A DNA stretch of 64,000 nucleotides, taken from the NCBI GenBank assembly GCA_947449005.1, contig CANFPP010000002.1, forward strand, positions 30,781-94,780. Direction: 5' to 3'. The DNA comes from Holosporales bacterium. Lineage in GTDB: Bacteria > Pseudomonadota > Alphaproteobacteria > Paracaedibacterales > CANFPP01. This document shows, piece by piece, positions 1 through 64,000 of this stretch; within the stretch, counting starts at the first letter, position 1; each line of letters starts with the position of its first letter. The position numbers and the translations under genes were made by a program. The notes beneath the pieces were generated by a model. It searched no databases. It had not been told where the DNA came from and was given only the letters and a program-made list of their open reading frames with translations.

Positions 1-970
1 TGAGTAAATGATTCGGTTTATAATGAAAGCCAGTCTCAATTGAATGTTCTTGAAGATACGCCTTTAAAGAATCTCTTTTATCAGGATTAACCTTAACCGG
101 GAACATATGAGGATCTGTAATGTTTCTATCAATCTGGAATTGTTCGATATTTTTCGTATCTAAAAGTCTATCGTATTCAGTTAATAACTGGCGTCTTGTT
201 GCTGCAAAACGATCAATTTTCTTCAGCTGAGCTCTGCCAATTGCCGCGTTAATGTTGCTCATGTGATAACGCCATCCTTGTTCGGTGACATCAAAATCCC
301 AGGAACGTTGACCAGAGTAACGCTTATCAGAATCCTTTTCGACCCCGAGCAACCTTAGATCTTTGATCTTGGCGTTTATTTTTTTATCTTTTGTAACAAC
401 AGCGCCACCTTCACCGCAGGTAATGTTTTTAATGCTATCAAAGCTAAAGCAAATAATATCTCCAGTAGCGCCCACGCGTTGCCCTTGGTAATAACCACTA
501 AAGGAATGAGCAGCATCTTCGATAACACGCAAATTATGGCGTTTGGCAAGCTCATAAACGCCAGCTAAATCTCCGAATCCTCCGGCATAATGAACGGGCA
601 TCAAAGCTTTTGTGCGGGGGGTTATTTTCCTTGCTGCATCTTCAACATCCATAAAGCCAGTCGAGAGATCAACGTCACAAGCTATCGGAGTTGCTCCAGT
701 TGCAGAAACCGCTTGAAACGAGGCAACATAAGTTAAAGATGGAATAATCACTTCGTCACCAGGGCCTATGCCACAAGCTTGTGTTGCAAGATGAAGCGCA
801 GATGTTCCAGTATTAACGCAGGCAATCTCAACATCATTGCCAATGAAAGCTTTTAGCTCCGTTTCAAAGAGCATAACCTCTTTGCCCATGCCGAGATAAC
901 CGTCTGCAAATACGCGATCAATCGCTTCTCTTTCTTCCACACCTAGGCAGGCTTGTGAGATTTTAATCAT
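1..970 (-). CDS. DegT/DnrJ/EryC1/StrS-family PLP-dependent sugar aminotransferase. Partial: the C-terminus lies beyond the window start.
   Basis: Absent from the ORF track because no stop falls inside the window. Hand translation of the minus strand from ATG 970..968 gives MIKISQACLGVEEREAIDRVFADGYLGMGKEV...RVIEDAAHSFSG...ICFSFDSIKNITCGEGGAVV. The frame stays open to base 1. The SFxxxK..GEGG PLP-lysine region is typical of the family. Confidence 0.8.
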   Translation of the reverse strand, partial: MIKISQACLGVEEREAIDRVFADGYLGMGKEVMLFETELKAFIGNDVEIACVNTGTSALHLATQACGIGPGDEVIIPSLTYVASFQAVSATGATPIACDVDLSTGFMDVEDAARKITPRTKALMPVHYAGGFGDLAGVYELAKRHNLRVIEDAAHSFSGYYQGQRVGATGDIICFSFDSIKNITCGEGGAVVTKDKKINAKIKDLRLLGVEKDSDKRYSGQRSWDFDVTEQGWRYHMSNINAAIGRAQLKKIDRFAATRRQLLTEYDRLLDTKNIEQFQIDRNITDPHMFPVKVNPDKRDSLKAYLQEHSIETGFHYKPNHLL

Positions 971-973
971 GAA

Positions 974-1735
974 CTACTTCTTTCCTTTTAAAGTGATGCT
1001 TCTGAGTGCGCGTTTGCAAATTCGATTCGTTATTGCATGATCAGATTTCCAAGTTTTGCAAATTTCTCTTACCCATTCAGGCTGCGTTTTACTCGCATCG
1101 TTTAACCAATTCGCAACGGAATTTTGAACATAAACTGAAGGGTCTTTTTTTAAAGGAGAGAGCAGGGGTAATGCCAATTCTGGTTGCTCTTTAAGGGTAA
1201 AAATATGTTTGCACCAAACTCCACGCGGGCGGGTAATTTCAACTGCAAAACGCCTGACATAATCAGATTCATGACTGATCCAGGGCATTAAAATATCGAT
1301 GGCCGCGTGGATATTATCAGCAATATAAGGCCGTTGAGAAATCCAAGCCCATTCCCGCACACCAAAATGAGGATCATTAGCAAGTGGGAAAATATGTTCT
1401 AAACGTTCAGACAAAGATAGATTATCTGCGATTGCTAAGTGGTATGCTGCCCAACCTCTAACTGTGTCTGATGTATGTTGTACAAGAGTTTTATAACCAT
1501 CAATTCCAAGACTGTTAAACAGAATACTACCGGCATCAGCCATACGTTTGATGATGCCTCCGCTCTTCAGTGTTTGACATACATCGAGTGAAATCTGCGG
1601 ATGTGTTGATTGCATGAGAATTGAAAAATCGATAGCCAATCCTTCAACTAAGTTTAGGGTTTCGAGCTTTCCTTGGTTTAACTCCTCTAAGACCTCAGGC
1701 AGGACATCTTTTAAGGTGCGTGGCGCTTTTCTCAT
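974..1735 (-). CDS. DNA alkylation repair protein (AlkD/AlkC-like HEAT-repeat family)
   Basis: 253-aa ORF with motifs HFGVREWAW, DYVRRFAVEITRPRGVW and VQNSVANWLNDASK, which are characteristic of the DNA_alkylation family. It is tightly packed with its neighbours. Confidence 0.65.
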   Translation of the reverse strand: MRKAPRTLKDVLPEVLEELNQGKLETLNLVEGLAIDFSILMQSTHPQISLDVCQTLKSGGIIKRMADAGSILFNSLGIDGYKTLVQHTSDTVRGWAAYHLAIADNLSLSERLEHIFPLANDPHFGVREWAWISQRPYIADNIHAAIDILMPWISHESDYVRRFAVEITRPRGVWCKHIFTLKEQPELALPLLSPLKKDPSVYVQNSVANWLNDASKTQPEWVREICKTWKSDHAITNRICKRALRSITLKGKK

Positions 1736-3312
1736 TTTTTCTTCTTTGATTGGTTCGCTTCAATAATCTCATTGCGATAATCATCTAATGTACCTAAATG
1801 AGGCTTAATTGTTTTATTCGCAACAACCCACAAACGATCAACAGTATGCGTTAAAAGATGCCAATCATGGGTGATTAAAATAACAGCTCCTTGAAACTCA
1901 TTAATAGCATAAATGAGAGATTCTCGCATTTCTATATCCAAGTGATTGGTAGGCTCGTCGAGGATTAAGATATGAGGGCGAACAGCCGTAATCATGGAAA
2001 AAACAAGGCGTGCCTTTTCTCCGCCTGATAAACTTCCAACCGCGACGTTTGCTTTATCTCGTGAAAATCCAAAACAACCTAACTGTGTACGGATGGCGGT
2101 CTCATTTGCTGTCGGCATAAGATTTTGAAGATGATTATAAGCCGTTTCCTTTAACATAAGCGTTTCTAACTGATGCTGATGAAAATAACCAATTCGCATT
2201 TTTGGTGGCGTTGTAAATGTGCCTGATAAAGGTTTTAGCTGGCTTGCCAAAAGTTTAGCGAACGTTGATTTACCATTTCCATTTGCCCCTAAAAGAGCAA
2301 TGCGATCATCAGGATCTATTCTGCCGCTTAGATGATGGAGAACCGTGTTTTTTTCATAGCCTAATGAGACTTTATCATAGTTAATCAATGGCGGTGCTAA
2401 AGGCTCTACATCTGGAAAGGAAATTTTAATACTTGGATCGTTAAGCACGATATTAACAGTCTGCAATTTTGCAATTGCCTTCATGCGGCTTTGTGCTTGT
2501 TTAGATTTTGAGGCCTTTGATTTAAAGCGATCAACGAAGGATTGCATATGTTTGCGTTGTGTCTCTATTTTCTCATTATAAGCGGCACTAAAAGCCATTT
2601 GCTGCTGAGAGGTACGTTCATAAAAATCATAATTACCGCTATATTTTGTAAGCTTTCCTTTTTGTAAGTGAAAGATAGTGTTGATTGTTGAGTTAAGTAA
2701 ATCTCTGTCATGACTAATGAGCAAAAGACTGTGTGGATATTTCTGTAAAAACTCTTTCAACCAAAGTGTCGCCTCTAAGTCCAAATGGTTCGTTGGTTCG
2801 TCGAGCATCAATAGATCTGGCGTTTGAAATAAGGCTGCAGCCAGTGCGACACGCATCCGAAATCCTCCAGAGAAAGAGGATAGCGGTTGCGCCTGTTGTT
2901 CTTCTGAAAACCCTAATCCTTTTAAAATGGCTGTGGCTCTGCCTTCAGCATTATAGGCATCAATTTGAATTAACCGCTCATAGACATCTGCAAGAAGATT
3001 TGGATCTTCAAAGTTTTCAGTTTGATGCAGAAGCTCAGTTCTTTCAATATCAGAAGCCAAAAGGAACTCTAAGGGAGTTTGATCTCCGCCTGGCACTTCC
3101 TGGGCCACACTAATAATTTTCATCCCATTTGATATGCGGATTGTACCGCCATCAGATTGAGACTCCCCCAATATCAATTTAAAGAGAGTAGATTTTCCTG
3201 AACCATTTCGCCCAATTAAAGCGGCACGGTGCCCATCTGGAAGTTGCAATTGTACATCATCGAGCAACACTTGCCCCCCGATGCGATACGTCAGGTCATT
3301 TATACTAAGCAT
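1732..3312 (-). CDS. ABC-F family ATPase (two ABC domains, no membrane domain)
   Basis: 526 aa. Two Walker A motifs (GRNGSGKST, GANGNGKST), two signature motifs (SFSGGFRMR, SLSGGEKAR) and two Walker B motifs (LLMLDEPTNHLD, ILILDEPTNHLD). Confidence 0.9.
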   Translation of the reverse strand: MLSINDLTYRIGGQVLLDDVQLQLPDGHRAALIGRNGSGKSTLFKLILGESQSDGGTIRISNGMKIISVAQEVPGGDQTPLEFLLASDIERTELLHQTENFEDPNLLADVYERLIQIDAYNAEGRATAILKGLGFSEEQQAQPLSSFSGGFRMRVALAAALFQTPDLLMLDEPTNHLDLEATLWLKEFLQKYPHSLLLISHDRDLLNSTINTIFHLQKGKLTKYSGNYDFYERTSQQQMAFSAAYNEKIETQRKHMQSFVDRFKSKASKSKQAQSRMKAIAKLQTVNIVLNDPSIKISFPDVEPLAPPLINYDKVSLGYEKNTVLHHLSGRIDPDDRIALLGANGNGKSTFAKLLASQLKPLSGTFTTPPKMRIGYFHQHQLETLMLKETAYNHLQNLMPTANETAIRTQLGCFGFSRDKANVAVGSLSGGEKARLVFSMITAVRPHILILDEPTNHLDIEMRESLIYAINEFQGAVILITHDWHLLTHTVDRLWVVANKTIKPHLGTLDDYRNEIIEANQSKKKK

Positions 3313-3399
3313 TATACATCAAATCTGCTGAAATTCTTAAAGAAGTACAATCAATTAAATAGCAGAAAAAGTCAAAGGTTTCTCGTGTTATTATTTTTT

Positions 3400-3957
3400 C
3401 TATCTTGAGGCATCTTCATTAAACATTCTTATTAAACTTGCATCCATAAAGGGAATGCCAAAGCTTTTTGCTGCTTCTTCGTCATGCCAAGTATCTCCAA
3501 TCATAATACTTGTATCTTTATCAATGGTTTGTGCGAATTCCTCTTTCGCAACATCTCTCATAACGACAAACATCCCTACATCTGGTTTTTTAAATTGGCC
3601 AATATATTTTTGGTAACGTAGATCTTCATGGGCTTTTTTAATAATAATACTATTATCTGATTTTTTAATGACAACATAGCAAGCAACGCCACCTATATTA
3701 GGAGAAAAAGCGGCAGCATTAATTGGAAGCTTGGCCATCAAATCAATAAATTTATCTGTTATTTTTTCAATATCAAAATCTTGAGCTTCACTTTCTGGAG
3801 ATTTGAATCCAGAAATAATGAAATTAAAATCAGAATTTTGCATTGCTTCTTTCACGCCTGGTAAAACAACCTTTGTGTGATCTCCTGAATCATTAGGGTT
3901 TTTTGAACCTATTACAGTGCCATCATTATCCCAAATCAATATTCTTTGTTTAATCAT
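3400..3957 (-). CDS. HAD-superfamily (IIIA-like) hydrolase
   Basis: N-terminal DxDGT motif (IWDNDGTV) and C-terminal GDxxxD (IGDTWHDEEAA). 185 aa. Confidence 0.55.
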   Translation of the reverse strand: MIKQRILIWDNDGTVIGSKNPNDSGDHTKVVLPGVKEAMQNSDFNFIISGFKSPESEAQDFDIEKITDKFIDLMAKLPINAAAFSPNIGGVACYVVIKKSDNSIIIKKAHEDLRYQKYIGQFKKPDVGMFVVMRDVAKEEFAQTIDKDTSIMIGDTWHDEEAAKSFGIPFMDASLIRMFNEDASR

Positions 3958-3983
3958 TCTCTTATTTTAGAGTGCTCAACACA

Positions 3984-4847
3984 CTATTCTGGTTCAACGA
4001 CAGTAACTCCAGCGGGGTGGTGTGTGTCTTCAGAAACAATAGCGTGACTTTCTGGTGTTAGCGTTGCAGGAACGTGTATCTCGGCTGCAAGAGGGGCAAC
4101 TTCTGGTGCTGTTGCTGTGGGTATCTCGGCTACGGGTTCTGCTGCTACTGCTGCTGGTTGTTGTGGTGTTTCTACAGGAGCGGCTGCGATGTGAGCTTCT
4201 GTCGGTTGTGATTCTGTTGCTGGTGCTGCTACTTCAGGAATTGGTGCTGTTTCAGCTGGCGTCGCTGCAGCAGGAGTTTCTGTTGAGGACGAGTGTGTTT
4301 CCGTTGTTGGGTTTATTATAGCAGGAGTTTCTGCTGGGACTACAGCTGTTTCGGCAGGCACTGCAGGCTCTGAAAGTTCAGAAAAATTATCGTCTAAAGA
4401 AATACTTTTATTGTATTGATGCCATTGATAAAAAGCAAAAACGAGAACAATGCTGATTAAAATTGATAACCAAAAAACACGTTTTGAAACAAAATCTGGC
4501 TCAGCTGGAATAGGCATCAAAACAGGTGCTGTTTTTGTTTGGTTTGTTTGAAATTGATGAGCCATATTAAGACGATGTAGTAACGCTTCTCCATCTAAAT
4601 CAACAAACTTTGCATACGCTTTAATAAATCCGGCAACATATATTGTTCCTGGAAGATCATTAAGGCGACCTTCTTCAATGGCCATTAAATAGGGTGGACG
4701 TATGTGAATATGATCTGAAACTTTTTTAATGGAATAGTCTTTTTCTTGCCTGGCAGCTGCAATTGTTTGTCCTATAACGATGGCAGACGCTGAATAATCA
4801 TTGCTGTCTGCTGATGTTTCACTATGATTTTGTGCTGTGCTATTCAT
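3984..4847 (-). CDS. RodZ-like HTH membrane protein with a P/A/E/T-rich low-complexity C-terminal tail
   Basis: N-terminal XRE-type HTH (IGQTIAAARQEKDYSIKKVSDHIHIRPPYLMAIEEG...GFIKAYAKFVDLD), one TM segment (VFWLSILISIVLVFAFY), then about 140 aa of PAET/PVET-type repeats. Confidence 0.55.
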   Translation of the reverse strand: MNSTAQNHSETSADSNDYSASAIVIGQTIAAARQEKDYSIKKVSDHIHIRPPYLMAIEEGRLNDLPGTIYVAGFIKAYAKFVDLDGEALLHRLNMAHQFQTNQTKTAPVLMPIPAEPDFVSKRVFWLSILISIVLVFAFYQWHQYNKSISLDDNFSELSEPAVPAETAVVPAETPAIINPTTETHSSSTETPAAATPAETAPIPEVAAPATESQPTEAHIAAAPVETPQQPAAVAAEPVAEIPTATAPEVAPLAAEIHVPATLTPESHAIVSEDTHHPAGVTVVEPE

Positions 4848-5087
4848 GATTCAATATTCCAGTTCCTTGTTGATCTTTTTAAGGGTATTTAAACCAATAC
4901 TGATTAGCAAGAGGTGATTTAATTTTATTTAAAATTTTCTCTAATTAATGTCAATGAGCTAATCTCTGGAAAATATCTTGACATTTTTTTGGAAATCTTT
5001 ACCAACTCTGAATTATATCACTCTCTAATATTTCCATTTAAGAGAACGGTAAATATTTATCAAGCCTTTTGTGAGGAAGAATTTATT

Positions 5088-6212
5088 ATGAGTCATGATA
5101 ATCATCGTCCCTATCGTGTGATTAACCGCAGGAAAACGCGCCAGATTTTTGTTGGATCTGTACCGATTGGTGGTGATGCTCCTATCACAGTACAGTCCAT
5201 GACAAACACGCTGACAACGGATGTTGAGGCAACTGTTGCACAGGTACGTCGGTTGCAAGACGTTGGGGCGGATATTGTTCGTATCTCTTGCCCTGATGAA
5301 GAATCAACTCTCGCTCTTGCAAAAATAATTCCTCAGATTCAAGTTCCAATTGTTGCAGATATCCATTTTCATTATAAGCGTGCGATTGAAGCTGCGAAAG
5401 CTGGTGCAGCCTGTTTGCGTATTAATCCAGGGAATATCGGCTCAAAGGAACGCGTTGCAGAAGTTGTGCAGGCTGCAAAAGATTATAACTGCGCCATCCG
5501 AATTGGCGTGAATGGCGGTAGTCTTGAGAAATATCTTCAGGAAAAATATGGTGAACCTTGTCCAGAAGCAATGGTTGAGAGCGCGTTGACGCATGCAAAA
5601 ATTCTCGAAGATCATGATTTTTTTAACTTCAAAATTAGTGTGAAAGCATCGGATGTTATGCTTGCGGTTGCTGCTTATAAAGGGCTTTCGGAGGTTTGTG
5701 ACTATCCATTGCATTTAGGTATTACAGAAGCGGGCGGCCTTCGTTCCGGAACAATTAAATCATCTATTGGTATTGGTATGTTATTGATGCAGGGAATTGG
5801 TGATACGATTCGCATCTCTCTATCAGCTGAACCAGAAGAAGAAATTCGTGTTGGATTTGATATCTTAAAGTCTTTGGGATTGCGCCACAGAGGGGTTAAT
5901 GTCATTTCTTGCCCGTCATGTGCTCGTCAACAATACGACGTCATTAAGACAGTTGAACTGCTTGAACAACGCCTTTCTCACATTACAACGCCTCTAACAG
6001 TTTCTGTTATTGGGTGTGTTGTGAATGGTCCGGGCGAGGCTAAATCTACAGATATTGGCTTTACCGGCGGTGGCAATGGAACGCATCAGGTTTATATTGC
6101 TGGTCTTCCGGCTCATCGTTTGAAAGATGAAAACATTGTTGATCACCTCGTTATGATGGTGGAAAAAAAAGCTGCAGAGATTGAGGCTGAGAAGATAGCT
6201 CTTGCGAGTTAA
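5088..6212 (+). CDS. ispG: 4-hydroxy-3-methylbut-2-en-1-yl diphosphate synthase (IspG/GcpE)
   Basis: The sequence ...[25 protein letters not shown]...CPSCARQ...GCVVNGPGE is diagnostic. I prefer ATG 5088, preceded by gaggaag at 5073..5079, over the TTG-initiated track ORF start at 4989. Confidence 0.95.
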
Positions 6213-6251
6213 TTAGGTTTACTCTTAAATTAACACCAGAGTTTTATCGTA

Positions 6252-7193
6252 ATGAAAGATCATATGATGCGAGTGACAAAACGCGTTAAGGAAATACTTA
6301 GCTTTTATGAAAGTGACAGTCCTGGAATTAAAAATAATCTAGCTCGCATTTTGATGCAGGGGCGTCTTGCAGGAACGGGTCATATGGTTATCCTTCCCGT
6401 TGATCAGGGATTTGAGCACGGACCACGGACATTCGCCACAAATCCTGCTGCCTTTGATCCCCATTATCATTATCGTATGGCTGTGGAAGCTGAACTATCT
6501 GCTTACGCTGCTCCGCTGGGATGGCTAGAGGCGGGGGCTGATACTTTTGCAGGTGAGATTCCAACAATTTTAAAGATGAACAGTAGCAATAGCTTGTTAT
6601 GTAAAACAAATGCTCCTGATCAGGCTATAACAGCATCGATTTCGGATGCTTTGCGCTTAGGTTGCGCTGCGATTGGGTTTACAATTTATCCTGGATCAGA
6701 TTCTTCTCTTGAGATGTTTGAAGAAATTCGTGATTTAGCGCTTGAAGCGAAAGCTTGCGGATTGGCGGTCGTTATTTGGTCATATGCGCGCGGTAACATG
6801 TCAAAAGAAGGGGAAACGGCTATTGATGTTGTATCCTATGGCGCACATATTGCAGCTTTACTAGGGGCCCATATCATTAAGGTAAAGCTACCAAGCGCTC
6901 ACTTAGAATTTCCAGAAGCTAAAAAGCAATACCTCGATAATAATATTAAAATTGATACGATGGCTGATCGGGTTCGTCATGTGGTTCAATCTTGTTTTAA
7001 CGGTAGAAGAATGGTTGTATTTTCTGGTGGTGAAGCAAAAGATGTGAATAGTGTTCTCGATGATGCACGTGCAATTTGTGCGGGTGGTGGTAATGGTTCG
7101 ATCATTGGTCGTAATAGTTTTCAACGTCCTTATGATGAGGGGATGAAGTTATTAACGCAGCTAACGAGTGTTTATCTCGATCATAAAATTTAA
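6252..7193 (+). CDS. Class I fructose-bisphosphate aldolase (DhnA/FbaB type, DeoC/LacD aldolase fold)
   Basis: 313 aa. MVILPVDQGFEHGP, the IIKVKLP lysine region and GGNGSIIGRNSFQRP are typical of archaeal/DhnA-type class I aldolases. Confidence 0.7.
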   Translation: MKDHMMRVTKRVKEILSFYESDSPGIKNNLARILMQGRLAGTGHMVILPVDQGFEHGPRTFATNPAAFDPHYHYRMAVEAELSAYAAPLGWLEAGADTFAGEIPTILKMNSSNSLLCKTNAPDQAITASISDALRLGCAAIGFTIYPGSDSSLEMFEEIRDLALEAKACGLAVVIWSYARGNMSKEGETAIDVVSYGAHIAALLGAHIIKVKLPSAHLEFPEAKKQYLDNNIKIDTMADRVRHVVQSCFNGRRMVVFSGGEAKDVNSVLDDARAICAGGGNGSIIGRNSFQRPYDEGMKLLTQLTSVYLDHKI

Positions 7194-7207
7194 GAAAGAA
7201 ATACGAA

Positions 7208-7774
7208 ATGAAAATACAAAGTTTATTATTAGTTGGTCTTTTATGTGGTTGTGCGACAAAGCCTGTTGAGCCTCTTGTTTGCCCTAGTCATGCAATCATT
7301 AGTGATTTAGCGCAGCTGCCTCTTACTACGAGCAACCATACCCCTAGCTACGTTAAAATAAAAAATTTAAAAATGAATTGCGATGATGGGAACACCTTTA
7401 AATTATCATTCGGAACGGAAGCAGTAATTGCGAGTGCACTTAAATCAGGCGACGCTATTGTTGTTCCTTACTTTATTGCCGTTGTTGATGGAAAAGAAAC
7501 CGTTTTGGATCGTAAAGATTACATTCTAAAAGTTCCTGCAAAATCATTCTCACAAACGCATGAGGGGACTAATTTTGCCGAGAATACTTTCTCAATCAAT
7601 TATACTGTTTCTGAGAATTTTAATCGACGCCAAGACCGCTTGCTTGTTGGTTTGACCTTAAGGCCTGATCAACGTCAATTTGTGGCGGTTGAAAAAGCTG
7701 CAAAGTTAGAGCTTCTTAAACAGGAAGCAAATATTCAAGAAATTCAGCAGAAGAAAATAAAGGCAGCTCAGTAA
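7208..7774 (+). CDS. Hypothetical lipoprotein
   Basis: Lipobox LLVGLLCGCA at the N-terminus. No recognisable domain. Confidence 0.5.
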   Translation: MKIQSLLLVGLLCGCATKPVEPLVCPSHAIISDLAQLPLTTSNHTPSYVKIKNLKMNCDDGNTFKLSFGTEAVIASALKSGDAIVVPYFIAVVDGKETVLDRKDYILKVPAKSFSQTHEGTNFAENTFSINYTVSENFNRRQDRLLVGLTLRPDQRQFVAVEKAAKLELLKQEANIQEIQQKKIKAAQ

Positions 7775-7790
7775 ACCCGTTCTTATCTTT

Positions 7791-7816
7791 GTTATCCCCG
7801 CGTAGGCGGGGATAAC
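7791..7816. terminator. Strong GC-rich hairpin between convergent genes (possible bidirectional terminator or RNA-stabilising stem)
   Basis: gttatccccgc-gtag-gcggggataac is an 11-bp perfect stem, extendable to 14 bp by flanking ttt/aaa. It lies between the stops at 7774 (+) and 7825 (-). No canonical U-tract follows it in either direction. Confidence 0.5.
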
Positions 7817-7824
7817 AAACAACC

Positions 7825-9069
7825 TTATGCTTTCTCTTTCAAGAGAACATTTCCCTTATCAATAATTGTCAGCATAGCATCACTGGCACGCTTGTCGCCT
7901 TTAATAACACTTGTCATTTCAGCAACAATTAAGTCACGAATTTTAGGAAAATTGGGCAGTAAAATCCCTCTATTATAATCCAATGGTGCGCTTCTCGAAA
8001 ATGCTTCTTGGACTAATCGTGCTGATTTTGGTAATTGATTATTAACTGGTACCGCAACAACAGGGATACAACCTGTTTTCTCCTGCCATTTTCTTTGTGT
8101 GTTTACATCGGCCAAGAAGGTTAAGAGTTTTATAAGTGCCGTTTTCTTTTGTGTTGAATAATGTTTTTTTGCAACCCAAAACGCAGACCCTCCTGCAATT
8201 GTTTTTCCTGCTGAGCCAATGCTTTTCCAATAAGGGAAATGCGCTACGCCAATTTCAAAGCGACCATTAACAATCTTTTCTAAAATTGGAAGTCGGTTTG
8301 CGCCTTGACTTAGGAAAACAACTTCACTCTCTGCAAAAGCCTTCTCAGCTTCAGGGCCAGCTTTTAGAGAAAAAAGCCCTTCGCCATACCATGTTTGCAA
8401 AAAAGTCCAATGTGTATGAAAAAATGGATTATCTACTAGCTGTGCATTGTGACCATCAATTCCGTTGCCTTTTGTTGCAATGGGAATATTGTGAATGGCG
8501 CCAATTTGATCCATGTGATGGCCTGAAAGCCAACCCGATGCTAACGTCAGCAATGTGCCTTGGTTTTTAAATTTACGTGCCATTTTTTCAAAATCTTCAA
8601 ACGTTTCAGGCGGTGTTGCGCCAATGCTATCTAAAAGTGTTTTGTTGTAAAACATTATGACTGATGAAGCCAGAAAAGGCACGCATTGTAAGTGCTTGGC
8701 GTGCCCTTTATAAAACGATGATATAGCAGGAATAAAAGTAGGCGCTGTTTTTTCATCCCATGAGAACACCTTGTCAATAGGAATAAACTTTTTCGCATCT
8801 TGCATAACAACTGTGCCCATTTCAAAAATCTGCACAACGTCAGGTTCTTCTGGATTTTTAAGAAATGCATCAAGAGTTTGGTTATAGTTGCCTTTTGTAA
8901 TGGCTGTAACTTTTATCAAAGGATTTTCTTTTGAAAAATCATCAATTAACTCATTGAAAATTTTTGCAATTTCTCCATCCAATCCATGCCAAATAACTAA
9001 GTTTTCTTGAGCACAGTTAGCATTCGATATTCCTAGAATGAACAAAAAATAAGGTAGTAATTTTCTCAT
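7825..9069 (-). CDS. ABC transporter periplasmic substrate-binding protein (family 1, UgpB/sugar-type). Orphan: no permease or ATPase genes nearby.
   Basis: Signal peptide MRKLLPYFLFILGISNANCA, then an SBP_bac_1-like sequence. I prefer the start at Met15 (9069), which removes the overlap with the upstream gene. Confidence 0.7.
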   Translation of the reverse strand: MRKLLPYFLFILGISNANCAQENLVIWHGLDGEIAKIFNELIDDFSKENPLIKVTAITKGNYNQTLDAFLKNPEEPDVVQIFEMGTVVMQDAKKFIPIDKVFSWDEKTAPTFIPAISSFYKGHAKHLQCVPFLASSVIMFYNKTLLDSIGATPPETFEDFEKMARKFKNQGTLLTLASGWLSGHHMDQIGAIHNIPIATKGNGIDGHNAQLVDNPFFHTHWTFLQTWYGEGLFSLKAGPEAEKAFAESEVVFLSQGANRLPILEKIVNGRFEIGVAHFPYWKSIGSAGKTIAGGSAFWVAKKHYSTQKKTALIKLLTFLADVNTQRKWQEKTGCIPVVAVPVNNQLPKSARLVQEAFSRSAPLDYNRGILLPNFPKIRDLIVAEMTSVIKGDKRASDAMLTIIDKGNVLLKEKA

Positions 9070-9086
9070 TGAATTAGGGCCTTTTC

Positions 9087-9599
9087 TTATACTTGCGCAA
9101 CAAAACGCCATGGTTTATCTAAACCTTGTTTAATACCAATCCGAGGTGTTGTAAATACGGATAGTTTTTTCCCCACATCAGCAACGAAGAATTTATCTGA
9201 CCCAATGATATCTAAACCATTATGATTTTTGTTCATTCCCAAATGTCGGCAAAGTTTTCCAGGCCCGTCTAAAAGATGTGGCTCAGGTTTTATGAGTTGG
9301 AGAGAGCGAATCAAAACTGCCGCCGGAAAGTCCACAGCTTCTGTTACGAAATTCAAACAATGGTACATACCATAGATCATGTAAACATAGGCATGCCCCG
9401 CTTTGCCGAACATGATTTCTGTGCGCGGTGTTTTTCCGCGTGCTGCGTGACACGCTGGATCATCAACACCAATATATGCTTCTGTTTCTGTAATGTATCC
9501 TTGAAATTCATTAAAGACTAATAGTTTACCCAAAAGATTCTCTGCCACTTCAAGAGTGGGTTGTTCAAAAAAACTACGCGGTAAGGATTCGAAATTCAT
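9087..9599 (-). CDS. mpg: DNA-3-methyladenine glycosylase (Mpg/AAG family)
   Basis: LLGKLLV...GYITETEAYIGVDDPACHAARGKTPRTEIMFGKAGHAYVYMIYGMYHCLNFV...AVLIRS matches the family throughout. Confidence 0.85.
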   Translation of the reverse strand: MNFESLPRSFFEQPTLEVAENLLGKLLVFNEFQGYITETEAYIGVDDPACHAARGKTPRTEIMFGKAGHAYVYMIYGMYHCLNFVTEAVDFPAAVLIRSLQLIKPEPHLLDGPGKLCRHLGMNKNHNGLDIIGSDKFFVADVGKKLSVFTTPRIGIKQGLDKPWRFVAQV

Positions 9600-9692
9600 G
9601 ATTGAAAATTATATCTCTTGAGACTTCATGTCACTAACAAACAAAAATATTGTGTGATACCTTCTCTAAAAAACGCACATCTGGGGAAACCA

Positions 9693-10794
9693 ATGAGAAA
9701 GCTCTTTTTAAAAACTCTAATCGTATTTACATATCTTTTTACAGTCATTACTGTTGCCAATGCGATGGTTATGCCAGAGGATATAATCGTATACCCGAGT
9801 GAGAATGGCATTAAAGCAAAACGGGTTATTCTAGATGAAATAAACGCCGCTCAAATATCTATTCAGATGTCTATTTATCAAATCAAAGATGCTGAAATTA
9901 TTCAGGCTCTATGTAATAAATCTGAAGCAGGTATAAATGTTGATGTTATTTATGAAGAAACTCCCTATAAGCATGCGTTTAATCAAGGTGTTGGGGCTGA
10001 TTCAGATAACTTACTTGCGCAAATTAAAAACTCTAAGATTCGACTGCACCAACGACCTGAGAACTTAAAAACACTTTTTCCGAATGGTCATTATCACGCA
10101 CGCTATATTATCATTGATAACAACAGATTTTTGTTGTCGACGGGTAATTTTGATGGAACTACCTTCGATCATTGTCGCGATTTTTGTGTCATTTTTTCTA
10201 AAGACAAGAATCAAGTTGTTTTTAAAGCACTTGTAGATTTGTTTAATCGCGATATCAAGAATGAATCTATTGCTGATTTACCAGATTCTGAAGGCGTCAT
10301 TATTGGGCCTCACAATCAACGAGAGAAAATAATATCTTTCTTAGGTCGTGCGAAAAATAATATAAAAATGTACCAACAGTTTTTTAATGACCCCGCTATA
10401 AAAGAGTGCGTAAAAACACTCATTGCTAAAGGCATTAAGGTTGATCTCGTCATGATGGCCTATCCATTAGGTTATGAATCAAAAGATCCGAGCGTTGAAA
10501 CACAAAATGATCTTCAAGCTGCTGGTGCTGATGTTAGACTAATGGATCATCTTTATGCCCACGGAAGAGCCATCATTATTGATGATACCTATGCAATGAT
10601 TGGAACAACACAAACTCTCACCACCTTCTTTAGATGAAAATAGAGAGATTAGTATTGTTATTGAAGGCCTATCTGTTACTAAGCTTGTTGAGCAGTTTAG
10701 GCAAGACCAAGCAGTCTCACAAGCCAATTTAAAAGAAGCAAGAGACACAGCATTAATTAAAAAAGTGAAATGGAATGAGGTTGTGTTAGGGTAA
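9693..10794 (+). pseudogene. Secreted phospholipase D-family protein with two HKD-like motifs, interrupted by a +1 frameshift near 10606..10612
   Basis: Signal peptide MRKLFLKTLIVFTYLFTVITVANA. Motif 1 is HARYIIIDNNRFLLSTGN. Motif 2 is HGRAIIIDDTYAMIGTT, after which the frame ends (QTLTTFFR*). The expected continuation KLSPPSLDENREISIVIEG is found in the +1 frame (track ORF 10600..10794). Confidence 0.7.
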
Positions 10795-10799
10795 GAACA

Positions 10800-10823
10800 C
10801 CTGGGCAGGAAAATCTGCCCAGG
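10800..10823. terminator. Hairpin between convergent genes (putative terminator)
   Basis: cctgggcag-gaaaat-ctgcccagg is a 9-bp perfect stem, followed by T-rich sequence on the plus strand. Confidence 0.5.
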
Positions 10824-10855
10824 GTAAATGTTTGATGTTTTTTATAGATTAAGCT

Positions 10856-11347
10856 TTACTCTTTAATGCCTACGTAAATATCGAGAACGACATTTTGGGG
10901 ATCTGCTGCACGTTCATCATAGACTTCAAAATCAGTTGAATAACGTCTTTCTCCACCCAAATCCTCAGGTGTCATTTGCCAAATTTTAATCCACTCTTGA
11001 ATACAAACATTAGGCATTTGGCCAGGCTCTGTTGTGAACTTAGTATAAACTTGCGGTGCAATCGTGTGCGTCTCTAACCCTTCAGCGAGATCATCAAATG
11101 AGGTAACTTCTTCGCCAATGAAGAAAGTGTAATCACCCGTCCAATCGCTTTCATAATTAGTATAGGCGCATAATGTTGTTTCTGGTTTTTTGCGATGCAA
11201 GATCTTTGTCATGAGTGCATTTTGAAAATAAGATTGGACACAAGGACCAATTTTTCCAGATTCAACGTTACACTCATTGGCATTATTGGTACGTGCTGTA
11301 ATGCCAACCAATTTTATTTCCGGAAGTTGAACTGTTGTTTTACTCAT
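10856..11347 (-). CDS. GyrI-like small-molecule-binding domain protein (Cass2/AraC-effector-binding type)
   Basis: MSKTTVQLPEIKLVGITARTNN...DFEVYDERA...LDIYVGIK is the typical GyrI-like pattern. Start chosen at Met14 of the track ORF. Confidence 0.65.
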   Translation of the reverse strand: MSKTTVQLPEIKLVGITARTNNANECNVESGKIGPCVQSYFQNALMTKILHRKKPETTLCAYTNYESDWTGDYTFFIGEEVTSFDDLAEGLETHTIAPQVYTKFTTEPGQMPNVCIQEWIKIWQMTPEDLGGERRYSTDFEVYDERAADPQNVVLDIYVGIKE

Positions 11348-12554
11348 AATATTTTTCCTTATCAAGCATTCCTTCAGAGCTATCAACGACTAACGCAACA
11401 GCAGCATCTCCTGTGATACTAATAGTGGTTCTAAAGGTATCCATTAACCGATCGATTCCTGCTATTAAGGCGATACCTTCTAATGGTAAATTGACTGATC
11501 CCAATATCATTGGCAGCATCACAAGTGCTGCGCTTGGAATACCAGCCCCTCCGATAGATCCCAACGTTGCTGTAAACATGATAATCCCATAATCATAGGG
11601 AGTGAGAACTTGACCTGCAGCCTGAGCAAAAGTCAGCACACACAAACCTAAATAAATGGCGAGGCCATCCATGTTAAGAGTCGCGCCTAAAGGGAGTATG
11701 AAAGACGCGCTTAGTTTTGAAATCCCCATTTTCTTATGGCAAACTTCCATTGTAATCGGAAGCGCTGCTTTAGTGCTGCTGGTAGAGAATGCCATTGCTT
11801 GATATTCCAAGCTTTTTTTGTAAAAAGGAATCGGTGATAAACGTCCCCAAATAGCAATGATTCCTCCAAATATAAAATACTGCACGATAAAGGCGCAGAT
11901 ACCCGCAGCAACAAGTTTACTCAAGCTTATAATTACAGCAAGACCTTGCGTCCCAACGCACCAAGCCATTAAACAGAAGGCAGCTATAGGTGCCATCTTG
12001 ATAATGATTCGAATCATTGTCAGAACAAATTCTGTTAAATTGCGAATAGTAGCAATAATGGGACGTGCCTTAGGTCCCATAGAAATTATTGTGATTCCAC
12101 AAAAAATTGAAAAGAAAACAACTTGTAGTATTGATCCTTGAGCCATCGCACCAAGCGCATTTTCGGGAACAATATTTAAAAGCATTTCTAAAGGTTTAAA
12201 CACTTCCAACGTTTGAGAAGAGTTCGCTTGTAGAGTGAGTCCAGATCCAGGCTGAAAAACCCAGGCGGCTAACATACCAAGACAAATTGCAAAACAGGTA
12301 CAAAGTATATAGGCAGAACAAGCTTTAGTGCCAATTCGACCTAGTTGTTTTGAGTCCTTAATATTACTTAATCCATTGATAATAGAAAAGAAAATAAGCG
12401 GCATCACAATCATTTTGATGAGCCGAATAAACAAATCTCCAATAGGTTTTAGGGAAGCTGCTGAATCTCCTAAGAAAAAACCTGCAATGATGCCACCGAC
12501 AAAGCCTATCATAACTTTGTGCCATAATTGGATACGAGGAGGAGTGAGTGTCAT
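11340..12554 (-). CDS. Dicarboxylate/amino acid:cation symporter (DAACS, GltP/DctA family)
   Basis: 404-aa polytopic protein. FSTSSTKAALP, LGATLNMDG and DRLMDTFRTTISITGDA are the conserved DAACS motifs. Confidence 0.85.
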   Translation of the reverse strand: MTLTPPRIQLWHKVMIGFVGGIIAGFFLGDSAASLKPIGDLFIRLIKMIVMPLIFFSIINGLSNIKDSKQLGRIGTKACSAYILCTCFAICLGMLAAWVFQPGSGLTLQANSSQTLEVFKPLEMLLNIVPENALGAMAQGSILQVVFFSIFCGITIISMGPKARPIIATIRNLTEFVLTMIRIIIKMAPIAAFCLMAWCVGTQGLAVIISLSKLVAAGICAFIVQYFIFGGIIAIWGRLSPIPFYKKSLEYQAMAFSTSSTKAALPITMEVCHKKMGISKLSASFILPLGATLNMDGLAIYLGLCVLTFAQAAGQVLTPYDYGIIMFTATLGSIGGAGIPSAALVMLPMILGSVNLPLEGIALIAGIDRLMDTFRTTISITGDAAVALVVDSSEGMLDKEKYYE

Positions 12555-13066
12555 TGTGCGTTTCCTAGCCTTTCAAGTAGATTGATGGAATATTGATTCA
12601 TAATATTATTAAATTCTTTGGTTTGTTGTTTTTGTTTAATAACTTCTGAAAGCGTGCGTATAACAAAATCCGTTATTTCTAAGCGTAATTGCTGTTGACT
12701 GTGATCTTTGATTTTTTGCGCTATTGCTATAGAGTTTTGACGAAAAAAATCGTCCATTTTTTCAAGATCTTCTTTTAGTTCTGCTTTTATAGCTAAGACT
12801 TGATGCTGAGCATTCTCAGCAATAGTCAATAATTCTCGATTGATTGTTTCTTGATTGTTATACGTTTCTTGTAAGGTAATATGTGCCTGCTCTTTAGAAA
12901 GAGCGGCATTACTAATTTCGCTTTTTATTTTTGCGATTTTACTATCTAGTAAATTAATTAAAGCCTTATAGCCATAGTAATAAAGAACAACTATGCATCC
13001 AAAAAAACTGATAATAACGGCAGTGTTAACTGAGATCATTTGCTGATGCCTGTTGGTTTTTTGCAA
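12551..13066 (-). CDS. atpF: F0F1 ATP synthase subunit b
   Basis: One N-terminal TM segment followed by a long charged helix. It is the last gene of the F0 operon. Confidence 0.75.
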   Translation of the reverse strand: MQKTNRHQQMISVNTAVIISFFGCIVVLYYYGYKALINLLDSKIAKIKSEISNAALSKEQAHITLQETYNNQETINRELLTIAENAQHQVLAIKAELKEDLEKMDDFFRQNSIAIAQKIKDHSQQQLRLEITDFVIRTLSEVIKQKQQTKEFNNIMNQYSINLLERLGNAQ

Positions 13067-13538
13067 CTTCAGTTATCGCTGCATTAATTTCATCAATGCT
13101 TATAGACGTATCCAAAATTTTTGGAAAGATATTCATAACTGTTTTCGCTACGATAGCGTGTATTTCTTGCTCAATCTGTTGTTTTTGAGACAGAAATTGC
13201 GCTTGAATTTCATGGTGATAATGAGACATTTTAACACTGAGTTCTTGTCGGTTTTCAGTCTTTAATCGTTCCAACTCACGAAGGTTAAAATGCACAAGTT
13301 CATTTGCTTCTCTATGAACCTTCATGAGATTTATTTTATTTTCATCGTTTAGTTTATCAATTTTTGCCTGTAGATCTTCAGTGTTTTCATGGTCCTGTTG
13401 AATCTTTTTAATTCTTGTTTCGATGGTTAAATCCAAACGTGGCAGAATATATTTTATTATTACCAATATTAAAAAGAAAAAACAGATAGCAAGCCAGAAG
13501 ATTTGCGAAGCAAAAGTTGTGCTGTCAAATTGTGGCAT
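13026..13538 (-). CDS. F0F1 ATP synthase subunit b' (second b-type subunit)
   Basis: MPQFDSTTFASQIFWLAICFFFL is the typical b' N-terminus. Its position between c and b matches alphaproteobacterial operons. Confidence 0.75.
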   Translation of the reverse strand: MPQFDSTTFASQIFWLAICFFFLILVIIKYILPRLDLTIETRIKKIQQDHENTEDLQAKIDKLNDENKINLMKVHREANELVHFNLRELERLKTENRQELSVKMSHYHHEIQAQFLSQKQQIEQEIHAIVAKTVMNIFPKILDTSISIDEINAAITEVAKNQQASANDLS

Positions 13539-13545
13539 TGAGTTT

Positions 13546-13770
13546 TTACTTGAAGAGCATGATCATTGCGACCACGAACGCTAACAAAGCAATTGACTCT
13601 GTTAAAGCAAAACCAATCATACCAATTGGAAATAAATCATTTTTTGCAGAAGGATTGCGCGCAATTGAAGAAATTAAAGTTGAAAAGATATTACCTAAAG
13701 CTAGGCCAACTCCCATTAAGGCAAGCATTGCAAGCCCTGCGCCGATCATTTTTGCTGCACCAACGTCCAT
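13546..13770 (-). CDS. atpE: F0F1 ATP synthase subunit c
   Basis: 74-aa hairpin proteolipid with the GAGLAMLALMGVGLALG glycine motif and the ion-binding glutamate in FALTESIAL. Confidence 0.95.
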   Translation of the reverse strand: MDVGAAKMIGAGLAMLALMGVGLALGNIFSTLISSIARNPSAKNDLFPIGMIGFALTESIALLAFVVAMIMLFK

Positions 13771-13789
13771 GTTTTTAACTCCTCAAAAT

Positions 13790-14524
13790 TTAATGCAAAT
13801 TCAACGCATCATTTAAATAAATACAGGTCAGTATAGTAAATACATAGGCCTGAAGTAAAGCGACTAAAAACTCAAACCCTGTAATTGCAATACTAACAAC
13901 TAATGGGAGAATAGCGAGCGGAAAAAATGTTGAGCCCGCAATCAGTGCCACAAAGCCTGCAAATATTTTTAGCATAGCATGGCCTGCAACCATATTGGCG
14001 AAAAGCCTAACGCTTAGGCTGATTGGTCTTGATAGGTATGAGATAATCTCAACCGGAACCAAAAGAGGGGCAATAAAGAGCGGAATATTTTTTGGAATAA
14101 AAAGTCTTAAAAATTCTGTTCCGTGCTTAACAATACCGATGATAGTGATAGCAATAAAAATTATTGAAGCTAAGGCGAACGTTGCAATTATGTGGCTGGT
14201 AAATGTGAATCCGCCAGGAATCATGCCAAGCAAATTTCCCATCAAGACAAAGAGAAAAACACTAAGGATATATGGTAAATAACTCATCCCTTGGGTGCCG
14301 ATATTTGCTTTTACCAGGTTTGCTATGAACTCATAAAGCATCTCGCACAAAACTTGTAGGCGGCCTGGTACTGGTTTTTTAATAGAACCACACGTGAATA
14401 GGGTAATGATTGCAAGAGTTGTCAAAACCATAAACAGAGATGAATTCGTAAAGGATATGTCGAAGCCCGCGATAACAATCGAGAACAATGTATGGATTTG
14501 AAATTGTGCTAAAGGATCAATCAT
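13790..14524 (-). CDS. atpB: F0F1 ATP synthase subunit a
   Basis: Polytopic 244-aa protein containing SLSVRLFANMVAGH (the conserved arginine helix). Confidence 0.95.
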   Translation of the reverse strand: MIDPLAQFQIHTLFSIVIAGFDISFTNSSLFMVLTTLAIITLFTCGSIKKPVPGRLQVLCEMLYEFIANLVKANIGTQGMSYLPYILSVFLFVLMGNLLGMIPGGFTFTSHIIATFALASIIFIAITIIGIVKHGTEFLRLFIPKNIPLFIAPLLVPVEIISYLSRPISLSVRLFANMVAGHAMLKIFAGFVALIAGSTFFPLAILPLVVSIAITGFEFLVALLQAYVFTILTCIYLNDALNLH

Positions 14525-14754
14525 TTTTTATTTTCATTTTGTTGTTGGTAGCTTTCAAAAACACGATAAATATTAAGAGCTCCAGCTAATACTCCAAAGA
14601 CGAAAAATACAATCATTCCCCAAGGATTAGTCTGAAAATATTTATCAATAAAGTATCCTATCATCCCTCCCATAAAAATAGCAGAGATAAATTCAATTCC
14701 AAGACTATAACCTATTTTCAGGCTTTTTTTTAGTTCTAAGGGAGGAGGTGCCAT
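14521..14754 (-). CDS. atpI: AtpI/AtpZ-like small membrane protein of the F0 operon
   Basis: 77 aa with two TM segments. It lies directly upstream of atpB and overlaps it. Confidence 0.65.
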   Translation of the reverse strand: MAPPPLELKKSLKIGYSLGIEFISAIFMGGMIGYFIDKYFQTNPWGMIVFFVFGVLAGALNIYRVFESYQQQNENKK

Positions 14755-14855
14755 AATACAGTTTTTTAAGAATTTGTTAACATAATACTACCGTATAATG
14801 AATAAGATTTCAAATGCGGAAGAATTTAACGCTGCACTCAAAATTTTCTATCTCT

Positions 14856-15644
14856 TCATACAACAAGTTGAAATTTTCTTAGTAAAAATTTAAAAAGCTC
14901 AAAAGAGTGGCTATTGCTTATACTCCTTTTCAAGGAAGATACATGTCTATTACCTGGATTTTGAGCTTCTAACATTTTCAAGTTATACTCAGGACGAACC
15001 CCACTTAATATTGCCTTGCCATTTCCGAAATGACATTCAACTATAGCCGGATGGTTCTCAGTTAGATCGTCATACCAGGCAATAACGTCTATTTCTGGTG
15101 AGAATGAAGACGAGTCAAAATAGCCTCCTCCGTTATGAAAAATTTTCATTGATGAGATTGAAAACTCTGATGTAAGTTTAATCTTGGCTGCTCTTGCTCC
15201 CTCTAGAGAGTCATAATAATATGGTTCATATGCGGGCCCAATAACAGCGCCTGGGAAAAAACCTAATTTCATGTCTTTTACAATTCTTCTGATTTGTGGA
15301 TCTGGATTATCAGGATAAAACATCACTTCTTTTCCTCCAAAATATGCCCCACCTCCAAAGCCTAAGTAACCACCGCCATTTTCAACGTATTGTTTGATGT
15401 TATCTGTTCCTAGTCCATCTAGTTTATTGCGATATGGAGTTGCTCTTCCTCCAGGCATAACGAACAAGCAGGTTTCTTTTTCAATTCCCTCTTTGATGTG
15501 CTCTGCCGTTACTTCCTTAATTATATAATTTATGCCAAGAGCAAGATTTAGGCTATATTTAGTATGCTCTAACGATTATGTTGAAACTCCATCATCTGCA
15601 TAAATAAGAATTAAATTTTGCGCCAACCTAACCTCAATTTTCAC
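14856..15644 (-). pseudogene. BPL_N-type (class I glutamine-amidotransferase-like) protein gene with an in-frame TAA
   Basis: The track ORF (14856..15467) starts mid-domain: MPGGRATPYRNKLDGLGTDNIKQYVENGGGYLGFGGGAYFG. The same frame continues upstream as (GTG 15644)KIEVRLAQNLILIYADDGVST-TAA(15578..15576)-SLEHTKYSLNLALGINYIIKEVTAEHIKEGIEKETCLFVMPGG. Confidence 0.55.
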
Positions 15645-15718
15645 ATTAGTTAAGACTCTATTAACTCCATGATGACTTATAATAGAAAGAATTTCAAAGA
15701 TGTTTTAACTGAGAGGTT

Positions 15719-16285
15719 ATGAAAGCAATGCAGAAGAACACAAAAGACCAATACGGGACAGTTTCCAAGATTTTACATTGGGGAATGGCTGTTTTGATAA
15801 TCTCTATGTTGTTTTGTGGCTTAATCATGACTGATTTGTCCCCATCTCCCTTTAGATGGAAAGTTTATATGATTCATAAATCAGTGGGGTTGGTTATTCT
15901 TTTTCTAATTGTTTCGCGTTTGGTCTGGCGTTTTATCAATATTGTTCCCGAGCTTCCAAAATCACTTCCAGCTACTCACAGAAATTTAGCTAAACTTAGC
16001 CCATACATTTTGTACGCGATGATGATTGTGATGGTTTTGAGCGGCTACATAATGTCAGATATGGGAGGTTATGCGATTAGCTTTTTTGATATATTTACAC
16101 TTCCACATCTCTTTTCAAAAAACCAATCTTTGTCAGCAATAGCAGCCAAAACGCACGGCATAGCTGCTTACTGTTTTATTGTGATTTTAACCACACATGT
16201 TTTCGCGGCTTTTTATCATCACTTTGTTTTAAAAAATGAAGTCCTTAAGCGCATGTTACCATCATCTTCAAAGAAAGGTATTTGA
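15719..16285 (+). CDS. Cytochrome b561 family protein
   Basis: YGTVSKILHWGMAVLII, four TM helices, and conserved histidines (HW, HKS, TH, HH). Confidence 0.8.
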   Translation: MKAMQKNTKDQYGTVSKILHWGMAVLIISMLFCGLIMTDLSPSPFRWKVYMIHKSVGLVILFLIVSRLVWRFINIVPELPKSLPATHRNLAKLSPYILYAMMIVMVLSGYIMSDMGGYAISFFDIFTLPHLFSKNQSLSAIAAKTHGIAAYCFIVILTTHVFAAFYHHFVLKNEVLKRMLPSSSKKGI

Positions 16286-16311
16286 CAGCGCTGTTTATTA
16301 CGAGATACAAT
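16282..16311 (+). promoter_or_regulatory. Sigma70-like promoter candidate (TTGACA-18 nt-TACAAT). Copy a of a duplicated sequence of about 50 bp.
   Basis: ttgaca at 16282..16287 overlaps the cytochrome b561 stop codon; tacaat is at 16306..16311. The sequence is homologous to the segment upstream of ileS. Confidence 0.4.
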
Positions 16312-16367
16312 AAAGGCTAAATTTTATTCTTTGAGGAGATCGAAAAATTAAGATATTAGCTTTATAT

Positions 16368-17339
16368 GTGTGTTTTTTATTATCAATTATACTTCCTTTT
16401 CAGTCAGCCGAGGCTCATGCGCCAGCAGTTACATACACTCCAGATCAATTCTGGGAAGACTATGAGACAAACAAGTCAGTCACAAATGTTGTAGAGCATG
16501 TTCAAAAATTATCTACCCGAATGGAGACAGATACCCTTGAAAGATTAGAGTTTAAAAAGGCGTCTGTACTGTGGTTTTTGGCAACAGGTGGAAAGTATGG
16601 TTTTCTAAAAAGAGTTGCCACATCTGCTGAAAAAGACATTATGATAAATGCTTTAATTTTTGGAACTATGTTACATAGGGTCAGTCATGTTGATGAGATA
16701 TTGCATCTTATTGATGTCCGCAGAGATGCAGAAATTGCGACAGAGGATGATTTAGTAAGCACGCATCTGATGGAGGCACAAAGAATAATAACAGCAACAC
16801 AGATTATGCTTGTTAGCTCTTCGCAAAATCTAAAAAAACGCATACAAGAACTCTTCAATAATGAATATATGGCAACAGTTCCGCCTTCTGAAAATATTAA
16901 ACCGGAGACTGCTGAATGGCAGCAAGAGGTTGGAATTTTTTCTAATGTCTTTACGATAAAATTTGATAAACAAACAAAACAAATCTTCAAGAACTTAAAG
17001 CTTAGTTTTAATGACCCCAAGAAGGCGTACCTTGGTTTTAAAAAATCATCAAACGAAGAAACAGCGGTTAAATTTCGAGAACTTGTTTTAGCGAACTGTG
17101 CACACTTTTTAGCAGGCCAAGAGAGTTCTATTTTTTATTCAGAGCATCACTCTCATGACAGCGATTCCGATGACGAAAATGATAGTGGAATTGATCCTTG
17201 TAGCGTTGACCTAGCTAAACAATTTTTTTGCGCGTCAAGTAAATCGCCCATGCTTCTTCGAGATGCAAAATTAACTTTAACAATTGAGATGCCTACTAAA
17301 GATGAGGAAAGTGATTCATCTTCTGACGAAAAAGAATAG
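16368..17339 (+). CDS. Secreted protein of unknown function, paralog family member 1 (acidic Ser/Asp-rich C-terminus)
   Basis: Hydrophobic N-terminus ending in SAEA. Conserved blocks are shared with ORFs 31147..32139 and 33933..35015 (FW.DYET, VVEHV, KKASVLWFLATGGKYGF, LIF..MLH, THL..Q.IITAT, FNNEY, GFK, FRELVLANC). The start is uncertain: GTG 16368, or upstream non-canonical codons at 16347/16353. Confidence 0.6.
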   Translation: MCFLLSIILPFQSAEAHAPAVTYTPDQFWEDYETNKSVTNVVEHVQKLSTRMETDTLERLEFKKASVLWFLATGGKYGFLKRVATSAEKDIMINALIFGTMLHRVSHVDEILHLIDVRRDAEIATEDDLVSTHLMEAQRIITATQIMLVSSSQNLKKRIQELFNNEYMATVPPSENIKPETAEWQQEVGIFSNVFTIKFDKQTKQIFKNLKLSFNDPKKAYLGFKKSSNEETAVKFRELVLANCAHFLAGQESSIFYSEHHSHDSDSDDENDSGIDPCSVDLAKQFFCASSKSPMLLRDAKLTLTIEMPTKDEESDSSSDEKE

Positions 17340-17365
17340 CGGATGCATCTTAACAAGAAAGAGAT

Positions 17366-17395
17366 TTGACAGTCCTGTTTACGGCAAGGTACAAC
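17366..17395 (+). promoter_or_regulatory. Sigma70-like promoter candidate for ileS (TTGACA-18 nt-TACAAC). Copy b of the duplicated sequence.
   Basis: ttgaca at 17366..17371 and tacaac at 17390..17395, 36 nt upstream of the ileS ATG. Confidence 0.45.
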
Positions 17396-17431
17396 AAAAG
17401 CTAGTTAATTAAGAGGTATAAGGTCAATAAT

Positions 17432-20233
17432 ATGGATTATCGTAATACTGTGTTTCTCCCGAAAACAGATTTTCCCATGAAGGCAAATCTATCGAATCGT
17501 GAACCAGAGTTAATTAATTATTGGCAAGAAATCGATATTTACAAAAAGCTTCGCGAACAATCAAAGGGCCAGAAAAAGTTTATCCTTCATTTTGGTCCTC
17601 CCTATGCAAATGGCCATATTCATATTGGCCACGCCTTAACCGAAGTTTTGAAAGACGTTATCAATAAAACGTTTCAGATGCTCGGGTACGATGCGCCCAT
17701 GGTTCCAGGTTGGGATTGTCATGGTCTGCCAATTGAGTGGAAGATTGAGGAAGAATACCGAGCAAAGGGTATAGATAAAGACACAGTCGATGTTTTAGAG
17801 TTCCGCCAAGAATGCCGTGCTTCCGCTGCGAAATGGCTTGGTGTCCAAAGGGAGGAATTCCAGCGCCTTGGTATCATTGCCGATTGGAAAAACCCTTATT
17901 CAACGATGGATTTTTTAACAGAAGCGCGCATTGTTGAGCAACTAGGCATTTTCATTTTAAATGGCAGTCTTTATCGTGGTTTAAAGCCAGTTCTGTGGTC
18001 AGTTGTTGAAAAAACAGCACTCGCAGAGGCAGAAGTTGAATATCACGATCACACCAGTGATTCAGTCTATGTTGCTTTTCCAATTCAATCGACTGCAATC
18101 AGACAATTAAATGGTGCATTTGCTGTTATCTGGACAACAACGCCTTGGACATTGCCTGGTAACAGAGCAATTGCTTATGGTCCAGAATTTGAATATGTCG
18201 TTATTGATGTAAAATCGATTGGTAAAAAACTTTTAATTGCCAAAGATTTATTGGCAGATTTTCAAGCTCTGGTTGGCTTTGAAGATTGTCAAGTTCTCGC
18301 AACCTTAAAAGGTAGTGAATTAAAAGGAACAGTTTGTTCTCATCCTTTTAAAGGCAGTGGATATGACTTCGATGTTCCATTATTGCCAGGCGAACACGTA
18401 ACAATCGAAACAGGTACAGGGCTTGTGCACACAGCACCTGGTCATGGATTGGAAGACTTTGCCGTTGGCAAAGAGTTTGGCATAGAAGTGCCAGAAACTG
18501 TTCAAGGCGATGGCTTGTACTATCCTCATGTGCCTCTCTTTGCTGGCCAACATATCTTTAAAGCTAATGCATCTGTGATGAAAGAATTATCAGACAGGGG
18601 TTGTTTGCTGCATTCGAAAAAGATTTTACATAGTTACCCGCATTCATGGCGCTCAAAAGCTCCTTTGATTTACCGCACAACTGCTCAATGGTTTGTGAGT
18701 ATGGAAAAGAATGACCTACGGAAAAAGGCATTGTCAGCTATTGAACAGGTTGAGTGGTTCCCTACTCAGGGGCAAAATCGAATTCGCTCTATGATTCAAG
18801 ATCGTCCAGACTGGTGCTTGTCCAGACAACGAGCGTGGGGAACACCTATAACAATTTTTGTTCACAAAGAAACGGGTGAGGTTCTGCGGGACCCTGCAGT
18901 TCATGCCAGAATTGTCGATGCAATTGCTGCAGAGGGAGCGGATGCTTGGTACACAAGTGATGTTACGCGATTTTTAGGCAACGATTATAAATCAGAACAT
19001 TATGAAAAAGTAACAGACACCTTGGATGTGTGGTTTGACAGTGGTTGCTCGCATAGTTTTGTTCTAAAGCATAGAGAAGAGCTTTCTTGGCCAGCAGATG
19101 TTTATTTAGAAGGCTCAGATCAACATCGCGGTTGGTTCCAATCTTCTCTCTTGGAATCTTGTGGAACAACAGGGACTGCTCCTTACCGTCAGGTTATAAC
19201 GCATGGTTTTGTGTTAGACCAAAAGGGCTACAAGATGTCAAAATCACAAGGCAACGTTGTCGCGCCAGAAAAAGTCATTAATACTTTGGGGGCTGATTTA
19301 TTACGTCTCTGGATTGCTTCTTCAGATTATTCAGAAGATATGCGTATTGGGCCAGATATTCTAAAACATCAAGAAGATGTTTATCGTCGCTTACGCAATA
19401 CGCTCCGATATTTATTGGGTGCTCTTGCTGGGTTTTCTGAGGCTGAGAAAGTTGATTACAGTGATATGCCATCTCTTGAACGTTGGGTGTTGCATCGCTT
19501 GTCTGAATTGGGCGAACTTCATAAAACTTGCGTAGAGGAATATGATTTTCCTGCGTTTTATAATGCAATCCATACATTCTGTGCCGTTGATCTTTCGGCA
19601 TTTTATTTTGATATTCGCAAAGACTGTTTGTATTGCGATGAAGAAACTTCCCTGAAGAGACGATCTGCTCGAACAGTTATGAATCAAGTCTTTGTTTGCT
19701 TGACGCACTGGCTAGCGCCTGTTCTAAGCTTTACGGCTGAAGAAGCGTGGCTAAGTTATAATGGTGGAAAAGAACGCGGAAGTATTCATCTGCAAAAATT
19801 TCCTGAGTTAGCTCCAAATTGGCACGATGTTAAGTTGGACAAACATTGGGACATTATTAGAGATGTTCGCAAAGTTATTACCGGCGCTTTGGAAATTGAA
19901 CGTTCCGCAAAAACCATTGGATCCAGTTTGCAAGCTGAGGTTGCTGTTTACGTGACAATAGAGATTGCTGCAGAGTTTAAGCATGTGGATCTTGCTGAAT
20001 TGTCAATAACATCAGATGCGACTCTGGTTATTGCTCAACCACCTGCGGGTGCTTTTATGCTTGATGAGGTAAAAGATGTTGGAGTAATTGTGAATCCTGC
20101 CAAAGGTGAAAAATGTGAGCGTTGTTGGAAAGTTTCACCAGATGTCGGTGCTGTAGATTCTGCAAAAGTTCATTCGAACCTTTGTACTCGTTGTCATGAT
20201 GTCGTGTCGAAACAATGCGTAGCAGCAGCATGA
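17432..20233 (+). CDS. ileS: Isoleucine--tRNA ligase
   Basis: 933 aa. HIGH motif (PYANGHIHIGHAL), KMSKS motif (YKMSKSQGN) and a C-terminal Zn-finger (CERCW...CTRC). Confidence 0.97.
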   Translation: MDYRNTVFLPKTDFPMKANLSNREPELINYWQEIDIYKKLREQSKGQKKFILHFGPPYANGHIHIGHALTEVLKDVINKTFQMLGYDAPMVPGWDCHGLPIEWKIEEEYRAKGIDKDTVDVLEFRQECRASAAKWLGVQREEFQRLGIIADWKNPYSTMDFLTEARIVEQLGIFILNGSLYRGLKPVLWSVVEKTALAEAEVEYHDHTSDSVYVAFPIQSTAIRQLNGAFAVIWTTTPWTLPGNRAIAYGPEFEYVVIDVKSIGKKLLIAKDLLADFQALVGFEDCQVLATLKGSELKGTVCSHPFKGSGYDFDVPLLPGEHVTIETGTGLVHTAPGHGLEDFAVGKEFGIEVPETVQGDGLYYPHVPLFAGQHIFKANASVMKELSDRGCLLHSKKILHSYPHSWRSKAPLIYRTTAQWFVSMEKNDLRKKALSAIEQVEWFPTQGQNRIRSMIQDRPDWCLSRQRAWGTPITIFVHKETGEVLRDPAVHARIVDAIAAEGADAWYTSDVTRFLGNDYKSEHYEKVTDTLDVWFDSGCSHSFVLKHREELSWPADVYLEGSDQHRGWFQSSLLESCGTTGTAPYRQVITHGFVLDQKGYKMSKSQGNVVAPEKVINTLGADLLRLWIASSDYSEDMRIGPDILKHQEDVYRRLRNTLRYLLGALAGFSEAEKVDYSDMPSLERWVLHRLSELGELHKTCVEEYDFPAFYNAIHTFCAVDLSAFYFDIRKDCLYCDEETSLKRRSARTVMNQVFVCLTHWLAPVLSFTAEEAWLSYNGGKERGSIHLQKFPELAPNWHDVKLDKHWDIIRDVRKVITGALEIERSAKTIGSSLQAEVAVYVTIEIAAEFKHVDLAELSITSDATLVIAQPPAGAFMLDEVKDVGVIVNPAKGEKCERCWKVSPDVGAVDSAKVHSNLCTRCHDVVSKQCVAAA

Positions 20234-20724
20234 CTACCGTAAAATGTTTGCAGGCTTTATGGGGCTGGGGAGTGGCGCTGATTGTTTTTGGCGCTGATCA
20301 AGTTAGTAAATGGTTTGTCATCAAACAGTTCTTTGATTCATCAAAACCAATTGTGGTAACAAGCTTTTTTAATTTAGTTATCACCTGGAACTCTGGGGTT
20401 AGTTTTGGACTGTTTCCAGCTAATAGTGATTATGGTATTGTGTTTCTTTCGTTAGTAGCTATTACGCTATCTGGTGTTATTATTAGATGGATGTATCAAG
20501 CGCAATCCTGTTTACTAATTTGTAGTTATGGGTTAATCCTTGGAGGAGCCATGGGAAATTTAATGGATCGCTTTCGCTTTGGTGCGGTTGCAGATTTTTT
20601 AGATTTTCATTTTTGGAATTATCATTGGTACACCTTTAACATTGCAGATAGTGCGATTGTTCTGGGTGTGTTTGTAATTCTATTAACGCAAAAACCCTGG
20701 CAACCTGATAAAAACTTTAAATGA
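20215..20724 (+). CDS. lspA: Lipoprotein signal peptidase II
   Basis: GADQVSKW, WNSGVSFG, GGAMGNLMDR, VADFLDF and FNIADSAI are the conserved LspA boxes. It follows ileS, as is usual. Confidence 0.9.
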   Translation: MRSSSMTTVKCLQALWGWGVALIVFGADQVSKWFVIKQFFDSSKPIVVTSFFNLVITWNSGVSFGLFPANSDYGIVFLSLVAITLSGVIIRWMYQAQSCLLICSYGLILGGAMGNLMDRFRFGAVADFLDFHFWNYHWYTFNIADSAIVLGVFVILLTQKPWQPDKNFK

Positions 20725-21254
20725 GTAGTGTTCACAGCATCATGATTAAGCGCATTTTATTACCCTTATCCTTGTTATCCAGTACCTTACTTTTGACAGG
20801 ATGTGATTCCGTTCGTAATACCTTTGGTTTAGATCATTATCAACCTAATGAAATGGATGTTTCTAATCATCCTCCTTTAAGTCTTCCAAAAGATTTTAAA
20901 TTACGTCCTCCTGTGACTGGTGGTAATAACGTGGTTGCGCCCGGTGCTGTTTCGTCTTCAACACAAGCTCAAAAAGTGTTGTTGGGTGATGCAACACAGG
21001 CTACAGGAAAAACGGGCAATGCTTCTGAGTCAGCCTTGTTAAATCAAGCAAGTGGAAACCAATCAGCTCCAGCTGATATTCGCAAACTTGTTGATAGTGA
21101 AGCAGCTGTTGATGGTAATGTTTCTGATTCTCTAATGGGTCGAATCTTATCTTGGAAAGAAGAAGCAGCAAAGAATTTTGGTTCAATTTCCTCTGATGCC
21201 GCTAAAGCAGAAACTCTTCAGAAAACTGAAGCTACGGCCGCTAAACCATCTTAA
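20721..21254 (+). CDS. Lipoprotein (DUF3035-like, commonly found downstream of lspA in alphaproteobacteria)
   Basis: Lipobox LLLTGCDS, followed by a low-complexity sequence. Confidence 0.45.
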   Translation: MSSVHSIMIKRILLPLSLLSSTLLLTGCDSVRNTFGLDHYQPNEMDVSNHPPLSLPKDFKLRPPVTGGNNVVAPGAVSSSTQAQKVLLGDATQATGKTGNASESALLNQASGNQSAPADIRKLVDSEAAVDGNVSDSLMGRILSWKEEAAKNFGSISSDAAKAETLQKTEATAAKPS

Positions 21255-21268
21255 AGAATTATTAGGTT

Positions 21269-22711
21269 ATGATTAAATATTTTACCTTATTTATCGCTAT
21301 GCTCTCCCTGACTTTGGGAGCTGCAGATTGTTTGGCCGCTAAGTCTAAACTTAAGAAAAAAGTTCCAGCAGTTCCTGTTGCAAAAGTTAAGGTTGTGAAG
21401 CCACCTGTTATTGTTGAAGAAGCAAAAATAGCTCCAACCAATATTAATGTTAAAGAATTAAAGTCACCTGAAGGATTCAAGTTCTGGTTCGTTCAAAACA
21501 ACGATATTCCTGTTGTGACTGTAACTATTTCTTTTCAAAATTCTGGAAAGAAAAGCTCTCCTAAAGGTCTTTCAGGCTTGGTAACATTATTGGCCTCAAC
21601 TTTAGATGAAGGGGCAGGGGATTATAACAGTCAGCAATTTAAGAAAATATTGCTTGAGAAAAATATTCAGCTCTTTATCGATGCATCTCAAGATGATTTT
21701 ACAATTACGTTTCGTACTGTAAAAGAGAGAGCAGCGGATGCTTTTAATCTTATTAAATTAATTTTAACGCAACCTCGTTTCGATTCTGAGCAATTACAAA
21801 CCGTGAAAGATCAAATCATCTCTGCGGCAAGTCAATCGTTACATGATGAAAACTCAATTGCTGGTGAAGCTTTAACAGTACATCTTATAGCTGCGCCTCA
21901 TCCTTATATTAAGAAAACTAAGGAAGTTATTGAAGAAATTGTAAAGGTTGAGGCGACTCACCTAAGGGAATATCTCAAAGATTATTTTGCTAAAGATAAT
22001 ATCGTGATTTCAGCGGCAGGAAAAATATCTGCAGCAGAATTAGGAAAGTATATTGACCAAACTTTCTCGAACTTCCCAGAAAAGTCAAAATCATGTGATA
22101 TTAAAGATGTTGTTTTTCAGAACTTAGGTTCAACAAAAGAAATCTCTTTAGATATTCCTCAAAGTGTCATTCTTTTTCTACAGCCCGGTGTTAAAAGAGA
22201 TGATCCAGATTTTTATGCAGCTTACATGCTTAATGTGATCTTAGGCGGCAATCAACTAGGTTCCCGATTATTTGATGAAGTTAGAGAGAAAAGAGGGCTT
22301 GTTTATGGTTGCTCAAGCGATCTTGTTTGGTCAGATCACATGAGTTACATCATTGGAGGTACAGCAACGAATACTGAGAGTGTTGATGAAACGATTAAGG
22401 TCATTCGTGAGGTATGGGATCATCTTGCAAGCAAAGGTGTTACGACAAAAGAATTAACACTTTATAAAAGATACCTCACAGGATCTTATGCCTTACGTTT
22501 TAGCTCAACTCTTGGAATAGTTTCGTTGTTAACGCATTTGCAGCTTGATAAAATTCCAGTAGATTTTATTAATAAGCGAAATGAAATCCTTGATAAACTT
22601 ACAGTTGAAGATATCAATCGCGTTGCTAAAAAAATACTTCACTCTGAACAACTTGCTTTCGTTGTAGTTGGCAGAGGAAAAGTTTTAAAAGAAGCAGAGA
22701 AACATCAATGA
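21269..22711 (+). CDS. M16-family peptidase homolog lacking the zinc-binding motif (probable non-catalytic partner)
   Basis: Signal peptide and M16 fold-like sequence. The position of HxxEH reads GLVTLLASTLDEGAG. Confidence 0.75.
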   Translation: MIKYFTLFIAMLSLTLGAADCLAAKSKLKKKVPAVPVAKVKVVKPPVIVEEAKIAPTNINVKELKSPEGFKFWFVQNNDIPVVTVTISFQNSGKKSSPKGLSGLVTLLASTLDEGAGDYNSQQFKKILLEKNIQLFIDASQDDFTITFRTVKERAADAFNLIKLILTQPRFDSEQLQTVKDQIISAASQSLHDENSIAGEALTVHLIAAPHPYIKKTKEVIEEIVKVEATHLREYLKDYFAKDNIVISAAGKISAAELGKYIDQTFSNFPEKSKSCDIKDVVFQNLGSTKEISLDIPQSVILFLQPGVKRDDPDFYAAYMLNVILGGNQLGSRLFDEVREKRGLVYGCSSDLVWSDHMSYIIGGTATNTESVDETIKVIREVWDHLASKGVTTKELTLYKRYLTGSYALRFSSTLGIVSLLTHLQLDKIPVDFINKRNEILDKLTVEDINRVAKKILHSEQLAFVVVGRGKVLKEAEKHQ

Positions 22712-24126
22712 AAATTCAGACTCTTTTTAAAAGATTAAAGCTTGTTTCTTGTTTGAGTTTGGTTTTTGTTAGCCAAGCAATAGCAGGTATTTTTAACCCA
22801 GAAACTTTTACGTTACCAAATGGGCTGCAGGTTGTTTTTATACAAAATCATATGGCACCAGTTGTTTCAGTCAGTGTTTGCTATAAAATTGGCACGGCTG
22901 ATGATCCTGTGGGAAAGACAGGAATTTCACATTTTCTAGAACATCTAATGTTTAAGGGAACGAAAACTGTTTCAGGAGATGAGTTTAAAAAATCTGTTCT
23001 TCGAAACGGTGGAGTATTTAATGCTCTTACAGGTTCAGATTATACAGTTTATGAATCAGCTATTTCGACTCAGTATTTGGATCTCATTCTAAGACTTGAA
23101 GCAGATCGTATGCAGAATCTGAATTTCAGCAAAGAAGATGTTCACTCTGAGCTTAAGGTTGTGTTGGAAGAGCGTTTAATGAGGCTTGATAACAATCCAT
23201 TAGGCCAGGCTTATGAAGCATTGTTACGCTCTCTTTATTGGCATCATATGTATGGTATTCCTGCAATTGGTTATCCATATCATATCAAAGGATATACTTA
23301 TGAAGATGCGCTTTCACACTACCGTACATGGTATGCTCCGAATAATGCCTTTTTAGTTATTTCAGGTGACGTGAAACTTGAGACTTTAAAACCACTAGTA
23401 GAAAAATATTTTAACGCAATTCCATCAAGAGAAATTCCTGTCAAGAATCGAACTCCCGAACCGAGCCATGCTGGTATAACGACACATTTAGAGCAAGAAA
23501 ATGCACGTCATTCCTTGGTGAGTGTGTATTCTTATTTTGAGGCCCCCAATTTCCGCATGGGTAAGACTGAGAATTTTTATCCTCTGATTGCCTTATCCCA
23601 AATCTTAGGTGGAAATGAGACTGCAAGGCTTTATCGTGTTTTGGTTGAAGAGCAGAAGATTGCTGTAAAGGTAAGTTGTTCTTATGAGAGCTCCTCATTT
23701 GATCCAGAGCCTTTTTCTGTAGAAATTACTCTTGCGCCAAATGTTAAATTGGAAACTGCAAAAAAAGCTCTTGAGTCTCTTCTTAAAGATATTGCTACAA
23801 AAGGGGTTACTGCTGAAGAGCTGGAAAACTGCAAGAGAGATATAATTGCTACATTGGCTTTTGCTCGTGATGGAAATGATACAAGTGTTGCGGCTTTCTA
23901 TGACTTAGCTGTTGGATTTACGATCGAAGATATTGAAACCTGGCCTGATAAAATAAAGGCACTTACGGTAGAGCAAGTGAACCAGGCTGCAAAAGATGTT
24001 TTGGGAGCTGCGCCAATTGTAACCCTGACAACTTACCCACAAGGATATCGCCAACAACACGAGCAGGTTGCTCAGAAAAGCGATAAAACCTGGTGGCAGA
24101 AATTACAAAATAGAATAGGTCTCTAA
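22708..24126 (+). CDS. M16-family zinc metallopeptidase (pitrilysin-like, catalytic)
   Basis: Inverted zinc motif HFLEH (ISHFLEHLMFKGT) with downstream E residues (VVLEERLMR). It overlaps the preceding M16 gene by 4 nt. Confidence 0.85.
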   Translation: MKIQTLFKRLKLVSCLSLVFVSQAIAGIFNPETFTLPNGLQVVFIQNHMAPVVSVSVCYKIGTADDPVGKTGISHFLEHLMFKGTKTVSGDEFKKSVLRNGGVFNALTGSDYTVYESAISTQYLDLILRLEADRMQNLNFSKEDVHSELKVVLEERLMRLDNNPLGQAYEALLRSLYWHHMYGIPAIGYPYHIKGYTYEDALSHYRTWYAPNNAFLVISGDVKLETLKPLVEKYFNAIPSREIPVKNRTPEPSHAGITTHLEQENARHSLVSVYSYFEAPNFRMGKTENFYPLIALSQILGGNETARLYRVLVEEQKIAVKVSCSYESSSFDPEPFSVEITLAPNVKLETAKKALESLLKDIATKGVTAEELENCKRDIIATLAFARDGNDTSVAAFYDLAVGFTIEDIETWPDKIKALTVEQVNQAAKDVLGAAPIVTLTTYPQGYRQQHEQVAQKSDKTWWQKLQNRIGL

Positions 24127-25364
24127 TGCATTTCTACATTCAAGATATTGAGGGTATTGAGTTCTCTATTGAAAATTGGAAGGCTGGAAAAGCTTTTTCT
24201 CACCTAAGCGAACTTCGTCAATCTTTGCCTCTATTTAAGGAATTAGAAGACGATAGTTTTATTGACGATCTAGATTCTGTTGTTGAAAGATACCGTGCTT
24301 TTGATGATGTTGTGATTTTAGGGACAGGAGGTTCAAGCCTTGGGGGACAAGCTGTTCTTGCCTTAGGTCAACATCCTGGAATCCATTTTATTGACAACAT
24401 TGATTCCTATACCTTTGCAAATCTTTTAGCAAAGCTTGATCCCAATAAAACTGGCTTTATTGCTATTTCTAAATCTGGTGGTACTGCAGAAACTCTTGTG
24501 CAACTTCTGACATGTTTACAATGGTTTAATGTGACTGCAAATAAAATTTCCGACCACTTTTTGGTAATCAGTGAAGTTGGAAATAGTGCTTTGCGTCATA
24601 TTGCTGAAACGTATTCAATTCCCTGTCTAGACCATCCTTTGGGAATTGGTGGACGATATGCCGCCTTTACGATTGTTGGCATGTTACCCGCTTTAATTGC
24701 AGGATTAGATGCACGAGCTCTACGCCAAGGCGCAAGAGATGTGTTAGCTCAGCTTGATTCTGATCATTTGGCGGAATCTTTCGCGCCAATTGTTGGGGCT
24801 GTTATTGCCGCTGAGTTAAATTCAAAAGGCTATAATCAATCAATTCTAATGCCCTACATTGACCGCCTTCAGACCTTCTCTAGTTGGTATTGCCAGCTAT
24901 GGGCTGAAAGTCTTGGAAAAGTTACCAAAGAGGGCAAGGCTTTCGGAATAACACCGGTACGTGCATTGGGGGCTGTTGATCAGCACTCACAATTGCAGCT
25001 TTATCTTGATGGTCCTCGTGACAAAATTATGACTCTCATTGTTTTAGAACAGCAAACTCCTCTAGAAAAACTATCTATTAGCTCATTGACACATCACGCT
25101 TTGCAAGATTTTATCGGCACAACAATGGGCGATTTATTGCTAGCGGAACAAAAGGCAACGATTGATGTCTTAAGAAATCGGGGCTGCCCCACACGCGTGA
25201 TTCGTCTGAAGTGCTTGAATGAATCTGTTCTCGGCGCCTTGATGATGCACTTTATCTTAGAGACACTTGCAACCGCTTACCTTGCTGAAGTAGATCCTTT
25301 CGATCAACCCGCAGTTGAACAAGGTAAACTCCTAGCAATGGAATACTTAGTTAGAGGAAAATAG
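24126..25364 (+). CDS. pgi: Glucose-6-phosphate isomerase (short form)
   Basis: ILGTGGSSLGGQA, ISKSGGTAETL and GGRYAAFT are SIS/PGI motifs. 412 aa. Confidence 0.85.
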   Translation: MHFYIQDIEGIEFSIENWKAGKAFSHLSELRQSLPLFKELEDDSFIDDLDSVVERYRAFDDVVILGTGGSSLGGQAVLALGQHPGIHFIDNIDSYTFANLLAKLDPNKTGFIAISKSGGTAETLVQLLTCLQWFNVTANKISDHFLVISEVGNSALRHIAETYSIPCLDHPLGIGGRYAAFTIVGMLPALIAGLDARALRQGARDVLAQLDSDHLAESFAPIVGAVIAAELNSKGYNQSILMPYIDRLQTFSSWYCQLWAESLGKVTKEGKAFGITPVRALGAVDQHSQLQLYLDGPRDKIMTLIVLEQQTPLEKLSISSLTHHALQDFIGTTMGDLLLAEQKATIDVLRNRGCPTRVIRLKCLNESVLGALMMHFILETLATAYLAEVDPFDQPAVEQGKLLAMEYLVRGK

Positions 25365-25458
25365 TTTATGCAGTGCGCAAGTTCTTTAGTAAAATAAATT
25401 AATGCTTATTGAGTCCATCAATCCCGAATGGAAAGATTTATATGCAGATATTGTTTAA

Positions 25459-25506
25459 CTGGATGGCCACACACCTACGGTGCTCGCCATGACGCAGTGG
25501 TGAGAA
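25459..25506 (+). repeat. R-unit (REP-like repeat of about 45 nt), solo copy
   Basis: ctggatggccacacacctacggtgctcgccatgacgcagtggtgagaa matches the copies at 41666, 41770(rc), 57841(rc) and 57924. Confidence 0.8.
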
Positions 25507-25818
25507 CGAACTTTCGCTACATTAGATTAGATCTCTCGCAAAACCTCAGGAATTCTGACTTCAACAGTGCACAGTATAGCAACTACTTCAGCTCACGAGT
25601 TCTTGTTACCTAAACTGATGGTAGTGCGAGATTATCATTTAGTTCTTTCCGTGTTGCTTAAAAATCTATCTGCTTAAGAAAGATTCTAATAACGACATTC
25701 GCGAATCGCGAATCAAGAATAATTAATCTTCATCTTTAACTATAGGATGGGTTGATTTATCCGCGCTAATTTGAGATTATCTGCTCAAAATATTGTCCCG
25801 TCATTCTGAGAGGGAAAC

Positions 25819-26979
25819 ATGAAAAATTATCTCAAGCTTTTTTTTGGTGCATTGTACTTAGTTTGCGTTGGACTATTTTTTGTGGGTAAAAGTTACTCTG
25901 CAAATCAAGATGTGGATGTTTTATTTTGCTGCTATGACTTAGGCGATTCGCATCCAATGCAGCGGGTTATGAAAGATCTTGAGGAGCAAGGAATTTCTTA
26001 CAAAGTTTTAGCTTTAGGAAAAGCACTTGAAGTTTTTACCTCAAACACTCTCAATCTAGATTTGCTAGATGTCAAATCTGACAGAGAACAAGCCTTAGAT
26101 ACCACTCATCTTAAATTGATAGAAGATGCTGTTAGACCCAAAATTGTTATTACAGGAATGGCCTCAGTAGTACAAGCTCAAGTTCTAAATTTATTTAAGG
26201 AAAAGCAAGCTTACGCGATTGCGTTTTATGATAATTTTGATACCGTTGAAACGGCTGAATATGCTCAGGCTTTCTTAAGGAGAGTTGAGCAAATAGATGA
26301 ATATTTTATTCCCTCAGAGGCAACGCTACCAGGATTTCAGAAACTAGAGAAAACAAAGCATTCAAAATTAAGCATTTTTGGTCAGCCGATTCTAGAAAAT
26401 TGGGACGATGTATTTTCTAAAACGAATAAAGAAGAATTGCGTCAAAAGTTGGATGTGGGATCGCAAGACCAAGTGCTTTTGTTTGCAGGAGATTGCAACA
26501 ATACATATCAACAGTATTTCAGAATCTTTGTAAAAGGAGTTGGGGCTTTTAATAATCCTAACCTAAAAGTCTTCGTAACGTATCACCCCAAAACAGATGG
26601 ATCATTTGAAAGATCGGTAGTTGAGGAAGAAAAAATCCCTAACATCAGAATCATTGATACCAAAGAATTTTCGACAACACAAATTGCAACCATCGCCAAT
26701 GCTTTTGCATGTCATAAATCTTCCATGGGGATTCAGGCTCTTTATGTTGGGTTGCCGGTTGTTTACGTTGTGGAAAGTGGTGAAGTTCGCAACTTTGCTA
26801 TCCAACAAGGTATCGCGATACAAGTTGAAAGTGCGGCTGATTTAAGTTCCGCATTAGACAGAATACTTAAAACGGCAAATCGTAATCAGTCTCCAGTACA
26901 GCAGAGTCTTGGTATTCCTAAAAACGCAACAGCAAGAATGGTTACGCATATAAAGGAACTTCTAGCAAAAAAAGTGTAG
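25819..26979 (+). CDS. Membrane-anchored or secreted protein with possible GT-B glycosyltransferase-like architecture. Function unknown.
   Basis: N-terminal hydrophobic segment. The C-terminal half (VLLFAGD..., KVFVTYHPK, ACHKSSMGIQALYVGLPVVYV) resembles the nucleotide-sugar-binding half of MurG/MGDG-synthase-type enzymes. This is a weak call. Confidence 0.35.
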   Translation: MKNYLKLFFGALYLVCVGLFFVGKSYSANQDVDVLFCCYDLGDSHPMQRVMKDLEEQGISYKVLALGKALEVFTSNTLNLDLLDVKSDREQALDTTHLKLIEDAVRPKIVITGMASVVQAQVLNLFKEKQAYAIAFYDNFDTVETAEYAQAFLRRVEQIDEYFIPSEATLPGFQKLEKTKHSKLSIFGQPILENWDDVFSKTNKEELRQKLDVGSQDQVLLFAGDCNNTYQQYFRIFVKGVGAFNNPNLKVFVTYHPKTDGSFERSVVEEEKIPNIRIIDTKEFSTTQIATIANAFACHKSSMGIQALYVGLPVVYVVESGEVRNFAIQQGIAIQVESAADLSSALDRILKTANRNQSPVQQSLGIPKNATARMVTHIKELLAKKV

Positions 26980-27043
26980 GATTTCTTAGGTTTGACAATA
27001 ATCAAACGATAACGTACCCTAACTATTATAATTTCAAATTAGT

Positions 27044-28489
27044 ATGAAAAATTCTGTGTTCGCAATAAAAACTATATTTTCTACTCTTCTTGTTTTGTCT
27101 CTTTCAGGCTGTGTAACCCCACCTGATTTGGGCGAAGTTCCACAGCCTCGCTCTGATCTTTTCTCGAGCAAAAATCAAGGTCTAAACCCTGCAATTTACC
27201 CAGAGCAGGACTGGTGGAAGATTTATAAAGACCCTCAATTAGATGCGTTGATTCAAGAGGGATTATTACGTTCACCTAATATTGCAGAAGCCAGTGCACG
27301 CCTGTTAAAAGCAGATGCTTTAATTGAACAAGCAGATGCATCTTTACTCCCGTCAGTCGGTGCAGATGCTTCTATTCAGAAGTATCGCCAAAGCTACAAC
27401 AATGGTGTTCCTGCTGCTTTTGTTCCCAAAGGATTTCAGAATACGGCAATCGCGACTTTGAATGTCAGCTATGATGTCGATTTTTGGGGTAAGAACAGAG
27501 CAGTTCTTGCAACTGTTTTATCAGAAAGAGAAGCTGCCAGACTTGAAACTGAACAGGCAAAAATGATTCTGAGTACATCAGTTGCTGCAATGTATGCAAA
27601 ACTTGCGCAATTTTATGCCGAACTAGATGAGGCAAAAGGTTCGGTAATTGTTCGTTTAAAGACAGTTCAACTCTTTGAAAAACGTTATAAAAACGGCCTT
27701 GAGAATGAAGGTGGTGTTGATCAAGCCAAAGCGAGTCATGCCTCAGCCGAAGCTGACGTGGCGGCGGTTGAAGAATCAATTGGCTTAATCAGAAATGGAA
27801 TAGCGGCACTTATTGGCGCAACCCCATCTCGTGCTATGACGATTGAGCGTCCTCGTTTATCTAATATGTATTCTTTTGGTGCTCCAGCTGTATTGCCAGC
27901 AGATTTGATAAGTCGACGTCCTGACCTGATTGCATCACGCCTTAAGCTTGAAGCTACAGCGCATCGTATAAACGTTGCCCGGAGCGGTTTTTATCCTAAC
28001 ATCAACTTTGCAGCTTCTCTTGGGCATCAATCCTTAGGACTTGATCATTTTTTCAAAAGCGGTTCTTTGATTGGGTCTATTGGGCCTGCAATTCATTTAC
28101 CCATCTTTGATGGTAAGCGTATTGAAGGTCAATATCGTGATGCTAGAGCTGATTACGAAGTAAGTCTTGCTCAGTATGAGTCTGTCATTATTCAAGCAAT
28201 GCGTGAAGTTGCGGATGCGCTTGTGAGCAAAAAAGCATTGGCACATCGTGCGCAAAAATCACAAGCTGCATTAACGGCAGCAGAGCGAGCTTATAAAGCC
28301 ATAAAAAATCGTTATGAAGGTGGTCTTGCAACATACCTCGAAGTTTTACGCGCTGAAGATACGTTGATATCAAATCGTCGAATTATGGCTAATCTTCGCA
28401 CCAGATCTTTTACGCTTGATGTTGCACTCGTGAAGTCGCTTGGTGGCGGATTTCAGCCAACCCCAGAAGGAACAAAAACAGCATCATGA
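27044..28489 (+). CDS. Efflux outer-membrane factor lipoprotein (NodT family)
   Basis: Lipobox LSLSGCV, DWWKIYKDPQLDALI, and two OEP repeats ending with KSLGGG. Confidence 0.9.
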   Translation: MKNSVFAIKTIFSTLLVLSLSGCVTPPDLGEVPQPRSDLFSSKNQGLNPAIYPEQDWWKIYKDPQLDALIQEGLLRSPNIAEASARLLKADALIEQADASLLPSVGADASIQKYRQSYNNGVPAAFVPKGFQNTAIATLNVSYDVDFWGKNRAVLATVLSEREAARLETEQAKMILSTSVAAMYAKLAQFYAELDEAKGSVIVRLKTVQLFEKRYKNGLENEGGVDQAKASHASAEADVAAVEESIGLIRNGIAALIGATPSRAMTIERPRLSNMYSFGAPAVLPADLISRRPDLIASRLKLEATAHRINVARSGFYPNINFAASLGHQSLGLDHFFKSGSLIGSIGPAIHLPIFDGKRIEGQYRDARADYEVSLAQYESVIIQAMREVADALVSKKALAHRAQKSQAALTAAERAYKAIKNRYEGGLATYLEVLRAEDTLISNRRIMANLRTRSFTLDVALVKSLGGGFQPTPEGTKTAS

Positions 28490-29382
28490 CAGTAAAGCCA
28501 AATGGAATTAAGAACAAACGGAATCATTTATTCTTGCTATTAGCATTAGGTGTTATTGCCCTGGCTTCCGCTTATTCAGTTTATTATTATTTCATTGGCT
28601 CTCGGCATATCTCAACGGACAATGCTTATGTTGGTGCAGAGATTGCTCAAATAACATCACTAACGGGCGGTACCATAAAAACAATTCATTACAATGATAC
28701 GGACACCGTTAAGGTTGATGATATTTTAGTGGTTATTGATGATGCTGATACAAAGCTTGCCTTGGCCCGTGCTGAGGCAGAGCTTGCAAAAGCTAATGTT
28801 GAGCTTGATCGCACAAAACTAGATTATGAACGTCGTAAAGCTCTCTCAAAATCAGGTTCTGTTTCAGGGGAAGAAGTTAGTAATTCCGAAAATGCTTATA
28901 AAGCTGCGCAAGCGGTCTTTAATGTTGCGCATGTTGTAAAAGAACAGGCAACCCTTGATCTTAATCGTACAGTTATTCGCTCTCCTGTTGAGGGTGTTGT
29001 TGCAAAGCGACAAGTTCAATTGGGCCAGCGTGTTCAACAAGGCACTCCCTTAATGTTTGTGGTCCCAATGTTGGCTCTTCATGTCGATGCAAACTTTAAA
29101 GAAGTACAACTTAGAAAAGTAAAAATTGGACAGCAAGTTGAATTGATCTCTGATTTTTATGGAAATTCAGTTGTGTATCACGGAAAAATTTCTGGAATTG
29201 CAGGGGGGACAGGATCTGCCTTTGCCTTGATTCCAGCTCAAAATGCGACAGGAAATTGGATTAAAGTTGTGCAACGGCTCCCGGTTCGAATACAGCTTGA
29301 TCCGGAAGAGTTAAAGAAACATCCCTTGAAAGTCGGTCTTTCAATGCAAGCCGATATTGATATCTCAGATGATAAAAAATGA
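28486..29382 (+). CDS. HlyD/EmrA-family periplasmic adaptor (short form)
   Basis: N-terminal TM segment, STDNAYV, a coiled coil, IRSPVEGVVAKRQVQLGQ and NATGNWIKVVQRLPVRI. Confidence 0.85.
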   Translation: MTVKPNGIKNKRNHLFLLLALGVIALASAYSVYYYFIGSRHISTDNAYVGAEIAQITSLTGGTIKTIHYNDTDTVKVDDILVVIDDADTKLALARAEAELAKANVELDRTKLDYERRKALSKSGSVSGEEVSNSENAYKAAQAVFNVAHVVKEQATLDLNRTVIRSPVEGVVAKRQVQLGQRVQQGTPLMFVVPMLALHVDANFKEVQLRKVKIGQQVELISDFYGNSVVYHGKISGIAGGTGSAFALIPAQNATGNWIKVVQRLPVRIQLDPEELKKHPLKVGLSMQADIDISDDKK

Positions 29383-30908
29383 GCAAAGGCTTAAACCCAC
29401 CCTCGCTCCAAGGAAATGACTTAATTATTGCAGCAATGCTTTTAGCTGTTGCTAACTTTATTGTTGTTCTAGATATCACTATTGCTAATGTCTCTGTTTC
29501 CCATATCGCGGGCGGTCTTGCTATTTCTCCGACTGAAGGAACGTATGTAATTACGTCCTATGCAGTGGCGGAGGCTATCACAGTTCCTTTGACAGGCTGG
29601 CTTGCCAAGCGATTTGGAACTGTTCGAGTCTTTACAACGTGTATAATGTTATTTGGATTGTTTTCAGGCCTATGTGGGTTTGCTAACAGTATTGGCATGC
29701 TTGTTCTTGGACGTGTTTGCCAGGGTTTAGTTGGTGGTCCATTGATTCCTTTGTCGCAAACGTTATTAATGCAAATTTTCCCAAAAGAAAAACAAGGGGC
29801 TGCTATTGGTTTGTGGAGTATGACGACACTTGTGGCACCAATTCTAGGGCCTATTGTTGGTGGATATATTTGCGATAATTGGGGGTGGCAATTCATATTT
29901 TATATTAACATCCCCATAGCAGTCATATGCAGCATTGCGGCCTTGAGGCTCCTACGCCCTTATGAAACATCTACATTTAAAGAAAAAATAGATATTGTTG
30001 GTCTAATGCTGCTTATTTTATGTGTTTCATCTTTGCAGATAATGTTAGACGAAGGTAAAAACTATGATTGGTTTGAATCCAATCTCGTTTGTTGTCTTTG
30101 TATTGTTTCTATCATTTCCTTTATATCTTTCCTCATTTGGGAATTGACCTATGATAAGCCAATTGTGAACCTGCGTGTGTTTAGGCATCGTGGATATTCT
30201 ATGAGTGTTCTGACCATCAGCCTTTCTTTTGGTGCTTTCTTTGGTTCGGTTGTTTTAACGCCTCTTTGGCTCCAACTCTACATGGGATATACGGCGACAT
30301 GGTCTGGGCTTGCGACAGCTGCAACCGGTATTTTAGCTGTTGTTGCCGCACCTTTTGCTGCTAAATTTTCGCAGAAATATGATCCGAGAATGCTCGTTTT
30401 CTTGGGGGTTTTGTGGCTCGGTATTTTGACATTTGAACGTTCATTTAGCTCAACAGATAATACGTTTTTTCAGATTTTCCTGCCTATGCTGATTCAGGGG
30501 ATCGGCATGCCTTTCTTCTTTATTCCCCTAACAGGTCTAGCACTTGCAAGCGTTAACCCTGATGAAACAGCTTCTGCCGCAGGTTTGATGAGCTTTCTTC
30601 GAACATCATCTGGCGCCTTTGCAACTTCTATTGTTACAACATCATGGGAAAATCAAACCACTGTTTTCAGAGGTGATCTAGTCGAGCGTGCTGTATCACC
30701 TGAACACGTTAGTGCGATGTTGGGAGGAGGCGAAGTTTCAACCCAAATTTCCACATACATTATTGACCAAACCATACAGTCTCAGGCCATAATGCTCGCA
30801 ACCAATCATATTTTTCAAATTGTAGCCTTCACCTTCACATTTGCTGCTTGCGCTATTTGGCTTGCCCCTAAACCAACTCACAAGGCGAATACTGCTGGCG
30901 CACATTAA
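29379..30908 (+). CDS. DHA2-family MFS efflux permease (EmrB/QacA-like, 14 TMS)
   Basis: LDITIANVSVSHIAG, GWLAKRFG and GRVCQGLVGGPL. It is translationally coupled to the adaptor gene. Confidence 0.9.
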   Translation: MSKGLNPPSLQGNDLIIAAMLLAVANFIVVLDITIANVSVSHIAGGLAISPTEGTYVITSYAVAEAITVPLTGWLAKRFGTVRVFTTCIMLFGLFSGLCGFANSIGMLVLGRVCQGLVGGPLIPLSQTLLMQIFPKEKQGAAIGLWSMTTLVAPILGPIVGGYICDNWGWQFIFYINIPIAVICSIAALRLLRPYETSTFKEKIDIVGLMLLILCVSSLQIMLDEGKNYDWFESNLVCCLCIVSIISFISFLIWELTYDKPIVNLRVFRHRGYSMSVLTISLSFGAFFGSVVLTPLWLQLYMGYTATWSGLATAATGILAVVAAPFAAKFSQKYDPRMLVFLGVLWLGILTFERSFSSTDNTFFQIFLPMLIQGIGMPFFFIPLTGLALASVNPDETASAAGLMSFLRTSSGAFATSIVTTSWENQTTVFRGDLVERAVSPEHVSAMLGGGEVSTQISTYIIDQTIQSQAIMLATNHIFQIVAFTFTFAACAIWLAPKPTHKANTAGAH

Positions 30909-31040
30909 AATCACAATTTGGGATTAAAGCGATAAAAAAGCCAGAAGTTTTGCCAACTATGTTTTTTGAGATTTCTCACACATTGCTACCTTCGCTCTCT
31001 CAGGTCATTTCAGCTCTCATAGGTGCCATTCTTGCTAGTG

Positions 31041-31069
31041 GCATCCCCGGGCTCGACCCGGGGATCTCC
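31041..31069 (+). repeat. E-hairpin element
   Basis: gcATCCCCGGGctcgaCCCGGGGATctcc is a 9-bp stem with the same architecture as the copies at 56893, 57325 and 58016(rc). Confidence 0.7.
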
Positions 31070-31146
31070 AAAATAATCAAAAACCTCTTTCTAAACCTGA
31101 GCTAAGATACCTTTTGTTAAAGGCATCTGTTTTTTAGAAAAACTGA

Positions 31147-32139
31147 TTAAGAGTAAATAACTCTCATAATGTTTGCAAAACGCCTGATCTCGTTTAGAAA
31201 CTCTTCTTCAGTTTGAAGTTTGCTCATCGTGACATCATTAATCGTTAAGCTGATTCCACTGCTCATACTTCCCCAGCTTACTCCTCTGTCACTTCTTGAT
31301 ATCATGCCTTTATCTGTTATAACTTGCATAGGTCGACAAGTGGTGGACTGAGTAGAAGCTTGTCTTGCAACAAGAGGTTGCCTTAGTGAATACAATTTAG
31401 GATCTGGCGTACAATTTTCTAAAACAAGCTGACGGAATTCTGCAGCTGTTGTTTCTGTTGCTGGCTCTTTAAAGCCAAAATATCCATTAGGAATGCGATA
31501 GCCCAAATGTGAAAATGTTGTTTTTGCAACGCGATCAAAACTTAATGTTAAAATAGAAGAAAATTCCTTAACTTCTTGTTGCCACTGCTCTATTGAGAAA
31601 TGCTTAAGATTTTTAGAAAATAAAGCCGTGCTAATATATTCATTGTTGAAATGCTGCTGCGTGATTTCTCTCAAATCCTCAAATGATCCATAACGTAAGA
31701 TATGTGTTGCTGTTATGATTTTTTGTACTTCAGTAAGATGTGTTTTGGTCACTTGATCTTCTGTTTTAATCCCTGCTGCTCTTCGTATATTAATAATAGG
31801 TAAATAGCTTTGTGGGTTGCCCACTTCATGCAAAATTGTTGCAAAAATTAAGGTGGCCACCATAACTTCTCTCTCTGCCGGTGTCGCTAGAGTTTTGCGA
31901 AAACCATTTTTCCCGCCTGTTGCCATAAACCATAAAATAGCTGATTTTTTATGCTCTAGTCGTTGAGGTGTATCTATTTCCAATTTGGTTGACAGACTCA
32001 TAACATGTTCGACAACACTTCTCACTTTTCCACTTTGTGCTGATGTTTGGTACTCTTGCCAAAATTCATCGGGAGAACCCGCTATGGCAGAGCTAAACTG
32101 CACTATAATTAGTAATAAACTGATACGTAAAAATAACAT
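31147..32139 (-). CDS. Secreted protein of unknown function, paralog family member 2
   Basis: Signal-like N-terminus MLFLRISLLLIIVQFSSAIAG. It is collinear with members 1 and 3 over about 250 aa (KKSAILWFMATGGKNGF, LIFATILHEV, THLTEVQKIITATHIL, FNNEY, FGFKEPATETTAAEFRQLVLENC). Confidence 0.65.
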   Translation of the reverse strand: MLFLRISLLLIIVQFSSAIAGSPDEFWQEYQTSAQSGKVRSVVEHVMSLSTKLEIDTPQRLEHKKSAILWFMATGGKNGFRKTLATPAEREVMVATLIFATILHEVGNPQSYLPIINIRRAAGIKTEDQVTKTHLTEVQKIITATHILRYGSFEDLREITQQHFNNEYISTALFSKNLKHFSIEQWQQEVKEFSSILTLSFDRVAKTTFSHLGYRIPNGYFGFKEPATETTAAEFRQLVLENCTPDPKLYSLRQPLVARQASTQSTTCRPMQVITDKGMISRSDRGVSWGSMSSGISLTINDVTMSKLQTEEEFLNEIRRFANIMRVIYS

Positions 32140-32310
32140 TTCATTTCCTCATTTTATATTTAAATTGTACATCATGAGGCATAAATATACACATTAAATA
32201 TTAAAATCAAGATATTTTTTGTATATTAAGAAATTGAGGTGAGGGCTCTGTTTCATCAGAATATGGTGAGCTAAGTTTTTTATATGCAGATCCCTAAATA
32301 AATATTTTTT

Positions 32311-32411
32311 AAAAATAAGGGATTTATATAATTCTAATATATTAATCCCTTATTTTTATAATTTGACAAATAAGGGATTAATATGACATGTTTATACAAA
32401 TCCCTTATTTG
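32311..32411. promoter_or_regulatory. Two tandem palindromes (13-14-bp perfect arms, 19-bp spacers) in the divergent region between paralog 2 and the ATPase gene. Candidate operator sites.
   Basis: aaaaataagggatt(32311..32324)-N19-aatcccttattttt(32344..32357), then caaataagggatt(32367..32379)-N19-aatcccttatttg(32399..32411). Confidence 0.5.
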
Positions 32412-32423
32412 ATGAAAAGTGAT

Positions 32424-33890
32424 ATGGAAACTAAAGAAATAATAGGTCGGGACAAAGAAAAGGAAAAACTTCAAAAGGCTTTTTTCTCTAAAGAATCTGA
32501 ATTTATTGCAGTTTATGGCCGTCGTCGTATTGGAAAAACTTTCTTGATTCGTCATTTTTTTTCCAAACAAAAAGGAGTTTTTTTTCAAGTTTCGGGTATT
32601 CACTATGCTGATTTAAAGGTTCAACTGAAAGAATTTAAAAAAGAAATAGAACGTGCATTTTACAATGAAAAGGTTGAGTTAAAAGCTCCTGATACGTGGA
32701 TGGAGGCTTTTGAAATGCTTACAAACTCAATAAGCATGTCAGATAAGAATAAAAAAATTGTTTTGTTTTTAGATGAATTTCCTTGGATGGCAACTAGAAA
32801 ATCTGGATTACTCCAAGCTTTAGACTATTTTTGGAATCGTTTTTGGGTTGATCTGACTAATGTTAAATTGATTATTTGTGGATCAGCCGCTTCATGGATT
32901 ATTAAAAATATTCTGAATAATAAAGGCGGTCTTCATAACCGAGTGACTCTAAAGCTAAACTTAGAGCCATTCTCTTTACATGAAACAAAATTGTACCTAA
33001 AGTATTTGGGGGTTAAGTTAGATAATTATCAAATTTTAACGCTTTATATGTGTATTGGCGGTGTTCCCTTTTATTTAAAATCTATCGAAAAAGGCTTGTC
33101 TGCTGTTCAAAACATCAATCACTTATGTTTTAAAAAAGATGGTCTTCTTGCTACTGAGTTTAAAGAATTATTTACGTCTCTCTTTGAGGAAAGGGGGCAA
33201 CACGAAACTCTGATCAAGTTGATTGCCTCTAAAAGAAATGGGATAAGTCGAGTAGAGCTCGAAAAGCATATACAACATAAAGGTGGAACATTAACATCTT
33301 GGCTAAAAGAGTTAGAAACCGCTGGTTTTATCTCTTCTTTTCTCTCATTTGGTAAAGAGAGAGGAACTTATTATAAAATCATAGATGAATATACGTTGTT
33401 TTATTTAACGTGGGTGCATCCAAATTCTCAAAGCCGTCTGCAAAAAGAAATAACATCTCATTATTGGGAAATAATTTCTCAAACCCCTGCTTGGAAAGCT
33501 TGGTCAGGATATGCTTTTGAATCAATTTGTTATAAACACATAAATAACATACAGAAAGCTCTTAATGTTCCTGAAGGATCGAGTGCAACGACATGGAGAT
33601 ATGTTCCCCCTAAAAAAATAGAAGAGGAGGGCGCGCAGATAGATCTTTTGTTTGACCGACCAGACAGTAGTATTACCTTGTGTGAAATAAAGTACTCTAG
33701 TGATCATTTTGTCGTAGACAAAGCAGAAGCAAAAGAACTTCTAAGAAAAAAAAGTGTTTATCAAAAAATCATGAAAACAAAAAAACACATTTTTGTCTCT
33801 ATGATTACTGCCTCTCGTCTAAAAAAGAATATGTATTCAGAAGAACTTATTGACTCTGAAGCTACGTTAGATGATCTGTTTAATTGTTAA
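32424..33890 (+). CDS. AAA-type ATPase of the archaeal-ATPase/DUF234 family
   Basis: GRDKEKEKLQKAFFSKESEFIAVYGRRRIGKTFLIRHFF (Walker A), VLFLDEFPWM (Walker B), and a C-terminal DUF234-like region (WRYVP...IDLLFDR...LCEIKYS). The start is uncertain between 32388, 32412 and 32424. Confidence 0.8.
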   Translation: METKEIIGRDKEKEKLQKAFFSKESEFIAVYGRRRIGKTFLIRHFFSKQKGVFFQVSGIHYADLKVQLKEFKKEIERAFYNEKVELKAPDTWMEAFEMLTNSISMSDKNKKIVLFLDEFPWMATRKSGLLQALDYFWNRFWVDLTNVKLIICGSAASWIIKNILNNKGGLHNRVTLKLNLEPFSLHETKLYLKYLGVKLDNYQILTLYMCIGGVPFYLKSIEKGLSAVQNINHLCFKKDGLLATEFKELFTSLFEERGQHETLIKLIASKRNGISRVELEKHIQHKGGTLTSWLKELETAGFISSFLSFGKERGTYYKIIDEYTLFYLTWVHPNSQSRLQKEITSHYWEIISQTPAWKAWSGYAFESICYKHINNIQKALNVPEGSSATTWRYVPPKKIEEEGAQIDLLFDRPDSSITLCEIKYSSDHFVVDKAEAKELLRKKSVYQKIMKTKKHIFVSMITASRLKKNMYSEELIDSEATLDDLFNC

Positions 33891-33932
33891 AAAAGCAACG
33901 AAATAGTTATTAGTTCGATGAAAGAATATATA

Positions 33933-35015
33933 TTACCGAACTTGCACGAACCGAGAAGCAAAAAAACTTCCAGAAACAGAAGAATAACCTCCTCCAGGGG
34001 CTAGAGTATGTTTTAATTGCAGAAGCTCCTGCGATAAATTTAAAAAATATGGAACACTAAATTTAGCTAGCAAACTATTATTTCCCTGTTCTGTTGGTAT
34101 GGAGTGTTTCCATGATATTTTTTCTGAACCATTAACAGTAGTCGTTGTTTTTTCGTACTTTGGGCGAAACACTAATTTGGGAGGAGTAGTCCTCTTATTA
34201 GAAAAACCATTTTGTTCAAAAGATTCAAATCCTTGTATACAATTTTCTGCAATGAACTTACGAAACTCTGCAGCACTTGCTTCCGTTGCTGGTTCCTTAA
34301 AACCAAAAAATGAAGAAAGTAATTTATCTTTATTGAAAACTCGTTTTTCTCTTTGATCTAAACCGAGTACAAAGATATCTGAAAATTCTTGAGCTTCTTG
34401 CGTATATTGAGGAGGCGTAATTGATTTAAGGTTTTTGAGGTGTAAAACTGTTGGTAAATATTCTTTGTTAAAAAGTTCTTTTACATAATCCCCTAGGGTT
34501 TTTGGGGCGTATGATAGTAATAGACCGCAGACATTTGAGCCATGAAACATAATACGGGTAGCAGTTAGTATTTTTTGAACTAGTAACAAGTGTGTTTTTA
34601 CTTCAGTGTTTCCTGTATTTGTATCAATGGATAAAAGGTCAGTGTGATGTCTATCTTCATGCAAAATCGCTATAAAAATTAAGGCATCTACCATAATACC
34701 CAATTCTTCTTGTGTAGCGGGCTGCTGGCGAAAACCATATTTTCCACCTGTTGTCATAAACCACAAAATAGCTGCTTTTTTGTATTTCATTTGTTCTGAC
34801 AGTTTTTGTCTATATTCAGGTAATTCGGAAGTCTTAATTTGATCAAAATCATCTGTATTTGGCTGTGTTGCTAGACCATGAACATATTCTACAACATTTG
34901 AAACTACCTTGTTTTTCTTTGCTGTTTCGAAGTCGCTCCAAAAAATTTCTGGAGTTTCCGCTATAACTGAACTGAACGAAAGAATAACTAATAAACTGAT
35001 GCGAAAAACTAACAT
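33933..35015 (-). CDS. Secreted protein of unknown function, paralog family member 3
   Basis: MLVFRISLLVILSFSSVIAETPEIFW..., KKAAILWFMTTGGKYGF, LIFIAILHED, THLLLVQKILTATRIM, FNKEY, FGFKEPATEASAAEFRKFIAENC. It starts 50 bp downstream of the ftsQ stop on the same strand. Confidence 0.65.
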   Translation of the reverse strand: MLVFRISLLVILSFSSVIAETPEIFWSDFETAKKNKVVSNVVEYVHGLATQPNTDDFDQIKTSELPEYRQKLSEQMKYKKAAILWFMTTGGKYGFRQQPATQEELGIMVDALIFIAILHEDRHHTDLLSIDTNTGNTEVKTHLLLVQKILTATRIMFHGSNVCGLLLSYAPKTLGDYVKELFNKEYLPTVLHLKNLKSITPPQYTQEAQEFSDIFVLGLDQREKRVFNKDKLLSSFFGFKEPATEASAAEFRKFIAENCIQGFESFEQNGFSNKRTTPPKLVFRPKYEKTTTTVNGSEKISWKHSIPTEQGNNSLLAKFSVPYFLNLSQELLQLKHTLAPGGGYSSVSGSFFASRFVQVR

Positions 35016-35065
35016 CTCATGTCCTCTGTTGTTGTAAAAATAAATAATCGCACCATATAAGCTCT

Positions 35066-36034
35066 CTAAGTCTCTTTTCCTTTAATCTTCGCTCTGACTG
35101 CAGCTTCCGGAGAAAGCTTGAGGATGGTTTGTTTTGGAATACGCAAATCTACAACAGAAACATCGCCGGCAATTAGTTTGTTTTTTTCTATCAGAAAAGA
35201 TAGGCGCACAAGGGCGGCTTCTGGTTTATTTTCTGGAAGTTTGACTTGGATGTTACCTTCTAGATTTAAATCCCAACGTCGTTGACGAATCCAAACCATA
35301 GTCTTTAATTTCTTGCGAATTACAGGAAACTTTTCCAAGATTTTTATCATCACTGAGACATGCGCAGGTGCATTATCACCCGCAACAATTGGCAGGCGTT
35401 TGAAAAAATCAGCACTGGGATTTGAGATAACCACACCTTCATCATCTACTAAATAATAGTTCTTTTGGTGTTGCCATAAAGCAATAGGATTCCGCTCAGC
35501 CAATGAAATATACAAGATATTGGGAAGTTGTCTTTTTACCGTGGCTGAACGTACCCAATCAATTTTTTGTAAACGATTTTTAATTTCATCCAGATTGTGT
35601 ATCAGGATAGGCTCACCCCGATTAGCTGCTACGGCGCTCAAGATTTGTTGTGAAGAAGATTGATGACGTCCTTCAACCATAATCTCATCAACTCTAAGTC
35701 CAAGTTTTCCGGAGAATTCAATCCCTTTCTGCGACAGTGCGTCACTTACTTTTTGAGGATAGCCAGACCACCATAAAGCACTAAGAATTATAACAATTAT
35801 AAGAAGAGGGCTAAAAGATTGAAGCACCTTAACGTATGAGAGATTTGATGAACGAATAGGTTGCCGGCTGCGAGTAGATGTGCTTTTTCTAAGAAGTTTA
35901 TTAAATGCTAATCGCTTATGCACAAAGTCCCACAGGCGATTATTATTCCGTTTTAAAACAAACTTCTTCGTCGTCTTTGTCGCAAGACGTCGTGTCGGCA
36001 TTCCTTTGGCTTTATTTTTATTTACAAACCACAT
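35066..36034 (-). CDS. ftsQ: Cell division protein FtsQ
   Basis: Basic N-terminus, one TM segment, a POTRA-like region (LRVDEIMVEGRHQSSSQQI) and its position after ddl. Confidence 0.85.
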   Translation of the reverse strand: MWFVNKNKAKGMPTRRLATKTTKKFVLKRNNNRLWDFVHKRLAFNKLLRKSTSTRSRQPIRSSNLSYVKVLQSFSPLLIIVIILSALWWSGYPQKVSDALSQKGIEFSGKLGLRVDEIMVEGRHQSSSQQILSAVAANRGEPILIHNLDEIKNRLQKIDWVRSATVKRQLPNILYISLAERNPIALWQHQKNYYLVDDEGVVISNPSADFFKRLPIVAGDNAPAHVSVMIKILEKFPVIRKKLKTMVWIRQRRWDLNLEGNIQVKLPENKPEAALVRLSFLIEKNKLIAGDVSVVDLRIPKQTILKLSPEAAVRAKIKGKET

Positions 36035-36942
36035 TCGGCATTTTCGATCATTGATTGAATTAGTTGAGAAAAATTCATTTTGTTAAACACAGCAATTTCT
36101 GGAACGAGAGAGAGAGGAGTCATACCTGGTTGAGTATTAACCTCTAGAAGATAGAAATCTCCTGTACCGCCGTGTGTATCATCATAGCGAAAATCTGCGC
36201 GTGTTACACCACGACAATTTAAGGCTTTGTGTGCTTTTAAAGCAAGATCTAACGAAGTTTGGTACGCTTTCGGTGAAAGCCTTGCGGGCATGATATGCTC
36301 TGCTTTGCCTGGTGTATATTTTGCTTCATAATCATAAAAACCTGAAAGTGGACAAATTTCAATGGCGCCAATTGCTTGATTATTGATGACAGCAACCTGG
36401 ATTTCTTTGCCAGGAATATATTTTTCAATAAGGATATCATTGCCGTAACACCAATTTTCAATAGCCTTATTATATTCTGTATCATCACAGACAATATAAA
36501 CACCTCTACTTGAACCTTCTCCAACCGGTTTAATAACATAGGGAAATAACATTGGATGTCCCTTTTTTAGATCATCAAAAGTGATGAGCTCCCACTCGGG
36601 TGTTTTAATTCCCTCACTTGCAAAAACTTTACGGGAAAGAATTTTATCCATCGCAATTGCAGAAGAGACAACTCCAGAATGTGTGTAGGGAATGCCAAGA
36701 ATTTCTAAAACACCCTGTATAGTTCCATCTTCACCACCAACGCCATGCAGGGCATTAAAGATAACATCAGGACGAGGCGTAAGGGCATTCAAAAGTGCTT
36801 GTAAGTCTCGACTAACATCAATTGGCAAAACTTCATACCCAAGTTCCTTTAATGATTCAACGACTGCAGCTCCAGACACAAGAGAAACCTCTCGTTCAGA
36901 CGACCATCCACCCATTAAAACTGCAACTCGCTTTGACGTCAT
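36022..36942 (-). CDS. ddl: D-alanine--D-alanine ligase
   Basis: VAVLMGGWSSEREVSLVSG, HGVGGEDGTIQG and the ATP-grasp C-terminus EVNTQPGMT. Confidence 0.95.
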   Translation of the reverse strand: MTSKRVAVLMGGWSSEREVSLVSGAAVVESLKELGYEVLPIDVSRDLQALLNALTPRPDVIFNALHGVGGEDGTIQGVLEILGIPYTHSGVVSSAIAMDKILSRKVFASEGIKTPEWELITFDDLKKGHPMLFPYVIKPVGEGSSRGVYIVCDDTEYNKAIENWCYGNDILIEKYIPGKEIQVAVINNQAIGAIEICPLSGFYDYEAKYTPGKAEHIMPARLSPKAYQTSLDLALKAHKALNCRGVTRADFRYDDTHGGTGDFYLLEVNTQPGMTPLSLVPEIAVFNKMNFSQLIQSMIENAECGL

Positions 36943-37842
36943 TTATTGTTCCCCTAATCTTATTATTTCCCACTCCAGCTGAACGCCTGAAGTTTCTAGA
37001 ACTCGCTTCTGTACTTGAGTTCCTAAATCTTCAAGATCATTACTTTTAGCATTAGCAAGATTGAGAAGAAAATTACAGTGTTTCTCTGATACTTGAGCAT
37101 CGCCAATGCGAAGACCGCGACAGCCGGCAGCATCAATAAGTTCCCACGCTTTCTTATCTTTGGGATTCTTAAAAGTACTCCCTCCTGTTTTCACGCGGAT
37201 GGGTTGCGCCTCTTCTCGAAGAGCCAAGAATTTTGATAAAGTTTCTTCAATCTCATCAATAGGTTTTGCGTCCAAATGAAAGGCTGCTCTTAGCACAATA
37301 GTCTGCTCTGGTAGCTCACTATGACGATATGTCATTTTTAAATCATCAGTTTTTATTTTATAAATTTTTCCAGAATGATCAATGACTTCAATCCAAAGCA
37401 ATGAATCTTTGATTTCTCGATTATAAGCTCCCGCATTCATTGCAATTGCTCCACCGATGGTTCCGGGAATTCCTACCAGAAATTCTAAACCGCTCAGACC
37501 AAGTTCACTGCACTGCATCGCAACTGTACGGTCGAGACAAGCGGCACCAACGATAAGCTCATTATTAGTCGCAGATATTTCTGAAAAGCCCGAGCCCAGC
37601 TTTATCACAATTCCCCTAATACCGCCTGCACGCACCAAGCAGTTCGAACCAGCTCCAAGAATAGTAACTGGCAAATGTGCAGGCTTGTTCTTTAGAAAAT
37701 CAGCTAAATCATCGCTATCACTTGGGCGAAATAAAACATCAGCCGGTCCCCCAACTCGAAACCAAGTGGAAGAGGCTAAGGGGGCATTATGCGTGTAGCG
37801 ACCGCGAACAATTGGCAGTGCATTGGTAGGCGTAGACGTCAC
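36943..37842 (-). CDS. murB: UDP-N-acetylenolpyruvoylglucosamine reductase
   Basis: TWFRVGGPADVLF, ILGAGSNCLV, GGSTFKNP and the dcw context. Confidence 0.95.
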   Translation of the reverse strand: MTSTPTNALPIVRGRYTHNAPLASSTWFRVGGPADVLFRPSDSDDLADFLKNKPAHLPVTILGAGSNCLVRAGGIRGIVIKLGSGFSEISATNNELIVGAACLDRTVAMQCSELGLSGLEFLVGIPGTIGGAIAMNAGAYNREIKDSLLWIEVIDHSGKIYKIKTDDLKMTYRHSELPEQTIVLRAAFHLDAKPIDEIEETLSKFLALREEAQPIRVKTGGSTFKNPKDKKAWELIDAAGCRGLRIGDAQVSEKHCNFLLNLANAKSNDLEDLGTQVQKRVLETSGVQLEWEIIRLGEQ

Positions 37843-39326
37843 CCCAGATTCTCCTGTTGGTGACTAATAGGTTGGTCCCAGAGTTGATCCAGTTGCGCCG
37901 GTAAAGCTGCAGCCCAGTACGTAATGCTTCCTGCGCCAAGGCACAAAACAGTGTCATTCTCTTGAGCAATTCTGCGAATGATATAGGGTAATTCTTTAGT
38001 ATCTTCAATTTCAAAAACTTGATTTATTCCTTGGCTGCGGATTGCTTCAGCCAAATTCTTTGAAGAAATGTTGGGAATTGGCTCTTCTCCAGCACTATAA
38101 ATTGGGGCAACAACGACACTGTCGCATTCTTTAAAACACAGGGAAAACTCTTGGAACAGATCATTTAGACGGCTGTAACGGTGTGGTTGCACAACGGCGA
38201 TAATTTTTCCGTCCGTTGATTGTTTTGCGGCCTCAATAACGGTTTGAATTTCTACAGGATGGTGAGCGTAATCATCAATAATAGTGACGCCACCGCTCAC
38301 ACCTACTTTAGTAAATCGGCGCTTCACACCTTTAAAATTTTTGAAGGCTGTTCTAACAGTTTCATCATCAATCCCGAGCTCTTGAGCAACCGCAATTACT
38401 GATAAAGCATTTTGAATATTATGCTTACCAAGCATGGGAAGTTTTATATCCTTTAAGCGTCTTGGAAGCGCTGTTATACCGCCATTTTTAATTTCTTTTT
38501 GAACGAGGAAAGAATGGTGGTGAAGAGGTTGTATATCAACATCGAAAGTCGAGTATTCAGCAGACATCCTGAGATTAGTTGCACGTACATTCGCTTTTTC
38601 ATCAAAACCATAAGTTAAAATACGGCGATTGCTAATGAGAGGGATTAAAGATTGAACTTCCGGATGATCAAGGCATAAAATACCTAGTCCATAAAAAGGG
38701 GTATTCTCAATGAACTTAAGAAACGAATTTTTTAAGTTTTCAAAATTGCCATAAAAATCCATGTGCTCAGGATCAATGTTGGTGATAATTGCAAGAGTTG
38801 AGGGGAGTTTTACAAAGCTTCCGTCAGATTCATCGGCTTCAACAACAATCCACTCGCCTGTACCAAGGCGAGCATTTGTGTTGTAAGCATTAATAATGCC
38901 TCCATTAACAACTGTTGGATCCATATCTGCTGTGTCGAGGAGAGCCGCAACTAAAGATGTTGTTGTCGTTTTACCATGAGTTCCTGAAATAGCAACTGAT
39001 AGCTTAAGGCGCATTAATTCCGCTAACATTTCAGCTCTTTGGATTACGGGAATCCCAAGGGTTTTTGCAGCAAGAACTTCTGGATTTTCTGGGCTTACAG
39101 CTGAGGAAACGACAACAACCTGTGCATCTTTAATATTCTCTGCTTGGTGGCCAATTGTTATTTGAATCCCGAGGGTTTGTAGACGGCTAATATTCACATT
39201 TTCGGCAATATCGCTGCCTTTAACTTGATAACCTATGTTATGCAGAACTTCCGCAATTCCACTCATTCCAATGCCACCAATACCTACAAAATGTAAATGT
39301 TTAACAGTTTGAGTTGGAATATGCAT
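37839..39326 (-). CDS. murC: UDP-N-acetylmuramate--L-alanine ligase
   Basis: HFVGIGGIGMSGIAEVL, ISGTHGKTTTT and DDYAHHP. Confidence 0.95.
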   Translation of the reverse strand: MHIPTQTVKHLHFVGIGGIGMSGIAEVLHNIGYQVKGSDIAENVNISRLQTLGIQITIGHQAENIKDAQVVVVSSAVSPENPEVLAAKTLGIPVIQRAEMLAELMRLKLSVAISGTHGKTTTTSLVAALLDTADMDPTVVNGGIINAYNTNARLGTGEWIVVEADESDGSFVKLPSTLAIITNIDPEHMDFYGNFENLKNSFLKFIENTPFYGLGILCLDHPEVQSLIPLISNRRILTYGFDEKANVRATNLRMSAEYSTFDVDIQPLHHHSFLVQKEIKNGGITALPRRLKDIKLPMLGKHNIQNALSVIAVAQELGIDDETVRTAFKNFKGVKRRFTKVGVSGGVTIIDDYAHHPVEIQTVIEAAKQSTDGKIIAVVQPHRYSRLNDLFQEFSLCFKECDSVVVAPIYSAGEEPIPNISSKNLAEAIRSQGINQVFEIEDTKELPYIIRRIAQENDTVLCLGAGSITYWAAALPAQLDQLWDQPISHQQENLG

Positions 39327-39370
39327 TGAAGGTACCTTATAAAGAAATGGTTGTGTGTAAGTTTACTTGG

Positions 39371-40453
39371 TTAGATAATATCTGTAATAACATTTACAAG
39401 GTTTGTTGTTGCATTTATCTTGCCAAATTCTTGAATTTTCTTAGCTGCTTTTGAAAGTTCAGTTGAATCTAGCATAAATCCCTCTAAAAGATCTTTCAGA
39501 TTCTCAGCAAAAAAGCATTTTTCTTCCAACATCCAAGCGGCTTTTTCTTCAACAAGAGGAATTGCATTCAAGACTTGATGATTGTCCATAGCCACAGCAT
39601 AGGGTATGAAAAGAACAGGGCGTCCAATTATCGCCAATTCAGCAATTGTCGAGGCTCCTGACCTTGCAATGACAAGATGAGCCTTTTTAATTTTCTCGCC
39701 AATATCGCTGAAAAATGGCTGAACAGTTGCACTAATGTTATTTTGTTTGTAATAACTTTCTGTTGCCTGCAAAAATTCTGGGCGAGATTGTTGATCTATA
39801 TGAATTCGAGATTGCAAATCATTGGATAGCAAAGATATAGCTTTTGGGATGATGTCAGAAAATATTTTTGCACCTTGACTACCCCCAATAACTAAAAGAT
39901 TAAAAGGAGCATTTTTTCCACAAGGAGAGTAGGGGGAATTTGCTAGAGTCAGAATTTCATCTCGAACTGGGTTGCCAGTAACTTGAGTTTTTGATGAGGC
40001 AAATTTAACTTTCGGGAAATGGGTAGCAAGTACGCTAGATCTTTTGATAAGCCAGCGATTAACACGCCCAAGGACAGCATTTTGTTCGTGAATAACTGTC
40101 GGAATTTTAAGGATTTGCCCAGCTAGAAGAGCAGGGGCTGACGGGTATCCACCAAAACCAACAATTGCTGATGGCTTGAGTTTATGAAAATATTTTAAAC
40201 AACGGAATATTGCAAAAAATACGCTTGTTAAAAGCGTTATTTTTCCCCAGAGTCCACTTCCACGTTTAAAGGAGCAGGAAAAGATTTCCCAGTCTTTCGA
40301 ATTTTGAAAAACATTTCCTCGTTTATCTGTAACAAAAATAACTTTAGCATTCTGCCGAGTTAATTCAGTTGCAAGGCTCAAAGCTGGAAAGACATGGCCA
40401 CCCGTGCCCCCTGAAGCTAAAACAATCGTTTGATTCTTTACCGAGCGCATCAT
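39371..40453 (-). CDS. murG: Undecaprenyldiphospho-muramoylpentapeptide beta-N-acetylglucosaminyltransferase
   Basis: LASGGTGGHVFPALSLA and ARSGASTIAELAIIGRPVLFIP. Confidence 0.95.
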   Translation of the reverse strand: MMRSVKNQTIVLASGGTGGHVFPALSLATELTRQNAKVIFVTDKRGNVFQNSKDWEIFSCSFKRGSGLWGKITLLTSVFFAIFRCLKYFHKLKPSAIVGFGGYPSAPALLAGQILKIPTVIHEQNAVLGRVNRWLIKRSSVLATHFPKVKFASSKTQVTGNPVRDEILTLANSPYSPCGKNAPFNLLVIGGSQGAKIFSDIIPKAISLLSNDLQSRIHIDQQSRPEFLQATESYYKQNNISATVQPFFSDIGEKIKKAHLVIARSGASTIAELAIIGRPVLFIPYAVAMDNHQVLNAIPLVEEKAAWMLEEKCFFAENLKDLLEGFMLDSTELSKAAKKIQEFGKINATTNLVNVITDII

Positions 40454-41601
40454 AAAACCTGACTAATGCCGTGACGCCGTCTTGTCAATGCAAGGATCAT
40501 GCCCATGCCCATTCCCAGAGCAAGCATGGATGAACCGCCATAACTGATGAACGGCATGGTCATTCCCTTAGTTGGAATTAGATGCAGAGTTGAAGCCATG
40601 TTCACAAAAGCCTGTAGGCCAAATTGTATGGCAAGTCCAGAGGTTGCAATTGTAATGAATAAGCTATTTTCATTCGTTGCTCGCACTAGCGAGCGTAAAA
40701 CGATAAAGGCAAAAAGTATGACAAGAATTAAACAAAGAATAAGGCCGAATTCTTCACCAGCAACAGAAAATACAAAATCAGAATGCGCATCTGGGACATG
40801 TTTCTTAACGGTGCCTTCACCCGGACCTTTACCAAAAAGCCCTCCATTCATGAAGGCTTCGAGCGATTGATTTATTTGATAGAGATCATGACGTGGATCA
40901 CCTGAGACCGGATCTAGAAATTGGTCAATACGTCTTGCAACGTGAGGAAAAAGGAAATAAGCACCACATAAACCAAGAATGCCACAACCACCTAATATAC
41001 CCATCCATAAGATTGGCATGCCTGCAATAAAGAGCTGAGCAATCCAAGTTGAGACAATTACTAATGTCATACCTAAGTCGGGCTGTAGGAGAAGCAAAAC
41101 GACTAATATGCCGAGAAGAAACAAAGAAATTAATACTCCTGGAAAATGACGATCGCGATATTTTTCCGCCAGCATCCAAGCAACCATTACGGCAAAAACA
41201 GGCTTAATAAACTCTGAAGCTTGTATTGTGGCACCGCCAATGCTAACCCAGCGCCTAGCTCCTTTTATTTCTGTTCCTGTCCATAAAGTCATTACTAAAA
41301 GGATAACACCAGCAATATAAACAAGTGTTGCAAGTCGCCTAATTTGCAAGGGGGACATTAATGAAATTGTAAAAAGAACAAACAACGTTGGTGGAACCAT
41401 AAGAATATGGCGTTTTACAAAAAAGAATGTTCCAAGATTAAGCCTGTCTGCCACTGGAGGACTTGCAGCAAAGCTTAAGAGAACGCCAATGCCAATCATA
41501 ATAGAAATAATAGCGAGACTCCACCTATCGATGGTCCACCACCATCTCCCGATGACACTGGTATCTCTGCGTGTAAATGATTGTGATTGTGGTCTTATCA
41601 T
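40450..41601 (-). CDS. ftsW: Lipid II flippase / peptidoglycan polymerase FtsW (SEDS family)
   Basis: Ten-TM SEDS protein with IQASEFIKP, DFVFSVAGEEFG and PFISYGGSS. Confidence 0.93.
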   Translation of the reverse strand: MIRPQSQSFTRRDTSVIGRWWWTIDRWSLAIISIMIGIGVLLSFAASPPVADRLNLGTFFFVKRHILMVPPTLFVLFTISLMSPLQIRRLATLVYIAGVILLVMTLWTGTEIKGARRWVSIGGATIQASEFIKPVFAVMVAWMLAEKYRDRHFPGVLISLFLLGILVVLLLLQPDLGMTLVIVSTWIAQLFIAGMPILWMGILGGCGILGLCGAYFLFPHVARRIDQFLDPVSGDPRHDLYQINQSLEAFMNGGLFGKGPGEGTVKKHVPDAHSDFVFSVAGEEFGLILCLILVILFAFIVLRSLVRATNENSLFITIATSGLAIQFGLQAFVNMASTLHLIPTKGMTMPFISYGGSSMLALGMGMGMILALTRRRHGISQVL

Positions 41602-41665
41602 GATTTTAGAAACTTACTCTTACTCATAAATGAAAACGCCTATTTTTAAGTCGATCTTAATTCTT

Positions 41666-41807
41666 CTTGATGATCACGCCCCTGTGGTGTTCGCCATGAC
41701 GGCAGTGAGGATTTGCAATTTATCGAAATATTCCAAGCTGTATGGATTGCTTCTCTACGCACATTCATCGCCGTCATGGCGAGCACCGTTGGTGCGTGGC
41801 CATCCAG
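41666..41807. repeat. Inverted pair of R-units (BIME/MITE-like, 142 bp) inside the murD-ftsW spacer
   Basis: cttgatgatcacgcccctgtggtgttcgccatgacggcagtgagga (41666..41711) faces gccgtcatggcgagcaccgttggtgcgtggccatccag (41770..41807) across a 58-bp spacer. Confidence 0.8.
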
Positions 41808-41926
41808 TTAAACAATATCAGAAAAATGCTGAATATTTACGATATTTTAAAAATATTTTCACATTTCAATTTTTATATTAATGTAAACAGTCGAAAAATA
41901 TCAAGGGACTCGTTATCACAATGTTT

Positions 41927-43294
41927 CTAAAGAGAGTTTATTTGTAACTCTCTAACGATTGTGCGAAAAGCTTCGCCTCGCTCCTCAAAGTCTCGGAATT
42001 GGTCAAAGCTTGCACAAGCTGGAGAAAAAAGAATCGTTGCTTTTTTTCTGTTTGTTTTTGCCATTAAATAAGCTTGTTTGACAGCTGTCGCTAAAGTACC
42101 TGAGTACGTAAAAGATGTCTGGCCGACAAGTGATTTGGCAAATCTCTCTTGAGCATCACCGATTAAAAACGCATGAGTAATTTTCTGTAGCTGCTCAGGT
42201 ATTCCATCAATGCCATCTTGCTTGGCTTGTCCGCCTGCAATCCAGTAAATATCTCCTAAGCTTGCATACGTTTCGATTGCTTTGCTGGCCGCATCTGCAT
42301 TTGTAGCTTTGCTATCGTTAATAAAATAAATTTGATCAAGAACTGCAATTGTTTCTTGTCGATGTTTGAGTCCCGGAAAGCTTTGAATGGCGCGGCAGAT
42401 TTCTTCAGAAGAAAGACCTAAATGTGCTGCAACAGCATAAGCAACAGCGGCATTCTGATGATTATGCTTTCCTTGCAAAGTAGGAGCATCTCGTAAATTA
42501 AGCATAGCTGATGGTTGATCGAATCGATTATCAAATAAGACATCATTCTCTACGTAAATAGTTGCCTTTTTCGCTACCGAAACCTGAATAATATTTTTTA
42601 TATCGCCTGCAATCACAAGTTCTTTGTAAACTTGCTCTGAGAAAGGGTCATCTATACCAATGATTGCAAGACGTTCTGGATTTTCGCCCTGAAATATTTT
42701 TCCCTTAGCTTGAATGTAATTTGCAATCGTTTCATGGCGATCTAAATGATCTTCTGTAATATTTAACCAAGCACTAATATCCAAATCAAGATTATTAGAT
42801 AGATCTAGTTGGTATGAAGAAAGTTCTAAAACATAAACGCCATTTTCATCTAGCGTGGGAAGTGACATAACAGGAACGCCTATGTTTCCTCCTAAATGTG
42901 CATCAACTCCACAAAAGCTTAAGATATGGGCGATTAATGTTGTTGTTGTGGATTTACCATTTGTTCCGGTAATGCCAATAAAACGAGCGTTTGGAGCACT
43001 TTGCCGGAGCAAATCAATATCACTTATCACCGGCACTTTATGAGCAATCGCAGCTTTCGTAATTGGATGCGTAAAAGGTATGCCAGGGCTTTGGATCAAC
43101 GCATCAATATGTTTCCAATCGATATGTTGAGGTTCTTGTGTTTGGATATCATCTAGTTTGCGTTTATCTTCTGTATCATCCCAGCCGACAACTTTCGCTT
43201 CATTCGCAACAAGCCATTTAGCTGCTGCTAATCCAGAGCGTGCCAAACCTAAAATAACAAATTGCTTTCCCTGAACAGGATACCATGAAGACAT
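41927..43294 (-). CDS. murD: UDP-N-acetylmuramoylalanine--D-glutamate ligase
   Basis: ILGLARSG, GITGTNGKSTTTTL and NDSKATN. Confidence 0.95.
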   Translation of the reverse strand: MSSWYPVQGKQFVILGLARSGLAAAKWLVANEAKVVGWDDTEDKRKLDDIQTQEPQHIDWKHIDALIQSPGIPFTHPITKAAIAHKVPVISDIDLLRQSAPNARFIGITGTNGKSTTTTLIAHILSFCGVDAHLGGNIGVPVMSLPTLDENGVYVLELSSYQLDLSNNLDLDISAWLNITEDHLDRHETIANYIQAKGKIFQGENPERLAIIGIDDPFSEQVYKELVIAGDIKNIIQVSVAKKATIYVENDVLFDNRFDQPSAMLNLRDAPTLQGKHNHQNAAVAYAVAAHLGLSSEEICRAIQSFPGLKHRQETIAVLDQIYFINDSKATNADAASKAIETYASLGDIYWIAGGQAKQDGIDGIPEQLQKITHAFLIGDAQERFAKSLVGQTSFTYSGTLATAVKQAYLMAKTNRKKATILFSPACASFDQFRDFEERGEAFRTIVRELQINSL

Positions 43295-43299
43295 TGTGA

Positions 43300-44388
43300 C
43301 TACCTTAGTTTAAGTGTTGATAAACCGATTAAGGCTAAGATACTCGCAATAATCCAAAAACGAATAACAATAGTTGGTTCTGCCCAACCTTTTTTTTCGA
43401 AATGGTGATGAATTGGTGCCATTAGGAAAATTCGTTTTCCTGTTAGTTTAAAAGAACAGACTTGAACAATCACAGAAACAGCTTCTAGAACAAATAAGCC
43501 GCCGACAATGGCGAGAACAATTTCGTGCTTAGTAATAACACTTACAATCCCAAGAGCCCCACCAACGGATAGGGATCCTGTGTCGCCCATAAAAACTTTA
43601 GCGGGAGGAGCGTTGAACCACAAAAATCCTAATCCAGAGCCAATTAACGATCCCAAAAAGATAGTTAATTCTCCTGCATGCATAATATGAGGAATTTGCA
43701 AATAATTTGAAAACACGGCATTTCCAACTAAATATGCAATTAAACAAAAACAAGCACTAGCAATCATTACCGGCACAATCGCAAGCCCATCTAACCCATC
43801 TGTTAAATTGACGGAGTTTGAGGCGCCAACAATAACTAAAACTGCCCAAGGATAAAAGAAATAGCCTAAGTTAATGAAATAATCTTTTAAAAAGGGAATT
43901 GCTAATCCATCAGCATGTTTATCTGATGTTACTTGTGTAACCAAATAAGCTGCAATCAGGGAAAGGACGATTTGTCCAAGCAGCTTCATTCTGCCAGACA
44001 TTCCATGATGACTATTGCGTGTTAATTTCAGATAATCATCAAAGGCGCCCAAGCAACCGAATCCCAAAGTAATCATCAAGACAATCCATATAAATGGATT
44101 TCTCCAATCAGTCCATAAAAGAGTGCTCAACGTAATAGCCAATAAAATTAAGCTTCCTCCCATCGTGGGAGTTCCCTTTTTCGTAATTAGATGACTTTCA
44201 GGGCCATCTGTCCTGATCGGTTGTCCAGAAGCTTGCTTGCTCTTTAACCATTTAATTATTGGGCCGCCACAAACAAAACTAATAATTAGAGATGTAAGAA
44301 TCGCGCCACCAGTCCGGAATGTCAGATAGCGAAATAAATTAAAGACGCTCCAGAAATCGCTTAATGGGACTAAAAAATAATAAAGCAT
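43300..44388 (-). CDS. mraY: Phospho-N-acetylmuramoyl-pentapeptide transferase
   Basis: [29 protein letters not shown] and APIHHHFE. Confidence 0.96.
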
Positions 44389-44394
44389 GCTATT

Positions 44395-45810
44395 TTATGC
44401 TCTTGCTTTTAAGGGTTGAGGATTCGACGTGTTTAATAAGTAATTAGCAATTGTGCTAATTTTACTTGATTTTGAGCCTTTTATAAAGACCGTATCATTG
44501 GCAGCTAAACTATTAATGACATGCGATAATAAGTTTTGAGCTGTTAACTCGCAGGCTCCCTGTACGTGCGAAGGAAGAGCTTCATACAGATGAGTCATTC
44601 CCTCGCCACTTGCAAAAACAAGATCAATTTTAGAAGTCTTAATAACCTCTGCCAGATCTTGATGATACTGCTTGCTGTTAATACCTAGCTCGGCCATTTC
44701 TCCCAAGACAGCAATCCGGCGTCCTGTTGTTTGGATGTTTTTTAAAGAGCTTAATCCAGCTTTCATCGATGTTGGGTTAGCGTTATACGCATCATCAATC
44801 AGCGTTATTGGTTTTCCATCAATTGTAAGCTCATGACGCAGCCCTCTGCCACTCACCGCTGATAATGACGATAAAGCTTGCGTAGCAAGAGTCAAATCTA
44901 ACCCAAAATGCTTACAACAAGCTAAGATAGCAAGTGAATTAAGTGCCAGATGTTCCCCTGCAAAAGAAAGAGGGTATTTTAAAATCTGATCACCAATTTG
45001 AGCTGTTATTAGGCTAGAGTATCCCTGATTCTCTGTTGAATAATCTAGCAAACGAACTGTTGCCTGTTCATGTTTGCCAAAGCTAATAATGTTTTTAACA
45101 CCTGCTTTAATTGCTAGATCAGACAGATAATCATAAAAGGCGTCGTCCCGATTTAAAATTGCAACACCATTTTCTTGCACACTTTTAAAAGCCTCAGCCT
45201 TTTCTTTGGCAATGACTTCCACTGATCCAAGATGGCCAATATGAGCTTCAGCAATTTTAGTAATAATGACAACATCAGGTTTAATTAACGAAGCAAGAGG
45301 CGCAATTTCACCTTCATTGTTCATCCCAATTTCAAAAACACCAAAATTACTATCAGAGCTTAAGTTTGCAAGACTTAAAGGGACTCCCCAATGATTGTTG
45401 TAACTGGCTATTGAATATGTTGTTTTTCCAAATTTTTCTAAAACTTGTCTTAGCAATTCTTTGGTTGTTGTCTTGCCTACACTGCCTGTAATCGCGACAA
45501 CTTTTGCAACCGCTTGTTTGCGTGCGTAGATTGCGAGTTTTTGAAGTGCGTTTAATGTATCATTAACAACGAAACATGGCTTGCTGCCGGAAATCTCGCA
45601 ATCAACGATGACCGCCGCCGCACCCTTAGCAAAAGCACTTTCCACATATTGATGACCATTGCCATTAATTCCCTTAAGAGCGATAAAAATATCATCATTC
45701 TTTAAGGTTCGCGTATCAATCGAGATAGTGTTTGATTCAAAAACAACGGAAGGCGTATCATTTAATTCTAAGGCCTCAGTCAGTGTTGAAGCTGTCCAAA
45801 GTACTGTCAT
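44395..45810 (-). CDS. murF: UDP-N-acetylmuramoyl-tripeptide--D-alanyl-D-alanine ligase
   Basis: ITGSVGKTTTKE, DDAYNANP and LGEMAELG. Confidence 0.95.
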   Translation of the reverse strand: MTVLWTASTLTEALELNDTPSVVFESNTISIDTRTLKNDDIFIALKGINGNGHQYVESAFAKGAAAVIVDCEISGSKPCFVVNDTLNALQKLAIYARKQAVAKVVAITGSVGKTTTKELLRQVLEKFGKTTYSIASYNNHWGVPLSLANLSSDSNFGVFEIGMNNEGEIAPLASLIKPDVVIITKIAEAHIGHLGSVEVIAKEKAEAFKSVQENGVAILNRDDAFYDYLSDLAIKAGVKNIISFGKHEQATVRLLDYSTENQGYSSLITAQIGDQILKYPLSFAGEHLALNSLAILACCKHFGLDLTLATQALSSLSAVSGRGLRHELTIDGKPITLIDDAYNANPTSMKAGLSSLKNIQTTGRRIAVLGEMAELGINSKQYHQDLAEVIKTSKIDLVFASGEGMTHLYEALPSHVQGACELTAQNLLSHVINSLAANDTVFIKGSKSSKISTIANYLLNTSNPQPLKARA

Positions 45811-45811
45811 A

Positions 45812-47314
45812 TTACGCTTCCCTTAAGTCATTGCCGATGTGTCTTAAAACTTCAACGCGGTCATCGAAAGGATAAACTTTATCTCCAATGATCTGGCCCG
45901 TTTCATGGCCTTTTCCTGCTATTAACAAAACATCGTTGGCTTGTAGTTGAGAAAGAACCATGGAAATTGCTTGGCCTCGATTTTCTATTTCTAAACCTTT
46001 GGGGCAGTTTTTTAAAACCTGTTTTCGAATATCCGATGGATCTTCATCGCGCGGATTGTCATCTGTAACTATGACATTATCTGCTAGATCATTGGCAATT
46101 TCACCCATGAGAGAGCGTTTGCCGACATCACGATTGCCACCACATCCAAATAATACCCACAGCTTTCCGCTTGTGTATGTACGCAGAGATTCAAGAGCAT
46201 GTTTTAAAGCATCTGGCGTATGAGCATAATCAATATAGATAGAAGCCTCACCTTGAGTCATGCCGATATATTCCATACGACCAGTTACATAGGATAAATT
46301 CGCCAAGCTCTTAACAACCATTTCGGGTGAGAGTCCTGATGCAATAGCAAGACCTATCGCACACAAAACATTTTCAATTTGGAAATGCCCAACTAATTTT
46401 ACGCTTTGCTCACCAAAATCTTTATCATTAATTTTTAAACTGAAATGCAGTTGATCCATCGAGCTTTTGATTTTACTTGCGACAATGTCAGCAGGCACAT
46501 CAACGCCATAAGAAAGAATAGATTGCGATCGCACAGCTTCACTTAATTGCTTAAAATAAGGAGATTGAAAATTAAGAACGGCTGTTCCATTTTCATCCAA
46601 AACTTCAGAGAATAATTTTAGTTTCGCTTCAAGATATTTTTCCATCGTCAGATGATAGTCAAGATGGTCTTGAGTAAGGTTGGTAAATCCTGCAGCCTTT
46701 ACCTTCACACCATGTAATCGATATTGATCCAGCCCATGACTTGACGCTTCAAAGGCAAGATGCTCAATCCCTTGCTTGCTAAGGTTTTGTAAAGTTTTAT
46801 GGAGGGAAATAGGATCAAGTGTTGTTAATTTTGGAATTTCAAAGTTTGTGTCGAATTTAGCATTTGAAGAAACTTCAAGACCGAGGGTCCCAAGACTTGC
46901 TGCCACCAATCCTTGACTCTCCCAAATTTGCCTAACCAGATTAACAATCGACGTCTTTCCGTTCGTTCCTGTAATCGCAACATTAACCTTAGGCTGCTTG
47001 GGATATAAAATGGCACAAAGTTTTGCAAGGGCTAGCCTTGGAGATTTTATGGGTATTAACATCAAGTCCTTCCCTAGAGGACGAAGCTCGTTGCAAACTT
47101 CTTCTGTTGAAAGGATAACACGGCACCCTTGACTCATTGCATGCTGTATATTGAATATGATTTGGGGACAAGGAATTGCAACAAATAAATCCGAGGCATG
47201 AACTATGCGAGAGTCCACACAAATATCAGTGATGTGAAGATTGTCTTCCTCTAAAGAGGCAGGAGAATAGAGGATTTCAGCCTTTTTAAAAAGTTCATTA
47301 ATCAACATCTTCAT
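45812..47314 (-). CDS. murE: UDP-N-acetylmuramoyl-L-alanyl-D-glutamate--2,6-diaminopimelate ligase
   Basis: ITGTNGKTS, DYAHTPDAL, FGCGGNRD and DDNPRDEDP. Confidence 0.95.
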   Translation of the reverse strand: MKMLINELFKKAEILYSPASLEEDNLHITDICVDSRIVHASDLFVAIPCPQIIFNIQHAMSQGCRVILSTEEVCNELRPLGKDLMLIPIKSPRLALAKLCAILYPKQPKVNVAITGTNGKTSIVNLVRQIWESQGLVAASLGTLGLEVSSNAKFDTNFEIPKLTTLDPISLHKTLQNLSKQGIEHLAFEASSHGLDQYRLHGVKVKAAGFTNLTQDHLDYHLTMEKYLEAKLKLFSEVLDENGTAVLNFQSPYFKQLSEAVRSQSILSYGVDVPADIVASKIKSSMDQLHFSLKINDKDFGEQSVKLVGHFQIENVLCAIGLAIASGLSPEMVVKSLANLSYVTGRMEYIGMTQGEASIYIDYAHTPDALKHALESLRTYTSGKLWVLFGCGGNRDVGKRSLMGEIANDLADNVIVTDDNPRDEDPSDIRKQVLKNCPKGLEIENRGQAISMVLSQLQANDVLLIAGKGHETGQIIGDKVYPFDDRVEVLRHIGNDLREA

Positions 47315-49043
47315 GTGCGCTCACGTGAGAAGCCGGCATCAAATAATTACTCGTAGGCTCAAGTGCATCCGTATTATATTCCAATGAATTTTCATTGATT
47401 TCGACGCCTAAAAGAGGGGCTATACGAGCAATCATTTTTCCGGAAATCGGTGCAACGTTCCAACCACCTGTTGCGTATCCATAAGTCGTTGCAATTGGCT
47501 TGGGATCGTCTAACATCACTACCATGATGTATTGAGGGTTGTCTTGTGGAAAGGCTCCAACAAACGAGGTTACTCTGGCTTTTTTAGAATAAACACCCTT
47601 TTCGTTTTTATGTGATGTTCCTGTTTTCCCCATAACATCATACCCAGGAACATTGGCTGCTTTTCCTGTGCCTTTTAGAGCAGTTAAGCGCATTAAATGA
47701 CGCATTAAACGAGATGTTTTTGCAGAAACAATAGGGGTTGTATTCTGGTATCTTTTAGGATTTCCATGTAGAAGAGTTGCTTGCGGAATATAACCATTGT
47801 TAATAATTCCTCCAATTCCCATGATGACTTGTAAAGGCGATACAGCAATACCATACCCATAAGAAATTGTTACTGTCGTAATATCTCTCCAGGTGGAAGG
47901 AGTTAGAGGCGCGCTAATCTCTGGAACTTCGATTGTTGGTGCGCGCAACAGTCCAAAAAGCTTCAAGTATTGACGTTGGTTTGCGGTGCCAAATTCAAGA
48001 GCCATTTTTGTCATTGCAATGTTTGATGAGTAAAAGAACGCTTCCTCAAGAGACAGTACTCTGTTCTTTCCTCTGAAATCACTAATTTTATGACGGCCAA
48101 AACTTATTGGAACAGTGGCATCATAGCGACTGTTTATATTTGCTACGCCTGTTTCTAAAGCAATTGCTGTGTTGAAAATCTTAAAGGTTGATCCAGATTC
48201 ATAAACACCTAAAGTATTGCGGTTGAAAGTATCTTTAACCATGTTTTGGTTTGGTAAGTTAGGGTTAAAATCTGGCAGAGAAACCATTGCCACCATTTCT
48301 CCCGTTTTAATATCCATAACCATAGCGTTTCCGCCTTCGGCCTTAAACTCAGCTATGCCTTTAAGGAGTTCATCATGAATGATATGTTGGACTCGAACAT
48401 CAATAGAAAGCTTTAAAGGCTCTGCATTATTACGTAACCGCTTATCAAAGTATCGCTCCACGCCTGCAAGACCGCTATTGTCAAGGCCGCAATACCCAAG
48501 AACATGTGAAACGAGTGATCCATAAGGATACACACGATGTTGATCCTTTTGTAAGTAAACGCCAGGAATTCCTAATTGATTGACTGCTTGTTGCAATTTT
48601 GGCGGAATATGCCTTGTAAGCCAAATAAATCCCTTATCCGATGTTAGCTTGGTAAGGAGAACGTCAAAGCTAATTTCTGGAAAAAGCTCACTTAATTTTA
48701 TCGCGGCTTCACGTGGATTAATGATAACTTTTGGATTTGCATAAACAGAAGCTGTCATTAAATGCGTTGCAAGAATTTCACCATTGCGATCAACAATGTC
48801 GCTTCGTGATAAAACGAGATGCTGGCTAATGTCATCACTTTGTCTTGCATCCTTGCCCGTTCTAATAAGCATCACATCCACAAGGCGAGCAGCAATCAAA
48901 ATAAACGCCAAGCAAAAAATACCTCCAGCAACAAAAACACGTTGCTGAGTCATTTCCAGAATAGATCTCTCCTCTATCGCCTGATTCCACAGAGTCAGGT
49001 GCTTTGAGAGAGCTATTAAAGGGCGTTTTATGAGGTGCTTCAT
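47298..49043 (-). CDS. ftsI: Peptidoglycan D,D-transpeptidase FtsI (PBP3)
   Basis: N-terminal TM segment, STFK (YESGSTFKIFN), SSN (FYSSNIA) and KTGT (MGKTGTS). Confidence 0.95.
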   Translation of the reverse strand: MKHLIKRPLIALSKHLTLWNQAIEERSILEMTQQRVFVAGGIFCLAFILIAARLVDVMLIRTGKDARQSDDISQHLVLSRSDIVDRNGEILATHLMTASVYANPKVIINPREAAIKLSELFPEISFDVLLTKLTSDKGFIWLTRHIPPKLQQAVNQLGIPGVYLQKDQHRVYPYGSLVSHVLGYCGLDNSGLAGVERYFDKRLRNNAEPLKLSIDVRVQHIIHDELLKGIAEFKAEGGNAMVMDIKTGEMVAMVSLPDFNPNLPNQNMVKDTFNRNTLGVYESGSTFKIFNTAIALETGVANINSRYDATVPISFGRHKISDFRGKNRVLSLEEAFFYSSNIAMTKMALEFGTANQRQYLKLFGLLRAPTIEVPEISAPLTPSTWRDITTVTISYGYGIAVSPLQVIMGIGGIINNGYIPQATLLHGNPKRYQNTTPIVSAKTSRLMRHLMRLTALKGTGKAANVPGYDVMGKTGTSHKNEKGVYSKKARVTSFVGAFPQDNPQYIMVVMLDDPKPIATTYGYATGGWNVAPISGKMIARIAPLLGVEINENSLEYNTDALEPTSNYLMPASHVSAHEDVD

Positions 49044-49050
49044 TTTATCG

Positions 49051-49425
49051 TCATGCCCTCACATTCGGCTCTGAAGCAAGTTGAGACATGATGTTATCAA
49101 GCGAAGGTTTCTTGCTATCAAGTGAAGGCTGTTGAATCGTTGGGGTTGGCACTACTGCGGCAGTAACATCCTTTAGTGAAATCATTTGACTTCCCTGTAT
49201 AGGGCTTAGGTCTAAATATTTCTGCGTTAATACTTGTAAGATCTTTGGATCATTAAGATGAGCCCATTCCGCTTTTAAAACATGAATAGATTCTTCAGAC
49301 TCTATGATCGATTTACGAATTTGGTTCTGTTGCTGTTCTAAAAAAACAACTTCATATTTGACGCGAAAAAGTATAAGTCCCACGAGAATAGCTAATATAC
49401 CAGTAAAAAATGTTGAGCGGCGCAT
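49051..49425 (-). CDS. ftsL: Cell division protein FtsL-like
   Basis: 124 aa with one TM segment and a coiled region, located between rsmH and ftsI. Confidence 0.6.
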   Translation of the reverse strand: MRRSTFFTGILAILVGLILFRVKYEVVFLEQQQNQIRKSIIESEESIHVLKAEWAHLNDPKILQVLTQKYLDLSPIQGSQMISLKDVTAAVVPTPTIQQPSLDSKKPSLDNIMSQLASEPNVRA

Positions 49426-50375
49426 TACGCTTCTTCTCCCGCTCTAACTCTGACTGCGGCTCTAAGGCGCGCTGAACGCGAACGTGGATTGCTTCTTATT
49501 TCCGAACGTGTGGGAGTAATTGCTTTAGAAAAAAGAGTTTTAAAAGGAGACGGCGCATCAGTCTGATTTCCGGGGAGATCAGGGGTGTATCGGGATATAG
49601 ATGTCCCCTGCGACTGCCGCAAAAAATTTTTAACCAATCTATCCTCTAGTGCATGAAACGTAACTGCAACCAATCTTCCTTGTGAACCAAGTAAATCAAC
49701 ACAGCTTTTTAAAGTATTCTCTATCTCTAGTAACTCATTATTCACATAAATACGCAAGCCTTGAAACGTCAAGGTTGCGGGGTCTAAACCATCTTTTTTC
49801 TTAACAATTCCTCTAATGAGCTCTGCAAGTTGCAATGTCGTTGTAATTGGGGCATTTCTGCGACTTTCAACGACAGCTTTTGCAATAGCCCGAGATTTCT
49901 TCTCTTCGCCATAAGTTTTAATTATAGACTCAATTTGTTCTTGAGTGAAAGTATTAATTACATCAGCAGCGCTAATTCCTTCATTTGACATGCGCATGTC
50001 AAGAGGTCCGTCAAAACGGAAGGAAAACCCGCGCTCTGCCTGGTCTATTTGATATGAAGAGACGCCAAAATCAAAAACAATGCCATCAATTTTGTCTATA
50101 TTGATTGAATTGAGTAGTTGAGTAATATTTCCAAAACATCCTTGAACTATAGTAAAATTATTAGGGAAATTTTTAGATAAATTTGAACTACGTTCTATTG
50201 CATCAGGGTCACGATCAATTGCAATAACTTTACAATCTGCAGCTTTTAAAATAGCTTCACTATAACCACCGCCACCGAAAGTCGCATCTACGTATGTTTT
50301 TCCACTTGAAGGCTGCAGCGCTTCTATCATCTCTCTTAAGAGAACTGGTTTGTGCCCATTATCCATGAGATGCAT
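49425..50375 (-). CDS. rsmH: 16S rRNA (cytosine1402-N4)-methyltransferase RsmH/MraW
   Basis: HKPVLLREMIEAL, YVDATFGGGGYS, DRDPDA and FDFGVSSYQID. The start is placed at Met41 of the track ORF; the longer form would overlap mraZ by 137 nt. Confidence 0.93.
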   Translation of the reverse strand: MHLMDNGHKPVLLREMIEALQPSSGKTYVDATFGGGGYSEAILKAADCKVIAIDRDPDAIERSSNLSKNFPNNFTIVQGCFGNITQLLNSINIDKIDGIVFDFGVSSYQIDQAERGFSFRFDGPLDMRMSNEGISAADVINTFTQEQIESIIKTYGEEKKSRAIAKAVVESRRNAPITTTLQLAELIRGIVKKKDGLDPATLTFQGLRIYVNNELLEIENTLKSCVDLLGSQGRLVAVTFHALEDRLVKNFLRQSQGTSISRYTPDLPGNQTDAPSPFKTLFSKAITPTRSEIRSNPRSRSARLRAAVRVRAGEEA

Positions 50376-50817
50376 CCCTTTGCTGAGATAAACGTTCTCT
50401 CGTTGCGTTATGGTGGTTTTTGAAGGTTTTTGGATTCCATATTTGGAAACGACTTCCTCTGCCGACAAAAGCAATTTGATCTGTGATTTGCGCATACTCT
50501 GAAAATTCAGTCGGCAGGCTCATTCTTCCTTCACTGTCCAAAGTAATCAAATGAGAATCTGCAAAAATGACTTCAGCAAAGTCATCAAATTTATTTGCAA
50601 CCCAACCAGTAGAATCTTTGTTTAGCGTTTGAAGAAAACGAGAACTGCAACCTTCCAAACACGGATGATTAAGCGAGCGAAAAAGCACTAAGGATGATTG
50701 CTCCGCATCTGAATCGCCTTGAGTCTTGTGAAGAACTGTTCGAAAACTATGAGGTACGGAAACGCGTCCTTTTTTGTCTATTTTATTGGTTATTGTTGAT
50801 AAGAATAAATCAGACAT
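50359..50817 (-). CDS. mraZ: Transcriptional regulator MraZ
   Basis: NKIDKKGRVSVPHSFR and LDSEGRMSLPTEF are the two SpoVT/AbrB-like MraZ repeats. It is the first gene of the dcw cluster. Confidence 0.9.
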   Translation of the reverse strand: MSDLFLSTITNKIDKKGRVSVPHSFRTVLHKTQGDSDAEQSSLVLFRSLNHPCLEGCSSRFLQTLNKDSTGWVANKFDDFAEVIFADSHLITLDSEGRMSLPTEFSEYAQITDQIAFVGRGSRFQIWNPKTFKNHHNATRERLSQQRDASHG

Positions 50818-50873
50818 GAAATACTACGGTTCCAAAACTTAATTGTAGTGCAAAATTATTATACCTCTATATA

Positions 50874-50929
50874 ATGGGATAGCATGGGAATCGATGGGAG
50901 TCAATGGGAAATGTGTTGTTTTTGTGGGA
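50874..50929 (+). promoter_or_regulatory. Phased (A/G)TGGGA direct repeats. Candidate MraZ operator overlapping the mraZ promoter.
   Basis: ATGGGA at 50874, 50884, 50894 and 50904 (exact 10-bp phasing) and GTGGGA at 50924. A perfect minus-strand TATAAT lies at 50863..50858, between the boxes and the mraZ start. Confidence 0.55.
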
Positions 50930-50937
50930 TTTAAGCT

Positions 50938-52098
50938 ATGAGTGTGTCTGTTTTTAGGGAAGATTTTCAAGGTATATTGCAGGTTTTACCAGCTTTAGAG
51001 AGCGGTGGGGTTGAGTGCATGACGCTCGATCTTGTTCTAGCTTTAGAAAGAATGCATTTTCCCTATAAATCTTACGTTGCGTCCGCTGGCGGTAAGATGT
51101 TGGAAAAATTAGATAATTCTAATGTAACGCACTTAACTTTGCCGCTTAAGAGCAAAAATCCGAAACAAATGTTTTTGAATACTCAAGAATTGCAAAGAAT
51201 TATTCAAAATCACAATATTAAATTAATTCATGCTCATTCAAGGGCGCCTGCCTGGAGTGCTCTTTTGGCAGCCAAACGCGAGAAAATCCCTTTTATCACG
51301 ACATATCATGGAACTTATAACAGCACCAATTTTATCAAAAAATTTTACAATTCAGTTATGATTAGAAGTGATAAAGTTATTGCAATTTCAAAGTTTATTG
51401 AGAACCATATTCACCAGCACTATGCAATAGACTCTCAGAAGGTGGTGTTAATTCCTGAAGGAGTAGATGTTGATAGTTATGCGCCTGATAAAGTCTGCTT
51501 AAGTAAAACTCAAGAATTAAAGTCAAGTTGGCAGATAGCACCTAACGATTTTGTTTTTATGTTGCCAGGGCGTTTGACTGAGTGGAAGGGGCAAAAGACT
51601 TTTTTAAAAGCAATTGCCAAAATGACTCAAGAGAATATAATTGCCGTAATTCTAGGGTCAGATCAGGGACGTAGTCAGTATAGATCTGAGCTTGAGTCAC
51701 TCGTAGACACTCTTGGAATTCGCTCTAAAGTTAGATTTGTGAATGAATGTTCTGATATGCCAGCTGCTTATAGTGTTGCAGATGTTGTGGTTTCTGCCTC
51801 TACAGATCCAGAGGCTTTTGGTAGAGTAACGGCTGAAGCTTTGTCAATGGGGCGAATTGTTGTCGGCACAAATCACGGTGCCACACCTGAGCTGTGCAAA
51901 GATCATGGATTTTTAGTTAAACCTGGCGATGTTGAATATTTGTGCGCAACCCTCGATAAGGCTTATAACCTAGCACTTGAGGAAAAACGAGAAAGGGGAG
52001 AGAAGGGGCGTCTCCATATTGTTGAGAACTTTTCTCTGGACGGAATGATCCAACAAACCATCAACCTATACGAGAGCCTATGTTCAATCTCAACTTAG
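50938..52098 (+). CDS. Glycosyltransferase, GT4 (group 1) family
   Basis: GT-B protein with GRLTEWKGQKTFL and the EX7E region (DPEAFGRVTAEALSMGRIVVGTNHGATPE). Confidence 0.8.
   Translation: MSVSVFREDFQGILQVLPALESGGVECMTLDLVLALERMHFPYKSYVASAGGKMLEKLDNSNVTHLTLPLKSKNPKQMFLNTQELQRIIQNHNIKLIHAHSRAPAWSALLAAKREKIPFITTYHGTYNSTNFIKKFYNSVMIRSDKVIAISKFIENHIHQHYAIDSQKVVLIPEGVDVDSYAPDKVCLSKTQELKSSWQIAPNDFVFMLPGRLTEWKGQKTFLKAIAKMTQENIIAVILGSDQGRSQYRSELESLVDTLGIRSKVRFVNECSDMPAAYSVADVVVSASTDPEAFGRVTAEALSMGRIVVGTNHGATPELCKDHGFLVKPGDVEYLCATLDKAYNLALEEKRERGEKGRLHIVENFSLDGMIQQTINLYESLCSIST
52055..52082 (+). repeat. Left copy of the 28-bp junction duplication flanking the HipA cassette
   Basis: aaaccatcaacctatacgagagcctatg encodes the GT4 C-terminus ...TINLYESLC. 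Confidence 0.85.
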
Positions 52099-52252
52099 TT
52101 ACAAAAGTGCAGTCAAATATATCTGACTCAGCCTTTTTTGTGATTTTTCAAAATAAAATATAATTTACTTTATGGTTTAAGTTTCTAAGAAAGTAAGCTA
52201 TATTTTACCGTACATAAGATGTTTCAGTTAAATTGTAAAAAGGATTTTACCA

Positions 52253-53461
52253 ATGGCAAATTTTTTGTGGGGGAAAGTCTACTACAAAGATTTTTATGCC
52301 GGGACACTGCGAGAAGAGCCAGGCGATCGTACTGCTTTTGAATATGATAAATTTTATCAAAATGCTGGTCATCCTGCGATTGCTTATACAATGCCTGTCA
52401 GATCTGCTCCGTATATAAGTCAATCAGGACTCCATCCTTTTTTTGATAATCTTGTTGCAGAAGGATGGTTGGAGCATGCGCAAACACGTTTGCTGGGAAA
52501 GCGTCAAATTTCACGGTTTGAATTACTATTAGCTTTTGGATATGACTGTGCAGGTGCTGTATCAATTGCCGATCCTGAACCGGCTCGTTTGACAGAAAAA
52601 TTATTAGATATGAGTGATCAAAAAGAAATGGCAGTACTGACGAGTCGCGCCTCTCTATCTGGTGTTCAACCAAAATTAGCGATTGTTGCTCGTAATGGTA
52701 AATATTATCCTGCCAAAATTGGCGAGTTGAGCACTCATATTGCTAAGTTTCCTTCGGCTGGGCATTCTGATTTAATTATTAATGAATACCTAACAAGTTT
52801 GGCTTTTAAGGCGCTGCTGCCTAAAAGTGAGATTGTTGATTTATCAGTAGATTCTATAGAAGATTTTCCCGAAGCTGCTCTTATTATCAAACGTTTTGAT
52901 CGTACAATCGAAGGTCGTGTGCATTTTGAAGAATTCAATCAATTGCTGGGAAGAAAGTCCAACGATAAATATAATGGCGGATATAAGGAAATGAGTGATT
53001 TCATACGTACGACGAAAGAGTGCTTGCCAACAGAAAATTATCTTCTTTATGAACAACTTTTCGCAGGTTTGTTGTTAGGCAACACAGACATGCATTTTAA
53101 AAACTTTGCTATGTTTCATAAACCCACAGGATTACGAATGACTCCTGTTTATGACCAAGTTGCAGCTTCACTCTATAATTATAAAACTATTGCGTTGGCA
53201 TTAGGCGGGGCACGAAATTTGGAAATTGGCAATTTAAAACCAAAGCATTTATTTGTTTTGGCTAATGAATTTAACTTGTCACTTGATATGGTTGAATTAC
53301 TTTTCAAGCAATTGAGTCGTAATAAGGACGCCGCCAAAGATGCAATTGCTTCATCCAGAGTTGGAGATATAGCGTTTAAAAATAAACTAATTAAATTGAT
53401 GGAATCAAGATGGAACGGAACATTCGCCTTAATTGGCCAGACTTTGTTGAAGAAGCAGTAA
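52253..53461 (+). CDS. hipA: HipA-family Ser/Thr kinase (type II toxin-like)
   Basis: The N-terminal HipA_N pattern is present (FFDNLVAEGW, AFGYDCAGAV, SLSGVQPKLAI). So is the C-terminal catalytic loop (LLLGNTDMHFKNFAM...PVYDQV). An aagga RBS precedes the ATG. Confidence 0.8.
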   Translation: MANFLWGKVYYKDFYAGTLREEPGDRTAFEYDKFYQNAGHPAIAYTMPVRSAPYISQSGLHPFFDNLVAEGWLEHAQTRLLGKRQISRFELLLAFGYDCAGAVSIADPEPARLTEKLLDMSDQKEMAVLTSRASLSGVQPKLAIVARNGKYYPAKIGELSTHIAKFPSAGHSDLIINEYLTSLAFKALLPKSEIVDLSVDSIEDFPEAALIIKRFDRTIEGRVHFEEFNQLLGRKSNDKYNGGYKEMSDFIRTTKECLPTENYLLYEQLFAGLLLGNTDMHFKNFAMFHKPTGLRMTPVYDQVAASLYNYKTIALALGGARNLEIGNLKPKHLFVLANEFNLSLDMVELLFKQLSRNKDAAKDAIASSRVGDIAFKNKLIKLMESRWNGTFALIGQTLLKKQ

Positions 53462-53610
53462 AACGTCGAAAATTGCAGGGGCTCACTCAGGAGCAACTTG
53501 CCATACTATCAGGGGTTAGCAAGCCAACACTGAATAGCTTTGAGCAGGGAAAAACGACTGTTTCTTTGGAAAATGCTCTTAAAATTCTGCGGACACTTGG
53601 ATTAGAATAG
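53410..53610 (+). CDS. XRE-family helix-turn-helix protein (putative HipB-like partner encoded downstream)
   Basis: 66 aa. KRRKLQGLTQEQLAILSGVSKPTLNSFEQGKTTVSLENALKILRTLGL is a canonical HTH_3. The ORF starts 52 nt inside the 3' end of the kinase gene. Confidence 0.65.
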   Translation: MERNIRLNWPDFVEEAVKRRKLQGLTQEQLAILSGVSKPTLNSFEQGKTTVSLENALKILRTLGLE

Positions 53611-53621
53611 GTTATTTGCAA

Positions 53622-54326
53622 ATGGATGAAGATATGATTGCATATAAAAAAGGTATAACAGCCTATGTCGATAAATTTGATAAACTTGAGAAGAAAATAT
53701 ATTATATACGGCAAGAAATAAGCTCTATGTATCGTATTGATACGACAAAGGAAGGTATTAAAGATGTCAGATATTTAGTCTTTGATCACATGTTTGCAAG
53801 TATTAAACATAGCCGATTGCTCTTAAAATTTACTGACTATGATTGTATGCTTAGAGAATGTGATAGTATTCCTAATATGGGAGAAATAATAGTAAAAAGA
53901 TTGATATATTATCCAATTCCTTGTTTTTATCATGCAATTGAGAATTGCTTCTTCAAACTATTGAAAGCATTAGATAAAGAATACGCAAATGATAAATACT
54001 ATCAGTTAGTAGAAAATATTTTTACGAAACTATCTATGCCGAAAGATGGTGACGCATATAAATCATATGAAGTTCTTGGTTGTCTTCGCAATTCAATGCA
54101 CAATAATTGGGTACATGAGAAACAAAATAAAGGACACACAATAAAAAATGTTGAATTCCCCTTTTCTAAGGGCGGACATATAGCGTTTAAATCAGAAGAT
54201 CATATATTTATACTAATGGATACAATAATTGAGAGTCTTCTTACAATAATGCGTCACTCAGAGATACAAAAACTCAAGAGTGAAGATTGTCATGAAAGAT
54301 TTGCTCAATCGTTAGATCAAAAATAA
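53622..54326 (+). CDS. Hypothetical protein with no recognisable family. Third gene of the cassette.
   Basis: Long ORF (236 aa from TTG 53616, 234 aa from ATG 53622) beginning 6-12 nt after the HTH stop. It is Lys/Ile/Tyr-rich and contains LGCLRNSMHNNWVH. Confidence 0.55.
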   Translation: MDEDMIAYKKGITAYVDKFDKLEKKIYYIRQEISSMYRIDTTKEGIKDVRYLVFDHMFASIKHSRLLLKFTDYDCMLRECDSIPNMGEIIVKRLIYYPIPCFYHAIENCFFKLLKALDKEYANDKYYQLVENIFTKLSMPKDGDAYKSYEVLGCLRNSMHNNWVHEKQNKGHTIKNVEFPFSKGGHIAFKSEDHIFILMDTIIESLLTIMRHSEIQKLKSEDCHERFAQSLDQK

Positions 54327-54332
54327 CCAAAA

Positions 54333-54360
54333 AAACCATTAACCTATACGAGAACTTATG
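54333..54360 (+). repeat. Right copy of the 28-bp junction duplication
   Basis: aaaccattaacctatacgagaacttatg still reads TINLYENLC. Its last three bases are the GT9 start codon. Confidence 0.85.
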
Positions 54361-55269
54361 CAACGTATCCTCATCATAAAATTAGGTGCCTTAGGGGACA
54401 TCGTGCAGGCTGTGAGCGCGTTTTCGGCAATCCGAGAACACCATCCAAAGGCTAATATCACGATATTAACCAGGCCCTTATATCAAGATCTCATAGCGAA
54501 GATGGGGTTCTTTGATGAGGTCTGGATAGATGAACGTCCGAAGCTTACTCAAATTAATAAGTGGTTGAAGCAAAGATCTCGATTGCAGTCTGGCAATTTT
54601 GATAGGGTTTATGATCTGCAAGGCGTAACACGAACCAATCTGTATTTCTGGAGCTTAACGAAGCGTCCTGAATGGGTTGGAATGGCACGTGGATGCTCTC
54701 ATCCTTATCCGCAAAAAGATCCGCATCGTCAACATCCTCAAGAACGATTTAAAACGCAGCTTGTTCTGGTTGGTATTCAATCTCTGTCCTCAATTGATCT
54801 CTCATTTTTAGCATCTGAGATTGATCAATTTGCCGTGCATTCACCTTATGCTTTGCTTATCCCAGGTGCTTCAAATGCGCATGGGGGGAAAAAACGATGG
54901 CCTCTTCTAAAATATGCTGAAATTGCTTGCTACCTAAAATCAAAAAATATCTTGCCGGTAATTATAGGTGGTGCCAATGAAGATAACTCTTTAATAGGCC
55001 AGCTTTGTGCGGAGGCTCTCGATCTAACTGGAAAAACCAGTTTCATCGATATAATTTCTTTGGCAAAAAATGCATTATTTTCAATTGGAAATGACACAGG
55101 ACCAATGCTACTTTGCCATGCAGCTGGTTGTAAAACACTCACTTTATTCTCAAGTGTAAACCCGCCATTAATTGGGGGAGCGAGAGGCGTTGGTGCAGAG
55201 CAGTTATTTTGTGATGACCTTAATCAATTAAGTGTTCAAACTGTTATTAATGCTATTGATTTCTTCTAA
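54358..55269 (+). CDS. Glycosyltransferase family 9 (LPS heptosyltransferase-like)
   Basis: MQRILIIKLGALGDIVQA..., a typical GT9 N-terminus, and GNDTGPMLLCHAAGCKTLTLF. Confidence 0.8.
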   Translation: MQRILIIKLGALGDIVQAVSAFSAIREHHPKANITILTRPLYQDLIAKMGFFDEVWIDERPKLTQINKWLKQRSRLQSGNFDRVYDLQGVTRTNLYFWSLTKRPEWVGMARGCSHPYPQKDPHRQHPQERFKTQLVLVGIQSLSSIDLSFLASEIDQFAVHSPYALLIPGASNAHGGKKRWPLLKYAEIACYLKSKNILPVIIGGANEDNSLIGQLCAEALDLTGKTSFIDIISLAKNALFSIGNDTGPMLLCHAAGCKTLTLFSSVNPPLIGGARGVGAEQLFCDDLNQLSVQTVINAIDFF

Positions 55270-56091
55270 AGTCAGGCCTGTTGCATTTATAATAATGGTG
55301 TTATCAATTTTCTGAGCGAGAAGATTTCTAGCAATCTCTATTTTTTCTTCCATCTTTCCTTTTTCTATTCCTTTTTGATTTGTAACTTCAAGAGTGTTCT
55401 CAACATCTACAATCGCTAGTGCTGCATCTTCATAAGCAAGCATTTCTGATTCACTCCAAGTATAGCGCTCTAATGTATGGTAAGCTTCTTCAATAGGGGT
55501 GCCTTGAAAAATTCTCGGAATTTCTCTGTCTTTATCCGCATGCCTTAGGAAGTAAATCCATTTTTCTTCAATAGTTTCGAGTTCATGTTCTTGTTTTATG
55601 AATTTAGGGAGCTCAATAAACGTAAAAGAAAAATCTTTTAAATCATGTTCATAACTCGATGTATCCAAAATCAAATGGTCTGATTTATATGACTCTTTGT
55701 CTGGAAAGAGGACATGGTCAGCAATCGCTAAGAAAATAACCTGGTTCAGCTTTGGGTATTCTTCTCCACGTTCTAGCTGTCCTGTGTAGGTTTTTGCGGC
55801 ATAATATTGGGCCCGTTTGTCAAATCCTGCGACATGAGAAATCTGCATCTCTACAATATATCGAATATTTCTGGCATCTTTACATAAGATGTCGACAATG
55901 CTTTGTTTTGCACCAAAAGTTTTGGGAGCCTGGATAGGATTAAGAAAATCAACCTGCTCGATAATTTTATCGCCAGTGAGATTCAAAACTCCATTAAGAA
56001 AATCTATTAATAAATCCTTGTGATCCTCGTTACCAAAGATTTTTTTAAAGGCAACGTCATTTTTGGGGTTTAAGTATTTACTTTGCGTCAT
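55228..56091 (-). CDS. Rpn-family recombination-promoting nuclease / PD-(D/E)XK putative transposase (YhgA-like)
   Basis: The family signature KYLNPKNDVAFKKIFGNEDHKDLLIDFLNGVL, the nuclease core IVDILCKD...YIVEMQ, and a helical C-terminal tail. Its 3' end overlaps the convergent GT9 3' end by 42 nt. Confidence 0.75.
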   Translation of the reverse strand: MTQSKYLNPKNDVAFKKIFGNEDHKDLLIDFLNGVLNLTGDKIIEQVDFLNPIQAPKTFGAKQSIVDILCKDARNIRYIVEMQISHVAGFDKRAQYYAAKTYTGQLERGEEYPKLNQVIFLAIADHVLFPDKESYKSDHLILDTSSYEHDLKDFSFTFIELPKFIKQEHELETIEEKWIYFLRHADKDREIPRIFQGTPIEEAYHTLERYTWSESEMLAYEDAALAIVDVENTLEVTNQKGIEKGKMEEKIEIARNLLAQKIDNTIIINATGLTLEEINSINNSLNT

Positions 56092-56231
56092 CGTTGGCTT
56101 CCATCATTTTTATATATTTTATAACATATGCATTTCAGAAGTTCATCCGAAAAATTATCTAGCCACCCCCTTGATATGTAAAGCGTGCGTTCTACTTTGT
56201 ATTATGGAACCCTCTACAAAGGAGAAGAAAT

Positions 56232-56819
56232 ATGCTTACAAGATCAGTTTTTTTATTAGGTACTGCGCTTTTATGCGTTTCATTGAGCCAAGCGAAAGTG
56301 TCGCTTGTAGAGGATCATGATCCTGGAATCATTCGAAGAGCAATGTCGGCTGTAACAGGATTTGTCATGGGGATGGAATTGTTTCCCAAGTATTCAGATG
56401 TGCAAGACGTAGGATCAAAGACATTAAAGGCAAAATCTACGAAAGAGCTTTTCGAGAAGGCGTATTTAAGTGAGGGGCACCCCGCAAAAGACTTTGCTCC
56501 AAAAACACAAGTTCAAGAAGGTGTGGATCTTAACTCTGAATCGCTTTTAGAAGGTTTATATCCTTCTTTTAAGCAGGTCGACAAAGAAGCTCATCATACT
56601 CAAGAGATTGAAGCTGAGATGAAAGCACATTCAACAACTTCATCAACAAATTTCAAGCAAACAGAAAAAGCTCAGGCAGATCTTGATAGAGAATCTAACA
56701 TCTATAATTCTGTCGCTGTTCAAACATCAGAAGCTATTAGAAGTGAAGTTTTACCTCCTCTTCAATCAGTGTCAGCAGCAGATCAGTACAGATACAGTGC
56801 CATTATTTCAGTCGGCTGA
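56232..56819 (+). CDS. Secreted hypothetical protein
   Basis: Strong RBS (aaggagaagaaatATG) and signal peptide MLTRSVFLLGTALLCVSLSQA. No recognisable domain. Confidence 0.55.
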   Translation: MLTRSVFLLGTALLCVSLSQAKVSLVEDHDPGIIRRAMSAVTGFVMGMELFPKYSDVQDVGSKTLKAKSTKELFEKAYLSEGHPAKDFAPKTQVQEGVDLNSESLLEGLYPSFKQVDKEAHHTQEIEAEMKAHSTTSSTNFKQTEKAQADLDRESNIYNSVAVQTSEAIRSEVLPPLQSVSAADQYRYSAIISVG

Positions 56820-56892
56820 TAGTGTTTGTTTTCTACAGTAATTGCTTCTTCTTGATGCGATTGCCTATTTAGATCCGCTCTCCCCATCCCAC

Positions 56893-56925
56893 TGTCATCC
56901 CCGGGTTAGCCCCGGGGATCTCATG
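56893..56925 (+). repeat. E-hairpin element
   Basis: tgtcATCCCCGGGttagcCCCGGGGATctcatg. Confidence 0.75.
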
Positions 56926-57227
56926 TGACCGCTCCTCCCAAAACATAATTACGGCCACTATTTTTCTTTGACTTTTTTTTGTTTTTTGATTTATTCTTTA
57001 CCTGTAATCGACAAGAATACGAGGTTTTTTAAAGAAAAATAATAACTCAAAAATCCATTAAACTCTCAACATCACATGACCGGAATATGATAAGAAGTTT
57101 TCTGAATTCAAAGTTATTAGCCGGATTTTCTTAGAAAATAGAGTCTCCATTAATGATGGGCTCTTCTCCTACTCGCCTCGTATTAGTGTTGGTCTACCTT
57201 TAAGTAAGTAAAATTACGTGAAGCGGT

Positions 57228-57719
57228 GTCTGCTGCGTTTAAGGGTAGAGGAGTACAGATGGTCTTTTGAAGGATTCTGCCCGCTCATTGTCATCCTGGA
57301 AAGTTGGTGAGTTCCAAGCTTTTATGTCATCCTAGTGCTTGACACTAGGATCTCATGCAGCGGCTTATCACACTTACGCAGGATCTCATGAAACAGAGTC
57401 ACATAAAAAAATCGTATGATGGGGAAGAGTTAGAGGTGAAGCAGAGCGGCCTTGATTGCTGAGGTAATGACCAGGCTTCATCCCTGGGTGTACGGGGTCA
57501 ACGTTACGCCGTCGGTTTTGGCAAAATAACCGATCCGCCAATCTGGGTAAGTGATTGGGCTGCATCTTAGCTAAGTAGATGCGCCGTGCGAGCTGGCTTA
57601 ATGCTCGAACAGGCCTTAAAAAGTCGAAGCCTATGTGTACTTGGTGACAGGCACAGCCTTGGGTGAGCTAAATCATCCCAACCCACTTGAACCTCAAAAA
57701 TTCAAGAAACGCAGCAGAC
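57228..57719. other. 492-bp segment closed by perfect 13-bp inverted repeats. It contains a nested E-element and a GC-richer core of about 320 bp. Nature unknown (decayed mobile element, pseudogene or structured RNA).
   Basis: gtctgctgcgttt (57228..57240) and aaacgcagcagac (57707..57719). There is no intact ORF of 60 aa or more. One plus-strand frame reads through with only three stops. Confidence 0.4.
57289..57390 (+). repeat. Composite E-element: a long form with a short E-hairpin apparently nested inside
   Basis: The long form starts tgtcatcctggaaagttggtgagttccaagc and ends gcaggatctcatg (57381..57390). The internal short copy tgtcATCCTAGTGcttgaCACTAGGATctcatg is at 57325..57357. Confidence 0.6.
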
Positions 57720-57840
57720 TCTTTCCCATGGACTTCCACTTTAAAAGATCCGGGGGATCTTAAAAGTATAAAAGTTCATCGGAAAGAATAAAGAAAAGTA
57801 ATTTAAAGTAAAATATAATAAAAATAAATAAAAACAAGCC

Positions 57841-57969
57841 GCCGTCATGTCGAGTACCAAAGGTGCGTGGCCATCCAGAAAAATAAAAATGAATGAAATG
57901 AAACATCCTATACAAGCGTTTAGCTGGATGGCCACACACCTGTGGTGCTCGCCATGACGGCAGTAAGGA
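57841..57969. repeat. Pair of R-units in diverging orientation
   Basis: gccgtcatgtcgagtaccaaaggtgcgtggccatccag (57841..57878, rc) and ctggatggccacacacctgtggtgctcgccatgacggcagtaagga (57924..57969). Confidence 0.8.
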
Positions 57970-58015
57970 TGAAATTTATATTATAAATACTTTTTTTGTA
58001 CTTAAAGTCTGTTTT

Positions 58016-58045
58016 GAGATCCTGGTGTCAAGCACCAGGATGACA
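58016..58045 (-). repeat. E-hairpin element (reverse orientation)
   Basis: gagATCCTGGTGtcaagCACCAGGATgaca. Its reverse complement is tgtcATCCTGGTGcttgaCACCAGGATctc. Confidence 0.75.
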
Positions 58046-58079
58046 GGGGAGGAATAAGATTGTAATCTCATTCTCCAGT

Positions 58080-58147
58080 TGTCATCCTAGACAGCAGGTG
58101 AGTTCCAAGTTTGCTTGGATAACGAGCCACTGATGCAGGATCTCATG
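58080..58147 (+). repeat. E-element, long form
   Basis: tgtcatcctagacagcaggtgagttccaagtttgcttggataacgagccactgatgcaggatctcatg has the same termini as the short form and an internal ccaag/cttgg hairpin. Confidence 0.65.
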
Positions 58148-58173
58148 CCGACAAAAACAAGACACAATCTTTC

Positions 58174-59370
58174 TTAATATCTCATCAAACTCTTCAGCTT
58201 AGAAAAATGTGGAGCAAACTTTGCGTTACCCTTAAGAGCCGCCATAAAATCCTGCATGTTATTGGCTCTAAGACTCAAATCTTCAATTGCAAGTTGATCT
58301 TCGTCATTCAGTATCCAATGCAAAGAAACAGCTGCTCTGTCTCCATCAATAACAACCGGATAAAAGCTTTTGGTTGCATGATACTCAATACCACTGAGTA
58401 TCATGGTATTGTCTGGCGACGAAAGACCATCATGCATATGGCTTTGACCAGCATGAACTTCATTTGATGTGCCGTCCATTGTTACACTTGAATCATCTGA
58501 GAAGATCCCAGCTTGTACTGTTACACTCTGCCCATTCTTTTTAACCCAGGTGTGTGGTCTTAATAATAACTGAGCGCTTGTCCATGGGTTATCCTGCGTT
58601 ATAAAAAATATATCTGTGTTTTGAGGGAGGACATTATGAGATCTTAAAGTATCTTTTATGTTGTTAGGTAAGTTCATATAGGCTGAAACTGGAAGTTTTA
58701 CACTAAAAATGTTTCTAAGCATTCCGAAGTTTCTTCTCTCATCACCACCAGGTTGATAGGGATGAATAATCGGAGCTTCCGATAATCCAAGATATTCATA
58801 ATGAGAGGAAGGATTGACATTAAGATATCTTCTCATTGCTATCGCATTCGTTGCTTTATTGGAATCTTCATTAAAACTATCAAGCACTGGATTTTGTTTA
58901 ATAAAAGGTTGTTTTAAAAACCCCTCCAAAGAAAGAATTTTTCCGCTAAAGGCAGCAATGTGATCTTTTGAAACATGAAGAACACTTCGTGTTTTAGTGA
59001 AACATCTATCCAGCGTTTCTCTAAATATTTCACCCAAATTTCGTCCTGGAATTTTGGAGGCTTCTTGAAGAAACGTAATAATTGTGTACGCATTTAGGAT
59101 GTGTTCTTGTTGCTGAAGTGTGACAATATTGCCTGGTTTATAGAGTCTATCCCACGTATCACTGTGGTTACTTTTAGCAATTTTATCTAAAGATTGAACA
59201 ATAACTTCGCGCTCTTCTGAAGTTGTAATACGACTAGAAAATCCATGTTTTGATCCGTTTATAATTTCAATGCTGTCAATAAAATTACTTGTGCGTAAAT
59301 CTCTAATCGCTGCATTGTCTGCGTGCGACGCACCTATAGAAGCCAACAAAACAACAAACCAGAACTTCAT
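58174..59370 (-). CDS. Secreted hypothetical protein, possible distant member of the paralog family
   Basis: Signal peptide MKFWFVVLLASIGASHA and RBS aagga. Local similarity to family blocks: GSKHGFSSRITTSEEREVIVQSL vs GGKNGFRKTLATPAEREVMVATL, and QEHILNAYTIITFLQ vs KTHLTEVQKIITATH. Confidence 0.55.
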   Translation of the reverse strand: MKFWFVVLLASIGASHADNAAIRDLRTSNFIDSIEIINGSKHGFSSRITTSEEREVIVQSLDKIAKSNHSDTWDRLYKPGNIVTLQQQEHILNAYTIITFLQEASKIPGRNLGEIFRETLDRCFTKTRSVLHVSKDHIAAFSGKILSLEGFLKQPFIKQNPVLDSFNEDSNKATNAIAMRRYLNVNPSSHYEYLGLSEAPIIHPYQPGGDERRNFGMLRNIFSVKLPVSAYMNLPNNIKDTLRSHNVLPQNTDIFFITQDNPWTSAQLLLRPHTWVKKNGQSVTVQAGIFSDDSSVTMDGTSNEVHAGQSHMHDGLSSPDNTMILSGIEYHATKSFYPVVIDGDRAAVSLHWILNDEDQLAIEDLSLRANNMQDFMAALKGNAKFAPHFSKLKSLMRY

Positions 59371-59454
59371 AAAACGATCCTTAATTATATTAGAAACAAT
59401 ACAATGACTATATATCTTACTATATTATCAAACCGTTAATAAAATAATAAAGCT

Positions 59455-60879
59455 CTATTTTTTCTTAAGGGAATTGTATGCTTGTAATGCTTGATCGCGT
59501 GAATGACCAAGATTGACTATGGGCTTGGGATATGTTTTTCCGAGTATAACACCATACTTTTTTAAATCGCTTTCGGATAGCTCCCAAGGCTTGAATAGAT
59601 ATTTGTTTGGTAGCTTGGCTAGTTCAGGAACAAAATGACGAGTATAGGTACCATCTGGGTCAAATTTCTCGCCCTGTAATATGGGGTTAAATATTCTAAA
59701 ATAAGGTGCAGCATCGACTCCTGAACCAGCAACCCACTGCCAACTCGCACTATTACTTGCAAGATCAGCATCGAGTAAACAATCCCAAAACCAATCCTCG
59801 CCATGATGCCAATGCAAAAGTAAATTCTTAATCAGAAAAGAAGCAACAATCATACGAACACGGTTATGCATGTAGCCTGTTTGCCACAGCTCTCGCATGC
59901 CAGCATCAATAATGGGATAACCTGTTTTCCCCTTTTGCCATGCGGCTAAATGAGAGGCATCATCCTGCCATGGAAATTGGTCAAATTTTTCTTGGAAATT
60001 TTTGCGAGGTAGTTCTGGGAAATGATAAAGGAGATAATAAGAAAACTCACGCCACCCCAACTCACTCAGAAAATGATCTAAATCACTTTCTAAACCATCA
60101 ATCATTCCCTTAGCTTGAGCGCAATACCAAGCTTGATTGGGTGATATTTCGCCAAAATGAAGATGCGGTGATAACCTGGAAACATTTTCTTTAGAAGGAA
60201 AATTTCTATCTTCTTTGTAGCCTAACAAAGAATCATCAATGAACTCTGTTAGCCGTTTTTGGGCAGAATCTTCTCCAATTTGCCACTGCAATTCTAATTT
60301 CTTATGCCACTGTACGTCGGATAATAAATTAAGATCATCAATGTTATTCTTACTGACTTTTTCTAATATCAAACTCTCTGGTTTAGGAAGGGGGCGCCTT
60401 GGGGGATTTGCTTGTAAACATCCTTTTCGATAAAAGGGAGTATAAACTTTATAGGAAGAGTTATCTTTCTTTGTTATTTCCCATGGTTCCCAAAGCAATG
60501 ATCCATTGAAGCTTTTGCATTCAATATTCATAGTCTTTAACTGTGCTTTGAGTTCTGAGTCATCTTTTATGCGATAGGGTTCATAACATCTATTCCAATA
60601 AACTGCATTCACTTTTTTTTCTTGAGTCAGTCTTAAGATTATTTCCTTCGATTTTCCGGTATATATATTGAGTTTATTGTCCAGAGACTCATTTAGTTTA
60701 TTTAAGGAATGATGTAGCCACCATCTACTTGCTCCACCAATCTTAAATGCACCAGAACTTTCATCATCTAAGATATAAATTGGTAGCACTGAGCCAGTTC
60801 TTGCTGCTTCAAATAGTCCAGGATTATCTGATATTCTCAGATCTTGTCTGAACCAAAAAATAGTGAGGTTATCAATCAT
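59455..60879 (-). CDS. phrB: Deoxyribodipyrimidine photolyase (class I CPD photolyase/cryptochrome family)
   Basis: IFWFRQDLRISDN, LSPHLHFGEIS, WREFSYYLL, TGYPIIDAGMREL, GYMHNRVRMIVASFL and WQWVAGSG. Confidence 0.9.
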   Translation of the reverse strand: MIDNLTIFWFRQDLRISDNPGLFEAARTGSVLPIYILDDESSGAFKIGGASRWWLHHSLNKLNESLDNKLNIYTGKSKEIILRLTQEKKVNAVYWNRCYEPYRIKDDSELKAQLKTMNIECKSFNGSLLWEPWEITKKDNSSYKVYTPFYRKGCLQANPPRRPLPKPESLILEKVSKNNIDDLNLLSDVQWHKKLELQWQIGEDSAQKRLTEFIDDSLLGYKEDRNFPSKENVSRLSPHLHFGEISPNQAWYCAQAKGMIDGLESDLDHFLSELGWREFSYYLLYHFPELPRKNFQEKFDQFPWQDDASHLAAWQKGKTGYPIIDAGMRELWQTGYMHNRVRMIVASFLIKNLLLHWHHGEDWFWDCLLDADLASNSASWQWVAGSGVDAAPYFRIFNPILQGEKFDPDGTYTRHFVPELAKLPNKYLFKPWELSESDLKKYGVILGKTYPKPIVNLGHSRDQALQAYNSLKKK

Positions 60880-61189
60880 TATTTAGTATAGGAGTAGGGC
60901 CGGTTCCATGCAATAGCCATGCTTCAGTACAGATAATCTTTTCATTTTTGAATGCTTCTAAAAGTTTTTGGGTATATTTTTCATTTATAGAAAATAAAGA
61001 AAGTTCTAATGCTCTTAAAAGTGGTTCTGGAATTTTATGCTTTCTACAAAATTCTTTTCTAGAAAGTAATAGATGCTTTCTCAGAGTATAGATTCGTCTG
61101 CCAACGTCTTTATTATGTTCTTCCAATTTTGTTGTCCAATCTAAAAAGACTATAAATTCAGTTTGAAAACAGAGAGCCTTAAATTCCAT
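60872..61189 (-). CDS. Small putative HTH protein upstream of, and overlapping, the photolyase gene
   Basis: 105 aa. GRRIYTLRKHLLLSRKEFCRKHKIPEPLLRALE resembles a degenerate XRE-type HTH. It overlaps phrB by 8 nt. Confidence 0.35.
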   Translation of the reverse strand: MEFKALCFQTEFIVFLDWTTKLEEHNKDVGRRIYTLRKHLLLSRKEFCRKHKIPEPLLRALELSLFSINEKYTQKLLEAFKNEKIICTEAWLLHGTGPTPILNND

Positions 61190-61348
61190 ATAAAAAAAAT
61201 TGCAAGATACTCTATTGGGGAAAGTCTAAAAATAAATCAATTGCAGGCTTTATTCCATTAGAAAAAACAAGAAGTTTTCTAATAAATCGATACTTTGTAA
61301 AAACCTCTTGATATATCCAAGGAAACCCTATACAACAAGATTAATTAC

Positions 61349-62540
<1,192 letters not shown>

Positions 62541-62551
<11 letters not shown>

Positions 62552-63368
62552 TTTTAACTCCTACGATGAAAATGCCAGCTTGATTTGCCTGTTCGATTGT
62601 ATCGATCATGTTTAAAATCTGTGTAGCCCCTGCTTGGATAGCTATGCCAGCCAGATTTGAAGCTTGCTTGATCGTTGATTCACCGATGGTTGGTAAATCA
62701 ACCAATCGACTTTGCTGTGGTTTTGCAGTTTTAATAAGAACACCACCTTTTCCAGAGCGTCGTAAAAGGTCACAGCGGGCTATTAAAGCCTGAGTGCCCT
62801 CTATTGCCTCAATTCCTAAAACAAGGCCCTCCTGAACGATGATAGCTTGCCCTACGTCGCAAGGGCCCAAAGTTTTTAGGACTTCAATTCCACGGTTAAT
62901 ATCTAACCAATCTTCTTTTGTGGGCTGTATCTTACCTAGGACTCCTTCAGGTGCTAAAAGATTATTAAGAATTTTGCTTATATGCATAATCTTAAATCCT
63001 TCAGACTCTAAAAGAGCAACGACAGATGATAAAAGACCATTATCTCCCTGAATACTCTTCCATCCAATTTTCTTTAGCCATTTGAGACCAGTCCAATCAA
63101 GCTTTAATTCTGACCAAGAAGGACGTTTCATAGCTCCCGCAAAGACAATGTCAGTAACACCTTGCTGTTTTAAAAGCTTTAGGATTTCACCGACAGCACC
63201 AATGTGAACCCAATCATATGTAATGGCTTCAGGAAGGCTTTGAATGAAACTTTGTGGGGTTTGATTATGGAATGCAATGACATGAACCTGCTTATCTTGC
63301 TTAAGGCAGGCTTGGATGATTTTTATGGGTAAATCACCACTACCTGCAAGTAAAGCTAGCTTAGCCAT
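62541..63368 (-). CDS. lpxI: UDP-2,3-diacylglucosamine pyrophosphatase LpxI (DUF1009)
   Basis: MAKLALLAGSGDLPIKII..., GPCDVGQAIIVQEGLVLGIEAIEGT, DLPTIG, and its position between lpxA and lpxB as in alphaproteobacteria. Confidence 0.8.
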
Positions 63369-64000
63369 TTATCTTTGGTAAACAGAGGTGACGTTTAGAA
63401 TCTTTTTGAATAAAGTCAATCAGATTCATAACTTCTACGCTGTCATCAAATTGTCCCTTTAAAGGTTCTACTCGTTCTAATATTGGGCCCGTAGAAGTTT
63501 TTTCATTTACGAATAAGATTTGATACACATCACGAAGTTGATGAATAGCTTTGGAAGAGAATCCACGTCGTTTTAAACCTATTAAATTCAGGCCATTTAA
63601 CCAAGCGCGTTCACCCAAAACCATGCCATATGGAATGACATCTTTTTCAACGCCAGACATTCCACCAATAATGGCATGTTCACCGATGCGAACAAACTGC
63701 TGAATAGCAGCAAGGCCACCAACAATGACATAATCGCCGATAACAACATGACCACCTAAGGTTGCATTGTTCGCCATAATAACATGATTACCTACCTGAC
63801 AATCATGAGCAACATGGGATCCCACCATGAACAAGCAATGATCTCCAACGGTGGTGATCATATCTCCGCCTTCTGTTCCTGGCTGGATAGTTACATATTC
63901 GCGAATAGTGTTATGCTCACCTATAATAACTTGTGAGTCTTCCCCATGATATTTTAGATCTTGAGGCGCATGGCCAATTGAAGCAAAGGGATAAATTTTT
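63361..64000 (-). CDS. lpxA: Acyl-ACP--UDP-N-acetylglucosamine O-acyltransferase. Partial: the N-terminus lies beyond the window end.
   Basis: Hand translation shows the frame open to base 64000 (…IGHAPQDLKYHGEDSQVIIGEHNTIREYVTIQPGTEGGDMITTVGDHCLFMVGSHVAHDC…). Hexapeptide repeats and the LpxA C-terminal helical domain are present. Confidence 0.9.
   Translation of the reverse strand, partial: KIYPFASIGHAPQDLKYHGEDSQVIIGEHNTIREYVTIQPGTEGGDMITTVGDHCLFMVGSHVAHDCQVGNHVIMANNATLGGHVVIGDYVIVGGLAAIQQFVRIGEHAIIGGMSGVEKDVIPYGMVLGERAWLNGLNLIGLKRRGFSSKAIHQLRDVYQILFVNEKTSTGPILERVEPLKGQFDDSVEVMNLIDFIQKDSKRHLCLPKING

Follow-up and report, generated by a model that had tools for sequence, protein, structure and literature searches.

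An alternating inverted-repeat array upstream of a PDC-S27-type putative ATPase–nuclease gene as a candidate self-encoded operator

Introduction

In archaea, replication origins consist of AT-rich DNA with ORB repeats on either side, next to the gene for the initiator, and the pairing of initiator and origin is specific (PMC4010727). Saccharolobus Orc1-2, a non-initiator Orc1, is a transcription regulator that binds its own promoter; residues of its ISM and winged helix set its specificity, and ATP modulates its binding (PMC9738581). The operators of bacterial defence genes are commonly bound by separately encoded regulators, for example BrxR; such BrxR/CapW (WYL-type) winged-helix proteins bind inverted repeats at the promoter and keep the defence locus repressed (PMC9122601).

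PDC-S27 is an unvalidated single-gene defence candidate and one of the most frequent candidate defence genes, with ~8,000 matches in one survey, 43% of them archaeal (PMC12988326). One representative of PDC-S27 failed to protect Escherichia coli B against T4, T5 or T7 (10.1101/2024.09.26.614923). Here we describe an array of alternating inverted repeats directly upstream of a gene that matches PDC-S27, found in a 64,000-nt stretch of bacterial DNA (the window), and compare it with homologous loci and with the systems above.

Results

Four copies of AAATAAGGGATT, strictly alternating in orientation, lie at positions 32311–32411 of the window and form two palindromic units. Unit 1 comprises a left arm, AAAAATAAGGGATT (32311–32324), an AT-rich spacer (32325–32343) and a right arm, AATCCCTTATTTTT (32344–32357); 9 nt further on, unit 2 comprises a left arm, CAAATAAGGGATT (32367–32379), a second spacer and a right arm, AATCCCTTATTTG (32399–32411). 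Each unit has perfect arms of 13–14 bp around a spacer of 19 nt. This twin-palindrome geometry had been proposed in an earlier reading made from the sequence only, and direct reading and a repeat search both bear it out, the latter returning a 49-nt direct repeat with 55-bp spacing together with the matching inverted repeats. A fifth, degenerate half-site in reverse orientation, ATCCCTAAATAAAT (32290–32303), was found by the repeat search at a distance of 27 bp from the next core, which puts it in register. Its sequence resembles the right arm of unit 1 at one homologous locus (L065), AATCCCTAAATAA. The half-site centres, taken at the core AAGGGAT, fall at 32293, 32320, 32348, 32375 and 32403, that is, every 27–28 bp with alternating polarity. 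The spacer of unit 1 also contains a perfect TATAAT (32327–32332), for which there is no recognisable −35 element.

Chance is a poor explanation for four alternating copies, as the sequence-only reading had argued: AAGGGAT-N15-30-ATCCCTT has two matches in the 64-kb window, and none of 100 dinucleotide shuffles contained it. The exact 10-mer ATAAGGGATT has five copies in the window, four of which are in the array.

The array lies where that reading had placed it, between a divergent gene, paralog 2 (31147–32139, minus strand), and the ATPase gene (32424–33890, plus strand). The ATPase gene is in turn enclosed by paralog 2 and a second minus-strand paralog (33933–35015), the two being 40% identical to each other and having no family match. 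The locus is chromosomal and adjoins dcw genes, with murC, murB, ddl and ftsQ at 35066–39326 on the minus strand. The profile of the PADLOC collection that matches the ATPase starts at residue 16 of the longest open reading frame, and homologues begin with MEIKIIGR. Because profile and homologue N-termini begin there, ATG 32424 is most likely the true start; both arms of unit 2 would therefore lie outside the coding sequence. That the second unit bears on the choice of start codon had been recognised before, and the question can be regarded as settled, with the difference that the two starts then considered, 32388 and 32412, which would place an arm inside or against the coding sequence, are disfavoured.

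The segment carrying the ATPase gene has a G+C content of 32%, compared with ~39% for the window. In a strain contig with 98.8% identity (L147), the match to the window runs from ddl to 9 nt beyond the stop codon of the 33933–35015 paralog, so that identity ends at 33924 and the 3′ edge of the cassette falls within 33891–33924. At the corresponding place this contig has, in lieu of the ATPase gene, one for an HNH endonuclease of a type associated with defence. The ATPase gene is thus a variable, apparently horizontally acquired cassette, and the slot that it occupies is variable too. Where the insertion begins on the left is not definable from this contig, which is interrupted by a scaffold gap and stops short of paralog 2. 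The ATPase is the sole protein encoded in the cassette, and in several genomes the gene is likewise solitary, wedged among housekeeping genes.

The encoded protein has 488 residues, arranged as an AAA+ core (residues 1–235), a lid, a winged helix (residues ~270–320, encoded by nucleotides 33231–33383 of the plus strand) and a putative PD-(D/E)XK nuclease (residues 340–488). It matches the PADLOC PDC-S27 profile PDLC04984 over its full length (profile positions 2–473 of 474; E = 3.7e-173, 574.7 bits) and exceeds the cut-off for Pfam ATPase_2 (PF01637; 56.5 versus 33.2 bits), while the match to DUF234 (PF03008) is borderline at 22.3 bits against a cut-off of 22.5. DUF234 is classed in the PD-(D/E)XK superfamily (PMC3424549), and the signature of that superfamily (E366, D407 and E421-x-K423) is invariant in an alignment of 22 homologues, as are the Walker motifs.

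An AlphaFold2 model of the protein (pLDDT 86.9) shows a two-helix insert at residues 64–105 within the AAA+ core, a winged helix made of helices 276–283 and 288–299 with a wing at 303–319, and an alpha/beta core of the nuclease domain at residues 340–488. In a profile search of PDB sequences, residues 236–321 align weakly to MarR-type winged helices. Structural matches found with Foldseek include the Pyrococcus abyssi Walker ATPase 2qen, archaeal Orc/Cdc6 proteins, ORC subunits, STAND/NLR modules and RuvB. For 1w5t, 1fnn and the ORC subunits the E values were ~1e-8 to 1e-6, with STAND/NLR modules and RuvB scoring alike and TM-scores of 0.3–0.47. By fold, then, the AAA+ core, lid and winged helix match the Orc1/Cdc6 family, whereas by sequence the model of that family (TIGR02928) scored 15.2 bits (E = 0.007), with its cut-off at 181.3. 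The sequence-only reading had ascribed to DUF234 ATPases a C-terminal winged-helix-like domain. A winged helix is indeed present, but its place is mid-protein, in a module like that of Orc/Cdc6 and STAND proteins, and the DUF234 part would be the C-terminal PD-(D/E)XK nuclease domain.

The array recurs at relatives of the gene. The three closest homologues (74–78% identity) have unrelated flanks and carry two units of the form xxAGGGATT-N19-AATCCCTxx directly before the start codon, which indicates that the array travels with the gene. In these three, TTGA(C/T/A)A stands directly 5′ of the second unit, and in an alignment of the four closest loci the arms and the TTGA are invariant and the spacers variable; spacers are conserved neither between units nor between homologues. 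A metagenome scan, in which roughly 600 or more loci were seen, added 80 loci at 38–53% identity, nearly all of which have two to three units with the same geometry and very different arms.

We scored an array as present when a 9-mer (at most one mismatch, at least three G/C) occurred at least twice in forward and at least twice in reverse orientation in the 210 nt upstream of the gene; this replaced an earlier statistic based on exact 8-mers, which was too strict (19 of 78 loci). By the 9-mer test, 47 of the 78 unique homologous loci (38–78% identity) were positive, compared with none of 390 dinucleotide shuffles; of the control regions, 0 of 78 inside genes and 1 of 58 far upstream scored positive. 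The position of the site is in this sense conserved with the gene, as it would be for an operator. Half-site orientation alternates (FRFR, up to seven half-sites), with lags of 51–56 bp between half-sites of the same orientation, and the number of units varies among loci from 1.5 to 3.5. When palindromes alone were used for detection, 36 of 75 loci had at least three consecutive dyad centres 24–31 bp apart; arms are therefore common to different units and not only to the two sides of one. Half-site density is 16.5 per kb in the 5′ region and 0.36 per kb, the chance level, elsewhere in the loci.

Among distant relatives (21–37% identity, IMG/VR), 1 of 43 had an array, and we therefore regard it as a feature of a clade and not of the whole PDC-S27/ATPase_2 superfamily. 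Examples in isolates include the Malaciobacter mytili plasmid pAMYT and a plasmid of a Ca. Paracaedimonas. The ATPase gene and its array were found together in unrelated genomic contexts and phyla, with no regulator gene conserved alongside. At three loci (L144, L108 and L093) units are also present 3′ of the gene. L144 has, in addition, a third array, which adjoins an unrelated gene of 312 aa. In the literature searched, the array is undescribed; for DUF234, PF03008, PF01637, COG1672 and 2QEN, that literature yielded domain classification only.

The half-site sequence is specific to each locus, yet the same in all four to seven copies of a locus. Uniformity within loci and divergence between them is what would be expected of a shared trans factor diverging along with the locus. 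In a partial Mantel test over 47 loci, half-site similarity correlated with similarity of residues 236–335 after control for the rest of the protein (r = 0.29; 0 of 2,000 permutations), and conversely the rest of the protein, with residues 236–335 controlled, showed no correlation (r = −0.001); tests of this kind can be anticonservative for phylogenetically related sequences. A sliding window of 30 residues, again with the rest of the protein controlled, peaked at residues 261–310 (r = +0.295, reached by 0 of 1,000 permutations). The co-variation was localised to residues ~241–310, the winged helix, with minor peaks at residues 61–90, the helical insert, and at 171–200. Corresponding values were −0.009 for the nuclease domain and +0.03 for the ATPase core.

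Among closer homologues, all half-sites are AAGGGATT at five loci and AAGGGAC at three. Between these two groups, 3 of 488 alignment columns show fixed differences (L195K, N272E and T289R); locus L216 is equidistant from both groups in overall identity. Position 289, which is hypervariable in the family as a whole, comes after an invariant GG where the recognition helix begins. GGGATT half-sites go with T289 and GGGAC half-sites with R289, in a contrast that covers nine loci; the exception is L219, which has GGGAC together with A289. An advance prediction held once, when a further T289 protein (P0040) proved to have GGGATT arms. The specificity of the site is in this way matched by residues expected to read DNA, as would be required of an operator, on correlational evidence.

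The promoter-proximal unit coincides with a putative promoter of the ATPase gene. A −35 element, TTGACA (32363–32368, plus strand), of which the TTGA is invariant in the four closest loci, would abut and overlap the left arm of unit 2, and 18 bp after it a weak −10 element, CATGTT (32387–32392, plus strand; three of six matches), would lie on the dyad centre of the unit (32389). A generic promoter scan called nothing at the site, the −10 of the window included, and our assignment rests on the position of these hexamers, which is homologous to that of the elements in relatives. When loci were aligned on the promoter-proximal dyad centre, the subgroup of the window had TTG fixed 25–26 nt to the left of the centre and a −10-like hexamer from 2 nt to its left (for example, TTGCAT-17-TATAGT in L067, TTGTGC-17-TACAAT in L073 and TTGCAT-17-TATGGT in L081). 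More widely, 19 of 46 loci, the window among them, fit TTGnnn-16..18-nAnnnT, with a −35 that starts 25–31 nt to the left of this centre and a −10 that sits on it. Loci of the TTTGGC type may use other promoter types.

With this layout, transcription would start near 32399, at the first bases of the right arm of unit 2. The left half-site of unit 2 fills the spacer between −35 and −10, and the right half-site covers the predicted +1 onward, so that a dyad-symmetric site would span −35, −10 and +1 of the gene's own promoter, as operators do.

Discussion

With moderate confidence, we propose that the array is the cognate binding site of the cassette's own ATPase product and serves its negative autoregulation. 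That the ATPase binds the array, that binding represses and in what stoichiometry are points that we infer from sequence comparison. The Orc1/Cdc6-like module would read one half-site per protomer, with the winged helix doing most of the reading and the helical insert in the AAA+ core possibly contributing. Protomers would tile the DNA in alternating polarity on half-sites ~27.5 bp apart, of which the window has five. At the promoter-proximal unit, with its −35 at the left edge, −10 on the dyad centre and transcription start in the right arm, occupancy would exclude RNA polymerase, because the promoter elements are embedded in the unit; the outcome would be cooperative negative autoregulation of a potentially toxic ATPase–nuclease, to which the upstream unit or units would add cooperativity. 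An operator with autoregulation had been raised as conceivable in the sequence-only reading, and it is the reading best supported here, by the conserved array, the promoter overlap and the co-variation with the winged helix, with only the location of the winged helix to be corrected.

Some observations sit less easily with an operator. The −10 of the window is weak, and a sigma-70 layout is clear in only 19 of 46 loci. The units 3′ of the gene at three loci are not explained by a pure promoter operator. A distance of ~27.5 bp between inverted half-sites is far wider than in ordinary dimeric winged-helix repressors, and the corresponding winged helix of STAND ATPases is usually not a DNA-binding one.

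If the proposal is right, the array would identify, in each genome, the probable cognate site of a PDC-S27-type protein. Conservation and co-evolution of the array suggest sequence-specific DNA binding by the protein, with residues 272 and 289 as candidate specificity residues, and an abundant, uncharacterised family would gain a direct experimental handle in the form of a defined 100-bp substrate. The negative phage tests in a heterologous host would perhaps be explained, in that constructs with the native array may stay self-repressed. The defence effector would itself carry the operator-reading module, and the locus would be a bacterial example of inverted-repeat recognition in the style of Orc1/Cdc6.

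The wide 27.5-bp spacing, the varying number of units, the 3′ units and the role of the nuclease, which autoregulation leaves over, give grounds for another possibility, in which control of transcription is secondary. The ATPase would bind and polymerise on the array as a private assembly or licensing platform, much as an archaeal initiator does on its replicator; we hold this to be unlikely, although it fits several observations. The fold resembles Orc/Cdc6, archaeal origins have a comparable layout of repeats, AT-rich DNA and initiator gene, and an even 27.5-bp tiling with 1.5 to 3.5 units looks more like the track of a filament than like a dimer operator. The extra units 3′ of the gene, the third array of L144 beside another gene, the solitary insertion of the ATPase gene amid housekeeping genes and the PDC-S27 representative without protection against the three phages would also be in keeping with it. 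Such a platform could serve storage or arming of the nuclease, sensing of infection, melting at the AT-rich dyad centres, or mobility and maintenance of the cassette in cis. In one form of this reading, array and protein would be the bacterial counterpart of an archaeal replicator–initiator pair with a nuclease added, one protomer per ~27 bp polymerising in alternating polarity on a private, co-evolving track, either as a platform that stores or licenses the nuclease (an immune sensor on self DNA) or as the cis site of a selfish cassette; this we consider distinctly unlikely. Against a platform stands the proximal unit, which is locked to promoter elements in a way that an operator needs and a platform does not. 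Furthermore, the nuclease domain does not co-vary with the sites, the Orc1/Cdc6 family model scores far under its cut-off, and there is no second end in the window or at most loci.

The palindromes might instead be operators of a host-encoded regulator or sites of a generic DNA-binding factor other than the ATPase, and regulation of defence genes by separately encoded proteins, BrxR among them, is common enough to make this worth weighing. We judge it improbable. The array moves with the gene into unrelated contexts and phyla in which no neighbouring regulator gene is conserved, its locus-specific half-sites co-vary with the winged-helix segment of the ATPase itself, and the palindrome does not recur elsewhere in the 64-kb window. 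The cassette contains no open reading frame or domain of a separate wHTH–WYL regulator, and its neighbours are the unrelated paralogs.

That the repeats are the ends or internal repeats of a small mobile element, dispersed repeats (MITE or REP/BIME-like) or recombination sites that delivered the gene is quite improbable, although the ATPase segment is poor in G+C, an HNH-type gene occupies the same slot in the 98.8%-identical strain, and units flank the gene on both sides at a few loci. The alternating orientation recalls BIMEs: in REP/BIME and RAYT systems too, palindromic units alternate in orientation and the repeat is specific to the protein gene that it flanks. REPs have tens to hundreds of dispersed copies; here, in contrast, the sites are confined to the 5′ region of the gene, and neither a transposase of the HUH or another type nor a RAYT gene is present. 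The 64-kb window contains no other such palindrome, and ~287 kb of DNA flanking the other loci likewise contains no dispersed copies, which, within the DNA covered, speaks against the concern, voiced with the original observation, that the motif might be a generic repeat of many unrelated loci. A scan of 185,579 species genomes, a set that does not include the source genome, for ATAAGGGATT-N17-21-AATCCCTTAT gave 61 single palindromes in unrelated taxa, many of them Exiguobacterium, none adjoining a homologue, and the same core gave six unrelated single matches in viral contigs. Nor do the repeats behave as terminal inverted repeats of a transposon: there is no 3′ copy at 33891–33932 in the window, and 44 of 47 loci have repeats only 5′ of the gene, with 3′ copies at the remaining three. 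The predicted transcription start, moreover, falls inside unit 2. The suggestion of mobile-element ends in the sequence-only reading is disfavoured on these grounds.

Very improbable, finally, is an action of the repeats as nucleic-acid structure, whether DNA cruciform or RNA attenuator or terminator hairpin, without a sequence-specific protein: the region does fold far better than its shuffles (z = −8.3 as RNA and −7.0 as DNA, with alternative pairings possible), but hairpins need complementarity within units only, whereas here one arm sequence is common to all units of a locus and the dyads between units equal those within them, 19-nt loops on A/T-rich 13-bp stems make poor hairpins, and a transcript starting in the last arm, as predicted, would lack the stems, which also speaks against the hairpins of the sequence-only reading. 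Intrinsic terminators and known structured RNAs were considered separately and rejected, as a terminator scan found no G+C stem with T-run and Rfam returned no match.

A self-encoded operator has precedents, each of which matches the present locus in part. Plasmid Rep initiators (RepA of pPS10, RepE of F) are winged-helix dimers that repress their own gene from an inverted repeat lying over the rep promoter. They share with the ATPase that a self-encoded winged-helix protein is paired with an inverted repeat at its own promoter and that the sequence of the site is specific to the replicon. Unlike it, they have no AAA+ or nuclease domains, their iterons are direct repeats, and the half-sites of their operator are adjacent and not 27 bp apart.

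BrxR and CapW resemble the proposed arrangement in that a winged-helix protein represses a defence locus through inverted repeats at its promoter, but they are small, separately encoded proteins that have a WYL sensor domain and usually one operator (PMC9122601). Here, by comparison, the effector would itself carry the DNA-reading module, and the site is an array of several units. Saccharolobus Orc1-2 is closer in the nature of the protein, as an Orc1-type binder of its own gene's promoter with AAA+, ISM and winged-helix elements; it differs in reading a short asymmetric hexamer, ANTTTC, at many promoters, in activating a DNA-damage regulon and in having neither a nuclease domain nor an alternating array (PMC9738581).

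The archaeal ORB–orc1/cdc6 pairs come closest in architecture. In both cases an AAA+/winged-helix protein is encoded beside an array of inverted repeats around AT-rich DNA, and repeat and protein diversify together into locus-specific pairs (PMC4010727; PMC3089459). Orc1 reads its site by the winged helix and an initiator-specific motif; in the present family co-variation is highest at the winged helix, and a minor peak falls on the helical insert in the equivalent place. The differences are that the host here is bacterial, that the protein ends in a predicted PD-(D/E)XK nuclease and falls short of Orc1/Cdc6 sequence membership (15 versus 181 bits), and that the repeats are tiled tightly at 27.5 bp and appear locked onto a sigma-70 promoter; a role in replication would be speculative. 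The most economical reading of these comparisons would be a self-regulated gene with a co-evolving operator read in the manner of Orc1.

A recognition-helix residue covaries with the half-site sequence

In the winged helix of the ATPase, an invariant Gly-Gly marks the beginning of the recognition helix; the residue immediately after it, 289 (window nt 33288–33290), is occupied by at least 12 different amino acids among 47 homologues. Threonine at this position was paired with GGGATT half-sites in six of six cases and arginine with GGGAC half-sites in all three; residues 272 and 195 of the ATPase also differ between the GGGATT and GGGAC groups. Palindromes of the form ATAAGGGATT-N17–21-AATCCCTTAT were numerous in Exiguobacterium genomes (L002, L007, L008, L013, L020, L036, L043, L046, L049, L051 and L058), several of them at contig ends, which suggests an unrelated repeat family with the same arm sequence by coincidence.

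Palindromic units extend beyond the promoter in three loci

In three homologous loci, further units built from the locus's own private half-site lie directly 3′ of the ATPase gene (L144, L108 and L093). L144 additionally carries a third array, upstream of a 312-amino-acid gene without a family match. A simple promoter operator leaves both the extra 3′ units and this third array (L144, 3826–3980 and 5026–5150; L108, 3733–3800; L093, 2710–2752) unexplained. Within the window, the spacer of unit 1, the first of the twin palindromes upstream of the ATPase gene, holds a perfect TATAAT (32327–32332), for which no recognisable −35 element was found on either strand; TATA-like hexamers just inside the arms are present in several relatives too.

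The public protein record (P0001, 500 amino acids) sets the start of the ATPase gene at ATG 32388, a position inside both the second palindrome and the −10 inferred there. Homologues and the PADLOC profile favour ATG 32424 instead, which would leave window 32388–32423 outside the coding sequence and give a predicted product of 488 amino acids.

The ATPase gene occupies a variable slot

Two paralogous minus-strand genes (31147–32139 and 33933–35015) flank the ATPase gene; they are 40% identical, have signal-peptide-like N-termini and gave no match in Pfam, NCBIfam or PADLOC. They come after ftsQ, the usual expected place of ftsA and ftsZ, and a third short stretch weakly similar to the paralog DNA is present at 16554–16605. 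Elsewhere in the window, a tRNA gene (61349–61422) was the sole Rfam match over the gathering score.

A recognisable defence island does not always surround the ATPase gene. In homologous loci L216–L220 (57–65% identity), it is solitary and wedged among housekeeping genes (def/fmt and glmM; bolA/grx; hemY and a sensor kinase; queH), with just 1–50 bp of 3′ intergenic DNA. The contig of a strain with 98.8% identity (L147) departs from the window 9 nt past the stop codon of the paralog at 33933–35015 (window 33891–33924) and, beyond a scaffold gap, carries an HNH endonuclease gene (L147 3015–3946) where the window has the ATPase cassette. The HNH gene matches Pfam HNH_2 and the PADLOC PDC-M68A and CBASS-effector-like models. 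In its behaviour the slot resembles a small hotspot of the defence type with variable content.

Follow-up and report, generated by a model that had tools for sequence, protein, structure and literature searches.

Toxin-mediated antibiotic persistence has its founding example in the HipA kinases, whose mechanism is, to our knowledge, understood for the hipBA and hipBST forms only. In the window analysed here (the whole stretch of 64,000 nucleotides, from a Holosporales bacterium), a hipA-like kinase gene comes first and the gene for a small helix-turn-helix (HTH) protein follows it, an arrangement that bears on how self-poisoning is avoided when the toxin gene comes first in a HipA operon, and on whether a 66-aa HTH protein suffices to inhibit a HipA kinase. 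What kind of module is this, and is its layout real? The locus is probably an autonomous, horizontally mobile module of type II toxin-antitoxin-like character that belongs to the HipA family and consists of two genes, ordered hipA then hipB, and the evidence for this reading and for its rivals is given below.

The first gene encodes an intact HipA-family kinase

The hipA-like Ser/Thr kinase gene (52253..53461, plus strand) encodes a protein of 402 aa, the putative toxin. Residues 8-105 matched Couple_hipA (E 2.6e-22, 79.6 bits against a Pfam cut-off of 22.5) and residues 134-333 matched HipA_C (E 3.1e-35, 122.2 bits against 30.5), both scores exceeding the Pfam gathering scores used as cut-offs for membership; N-subdomain-1 (Couple_hipA) is built into the kinase itself. 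Alignment with E. coli HipA placed its S150, K181, D309, N314 and D332 at S134, K165, D279, N284 and D301, and the predicted functional residues are the P-loop (R132-A-S134-L-S136-G-V-Q-P-K141), the ATP-binding lysine (K165), the catalytic loop GNTDMHFKN at residues 276-284 (G276-N-T-D279-M-H-F-K-N284) and the Mg-binding residue (D301). All four core HipA motifs (P-loop with Ser, ATP-binding Lys, D-x-H-x-K-N and Mg-binding D) are intact, and in an alignment of 44 family members the catalytic residues showed no variation, both serines of S134-L-S136 being likewise invariant. The original prediction had called the kinase intact and had named loss of catalytic residues on alignment as a refutation; the two domains were found and none of these residues is lost. 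We take the S-x-S P-loop to be HipT-like, with S134-L-S136 presumably corresponding to the HipT S57-I-S59 motif. The AlphaFold2 (AF2) model of the kinase (pTM 0.78, with low confidence at residues 59-135) had S. oneidensis HipA, E. coli HipA and the HipT core as its best structural matches, with TM-scores of 0.61-0.66 against 4pu4, 3dnv and 2wiu (HipA fold) and of 0.82-0.85 against the HipT(Lp) core when normalised to HipT(Lp).

The only HTH partner lies downstream

A hipB-like XRE-type HTH gene (53410..53610, plus strand, 66 aa; Pfam HTH_3, E 1.1e-13) follows the kinase gene and encodes the putative antitoxin and autorepressor. The NCBIfam model couple_hipB/Y4mF (TIGR03070) scored highest on this protein, at 55.3 bits, below its cut-off of 71.65. 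The AF2 model of the HTH protein (pLDDT 82) best matched the HipB structures 8ezt, 9u9g (HipB of P. fluorescens 2P24), 4pu7 and 3dnv. Nearly all of 467 homologues are precisely 66 aa long. The protein stops directly behind the final helix of its fold and carries no C-terminal tail; E. coli HipB, in contrast, has a C-terminal extension (88 aa in total), so the mode of kinase binding may differ here or be absent. An invariant N-terminal strand that includes W9 is not part of the canonical HTH core and is a candidate site for contact with a protein.

The original prediction had stated that the 154 bp upstream of the kinase encode nothing and that the sole HTH partner is downstream, starting inside the kinase gene, and both statements stand. 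The open reading frame (ORF) listing held no ORF large enough for an HTH protein in these 154 bp, and the upstream neighbour is a GT4 glycosyltransferase gene that ends at 52098. An unannotated upstream HTH gene, named beforehand as a refutation, is absent here and in the relatives, since protein searches of the related loci found no homologue of the 66-aa protein on the upstream side of the kinase. The HTH start at 53410 and the kinase stop at 53461, with 52 nt shared, were confirmed, and independent gene callers had called the same two overlapping genes on the public contigs.

The overlap is conserved in both reading frames

The dual-coding overlap (53410..53461, plus strand, 52 nt) encodes the C-terminal helix of the kinase (RWNGTFALIGQTLLKKQ, followed by the stop codon) and the N-terminus of the HTH protein (MERNIRLNWPDFVEEAV), the HTH frame being -1 relative to that of the kinase. 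The length of 52 nt found in the window recurs in 23 of the 33 related loci that have the HTH gene, and six loci have 76 nt; overlap length differs by sub-clade (37, 52 or 76 nt) and the HTH start is retained throughout. Mean pairwise nucleotide identity was 0.78 in the overlap vs 0.49-0.54 in the adjoining kinase-only sequence, third-codon-position entropy fell from 1.6 to 0.6-0.7 bits within it, and the kinase and HTH peptides that it encodes are both conserved. Both frames of the overlap are thus under selection. This coding-type conservation, which extends into the overlap, counters the possibility, raised with the original prediction, that the 66-aa ORF is not translated.

A Shine-Dalgarno-like TGGAA (53400..53404, plus strand) lies within two kinase codons (Met-Glu), and 6-8 nt separate it from the HTH ATG that follows. 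Its counterpart is GGAG in most relatives, and ATGGAGAAACG-ATG is kept in nearly all related loci, making this internal GGAG/GGAA a putative translational-coupling signal. An ATG aligned to HTH residue 1 was present in the window and in 32 of 33 related loci, and the conserved HTH N-terminus starts exactly at this ATG.

Three operator-like palindromes precede the kinase gene

Within 100 bp upstream of the kinase, a 16-bp palindrome of the form GTAAA-N6-TTTAC occurs three times: O1 (52153..52168, ATAAAATATAATTTAC) at about -100 from the start codon, O2 (52193..52208, GTAAGCTATATTTTAC) at about -60, and O3 (52235..52250, GTAAAAAGGATTTTAC) at about -18, the last being an exact match. Across the related loci, 47 such sites were found in 6.4 kb of upstream windows and 9 in the 200.8 kb outside them, which amounts to an enrichment of 164-fold, and their positions are conserved near -100, -59 and -18, many relatives sharing the palindrome at the O3 position. 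Loci whose HTH recognition helix reads STPTIS instead of SKPTLN carry a different palindrome. O2 contains a putative -10 box, TATATT (52199-52204), with a weak -35 element, TTTAAG (52176-52181), upstream of it, and O3 covers the Shine-Dalgarno sequence of the kinase, AAGGA (52240-52244). In relatives, TTGACA or TTGAAA is located 17 nt upstream of the same TATATT, which is consistent with a predicted promoter whose -10 box lies within O2. A scan for the sigma-70 consensus called nothing on the plus strand upstream of the kinase. The same scan returned a promoter-like site matching at 10 of 12 positions inside the kinase gene (53151-53179); this is probably a chance match, and such a site could allow the HTH gene to be expressed on its own. 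Downstream of the HTH gene, the search for an intrinsic terminator found none.

The pair is widespread and is carried on an insertion

The HTH gene lies directly downstream of the kinase gene in 33 of 35 related loci, which span Alpha-, Gamma- and Deltaproteobacteria, Acidobacteriota and others, and no other conserved neighbour was seen beside the pair in the 35 loci and three further contexts. The pairing and the overlap are far beyond chance. In four loci the kinase gene is truncated or frameshifted and the HTH gene is intact, a pattern typical of toxin-antitoxin modules. Relatives of the kinase form at least 1,670 protein clusters at E <= 1e-10, the best 120 of which are full-length and 59-100% identical, and the kinase/HTH family is very widespread, being frequent in intracellular and uncultured Proteobacteria. 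In a neighbour-joining tree that held no reference sequences for clades II-IX, family monophyly had 80% bootstrap support and the family fell outside E. coli HipA/clade I and HipH.

The cassette sits within a 2.25-kb insertion, and two sister contigs (L039 and L040) show the empty site. Comparison with the empty site placed imperfect 28-bp direct repeats at its flanks, the left one at 52055..52082 (AAACCATCAACCTATACGAGAGCCTATG) and the right one at 54333..54360 (AAACCATTAACCTATACGAGAACTTATG), which ends in the start codon of a GT9 heptosyltransferase gene. Nucleotide homology to other modules spans exactly from O1 to the HTH stop codon. Compared with its counterpart in Ca. Paracaedibacter symbiosus, the kinase shows 75% identity, whereas the housekeeping protein RsmH shows 56% to its homologue in the same species. 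Judged by these sequence comparisons, the two-gene cassette is evidently horizontally acquired and moves between genomes as a unit. The plasmid collection contained no copies of the family, its nearest plasmid relatives being about 33% identical, and neither the phage genome collection nor the viral contigs gave a match. Anti-phage defence was rejected, PADLOC matches being only weak and partial, as was a phage origin; in PHROGs only weak matches were obtained, the kinase hitting families with no assigned function and the HTH protein hitting generic transcription-regulator families. Rfam and tRNA scans of the window reported one tRNA-Met only, at 61349, unrelated to the module.

Comparison with known HipA systems

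The module resembles canonical hipBA (E. coli K-12, S. oneidensis MR-1) in kinase architecture, fold and catalytic residues, in the HipB-like XRE fold of its partner, and in having several operator-like palindromes over the (here putative) promoter. The operators of canonical hipBA are TATCC-N8-GGATA sites. Here, in contrast, the operator sequence is different, kinase identity is 22-24% and gene order is opposite, no HTH gene standing immediately upstream of the kinase. It also differs from HipH/YjjJ in being neither monocistronic nor fused to an N-terminal HTH domain; the NCBIfam YjjJ model (NF007297) reached 36.2 bits on the kinase vs a cut-off of 401, and in the core region only. The nearest relatives in the plasmid collection are pairs on rhizobial megaplasmids (S. 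meliloti pSymA, Ensifer adhaerens p1 and Azospirillum brasilense p3; 31-33% identity by tblastn), in which the kinase gene likewise leads and the gene next to it on the downstream side encodes an HTH_3 regulator, overlapping the kinase gene by 34 nt in Ensifer and 25 nt in Azospirillum and separated from it by a 23-nt gap in S. meliloti. Those regulators are 327-337 aa long vs 66 aa here, and a sister grouping with the rhizobial pairs had a bootstrap value of 54%. With hipBST (E. coli O127, Legionella pneumophila) the module shares a HipT-like kinase core; it departs from hipBST in that the kinase itself includes the N-subdomain, in the position of the HTH gene, downstream rather than upstream, and in having neither a HipS-like gene nor any other conserved third gene. 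In HipBST, according to the survey of Gerdes, Baerentsen and Brodersen (mBio 2021; PMC8262856), the HTH protein is a repressor and not an antitoxin, so an adjacent HTH gene does not by itself prove an antitoxin role.

The original prediction had noted that non-canonical organisations of HipA homologs are published, and the reversed layout is indeed an explicit category: the same survey describes reversed hipAB and hipEB operons (12 hipEB and 8 hipAB modules, none tested), reports the reversal as having arisen several times, places the reversed hipAB sub-clades in clades V/VI and VII, and assigns the HipE family, whose kinases retain N-subdomain-1, to clade IX (PMC8262856). By description, the present locus is like these in having a kinase gene with N-subdomain-1 first and an HTH 'HipB' gene downstream. 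The 52-nt dual-coding overlap, the 66-aa HTH protein and the GTAAA-N6-TTTAC operators found here are not mentioned for hipEB or hipAB in the available text of the article (PMC8262856). Because the reversed order is already published, the layout is real and conserved, and less novel than first thought. The locus is a well-documented further example of it, not a new type of system or a new principle.

A reversed HipAB pair was described in 2022 on genomic island GI21 of S. putrefaciens CN-32 (Sputcn32_2916/2915), where the kinase is toxic in E. coli and the downstream HTH protein neutralises it and represses its own promoter (PMC8978831). That pair shares the hipA-hipB order and carriage on a mobile element with the present module. 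The two differ, again by description, in kinase length (448 aa vs 402 aa here), in HipB (152 aa with a C-terminal HTH vs 66 aa that are almost all HTH) and in gene spacing, hipA and hipB being 4 bp apart in S. putrefaciens vs overlapping by 52 nt.

Proposed mechanism and alternative explanations

We infer the following course for translational coupling, operator binding, toxicity, neutralisation and the kinase target. A single promoter located between O1 and O2, and reaching into O2 with its -10 box, would give one transcript, from which the 402-aa kinase would be translated first. Ribosomes ending the kinase, or loading on the internal GGAG/GGAA, would start the HTH protein 52 nt before the kinase stop, and antitoxin synthesis would thereby be linked to toxin synthesis. 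The HTH protein, probably as a dimer, would bind the three GTAAA-N6-TTTAC palindromes, which overlie the -10 box and the kinase's ribosome-binding site, and would thereby repress the operon; by analogy with HipB, it would also sequester the kinase as an inactive complex. Kinase that is free would arrest growth by phosphorylating an essential translation factor, the precedent for HipA and HipT being an aminoacyl-tRNA synthetase, and the kinase would inactivate itself by autophosphorylation on S134/S136 of the P-loop.

It is unlikely, in our judgement, that the locus is instead a kinase with a dedicated repressor, in which the HTH protein only autoregulates, like HipB in HipBST, and the kinase either is controlled through autophosphorylation of its S-x-S P-loop or is a non-lethal regulator like HipH/YjjJ. 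Such an arrangement would accommodate a minimal 66-aa HTH protein that has no extension able to reach the kinase, a P-loop with two invariant serines, operator evidence that supports DNA binding alone, and the report that HipB of HipBST is no antitoxin (PMC8262856). Against it, the kinase retains N-subdomain-1 and no HipS-like gene is present to act as antitoxin; strict two-gene mobility, an enforced overlap and decay of the kinase with the HTH gene kept are characteristic of toxin-antitoxin modules; the invariant strand at the HTH N-terminus, with W9, is a candidate for protein contact; and the sole tested reversed HipAB pair acts as a toxin-antitoxin system (PMC8978831).

We consider two further explanations very improbable. 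Programmed -1 ribosomal frameshifting in the overlap would yield a kinase-HTH fusion, a C-terminal counterpart of HipH, with the 66-aa ORF not translated alone; in its favour are the -1 frame of the HTH gene and an overlap of unusual length and conservation. However, an HTH ATG is found in 32 of 33 loci with a GGAG-like motif 6-8 nt before it, the conserved HTH N-terminus begins at the ATG itself, the HTH start is kept as overlap length varies, and no X XXY YYZ slippery heptamer was seen in the overlap when it was read by eye. The other explanation is a three-component system, with the next ORF (53622..54326, plus strand, 234 aa, function not assigned) as the true antitoxin or an effector partner. 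This ORF is on the same strand, 11 nt past the HTH stop, and is carried in the same 2.25-kb insertion. Yet no homologue of it stands beside any of the 35 related modules or in the three further contexts, nucleotide homology between modules ends at the HTH stop codon before this ORF is reached, its GC content differs (28-33% vs 37-39%), and its family is rare, a set of 1.84 billion proteins having yielded 74 representatives. It had no match in Pfam, NCBIfam, PADLOC, PHROG or PDB. Given its absence from all related loci, it was rejected as a module component, and this lack of conservation with the module settles, for the third ORF, an earlier suggestion that each downstream gene be tested for neutralisation.

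Features of the 402-aa kinase/66-aa HTH family

With the two-gene toxin-antitoxin-like module as the preferred reading, what is gained is a well-characterised member of the reversed layout together with new details at the level of the family. It is possible, though we lean against it, that this family is a large HipA clade that has had no separate description and whose biology differs from that of hipBA in neutralisation route, in overlap coupling and in kinase target. This tail-less HipB may use its invariant N-terminal strand (MERNIRLNW, with W9), a segment encoded within the kinase gene, to neutralise the kinase; the deeply conserved 52-nt overlap may impose an obligatory translational coupling by which the toxin:antitoxin ratio is set although the toxin gene comes first; and the target of the kinase may be neither GltX nor TrpS. 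The locus also supplies an experimental frame, comprising the operators, the predicted promoter, the coupling signal, mutable catalytic residues and the empty site as a natural control.

Gene arrangement and kinase integrity

The original prediction described a HipA-type kinase gene followed by an HTH gene that overlaps it in another frame, and every element of this arrangement was recovered in the ORFs, the Pfam searches and the public gene calls. In the ORF list and the raw sequence, the kinase ORF (402 aa) spans 52253..53461 (+) and the HTH ORF (66 aa) spans 53410..53610 (+), so that the two share 52 nt (53410-53461, +), with the HTH frame at −1 relative to the kinase. The same overlapping pair was predicted by gene callers on public contigs encoding the identical protein. 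A GT4 glycosyltransferase gene precedes the kinase and ends at 52098, and no HTH-sized ORF was present in the ORF list for the remaining 154 bp, where nothing had been predicted to be encoded. The profile HMM searches proposed at that time detected Couple_hipA (residues 8-105) and HipA_C (134-333) in the kinase and HTH_3 in the 66-aa product (Pfam). The top NCBIfam model for the 66-aa product was couple_hipB/Y4mF (55 bits, under the cut-off of 71.65), and the kinase scored only 36 bits against the NCBIfam YjjJ/HipH model (cut-off 401).

The claim that the kinase is intact was examined by alignment with E. coli K-12 HipA, in which S150, K181, D309, N314 and D332 of the E. coli protein correspond to S134 (RASLSGVQPK), K165 (THIAKFP), D279 and N284 (both in GNTDMHFKN), and D301 (TPVYD) of the kinase. 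Across an alignment of 44 family members all five are invariant; no catalytic residue has been lost, and judged from its sequence the kinase gene is intact. The P-loop contains two invariant serines (S134-L-S136), similar to the S57-I-S59 motif of HipT. An AlphaFold2 model of the kinase (mean pLDDT 74, pTM 0.78) had as its top PDB matches the full-length HipA proteins from S. oneidensis and E. coli (TM 0.61-0.66) and matched the HipT(Lp) core with a target-normalised TM of 0.82-0.85. By sequence, the nearest solved structure was S. oneidensis HipA, at an E value of only 7e-18.

Conservation of the overlapping gene pair

Homologues of the kinase fell into at least 1,670 protein clusters at E <= 1e-10, and nearly all of the best 120 of these were ~402 aa in length with 59-77% identity to the kinase. 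A genome scan yielded 35 related loci from Alpha-, Gamma- and Deltaproteobacteria, Acidobacteriota, Rhodothermales and others. At 33 of the 35, a homologue of the 66-aa HTH gene lies directly 3' of the kinase on the same strand and starts within the kinase gene, confirming that the arrangement is real and was correctly described; on this comparison, the kinase-first order is a strongly conserved trait of the family. The window and 23 of the 33 HTH-bearing loci share an overlap of exactly 52 nt, and six loci with a longer HTH protein have one of 76 nt; other lengths (37, 40, 91 and 100 nt) come in part from assemblies with evident frameshifts. The HTH ATG is conserved, and a GGAG-like motif is found 6-8 nt 5' of it, within the kinase codons Met-Glu-Lys. 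The overlap encodes both a conserved kinase tail, ME(K)RWNGTFALIGxxLSKKQ, and a conserved HTH N-terminus, MERNIRLNWxxxVxEA. Its mean pairwise nucleotide identity is 0.78, compared to 0.49-0.54 for the stretch before it that encodes the kinase alone and 0.55-0.65 for the stretch that encodes the HTH protein alone, and third-position entropy falls from ~1.6 bits to 0.6-0.7 bits, a signature indicating that both frames are translated. Whether the 66-aa ORF is translated had been named as a point on which the prediction could fail, and this dual-frame conservation answers it to the extent that sequence allows.

The HTH family comprises 467 detected members, almost all of exactly 66 aa. An AF2 model (pLDDT 82) showed a short N-terminal strand followed by XRE helices, and its best structural matches were the HipB proteins 8ezt, 9u9g, 4pu7 and 3dnv. 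Some of the scanned loci depart from the common form. The downstream protein is 155-162 aa, with HTH_3 fused to DUF1488 (PF07369), in the four scanned with Pfam (L019, at L019:3768-4238, L022, L025 and L032), and is of the same size in L021 and L023; the overlap is 76 nt in five of these six loci and 91 nt in L022, and all six have a different upstream palindrome, of TAAA..TTTATA type. The HTH proteins of L027 and L028 (166-186 aa) have a C-terminal part with no assigned domain. The kinase gene is degraded, by internal deletion, 5' truncation or frameshift, in L026, L029, L031, L033 and L034, with the HTH gene intact in the first four and lost in L034.

Operator-like palindromes and proposed regulation

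When the upstream regions of all loci were lined up, a 16-bp palindrome, GTAAA-N6-TTTAC, was found in two to four copies upstream of the family modules, at positions conserved near −100, −59 and −18. The window has three copies upstream of the kinase, O1 (52153-52168), O2 (52193-52208) and O3 (52235-52250), spaced by 40 and 42 bp, which are three of only five matches in the 64 kb (<=1 mismatch). Across loci, 47 sites fall within upstream windows of 200 nt (6.4 kb combined) versus 9 in the other 200.8 kb, a 164-fold enrichment. O2 contains a TATATT hexamer, which in relatives lies 17 nt 3' of TTGACA or TTGAAA; the window counterpart of that −35 element is the weaker TTTAAG. The Shine-Dalgarno sequence of the kinase gene lies within O3. 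Where the recognition helix of the HTH protein is STPTIS rather than SKPTLN, the loci are without GTAAA sites and have TAAA...TTTATA-type palindromes instead, a covariation that argues for binding of the upstream palindromes by the HTH protein.

We propose that the cassette is an autoregulated type II toxin-antitoxin-like module, transcribed hipA then hipB, in which translation of the HipB-like protein would be coupled to that of the kinase via the 52-nt overlap and internal Shine-Dalgarno sequence. The HipB-like protein would repress the operon at O1-O3 and, by analogy, inactivate the kinase in a complex; free kinase may phosphorylate an essential translation factor. The main rival, that the HTH protein is a repressor only, has a precedent in the HipB of HipBST and is unlikely; at four loci the kinase is truncated or frameshifted beside an intact HTH gene, the usual decay pattern of toxin-antitoxin modules. 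Production of a kinase-HTH fusion by −1 frameshifting would agree with the relation of the two frames and is disfavoured as highly improbable, the HTH gene having its own conserved start codon and GGAG-like motif.

An equally slight chance is given to a three-gene system that includes the 234-aa ORF (53622-54326, +), which follows the HTH gene in the same orientation and has no association with hipAB outside this locus. This ORF is low in GC (28-33%), had no match in Pfam, NCBIfam, PADLOC, PHROG or PDB, and had only 74 representative homologues among 1.84 billion proteins. It carries a conserved motif, R156-N-S-[L/M]-H160-N-N, somewhat reminiscent of HEPN Rx4-6H and one residue short.

Relation to known Hip systems

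The module falls within a published category, toxin-first HipA with a downstream HTH, as matched to the descriptions of HipE and hipAB. The survey of 1,239 Hip kinases by Gerdes, Baerentsen and Brodersen (mBio 2021; PMC8262856) describes gene-order reversal as a recurrent event, with eight hipAB modules in sub-clades belonging to two of the main clades (VI and VII according to its main text, V and VII according to its Table S2 footnote), and HipE as a separate deep clade IX, whose 12 hipEB modules have a downstream HTH 'HipB' and an N-subdomain-1. Experiments on the HipAB pair of reversed order from Shewanella putrefaciens CN-32 (448-aa kinase, 152-aa HipB, 4 bp between genes) showed it to be toxic, neutralised and autorepressed (PMC8978831). 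The 52-nt dual-coding overlap with its internal Shine-Dalgarno motif, the small size of the HipB (a minimal 66 aa) and the GTAAA-N6-TTTAC operators covarying with the HTH are without match in these published accounts; these details, though not very surprising to a specialist, make the module a good experimental system.

Within the plasmid collection, the closest relatives (S. meliloti pSymA, Ensifer and Azospirillum; 31-33% identity) are likewise kinase-first, but have an HTH regulator of 327-337 aa rather than 66 aa; more distant plasmid relatives are canonical hipBA. In S. meliloti pSymA, Ensifer adhaerens p1 and Azospirillum brasilense p3 (L046-L048), the kinase is ~390 aa and the partner combines an N-terminal HTH_3 with an uncharacterised C-terminal region. 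The window family was monophyletic in an NJ tree (80% bootstrap), grouped weakly with the rhizobial reversed group (54%), and fell outside E. coli HipA/clade I and HipH.

Insertion and mobility of the module

Two sister-strain contigs (L039 and L040), whose GT4 protein shares a 90%-identity cluster with that of the window and whose flanking genes are at 88-92% nucleotide identity, have an empty site in which the GT4 and GT9 (heptosyltransferase) genes overlap by 22 nt with nothing between. In comparison, the window has a 2.25-kb insertion (52083-54332) between these genes, containing the operators, hipA, the HTH gene and the 234-aa ORF, and bounded on both sides by copies of an imperfect 28-bp direct repeat (52055-52082 and 54333-54360), which is single-copy in the empty site. 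No integrase or transposase was found within the insertion. Since nucleotide homology with other family modules spans exactly O1 to the HTH stop codon and no neighbouring gene is conserved among loci, the mobile unit is, on this evidence, the 1.46-kb operator-kinase-HTH cassette. The kinase and its Ca. P. symbiosus counterpart share 75% identity, compared to 56% for RsmH of the window genome and the named relatives closest to it (Ca. Odyssella and Ca. Paracaedibacter), and this difference fits acquisition of the kinase by lateral transfer. The RsmH comparison also marks the host as an uncultured alphaproteobacterium. An 18-bp near-perfect palindrome, AGTCAAATATATCTGACT (52111-52128), occurs 5' of O1 at the left end of the insertion, beyond the part that is homologous to other modules.

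A second strain-specific insertion, the segment 55260-56148, is missing from L039 and L040 and carries a PD-(D/E)XK_2/Rpn-type 'transposase-like nuclease' gene (55228-56091, −) just 3' of the GT9 gene. L040 has ~262 extra bp within rsmH (~4589-4850; window counterpart ~49788), called there as two fragments of 115 aa and 284 aa; the extra DNA may be either a small insertion or an artefact of assembly. The module adjoins the cell-division/cell-wall (dcw) cluster in two unrelated genomes, beside ftsZ in L055 (JGI 3300082554) and mraZ/rsmH in the window (48000-52100), a proximity that is probably coincidental.

Follow-up and report, generated by a model that had tools for sequence, protein, structure and literature searches.

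Tagged palindromic hairpins of an uncultured Paracaedibacteraceae-like alphaproteobacterium as probable Ssn-related motifs of the CGTC-tagged REP superfamily

Hairpin units between convergent genes

We analyzed a 64,000-nt stretch of genomic DNA, referred to as the window, from an uncultured bacterium whose nearest named relatives are Paracaedibacteraceae. Two kinds of palindromic unit, E-type and F-type, are found here (Table 1); including ~13 kb of flanks, 77 kb of host genome holds six E-type and five F-type units. Five of the six E-type units share one 1.35-kb gap between convergent genes, in agreement with the clustering noted in the preliminary description, and the 56893 copy begins 74 nt past the stop of the ORF at 56232-56819. 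The remaining, solitary hairpin has the convergent genes 29379-30908 (+) and 31147-32139 (−) on either side; both E-type sites thus sit between convergent ORFs. The flanking 195-aa and 398-aa ORFs had no match in Pfam, NCBIfam or PADLOC.

Table 1 Positions, composition and support of the E-type and F-type features in the window (CM, covariance-model score; z, fold energy relative to shuffles).
Feature	Position	Strand	Composition	Support
Solitary F-type unit	25459-25494	−		
Solitary E-type hairpin	31039-31071	+	TGGC ATCCCCGGG CTCGA CCCGGGGAT CTCCAA; tag (TGGC) and tail (CTCCAA) degenerate	z −4.5; CM 40.5 bits
F-type unit, murD-ftsW spacer	41666-41701	−	degenerate	
F-type unit, murD-ftsW spacer	41772-41807	+		
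Short E-type unit	56893-56925	+	TGTC ATCCCCGGG TTAGC CCCGGGGAT CTCATG; 9-bp stem, loop TTAGC	DNA fold −12.1 kcal/mol, z −4.1; CM 46.5 bits
Long form 1	57289-57390	+	head TGTCATCCTGG, 25 nt, complete short unit 57325-57357, 21 nt, tail CAGGATCTCATG	102 nt; fold z −2.7
Short E-type unit inside long form 1	57325-57357	+	TGTC ATCCTAGTG CTTGA CACTAGGAT CTCATG	fold z −3.8; CM 49.4 bits
Minimal palindrome	57745-57761		AAGATCC-GGG-GGATCTT	
F-type tail-to-tail pair	57841-57961	units 57843-57878 (+), 57924-57959 (−)	CGTC ATGGCGAGCACC nnn GGTGYGTGGCCAT CCAG	−37 kcal/mol, z −8.2
Short E-type unit	58013-58045	−	TGTC ATCCTGGTG CTTGA CACCAGGAT CTCAAA; head-to-head with long form 2	fold z −3.7; CM 45.3 bits
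Spacer of head-to-head pair	58046-58079		34 nt, partly self-complementary	
Long form 2	58080-58147	+	head TGTCATCCTAG, 45 nt with CCAAG-TTTG-CTTGG, tail CAGGATCTCATG	

The short form is 33 nt long and can be written TGTC-ATCC-N5-loop5-N5′-GGAT-CTCATG, with three different inner stems among four copies, Watson-Crick pairing at 9/9 positions in each, and the loops CTTGA (two copies), CTCGA and TTAGC. The architecture first proposed, TGTC...CTCATG, does not hold for every copy: the one placed at 31041 has neither the TGTC tag nor the CTCATG tail, and the one at 58016 (reverse complement) ends in CTCAAA. Across all six E-type units, GGAT-C is present in every one and GTC-ATCC in five; the tag is TGTC in five and TGGC in the 31039 copy.

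These units stand out clearly against shuffled sequence. DNA folds of the four short copies range from −8.6 to −12.6 kcal/mol (z −3.7 to −4.5), and the pattern ATCC-N5-N(3-12)-N5-GGATCTC has 4 matches against 0.12 expected, a number reached in 0/100 shuffles. TGTCATCC occurs 5 times (1.28 expected) and GGATCTCATG exactly 4 times. With filters off, a covariance-model search of the entire window recovered exactly the four short copies (E 4e-14 to 4.5e-11), with nothing further below E 2. The small copy number in the window is the one point in favor of chance palindromes or assembly artefacts, an explanation that we regard as refuted by the shuffle controls, the inner-stem covariation described below, the occurrence of the family in isolate genomes as well, and an identical sequence in four assemblies made independently from the strain. 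A further three assemblies end within the gap, a hint that the repeats also occur elsewhere in the genome.

Both long forms are bounded like the short ones. The 5′-most 34 nt (85%) and the 3′-most 20 nt (90%) are common to both, and the similarity ends at the TGTC and CATG termini. The preliminary description gave them shared termini and a common gagttccaag...cttgg module; the termini are indeed common, but the "cttgg" partner of "ccaag" is present solely in the second. With the embedded copy removed the long forms measure 68-69 nt and have a basal stem of only 5-6 bp, and long form 2 (68 nt) folds no better than shuffles (z −0.5). Once exactly 33 nt are excised, long form 1 is 69 nt long and aligns collinearly with the 68 nt of long form 2, at 53/71 identical positions, compared with 48/69 for a rival alignment; no target-site duplication is found at the embedded copy. 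The earlier claim that a short copy was inserted into long form 1 is therefore plausible from this restored collinearity, although two copies cannot prove insertion.

A further sequence had been proposed as a related minimal palindrome (57745-57761). The palindrome is real, but its membership is doubtful because it lacks a GTC tag and is part of another palindrome, longer and A/T-flanked. GATCC/GGATC is all that it has in common with the E-type units, and it gave no covariance-model match at E ≤ 10.

The F-type units are a second CGTC-tagged REP family, belonging to the same superfamily as the E-type units; their tail-to-tail pair lies in the gap that holds the E-type cluster. Their tag is CGTC and their tail, CCAG, fits the CCA consensus of CGTC REPs. 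Two of them occupy the murD-ftsW spacer, which is 325 nt long in the window, whereas murD and ftsW overlap by 4 nt in relatives.

Conservation of the hairpin and its flanks

We tested the inference of selection on the hairpin in a set of 24 33-mers picked by their flanks only. Changes on both sides of the inner stem occur at all five pairs, and the covariation score is 0.19 compared with 0.083 in shuffles (0/500), with every slid register scoring lower. Similarly, 124/136 (91%) of the flank-selected elements among the matches listed have at least 4 of the 5 inner positions paired or G.A. The compensatory changes reported in the preliminary description thus hold and, together with the conserved flanks, argue for selection on the hairpin. 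The further claim, that selection acts on the hairpin rather than on the primary sequence, needs refining, as structure is not all that is kept. Sequence conservation across phyla extends to the GTC of the tag, to ATCC/GGAT as the outer pairs, to a CTTGA loop and to the C that follows the stem; in alignments A1 and A2, neither this C nor the GTC before the stem varies.

Whether selection acts in DNA or RNA had been left undecided. By homology, the E-hairpin would be selected as a single-stranded DNA structure, since the published nuclease SsnA of related repeats binds neither RNA nor dsDNA (PMC11893778). We weighed this against a role at the RNA level, in which the units would be 3′ UTR hairpins serving as terminators or mRNA stabilizers, as proposed for E. 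coli REPs. Such a role would suit the location of both sites between convergent genes, including one copy so close behind a stop codon, the ability of perfect palindromes to fold as RNA too, and the preference of CGTC REPs for positions downstream of genes noted in PMC3733652. We nevertheless consider it improbable. No T-run follows any hairpin, the tails being of the CTCATG kind, and a scan for intrinsic terminators found 0 sites in 56600-58400; elements occur in both orientations within a single gap; and Rfam, searched at the gathering threshold and at E ≤ 10 with the window gap and 18 element-rich loci, returned nothing relevant. In addition, the cross-phylum conservation of the unpaired, polar tag and of the C after the stem is consistent with recognition by a protein, and SsnA does not bind RNA. 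A role in RNA could coexist with one in single-stranded DNA. Hammerhead (core G8 and A9 absent) and k-turn readings were ruled out by sequence inspection.

Class assignment, neighboring GIY-YIG genes and mobility

The suggestion to compare the elements with palindromic families of intracellular alphaproteobacteria proved the right lead, as they match the CGTC-4/RPE-4 type. The CGTC REPs of PMC3733652 carry the tag CGTC, with TGTC or CCTC as permitted variants, immediately ahead of the stem, stems of 8-9 bp that begin A-T, T-A, 4-5-nt loops of few sequence types and a short unpaired 3′ tail, mostly CCA. They form head-to-head (HH) dimers and clusters, mostly in Alphaproteobacteria, lie between unidirectional or convergent genes and reach a high genome-wide copy number; the class includes Rickettsia RPE-4, Neisseria dRS3 and Wolbachia CGTC-4 clusters. 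In 2025 these repeats were renamed Ssn-related motifs (SRMs), ssDNA hairpins that are bound and cleaved by a ~95-aa GIY-YIG nuclease, Ssn (PMC11893778). Binding by SsnA depends critically on the C that follows the palindrome, and cleavage on the 3 nt upstream of it; ssn genes encode ~94-aa single-domain GIY-YIG proteins (cd10448), typically arranged SRM-ssn-SRM (PMC11893778). Rickettsia and Wolbachia symbiont lineages are reported to be SRM-rich.

We conclude that the E-hairpins quite probably belong to this CGTC/TGTC-tagged REP superfamily, as a family-4-like group of what are now SRMs, with the proposed ssDNA-hairpin mechanism; for the family number we rely on what PMC3733652 says in its text and on the peptides of its supplement. 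The class itself is already described and pan-bacterial, and the E-hairpins are an addition to it. One of those peptides, AIPRLDLGI of R. conorii CGTC-4, has a back-translation compatible with ATCC...CTTGA...GGAT. The published SRM pattern HGTCWYN(0-2)YYVSBRHN(0-5)WNVSBRGN(0-2)RNCYNB, hand-made from 29 genomes (PMC11893778), has 0 exact matches in the window; if its final position (B, here A) is left out, the 57325 and 58045 (reverse complement) copies match, where chance would give 0.15, and those at 56893 and 31039 fail at W/R positions. The E-type tails (CTCATG, CTCAAA, CTCCAA) do not fit the CCA consensus of CGTC REPs and have only the first C in common with it.

Neighboring genes in other genomes point in the same direction. 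ORFs of 95-107 aa comprising a GIY-YIG domain only, as classed by Pfam GIY-YIG (PF01541, E about 1e-17), adjoin elements at loci L068, L079 and L088 of other genomes, and at L088, where the protein has 96 aa, hairpins lie on both sides, including TGTC ATCCTCGGG CTTGA CCCGAGGAT CTCATG; a fourth homologous ORF, at L123, has no hairpin nearby. Three more Ssn homologues, chosen blind from 4365 matches, had tagged hairpins on both sides in 3/3 cases, with TGTC ATCCTCGGG CTTGA CCCGGGGAT flanking the one at L147. Thus the E-type core (ATCC-N5-CTTGA-N5′-GGAT) flanks GIY-YIG genes at two loci (L088, L147/148), and related tagged hairpins lie beside such genes at four more (L068, L079, L145, L146). We found no GIY-YIG gene in the window with its ~13-kb flanks, nor in ~55 kb from three relatives.

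The family extends well beyond this host. The termini TGTCATCC-N14-16-GGATCTCATG occur in at least 118 genome stretches from many phyla among the matches listed in a genome scan and, judged from these, are not lineage-specific. A relative of the host (L149, 69% MurC identity) carries an in-frame 48-nt (16 aa) E-type insertion in murD/MurD that is missing from L151, another relative, and from the window. Because this site is filled in one genome and empty in the others, the family is mobile now or was so in the past. L151 itself carries NTS-type and NTSvar-type units. An arrangement of head-only copy, spacer and full hairpin recurs in 20/274 elements (about 1 expected). Searches of plasmids and phages by blastn with one element and with a GC-rich segment gave no match, and element DNA and peptide strings led to no relevant paper in the full-text literature. 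A metagenome scan for relatives of the long forms, GTCATCC-N8-10-GGTGAGTTCCAAG, was set aside, its interpretable matches being coding sequence for a KVIHAEGEFQ-type protein and none of them related to the long forms.

We weighed two other explanations. The units could be REPs/REPINs or MITEs moved by a Y1 HUH transposase (RAYT or IS200-IS605 type) that recognizes subterminal hairpins, as the ssDNA hairpin, 5′ tetranucleotide tag, inverted doublets, mobile family and embedded copy devoid of a target-site duplication would all allow. The tag, however, is TGTC/CGTC rather than GTAG, the window holds no Y1 transposase, and clustering of the ORFs around elements at no fewer than 118 loci yielded no recurrent transposase, the small GIY-YIG gene alone recurring. 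Di Nocera 2013 (PMC3733652) found no RAYT with CGTC repeats on its flanks, and we regard this explanation as very unlikely. Nor are the elements the ends of an IS, the alternative that had been named as a refutation.

A passive role, as recombination or integration targets of IS110-family or phage recombinases or of unequal recombination with no dedicated nuclease, is very unlikely to be the whole account. Neisseria dRS3 is a known phage recombinase target, a 95-bp indel with identical 27-nt units at its bounds distinguishes locus L147 from L148, partial head-only copies are common, and a gene for an Rpn-family nuclease is located at a distance of 800 bp. Yet no copy in the window holds an inserted IS or prophage, and passive use leaves the cross-phylum polar tag and post-stem C, as well as the GIY-YIG adjacency, unexplained. 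It is compatible with membership of the SRM class as a secondary consequence.

In the SRM mechanism as we would apply it here, each unit would fold into a hairpin whenever DNA is in single-stranded form, be it during replication or repair or as incoming ssDNA. The hairpin would owe its polarity to the unpaired GTC on its 5′ side and to the C that directly follows the stem. The ~95-aa single-domain nuclease would bind the hairpin and nick ssDNA a few nucleotides upstream, which would modulate ssDNA recombination and is probably also tied to the spread and turnover of the repeats; between genes these are found clustered, in head-to-head and tail-to-tail pairs and as partial copies. By extension from the literature, E-type hairpins would be bound and cleaved only in ssDNA, the host would encode a putative cognate Ssn, and the hairpins would serve as modulators of ssDNA recombination. 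Swapping the stem sequence of the N. meningitidis SsnA substrate abolished activity even with the hairpin kept (PMC11893778); given the three inner stems that coexist here, some of the copies cannot be substrates unless recognition allows the inner stem to vary.

We also entertain, as a tentative and rather unlikely idea, that the window holds SRM transposition in the act: a 33-nt unit (TGTC...CTCATG) would have inserted into the single-stranded apex of a longer element with identical termini and left no target duplication. In that case the long forms would be units bounded by SRMs, with room for ~45 nt of cargo, and Ssn, cutting just upstream of the tag, would be the mobilizing enzyme, a new ssDNA "transposase". 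The 48-nt murD insertion and the recurrent head-only arrangement fit this idea which, if true, would define the mobile unit of CGTC REPs at the sequence level for the first time.

Several consequences follow for SRM biology. An uncultured Paracaedibacteraceae-like alphaproteobacterium joins the hosts of these repeats, and a single SRM type can exist in one genome in several inner-stem variants, together with a second family of CGTC repeats. Were one Ssn to act on all of them, what it recognizes would be the tag together with the outer 4 bp, the C after the stem and base pairing itself, which would be useful for engineering Ssn specificity. The embedded copy, long forms and murD insertion offer natural material for testing how CGTC REPs might spread in the absence of a transposase. 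These repeats also account for assembly breaks and for spurious peptide ORFs (CHPERSEGS/MRSFAALRMT type) in MAG annotations.

Comparison with known systems

Like GTAG REPs and REPINs, E-type units are short tagged ssDNA hairpins that form inverted doublets and BIME-like intergenic clusters, with one domesticated enzyme per family; unlike them, they have the tag TGTC instead of GTAG, the presumed enzyme is of the GIY-YIG and not the HUH-Y1 type, and no RAYT is present in the window. Rickettsia RPE-4, -6 and -7 share an ATGAC (= GTCAT) motif (PMC3767692), and the in-frame MurD insertion in L149 resembles an RPE in placing an E-type hairpin within a gene. In the window, by contrast, no E-type copy lies inside a gene, and RPEs measure ~95-140 bp.

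Neisseria SRMs differ in their stem (ATTCCCGCG) from the 9-bp E-type stem with its variable inner 5 bp, no ssn gene is found in the host's 77 kb, and the SRM pattern is missed by its last base. On the other hand, E-type units resemble the NTS/dRS3 SRMs (PMC11893778) in the GTC-AT...AT-C frame, with conserved nucleotides at the positions of SsnA binding and cleavage, and resemble SRM-Ssn systems in that hairpins with their core lie, in other genomes, on both sides of ~95-aa GIY-YIG genes (L088, L147).

With CGTC-4 and CGTC-3, as the text of PMC3733652 describes them, the E-type units differ in the tail (CTCATG/CTCAAA, not CCA) and in having long forms. They share with these two families the unpaired (C/T)GTC tag, a 9-bp stem beginning A-T, T-A, and the 5-nt CTTGA loop, as well as head-to-head pairs, clusters, placement in gaps between convergent genes, an alphaproteobacterial host, the lack of an adjacent transposase and, in a relative, RPE-like in-frame insertion into a gene.

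Hairpin units in the window and covariation of their stems

Two convergent open reading frames, 56232-56819(+) and 58174-59370(-), bound a 1.35-kb gap (56820-58173) containing three 33-nt E-type units of the form TGTC-ATCC-N5-loop5-N5'-GGAT-CTCATG (or CTCAAA) together with two longer units; a fourth short hairpin likewise lies between convergent genes. Such patterns occur far above chance frequency: ATCC-N5-N(3-12)-N5-GGATCTC has 4 matches in the window versus 0.12 expected, and TGTCATCC has 5 versus 1.28 expected. All nine stem pairs are Watson-Crick in all four short copies, and DNA folding z-scores range from -3.7 to -4.5. A covariance model, a tool proposed in the preliminary description, was run over all 64 kb with filters off and recovered these four copies, with nothing else under E = 2. 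Four other assemblies of the strain have the identical sequence; in three of them contigs end within the gap, which would be expected of repeats with further copies elsewhere in the genome.

Repeat elements of the window, with examples of head-only arrangements from other genomes (L-numbers). SRM, Ssn-related motif.
Feature	Position	Strand	Remarks
Short E-type unit	56893-56925	+	
Short E-type unit	57325-57357	+	
Short E-type unit	58013-58045	-	
Fourth short hairpin	31039-31071		9-bp stem as in 56893 copy; flanks TGGC and CTCCAA
Long form 1	57289-57390		Termini as in short units
Long form 2	58080-58147		Termini as in short units
F-type unit	25459-25494	-	
F-type unit	41666-41701	-	
F-type unit	41772-41807	+	
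F-type unit	57843-57878	+	
F-type unit	57924-57959	-	
Half-SRM-like head ccGTCATTCTGAGagggaaacATG	25799-25836	+	Overlaps start codon of gene at 25819; covariance-model E = 5 only
Head-only copy + full hairpin	57289-57357		Window
Head-only copy + full hairpin	L149 15348-15403		
Head-only copy + full hairpin			L046, L047, L060, L073, L147

We aligned 24 distinct 33-mers picked by their flanks, a few chance matches being included on purpose. Both-sided changes were found at all five inner pairs, the covariation score was 0.19 compared to 0.083 ± 0.019 in shuffles (0 of 500 as high), and 82.9% of cells were paired versus 19-50% in slid registers. Between the window stems CCGGG, TAGTG and TGGTG there are four compensated pair changes. 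The central inference drawn earlier, that selection acts on the hairpin, is thus correct and the observation behind it real. The tag, outer ATCC/GGAT pairs and post-stem C are clearly kept as sequence too, often together with the CTTGA loop, a signature of protein recognition.

Long forms, mosaics and turnover

A 5' stretch of 34 nt (85%) and a 3' stretch of 20 nt (90%) are common to the long forms, and their similarity stops at TTGTC and CATG, which marks them as copies of a single discrete unit whose termini are E-type. Their basal stem comprises ATCCTG/CAGGAT only, with one compensated pair deeper inside (A-T to C-G). Long form 2 folds no better than shuffles, and the interpretable hits of a metagenome scan included no relatives of the long form. 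Long form 1 had been read as carrying a nested short copy. Exact removal of the embedded unit leaves 69 nt collinear with long form 2 (68 nt; 53/71 identical), whereas the rival alignment of long form 2 with 57289-57357 gives 48/69, so that sequence comparison favors a probable nested insertion, short of proof. No target duplication was found at the embedded copy.

Clusters of this kind commonly contain partial copies. In many genomes a head-only copy, consisting of TGTCATCC and some of the 5' arm, recurs 3-25 nt ahead of a full same-strand hairpin, involving 20 of 274 full elements compared to ~1 expected. This arrangement may have been left behind when DNA nicked upstream of the tag was repaired or copied; the orphan tail is absent in most cases, so recombination or repair can yield similar mosaics. 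Unequal recombination is indicated at a locus where a 95-bp indel separates otherwise 100% identical contigs (L147 1285-1379 versus L148), bounded by identical 27-nt SRM units and adjoining an ssn gene. The same locus holds an E-type hairpin with a 24-nt insertion, TACCTAAAGGTATACATTTCAATA, in its CTTGA loop.

E-type units of the relative L149 (GCA_947475175.1) have another stem, TCGGA/TCCGA, and one lies inside murD (L149 7040-7095). Protein and DNA alignments identify it as an in-frame 48-nt (16-aa) insertion, PLSSSNTSLSSSGLTRG, in which 10 nt separate a head-only copy from a full E-type hairpin; the insertion is lacking from murD of the window and of a second relative, L151. The F-type, a second CGTC-tagged family (CGTC ATGGC GA GCACC nnn GGTGY GTG GCCAT CCAG), forms a two-tiered hairpin with an internal loop and a classical CCAG tail. 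Its units occupy the 325-nt murD-ftsW spacer (41602-41926) of the dcw operon, while these genes overlap by 4 nt in two relatives with 69% MurC identity (L149 7703-7706, L151 7707-7710), giving a filled-versus-empty site. An F-type pair in the E-type gap (57841-57961) is arranged tail to tail as an inverted repeat of 125 nt, with a DNA fold of -37 kcal/mol (z -8.2), and is the source of spurious miRNA-like Rfam hits. L151 also carries a Neisseria-NTS-type unit, TGTC ATTCCCGCGGAGGCGGGAAT CTAG (15670-15699, +), and an NTSvar-type unit, TGTC ATACTCGGA CTTGA TCCGAGTAT CCATGG (17963-17994, -); several SRM types thus coexist in the lineage.

Around long form 1, a perfect 13-nt inverted repeat (57228-57240/57707-57719) encloses a stretch of ~50% GC, which without the long form measures 390 nt and has a multi-helix RNA fold (-132 kcal/mol, z -2.6). 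It had no Rfam, Pfam, plasmid or phage match and contains breaks in two other strain assemblies (57603, 57665); the E-element may here have interrupted the relic of a gene or an unknown structured RNA. The 195-aa and 398-aa ORFs flanking the cluster matched no family. An Rpn-family PD-(D/E)XK recombination-promoting nuclease/putative transposase (55228-56091, -; TIGR01784, E 2e-45) is encoded ~800 bp from the cluster, with no link to the repeats established.

Distribution and association with Ssn genes

Scans of viral contigs and of one genome per species for TGTCATCC-N(13-19 or 14-16)-GGATCTCATG gave viral matches and at least 118 genomic stretches. The E-type family is not lineage-specific: hosts among the matches listed include Bacteroidales, Clostridia, Verrucomicrobia, CPR phyla, Micavibrio, other Alphaproteobacteria, Campylobacterales, Actinobacteria and Chloroflexi. 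No Rfam family was found to cover these elements in the window or in 18 element-rich loci, at the gathering threshold or at E ≤ 10. The most frequent core among the matches listed was TGTCATCC(T/C)GAGCG-loop-CGA(A/G)GGATCTCATG, with a tandem G.A mismatch; fully paired, window-like cores also occurred (e.g., TCGGG-CTTGA-CCCGA, TCCGG-CTTGA-CCGGA). At least four of five inner positions were paired or G.A in 124 of 136 elements selected by flanks only, compared to ~1.5% of random sequences with at least four pairs, counting Watson-Crick pairs alone. The pan-bacterial G.A-mismatch variant (L012-L129 in genomes, L005-L010 in viral contigs) often forms tail-to-tail pairs sharing CTCATGAG, and 48-bp tandem arrays in L123. 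Translated, it presumably gives the CHPERSEGS- and MRSFAALRMT-type peptides common in MAG hypothetical proteins.

ORF clustering around elements in 118 of the loci revealed no recurrent transposase; one small protein did recur. At three loci (L068, L079, L088), ORFs of 96-107 aa consisting only of a GIY-YIG domain (E ~1e-17) lie 11-400 nt from elements; a homologous ORF found by HMM in L123 has no element nearby. In L088 (Campylobacterales), head-to-head pairs bracket the gene on both sides and include TGTC ATCCTCGGG CTTGA CCCGAGGAT CTCATG, the type found in the window. Its protein has 4365 homologues at E ≤ 1e-10, the best listed being mostly 94-97 aa with 65-77% identity and, where the source names a host, from several phyla. 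Three homologues looked up without prior knowledge of context all had tagged hairpins on both flanks, among them CGTC ATCCCGGA CTTGA TCCGGGAT (L145) and TGTC ATCCTCGGG CTTGA CCCGGGGAT (L147). In other genomes, therefore, E-type cores belong to hairpins that are genuinely associated with Ssn genes.

Relation to CGTC REPs and Ssn-related motifs

Chenal et al. 2025 (PMC11893778) showed that the 94-aa GIY-YIG nuclease SsnA binds and cuts the Neisseria motif NTS (CGTCATTCCCGCGMAVGCGGGAATCYRG, encompassing dRS3) as ssDNA only; binding hinges most on the C that adjoins the palindrome on its 3' side, cleavage most on the three upstream nucleotides, and SsnA cuts a few nucleotides upstream. Homologues (cd10448) are widespread with related hairpins, the SRMs, on their flanks, and symbionts such as Rickettsia and Wolbachia are enriched among SRM-rich genomes (PMC11893778).

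The likeliest mechanism is that the hairpin, in ssDNA, would be recognized and nicked by an Ssn GIY-YIG nuclease, after which repeats would pile up in intergenic mosaics. We lean modestly towards its being at work in the window organism, an uncultured alphaproteobacterium whose closest named relatives, with MurC identities of 62-63%, are Candidatus Paracaedibacteraceae (69% to unnamed MAGs). The window, ~13 kb of additional flanking sequence and ~55 kb of DNA of three relatives yielded no GIY-YIG gene. The coexisting inner stems, long and embedded forms and murD insertion offer natural material on how such repeats spread.

The E-hairpins very probably belong to the described superfamily of CGTC REPs/SRMs, although a hand-made SRM pattern had 0 exact matches in the window, two copies failing at the last base only. 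As defined by Di Nocera et al. 2013 (PMC3733652), CGTC REPs occur mostly in Alphaproteobacteria, with head-to-head dimers predominating, large clusters in Neisseria and Wolbachia and no associated transposase; stems of 9 bp and loops of 5 nt characterize families 3 and 4, and Rickettsia RPE-4 corresponds to CGTC-4. Against that description every feature of the E-hairpins fits except the CCA tail. Within the superfamily they are family-4-like, as judged from that paper's text description and supplementary peptides; the intragenic CGTC-4 peptides AIPRLDLGI and WIPWSNHGMT back-translate compatibly with ATCC...CTTGA...GGAT. The insertion in L149 murD likewise recalls the "protein-coding palindrome" behavior of Rickettsia RPEs.
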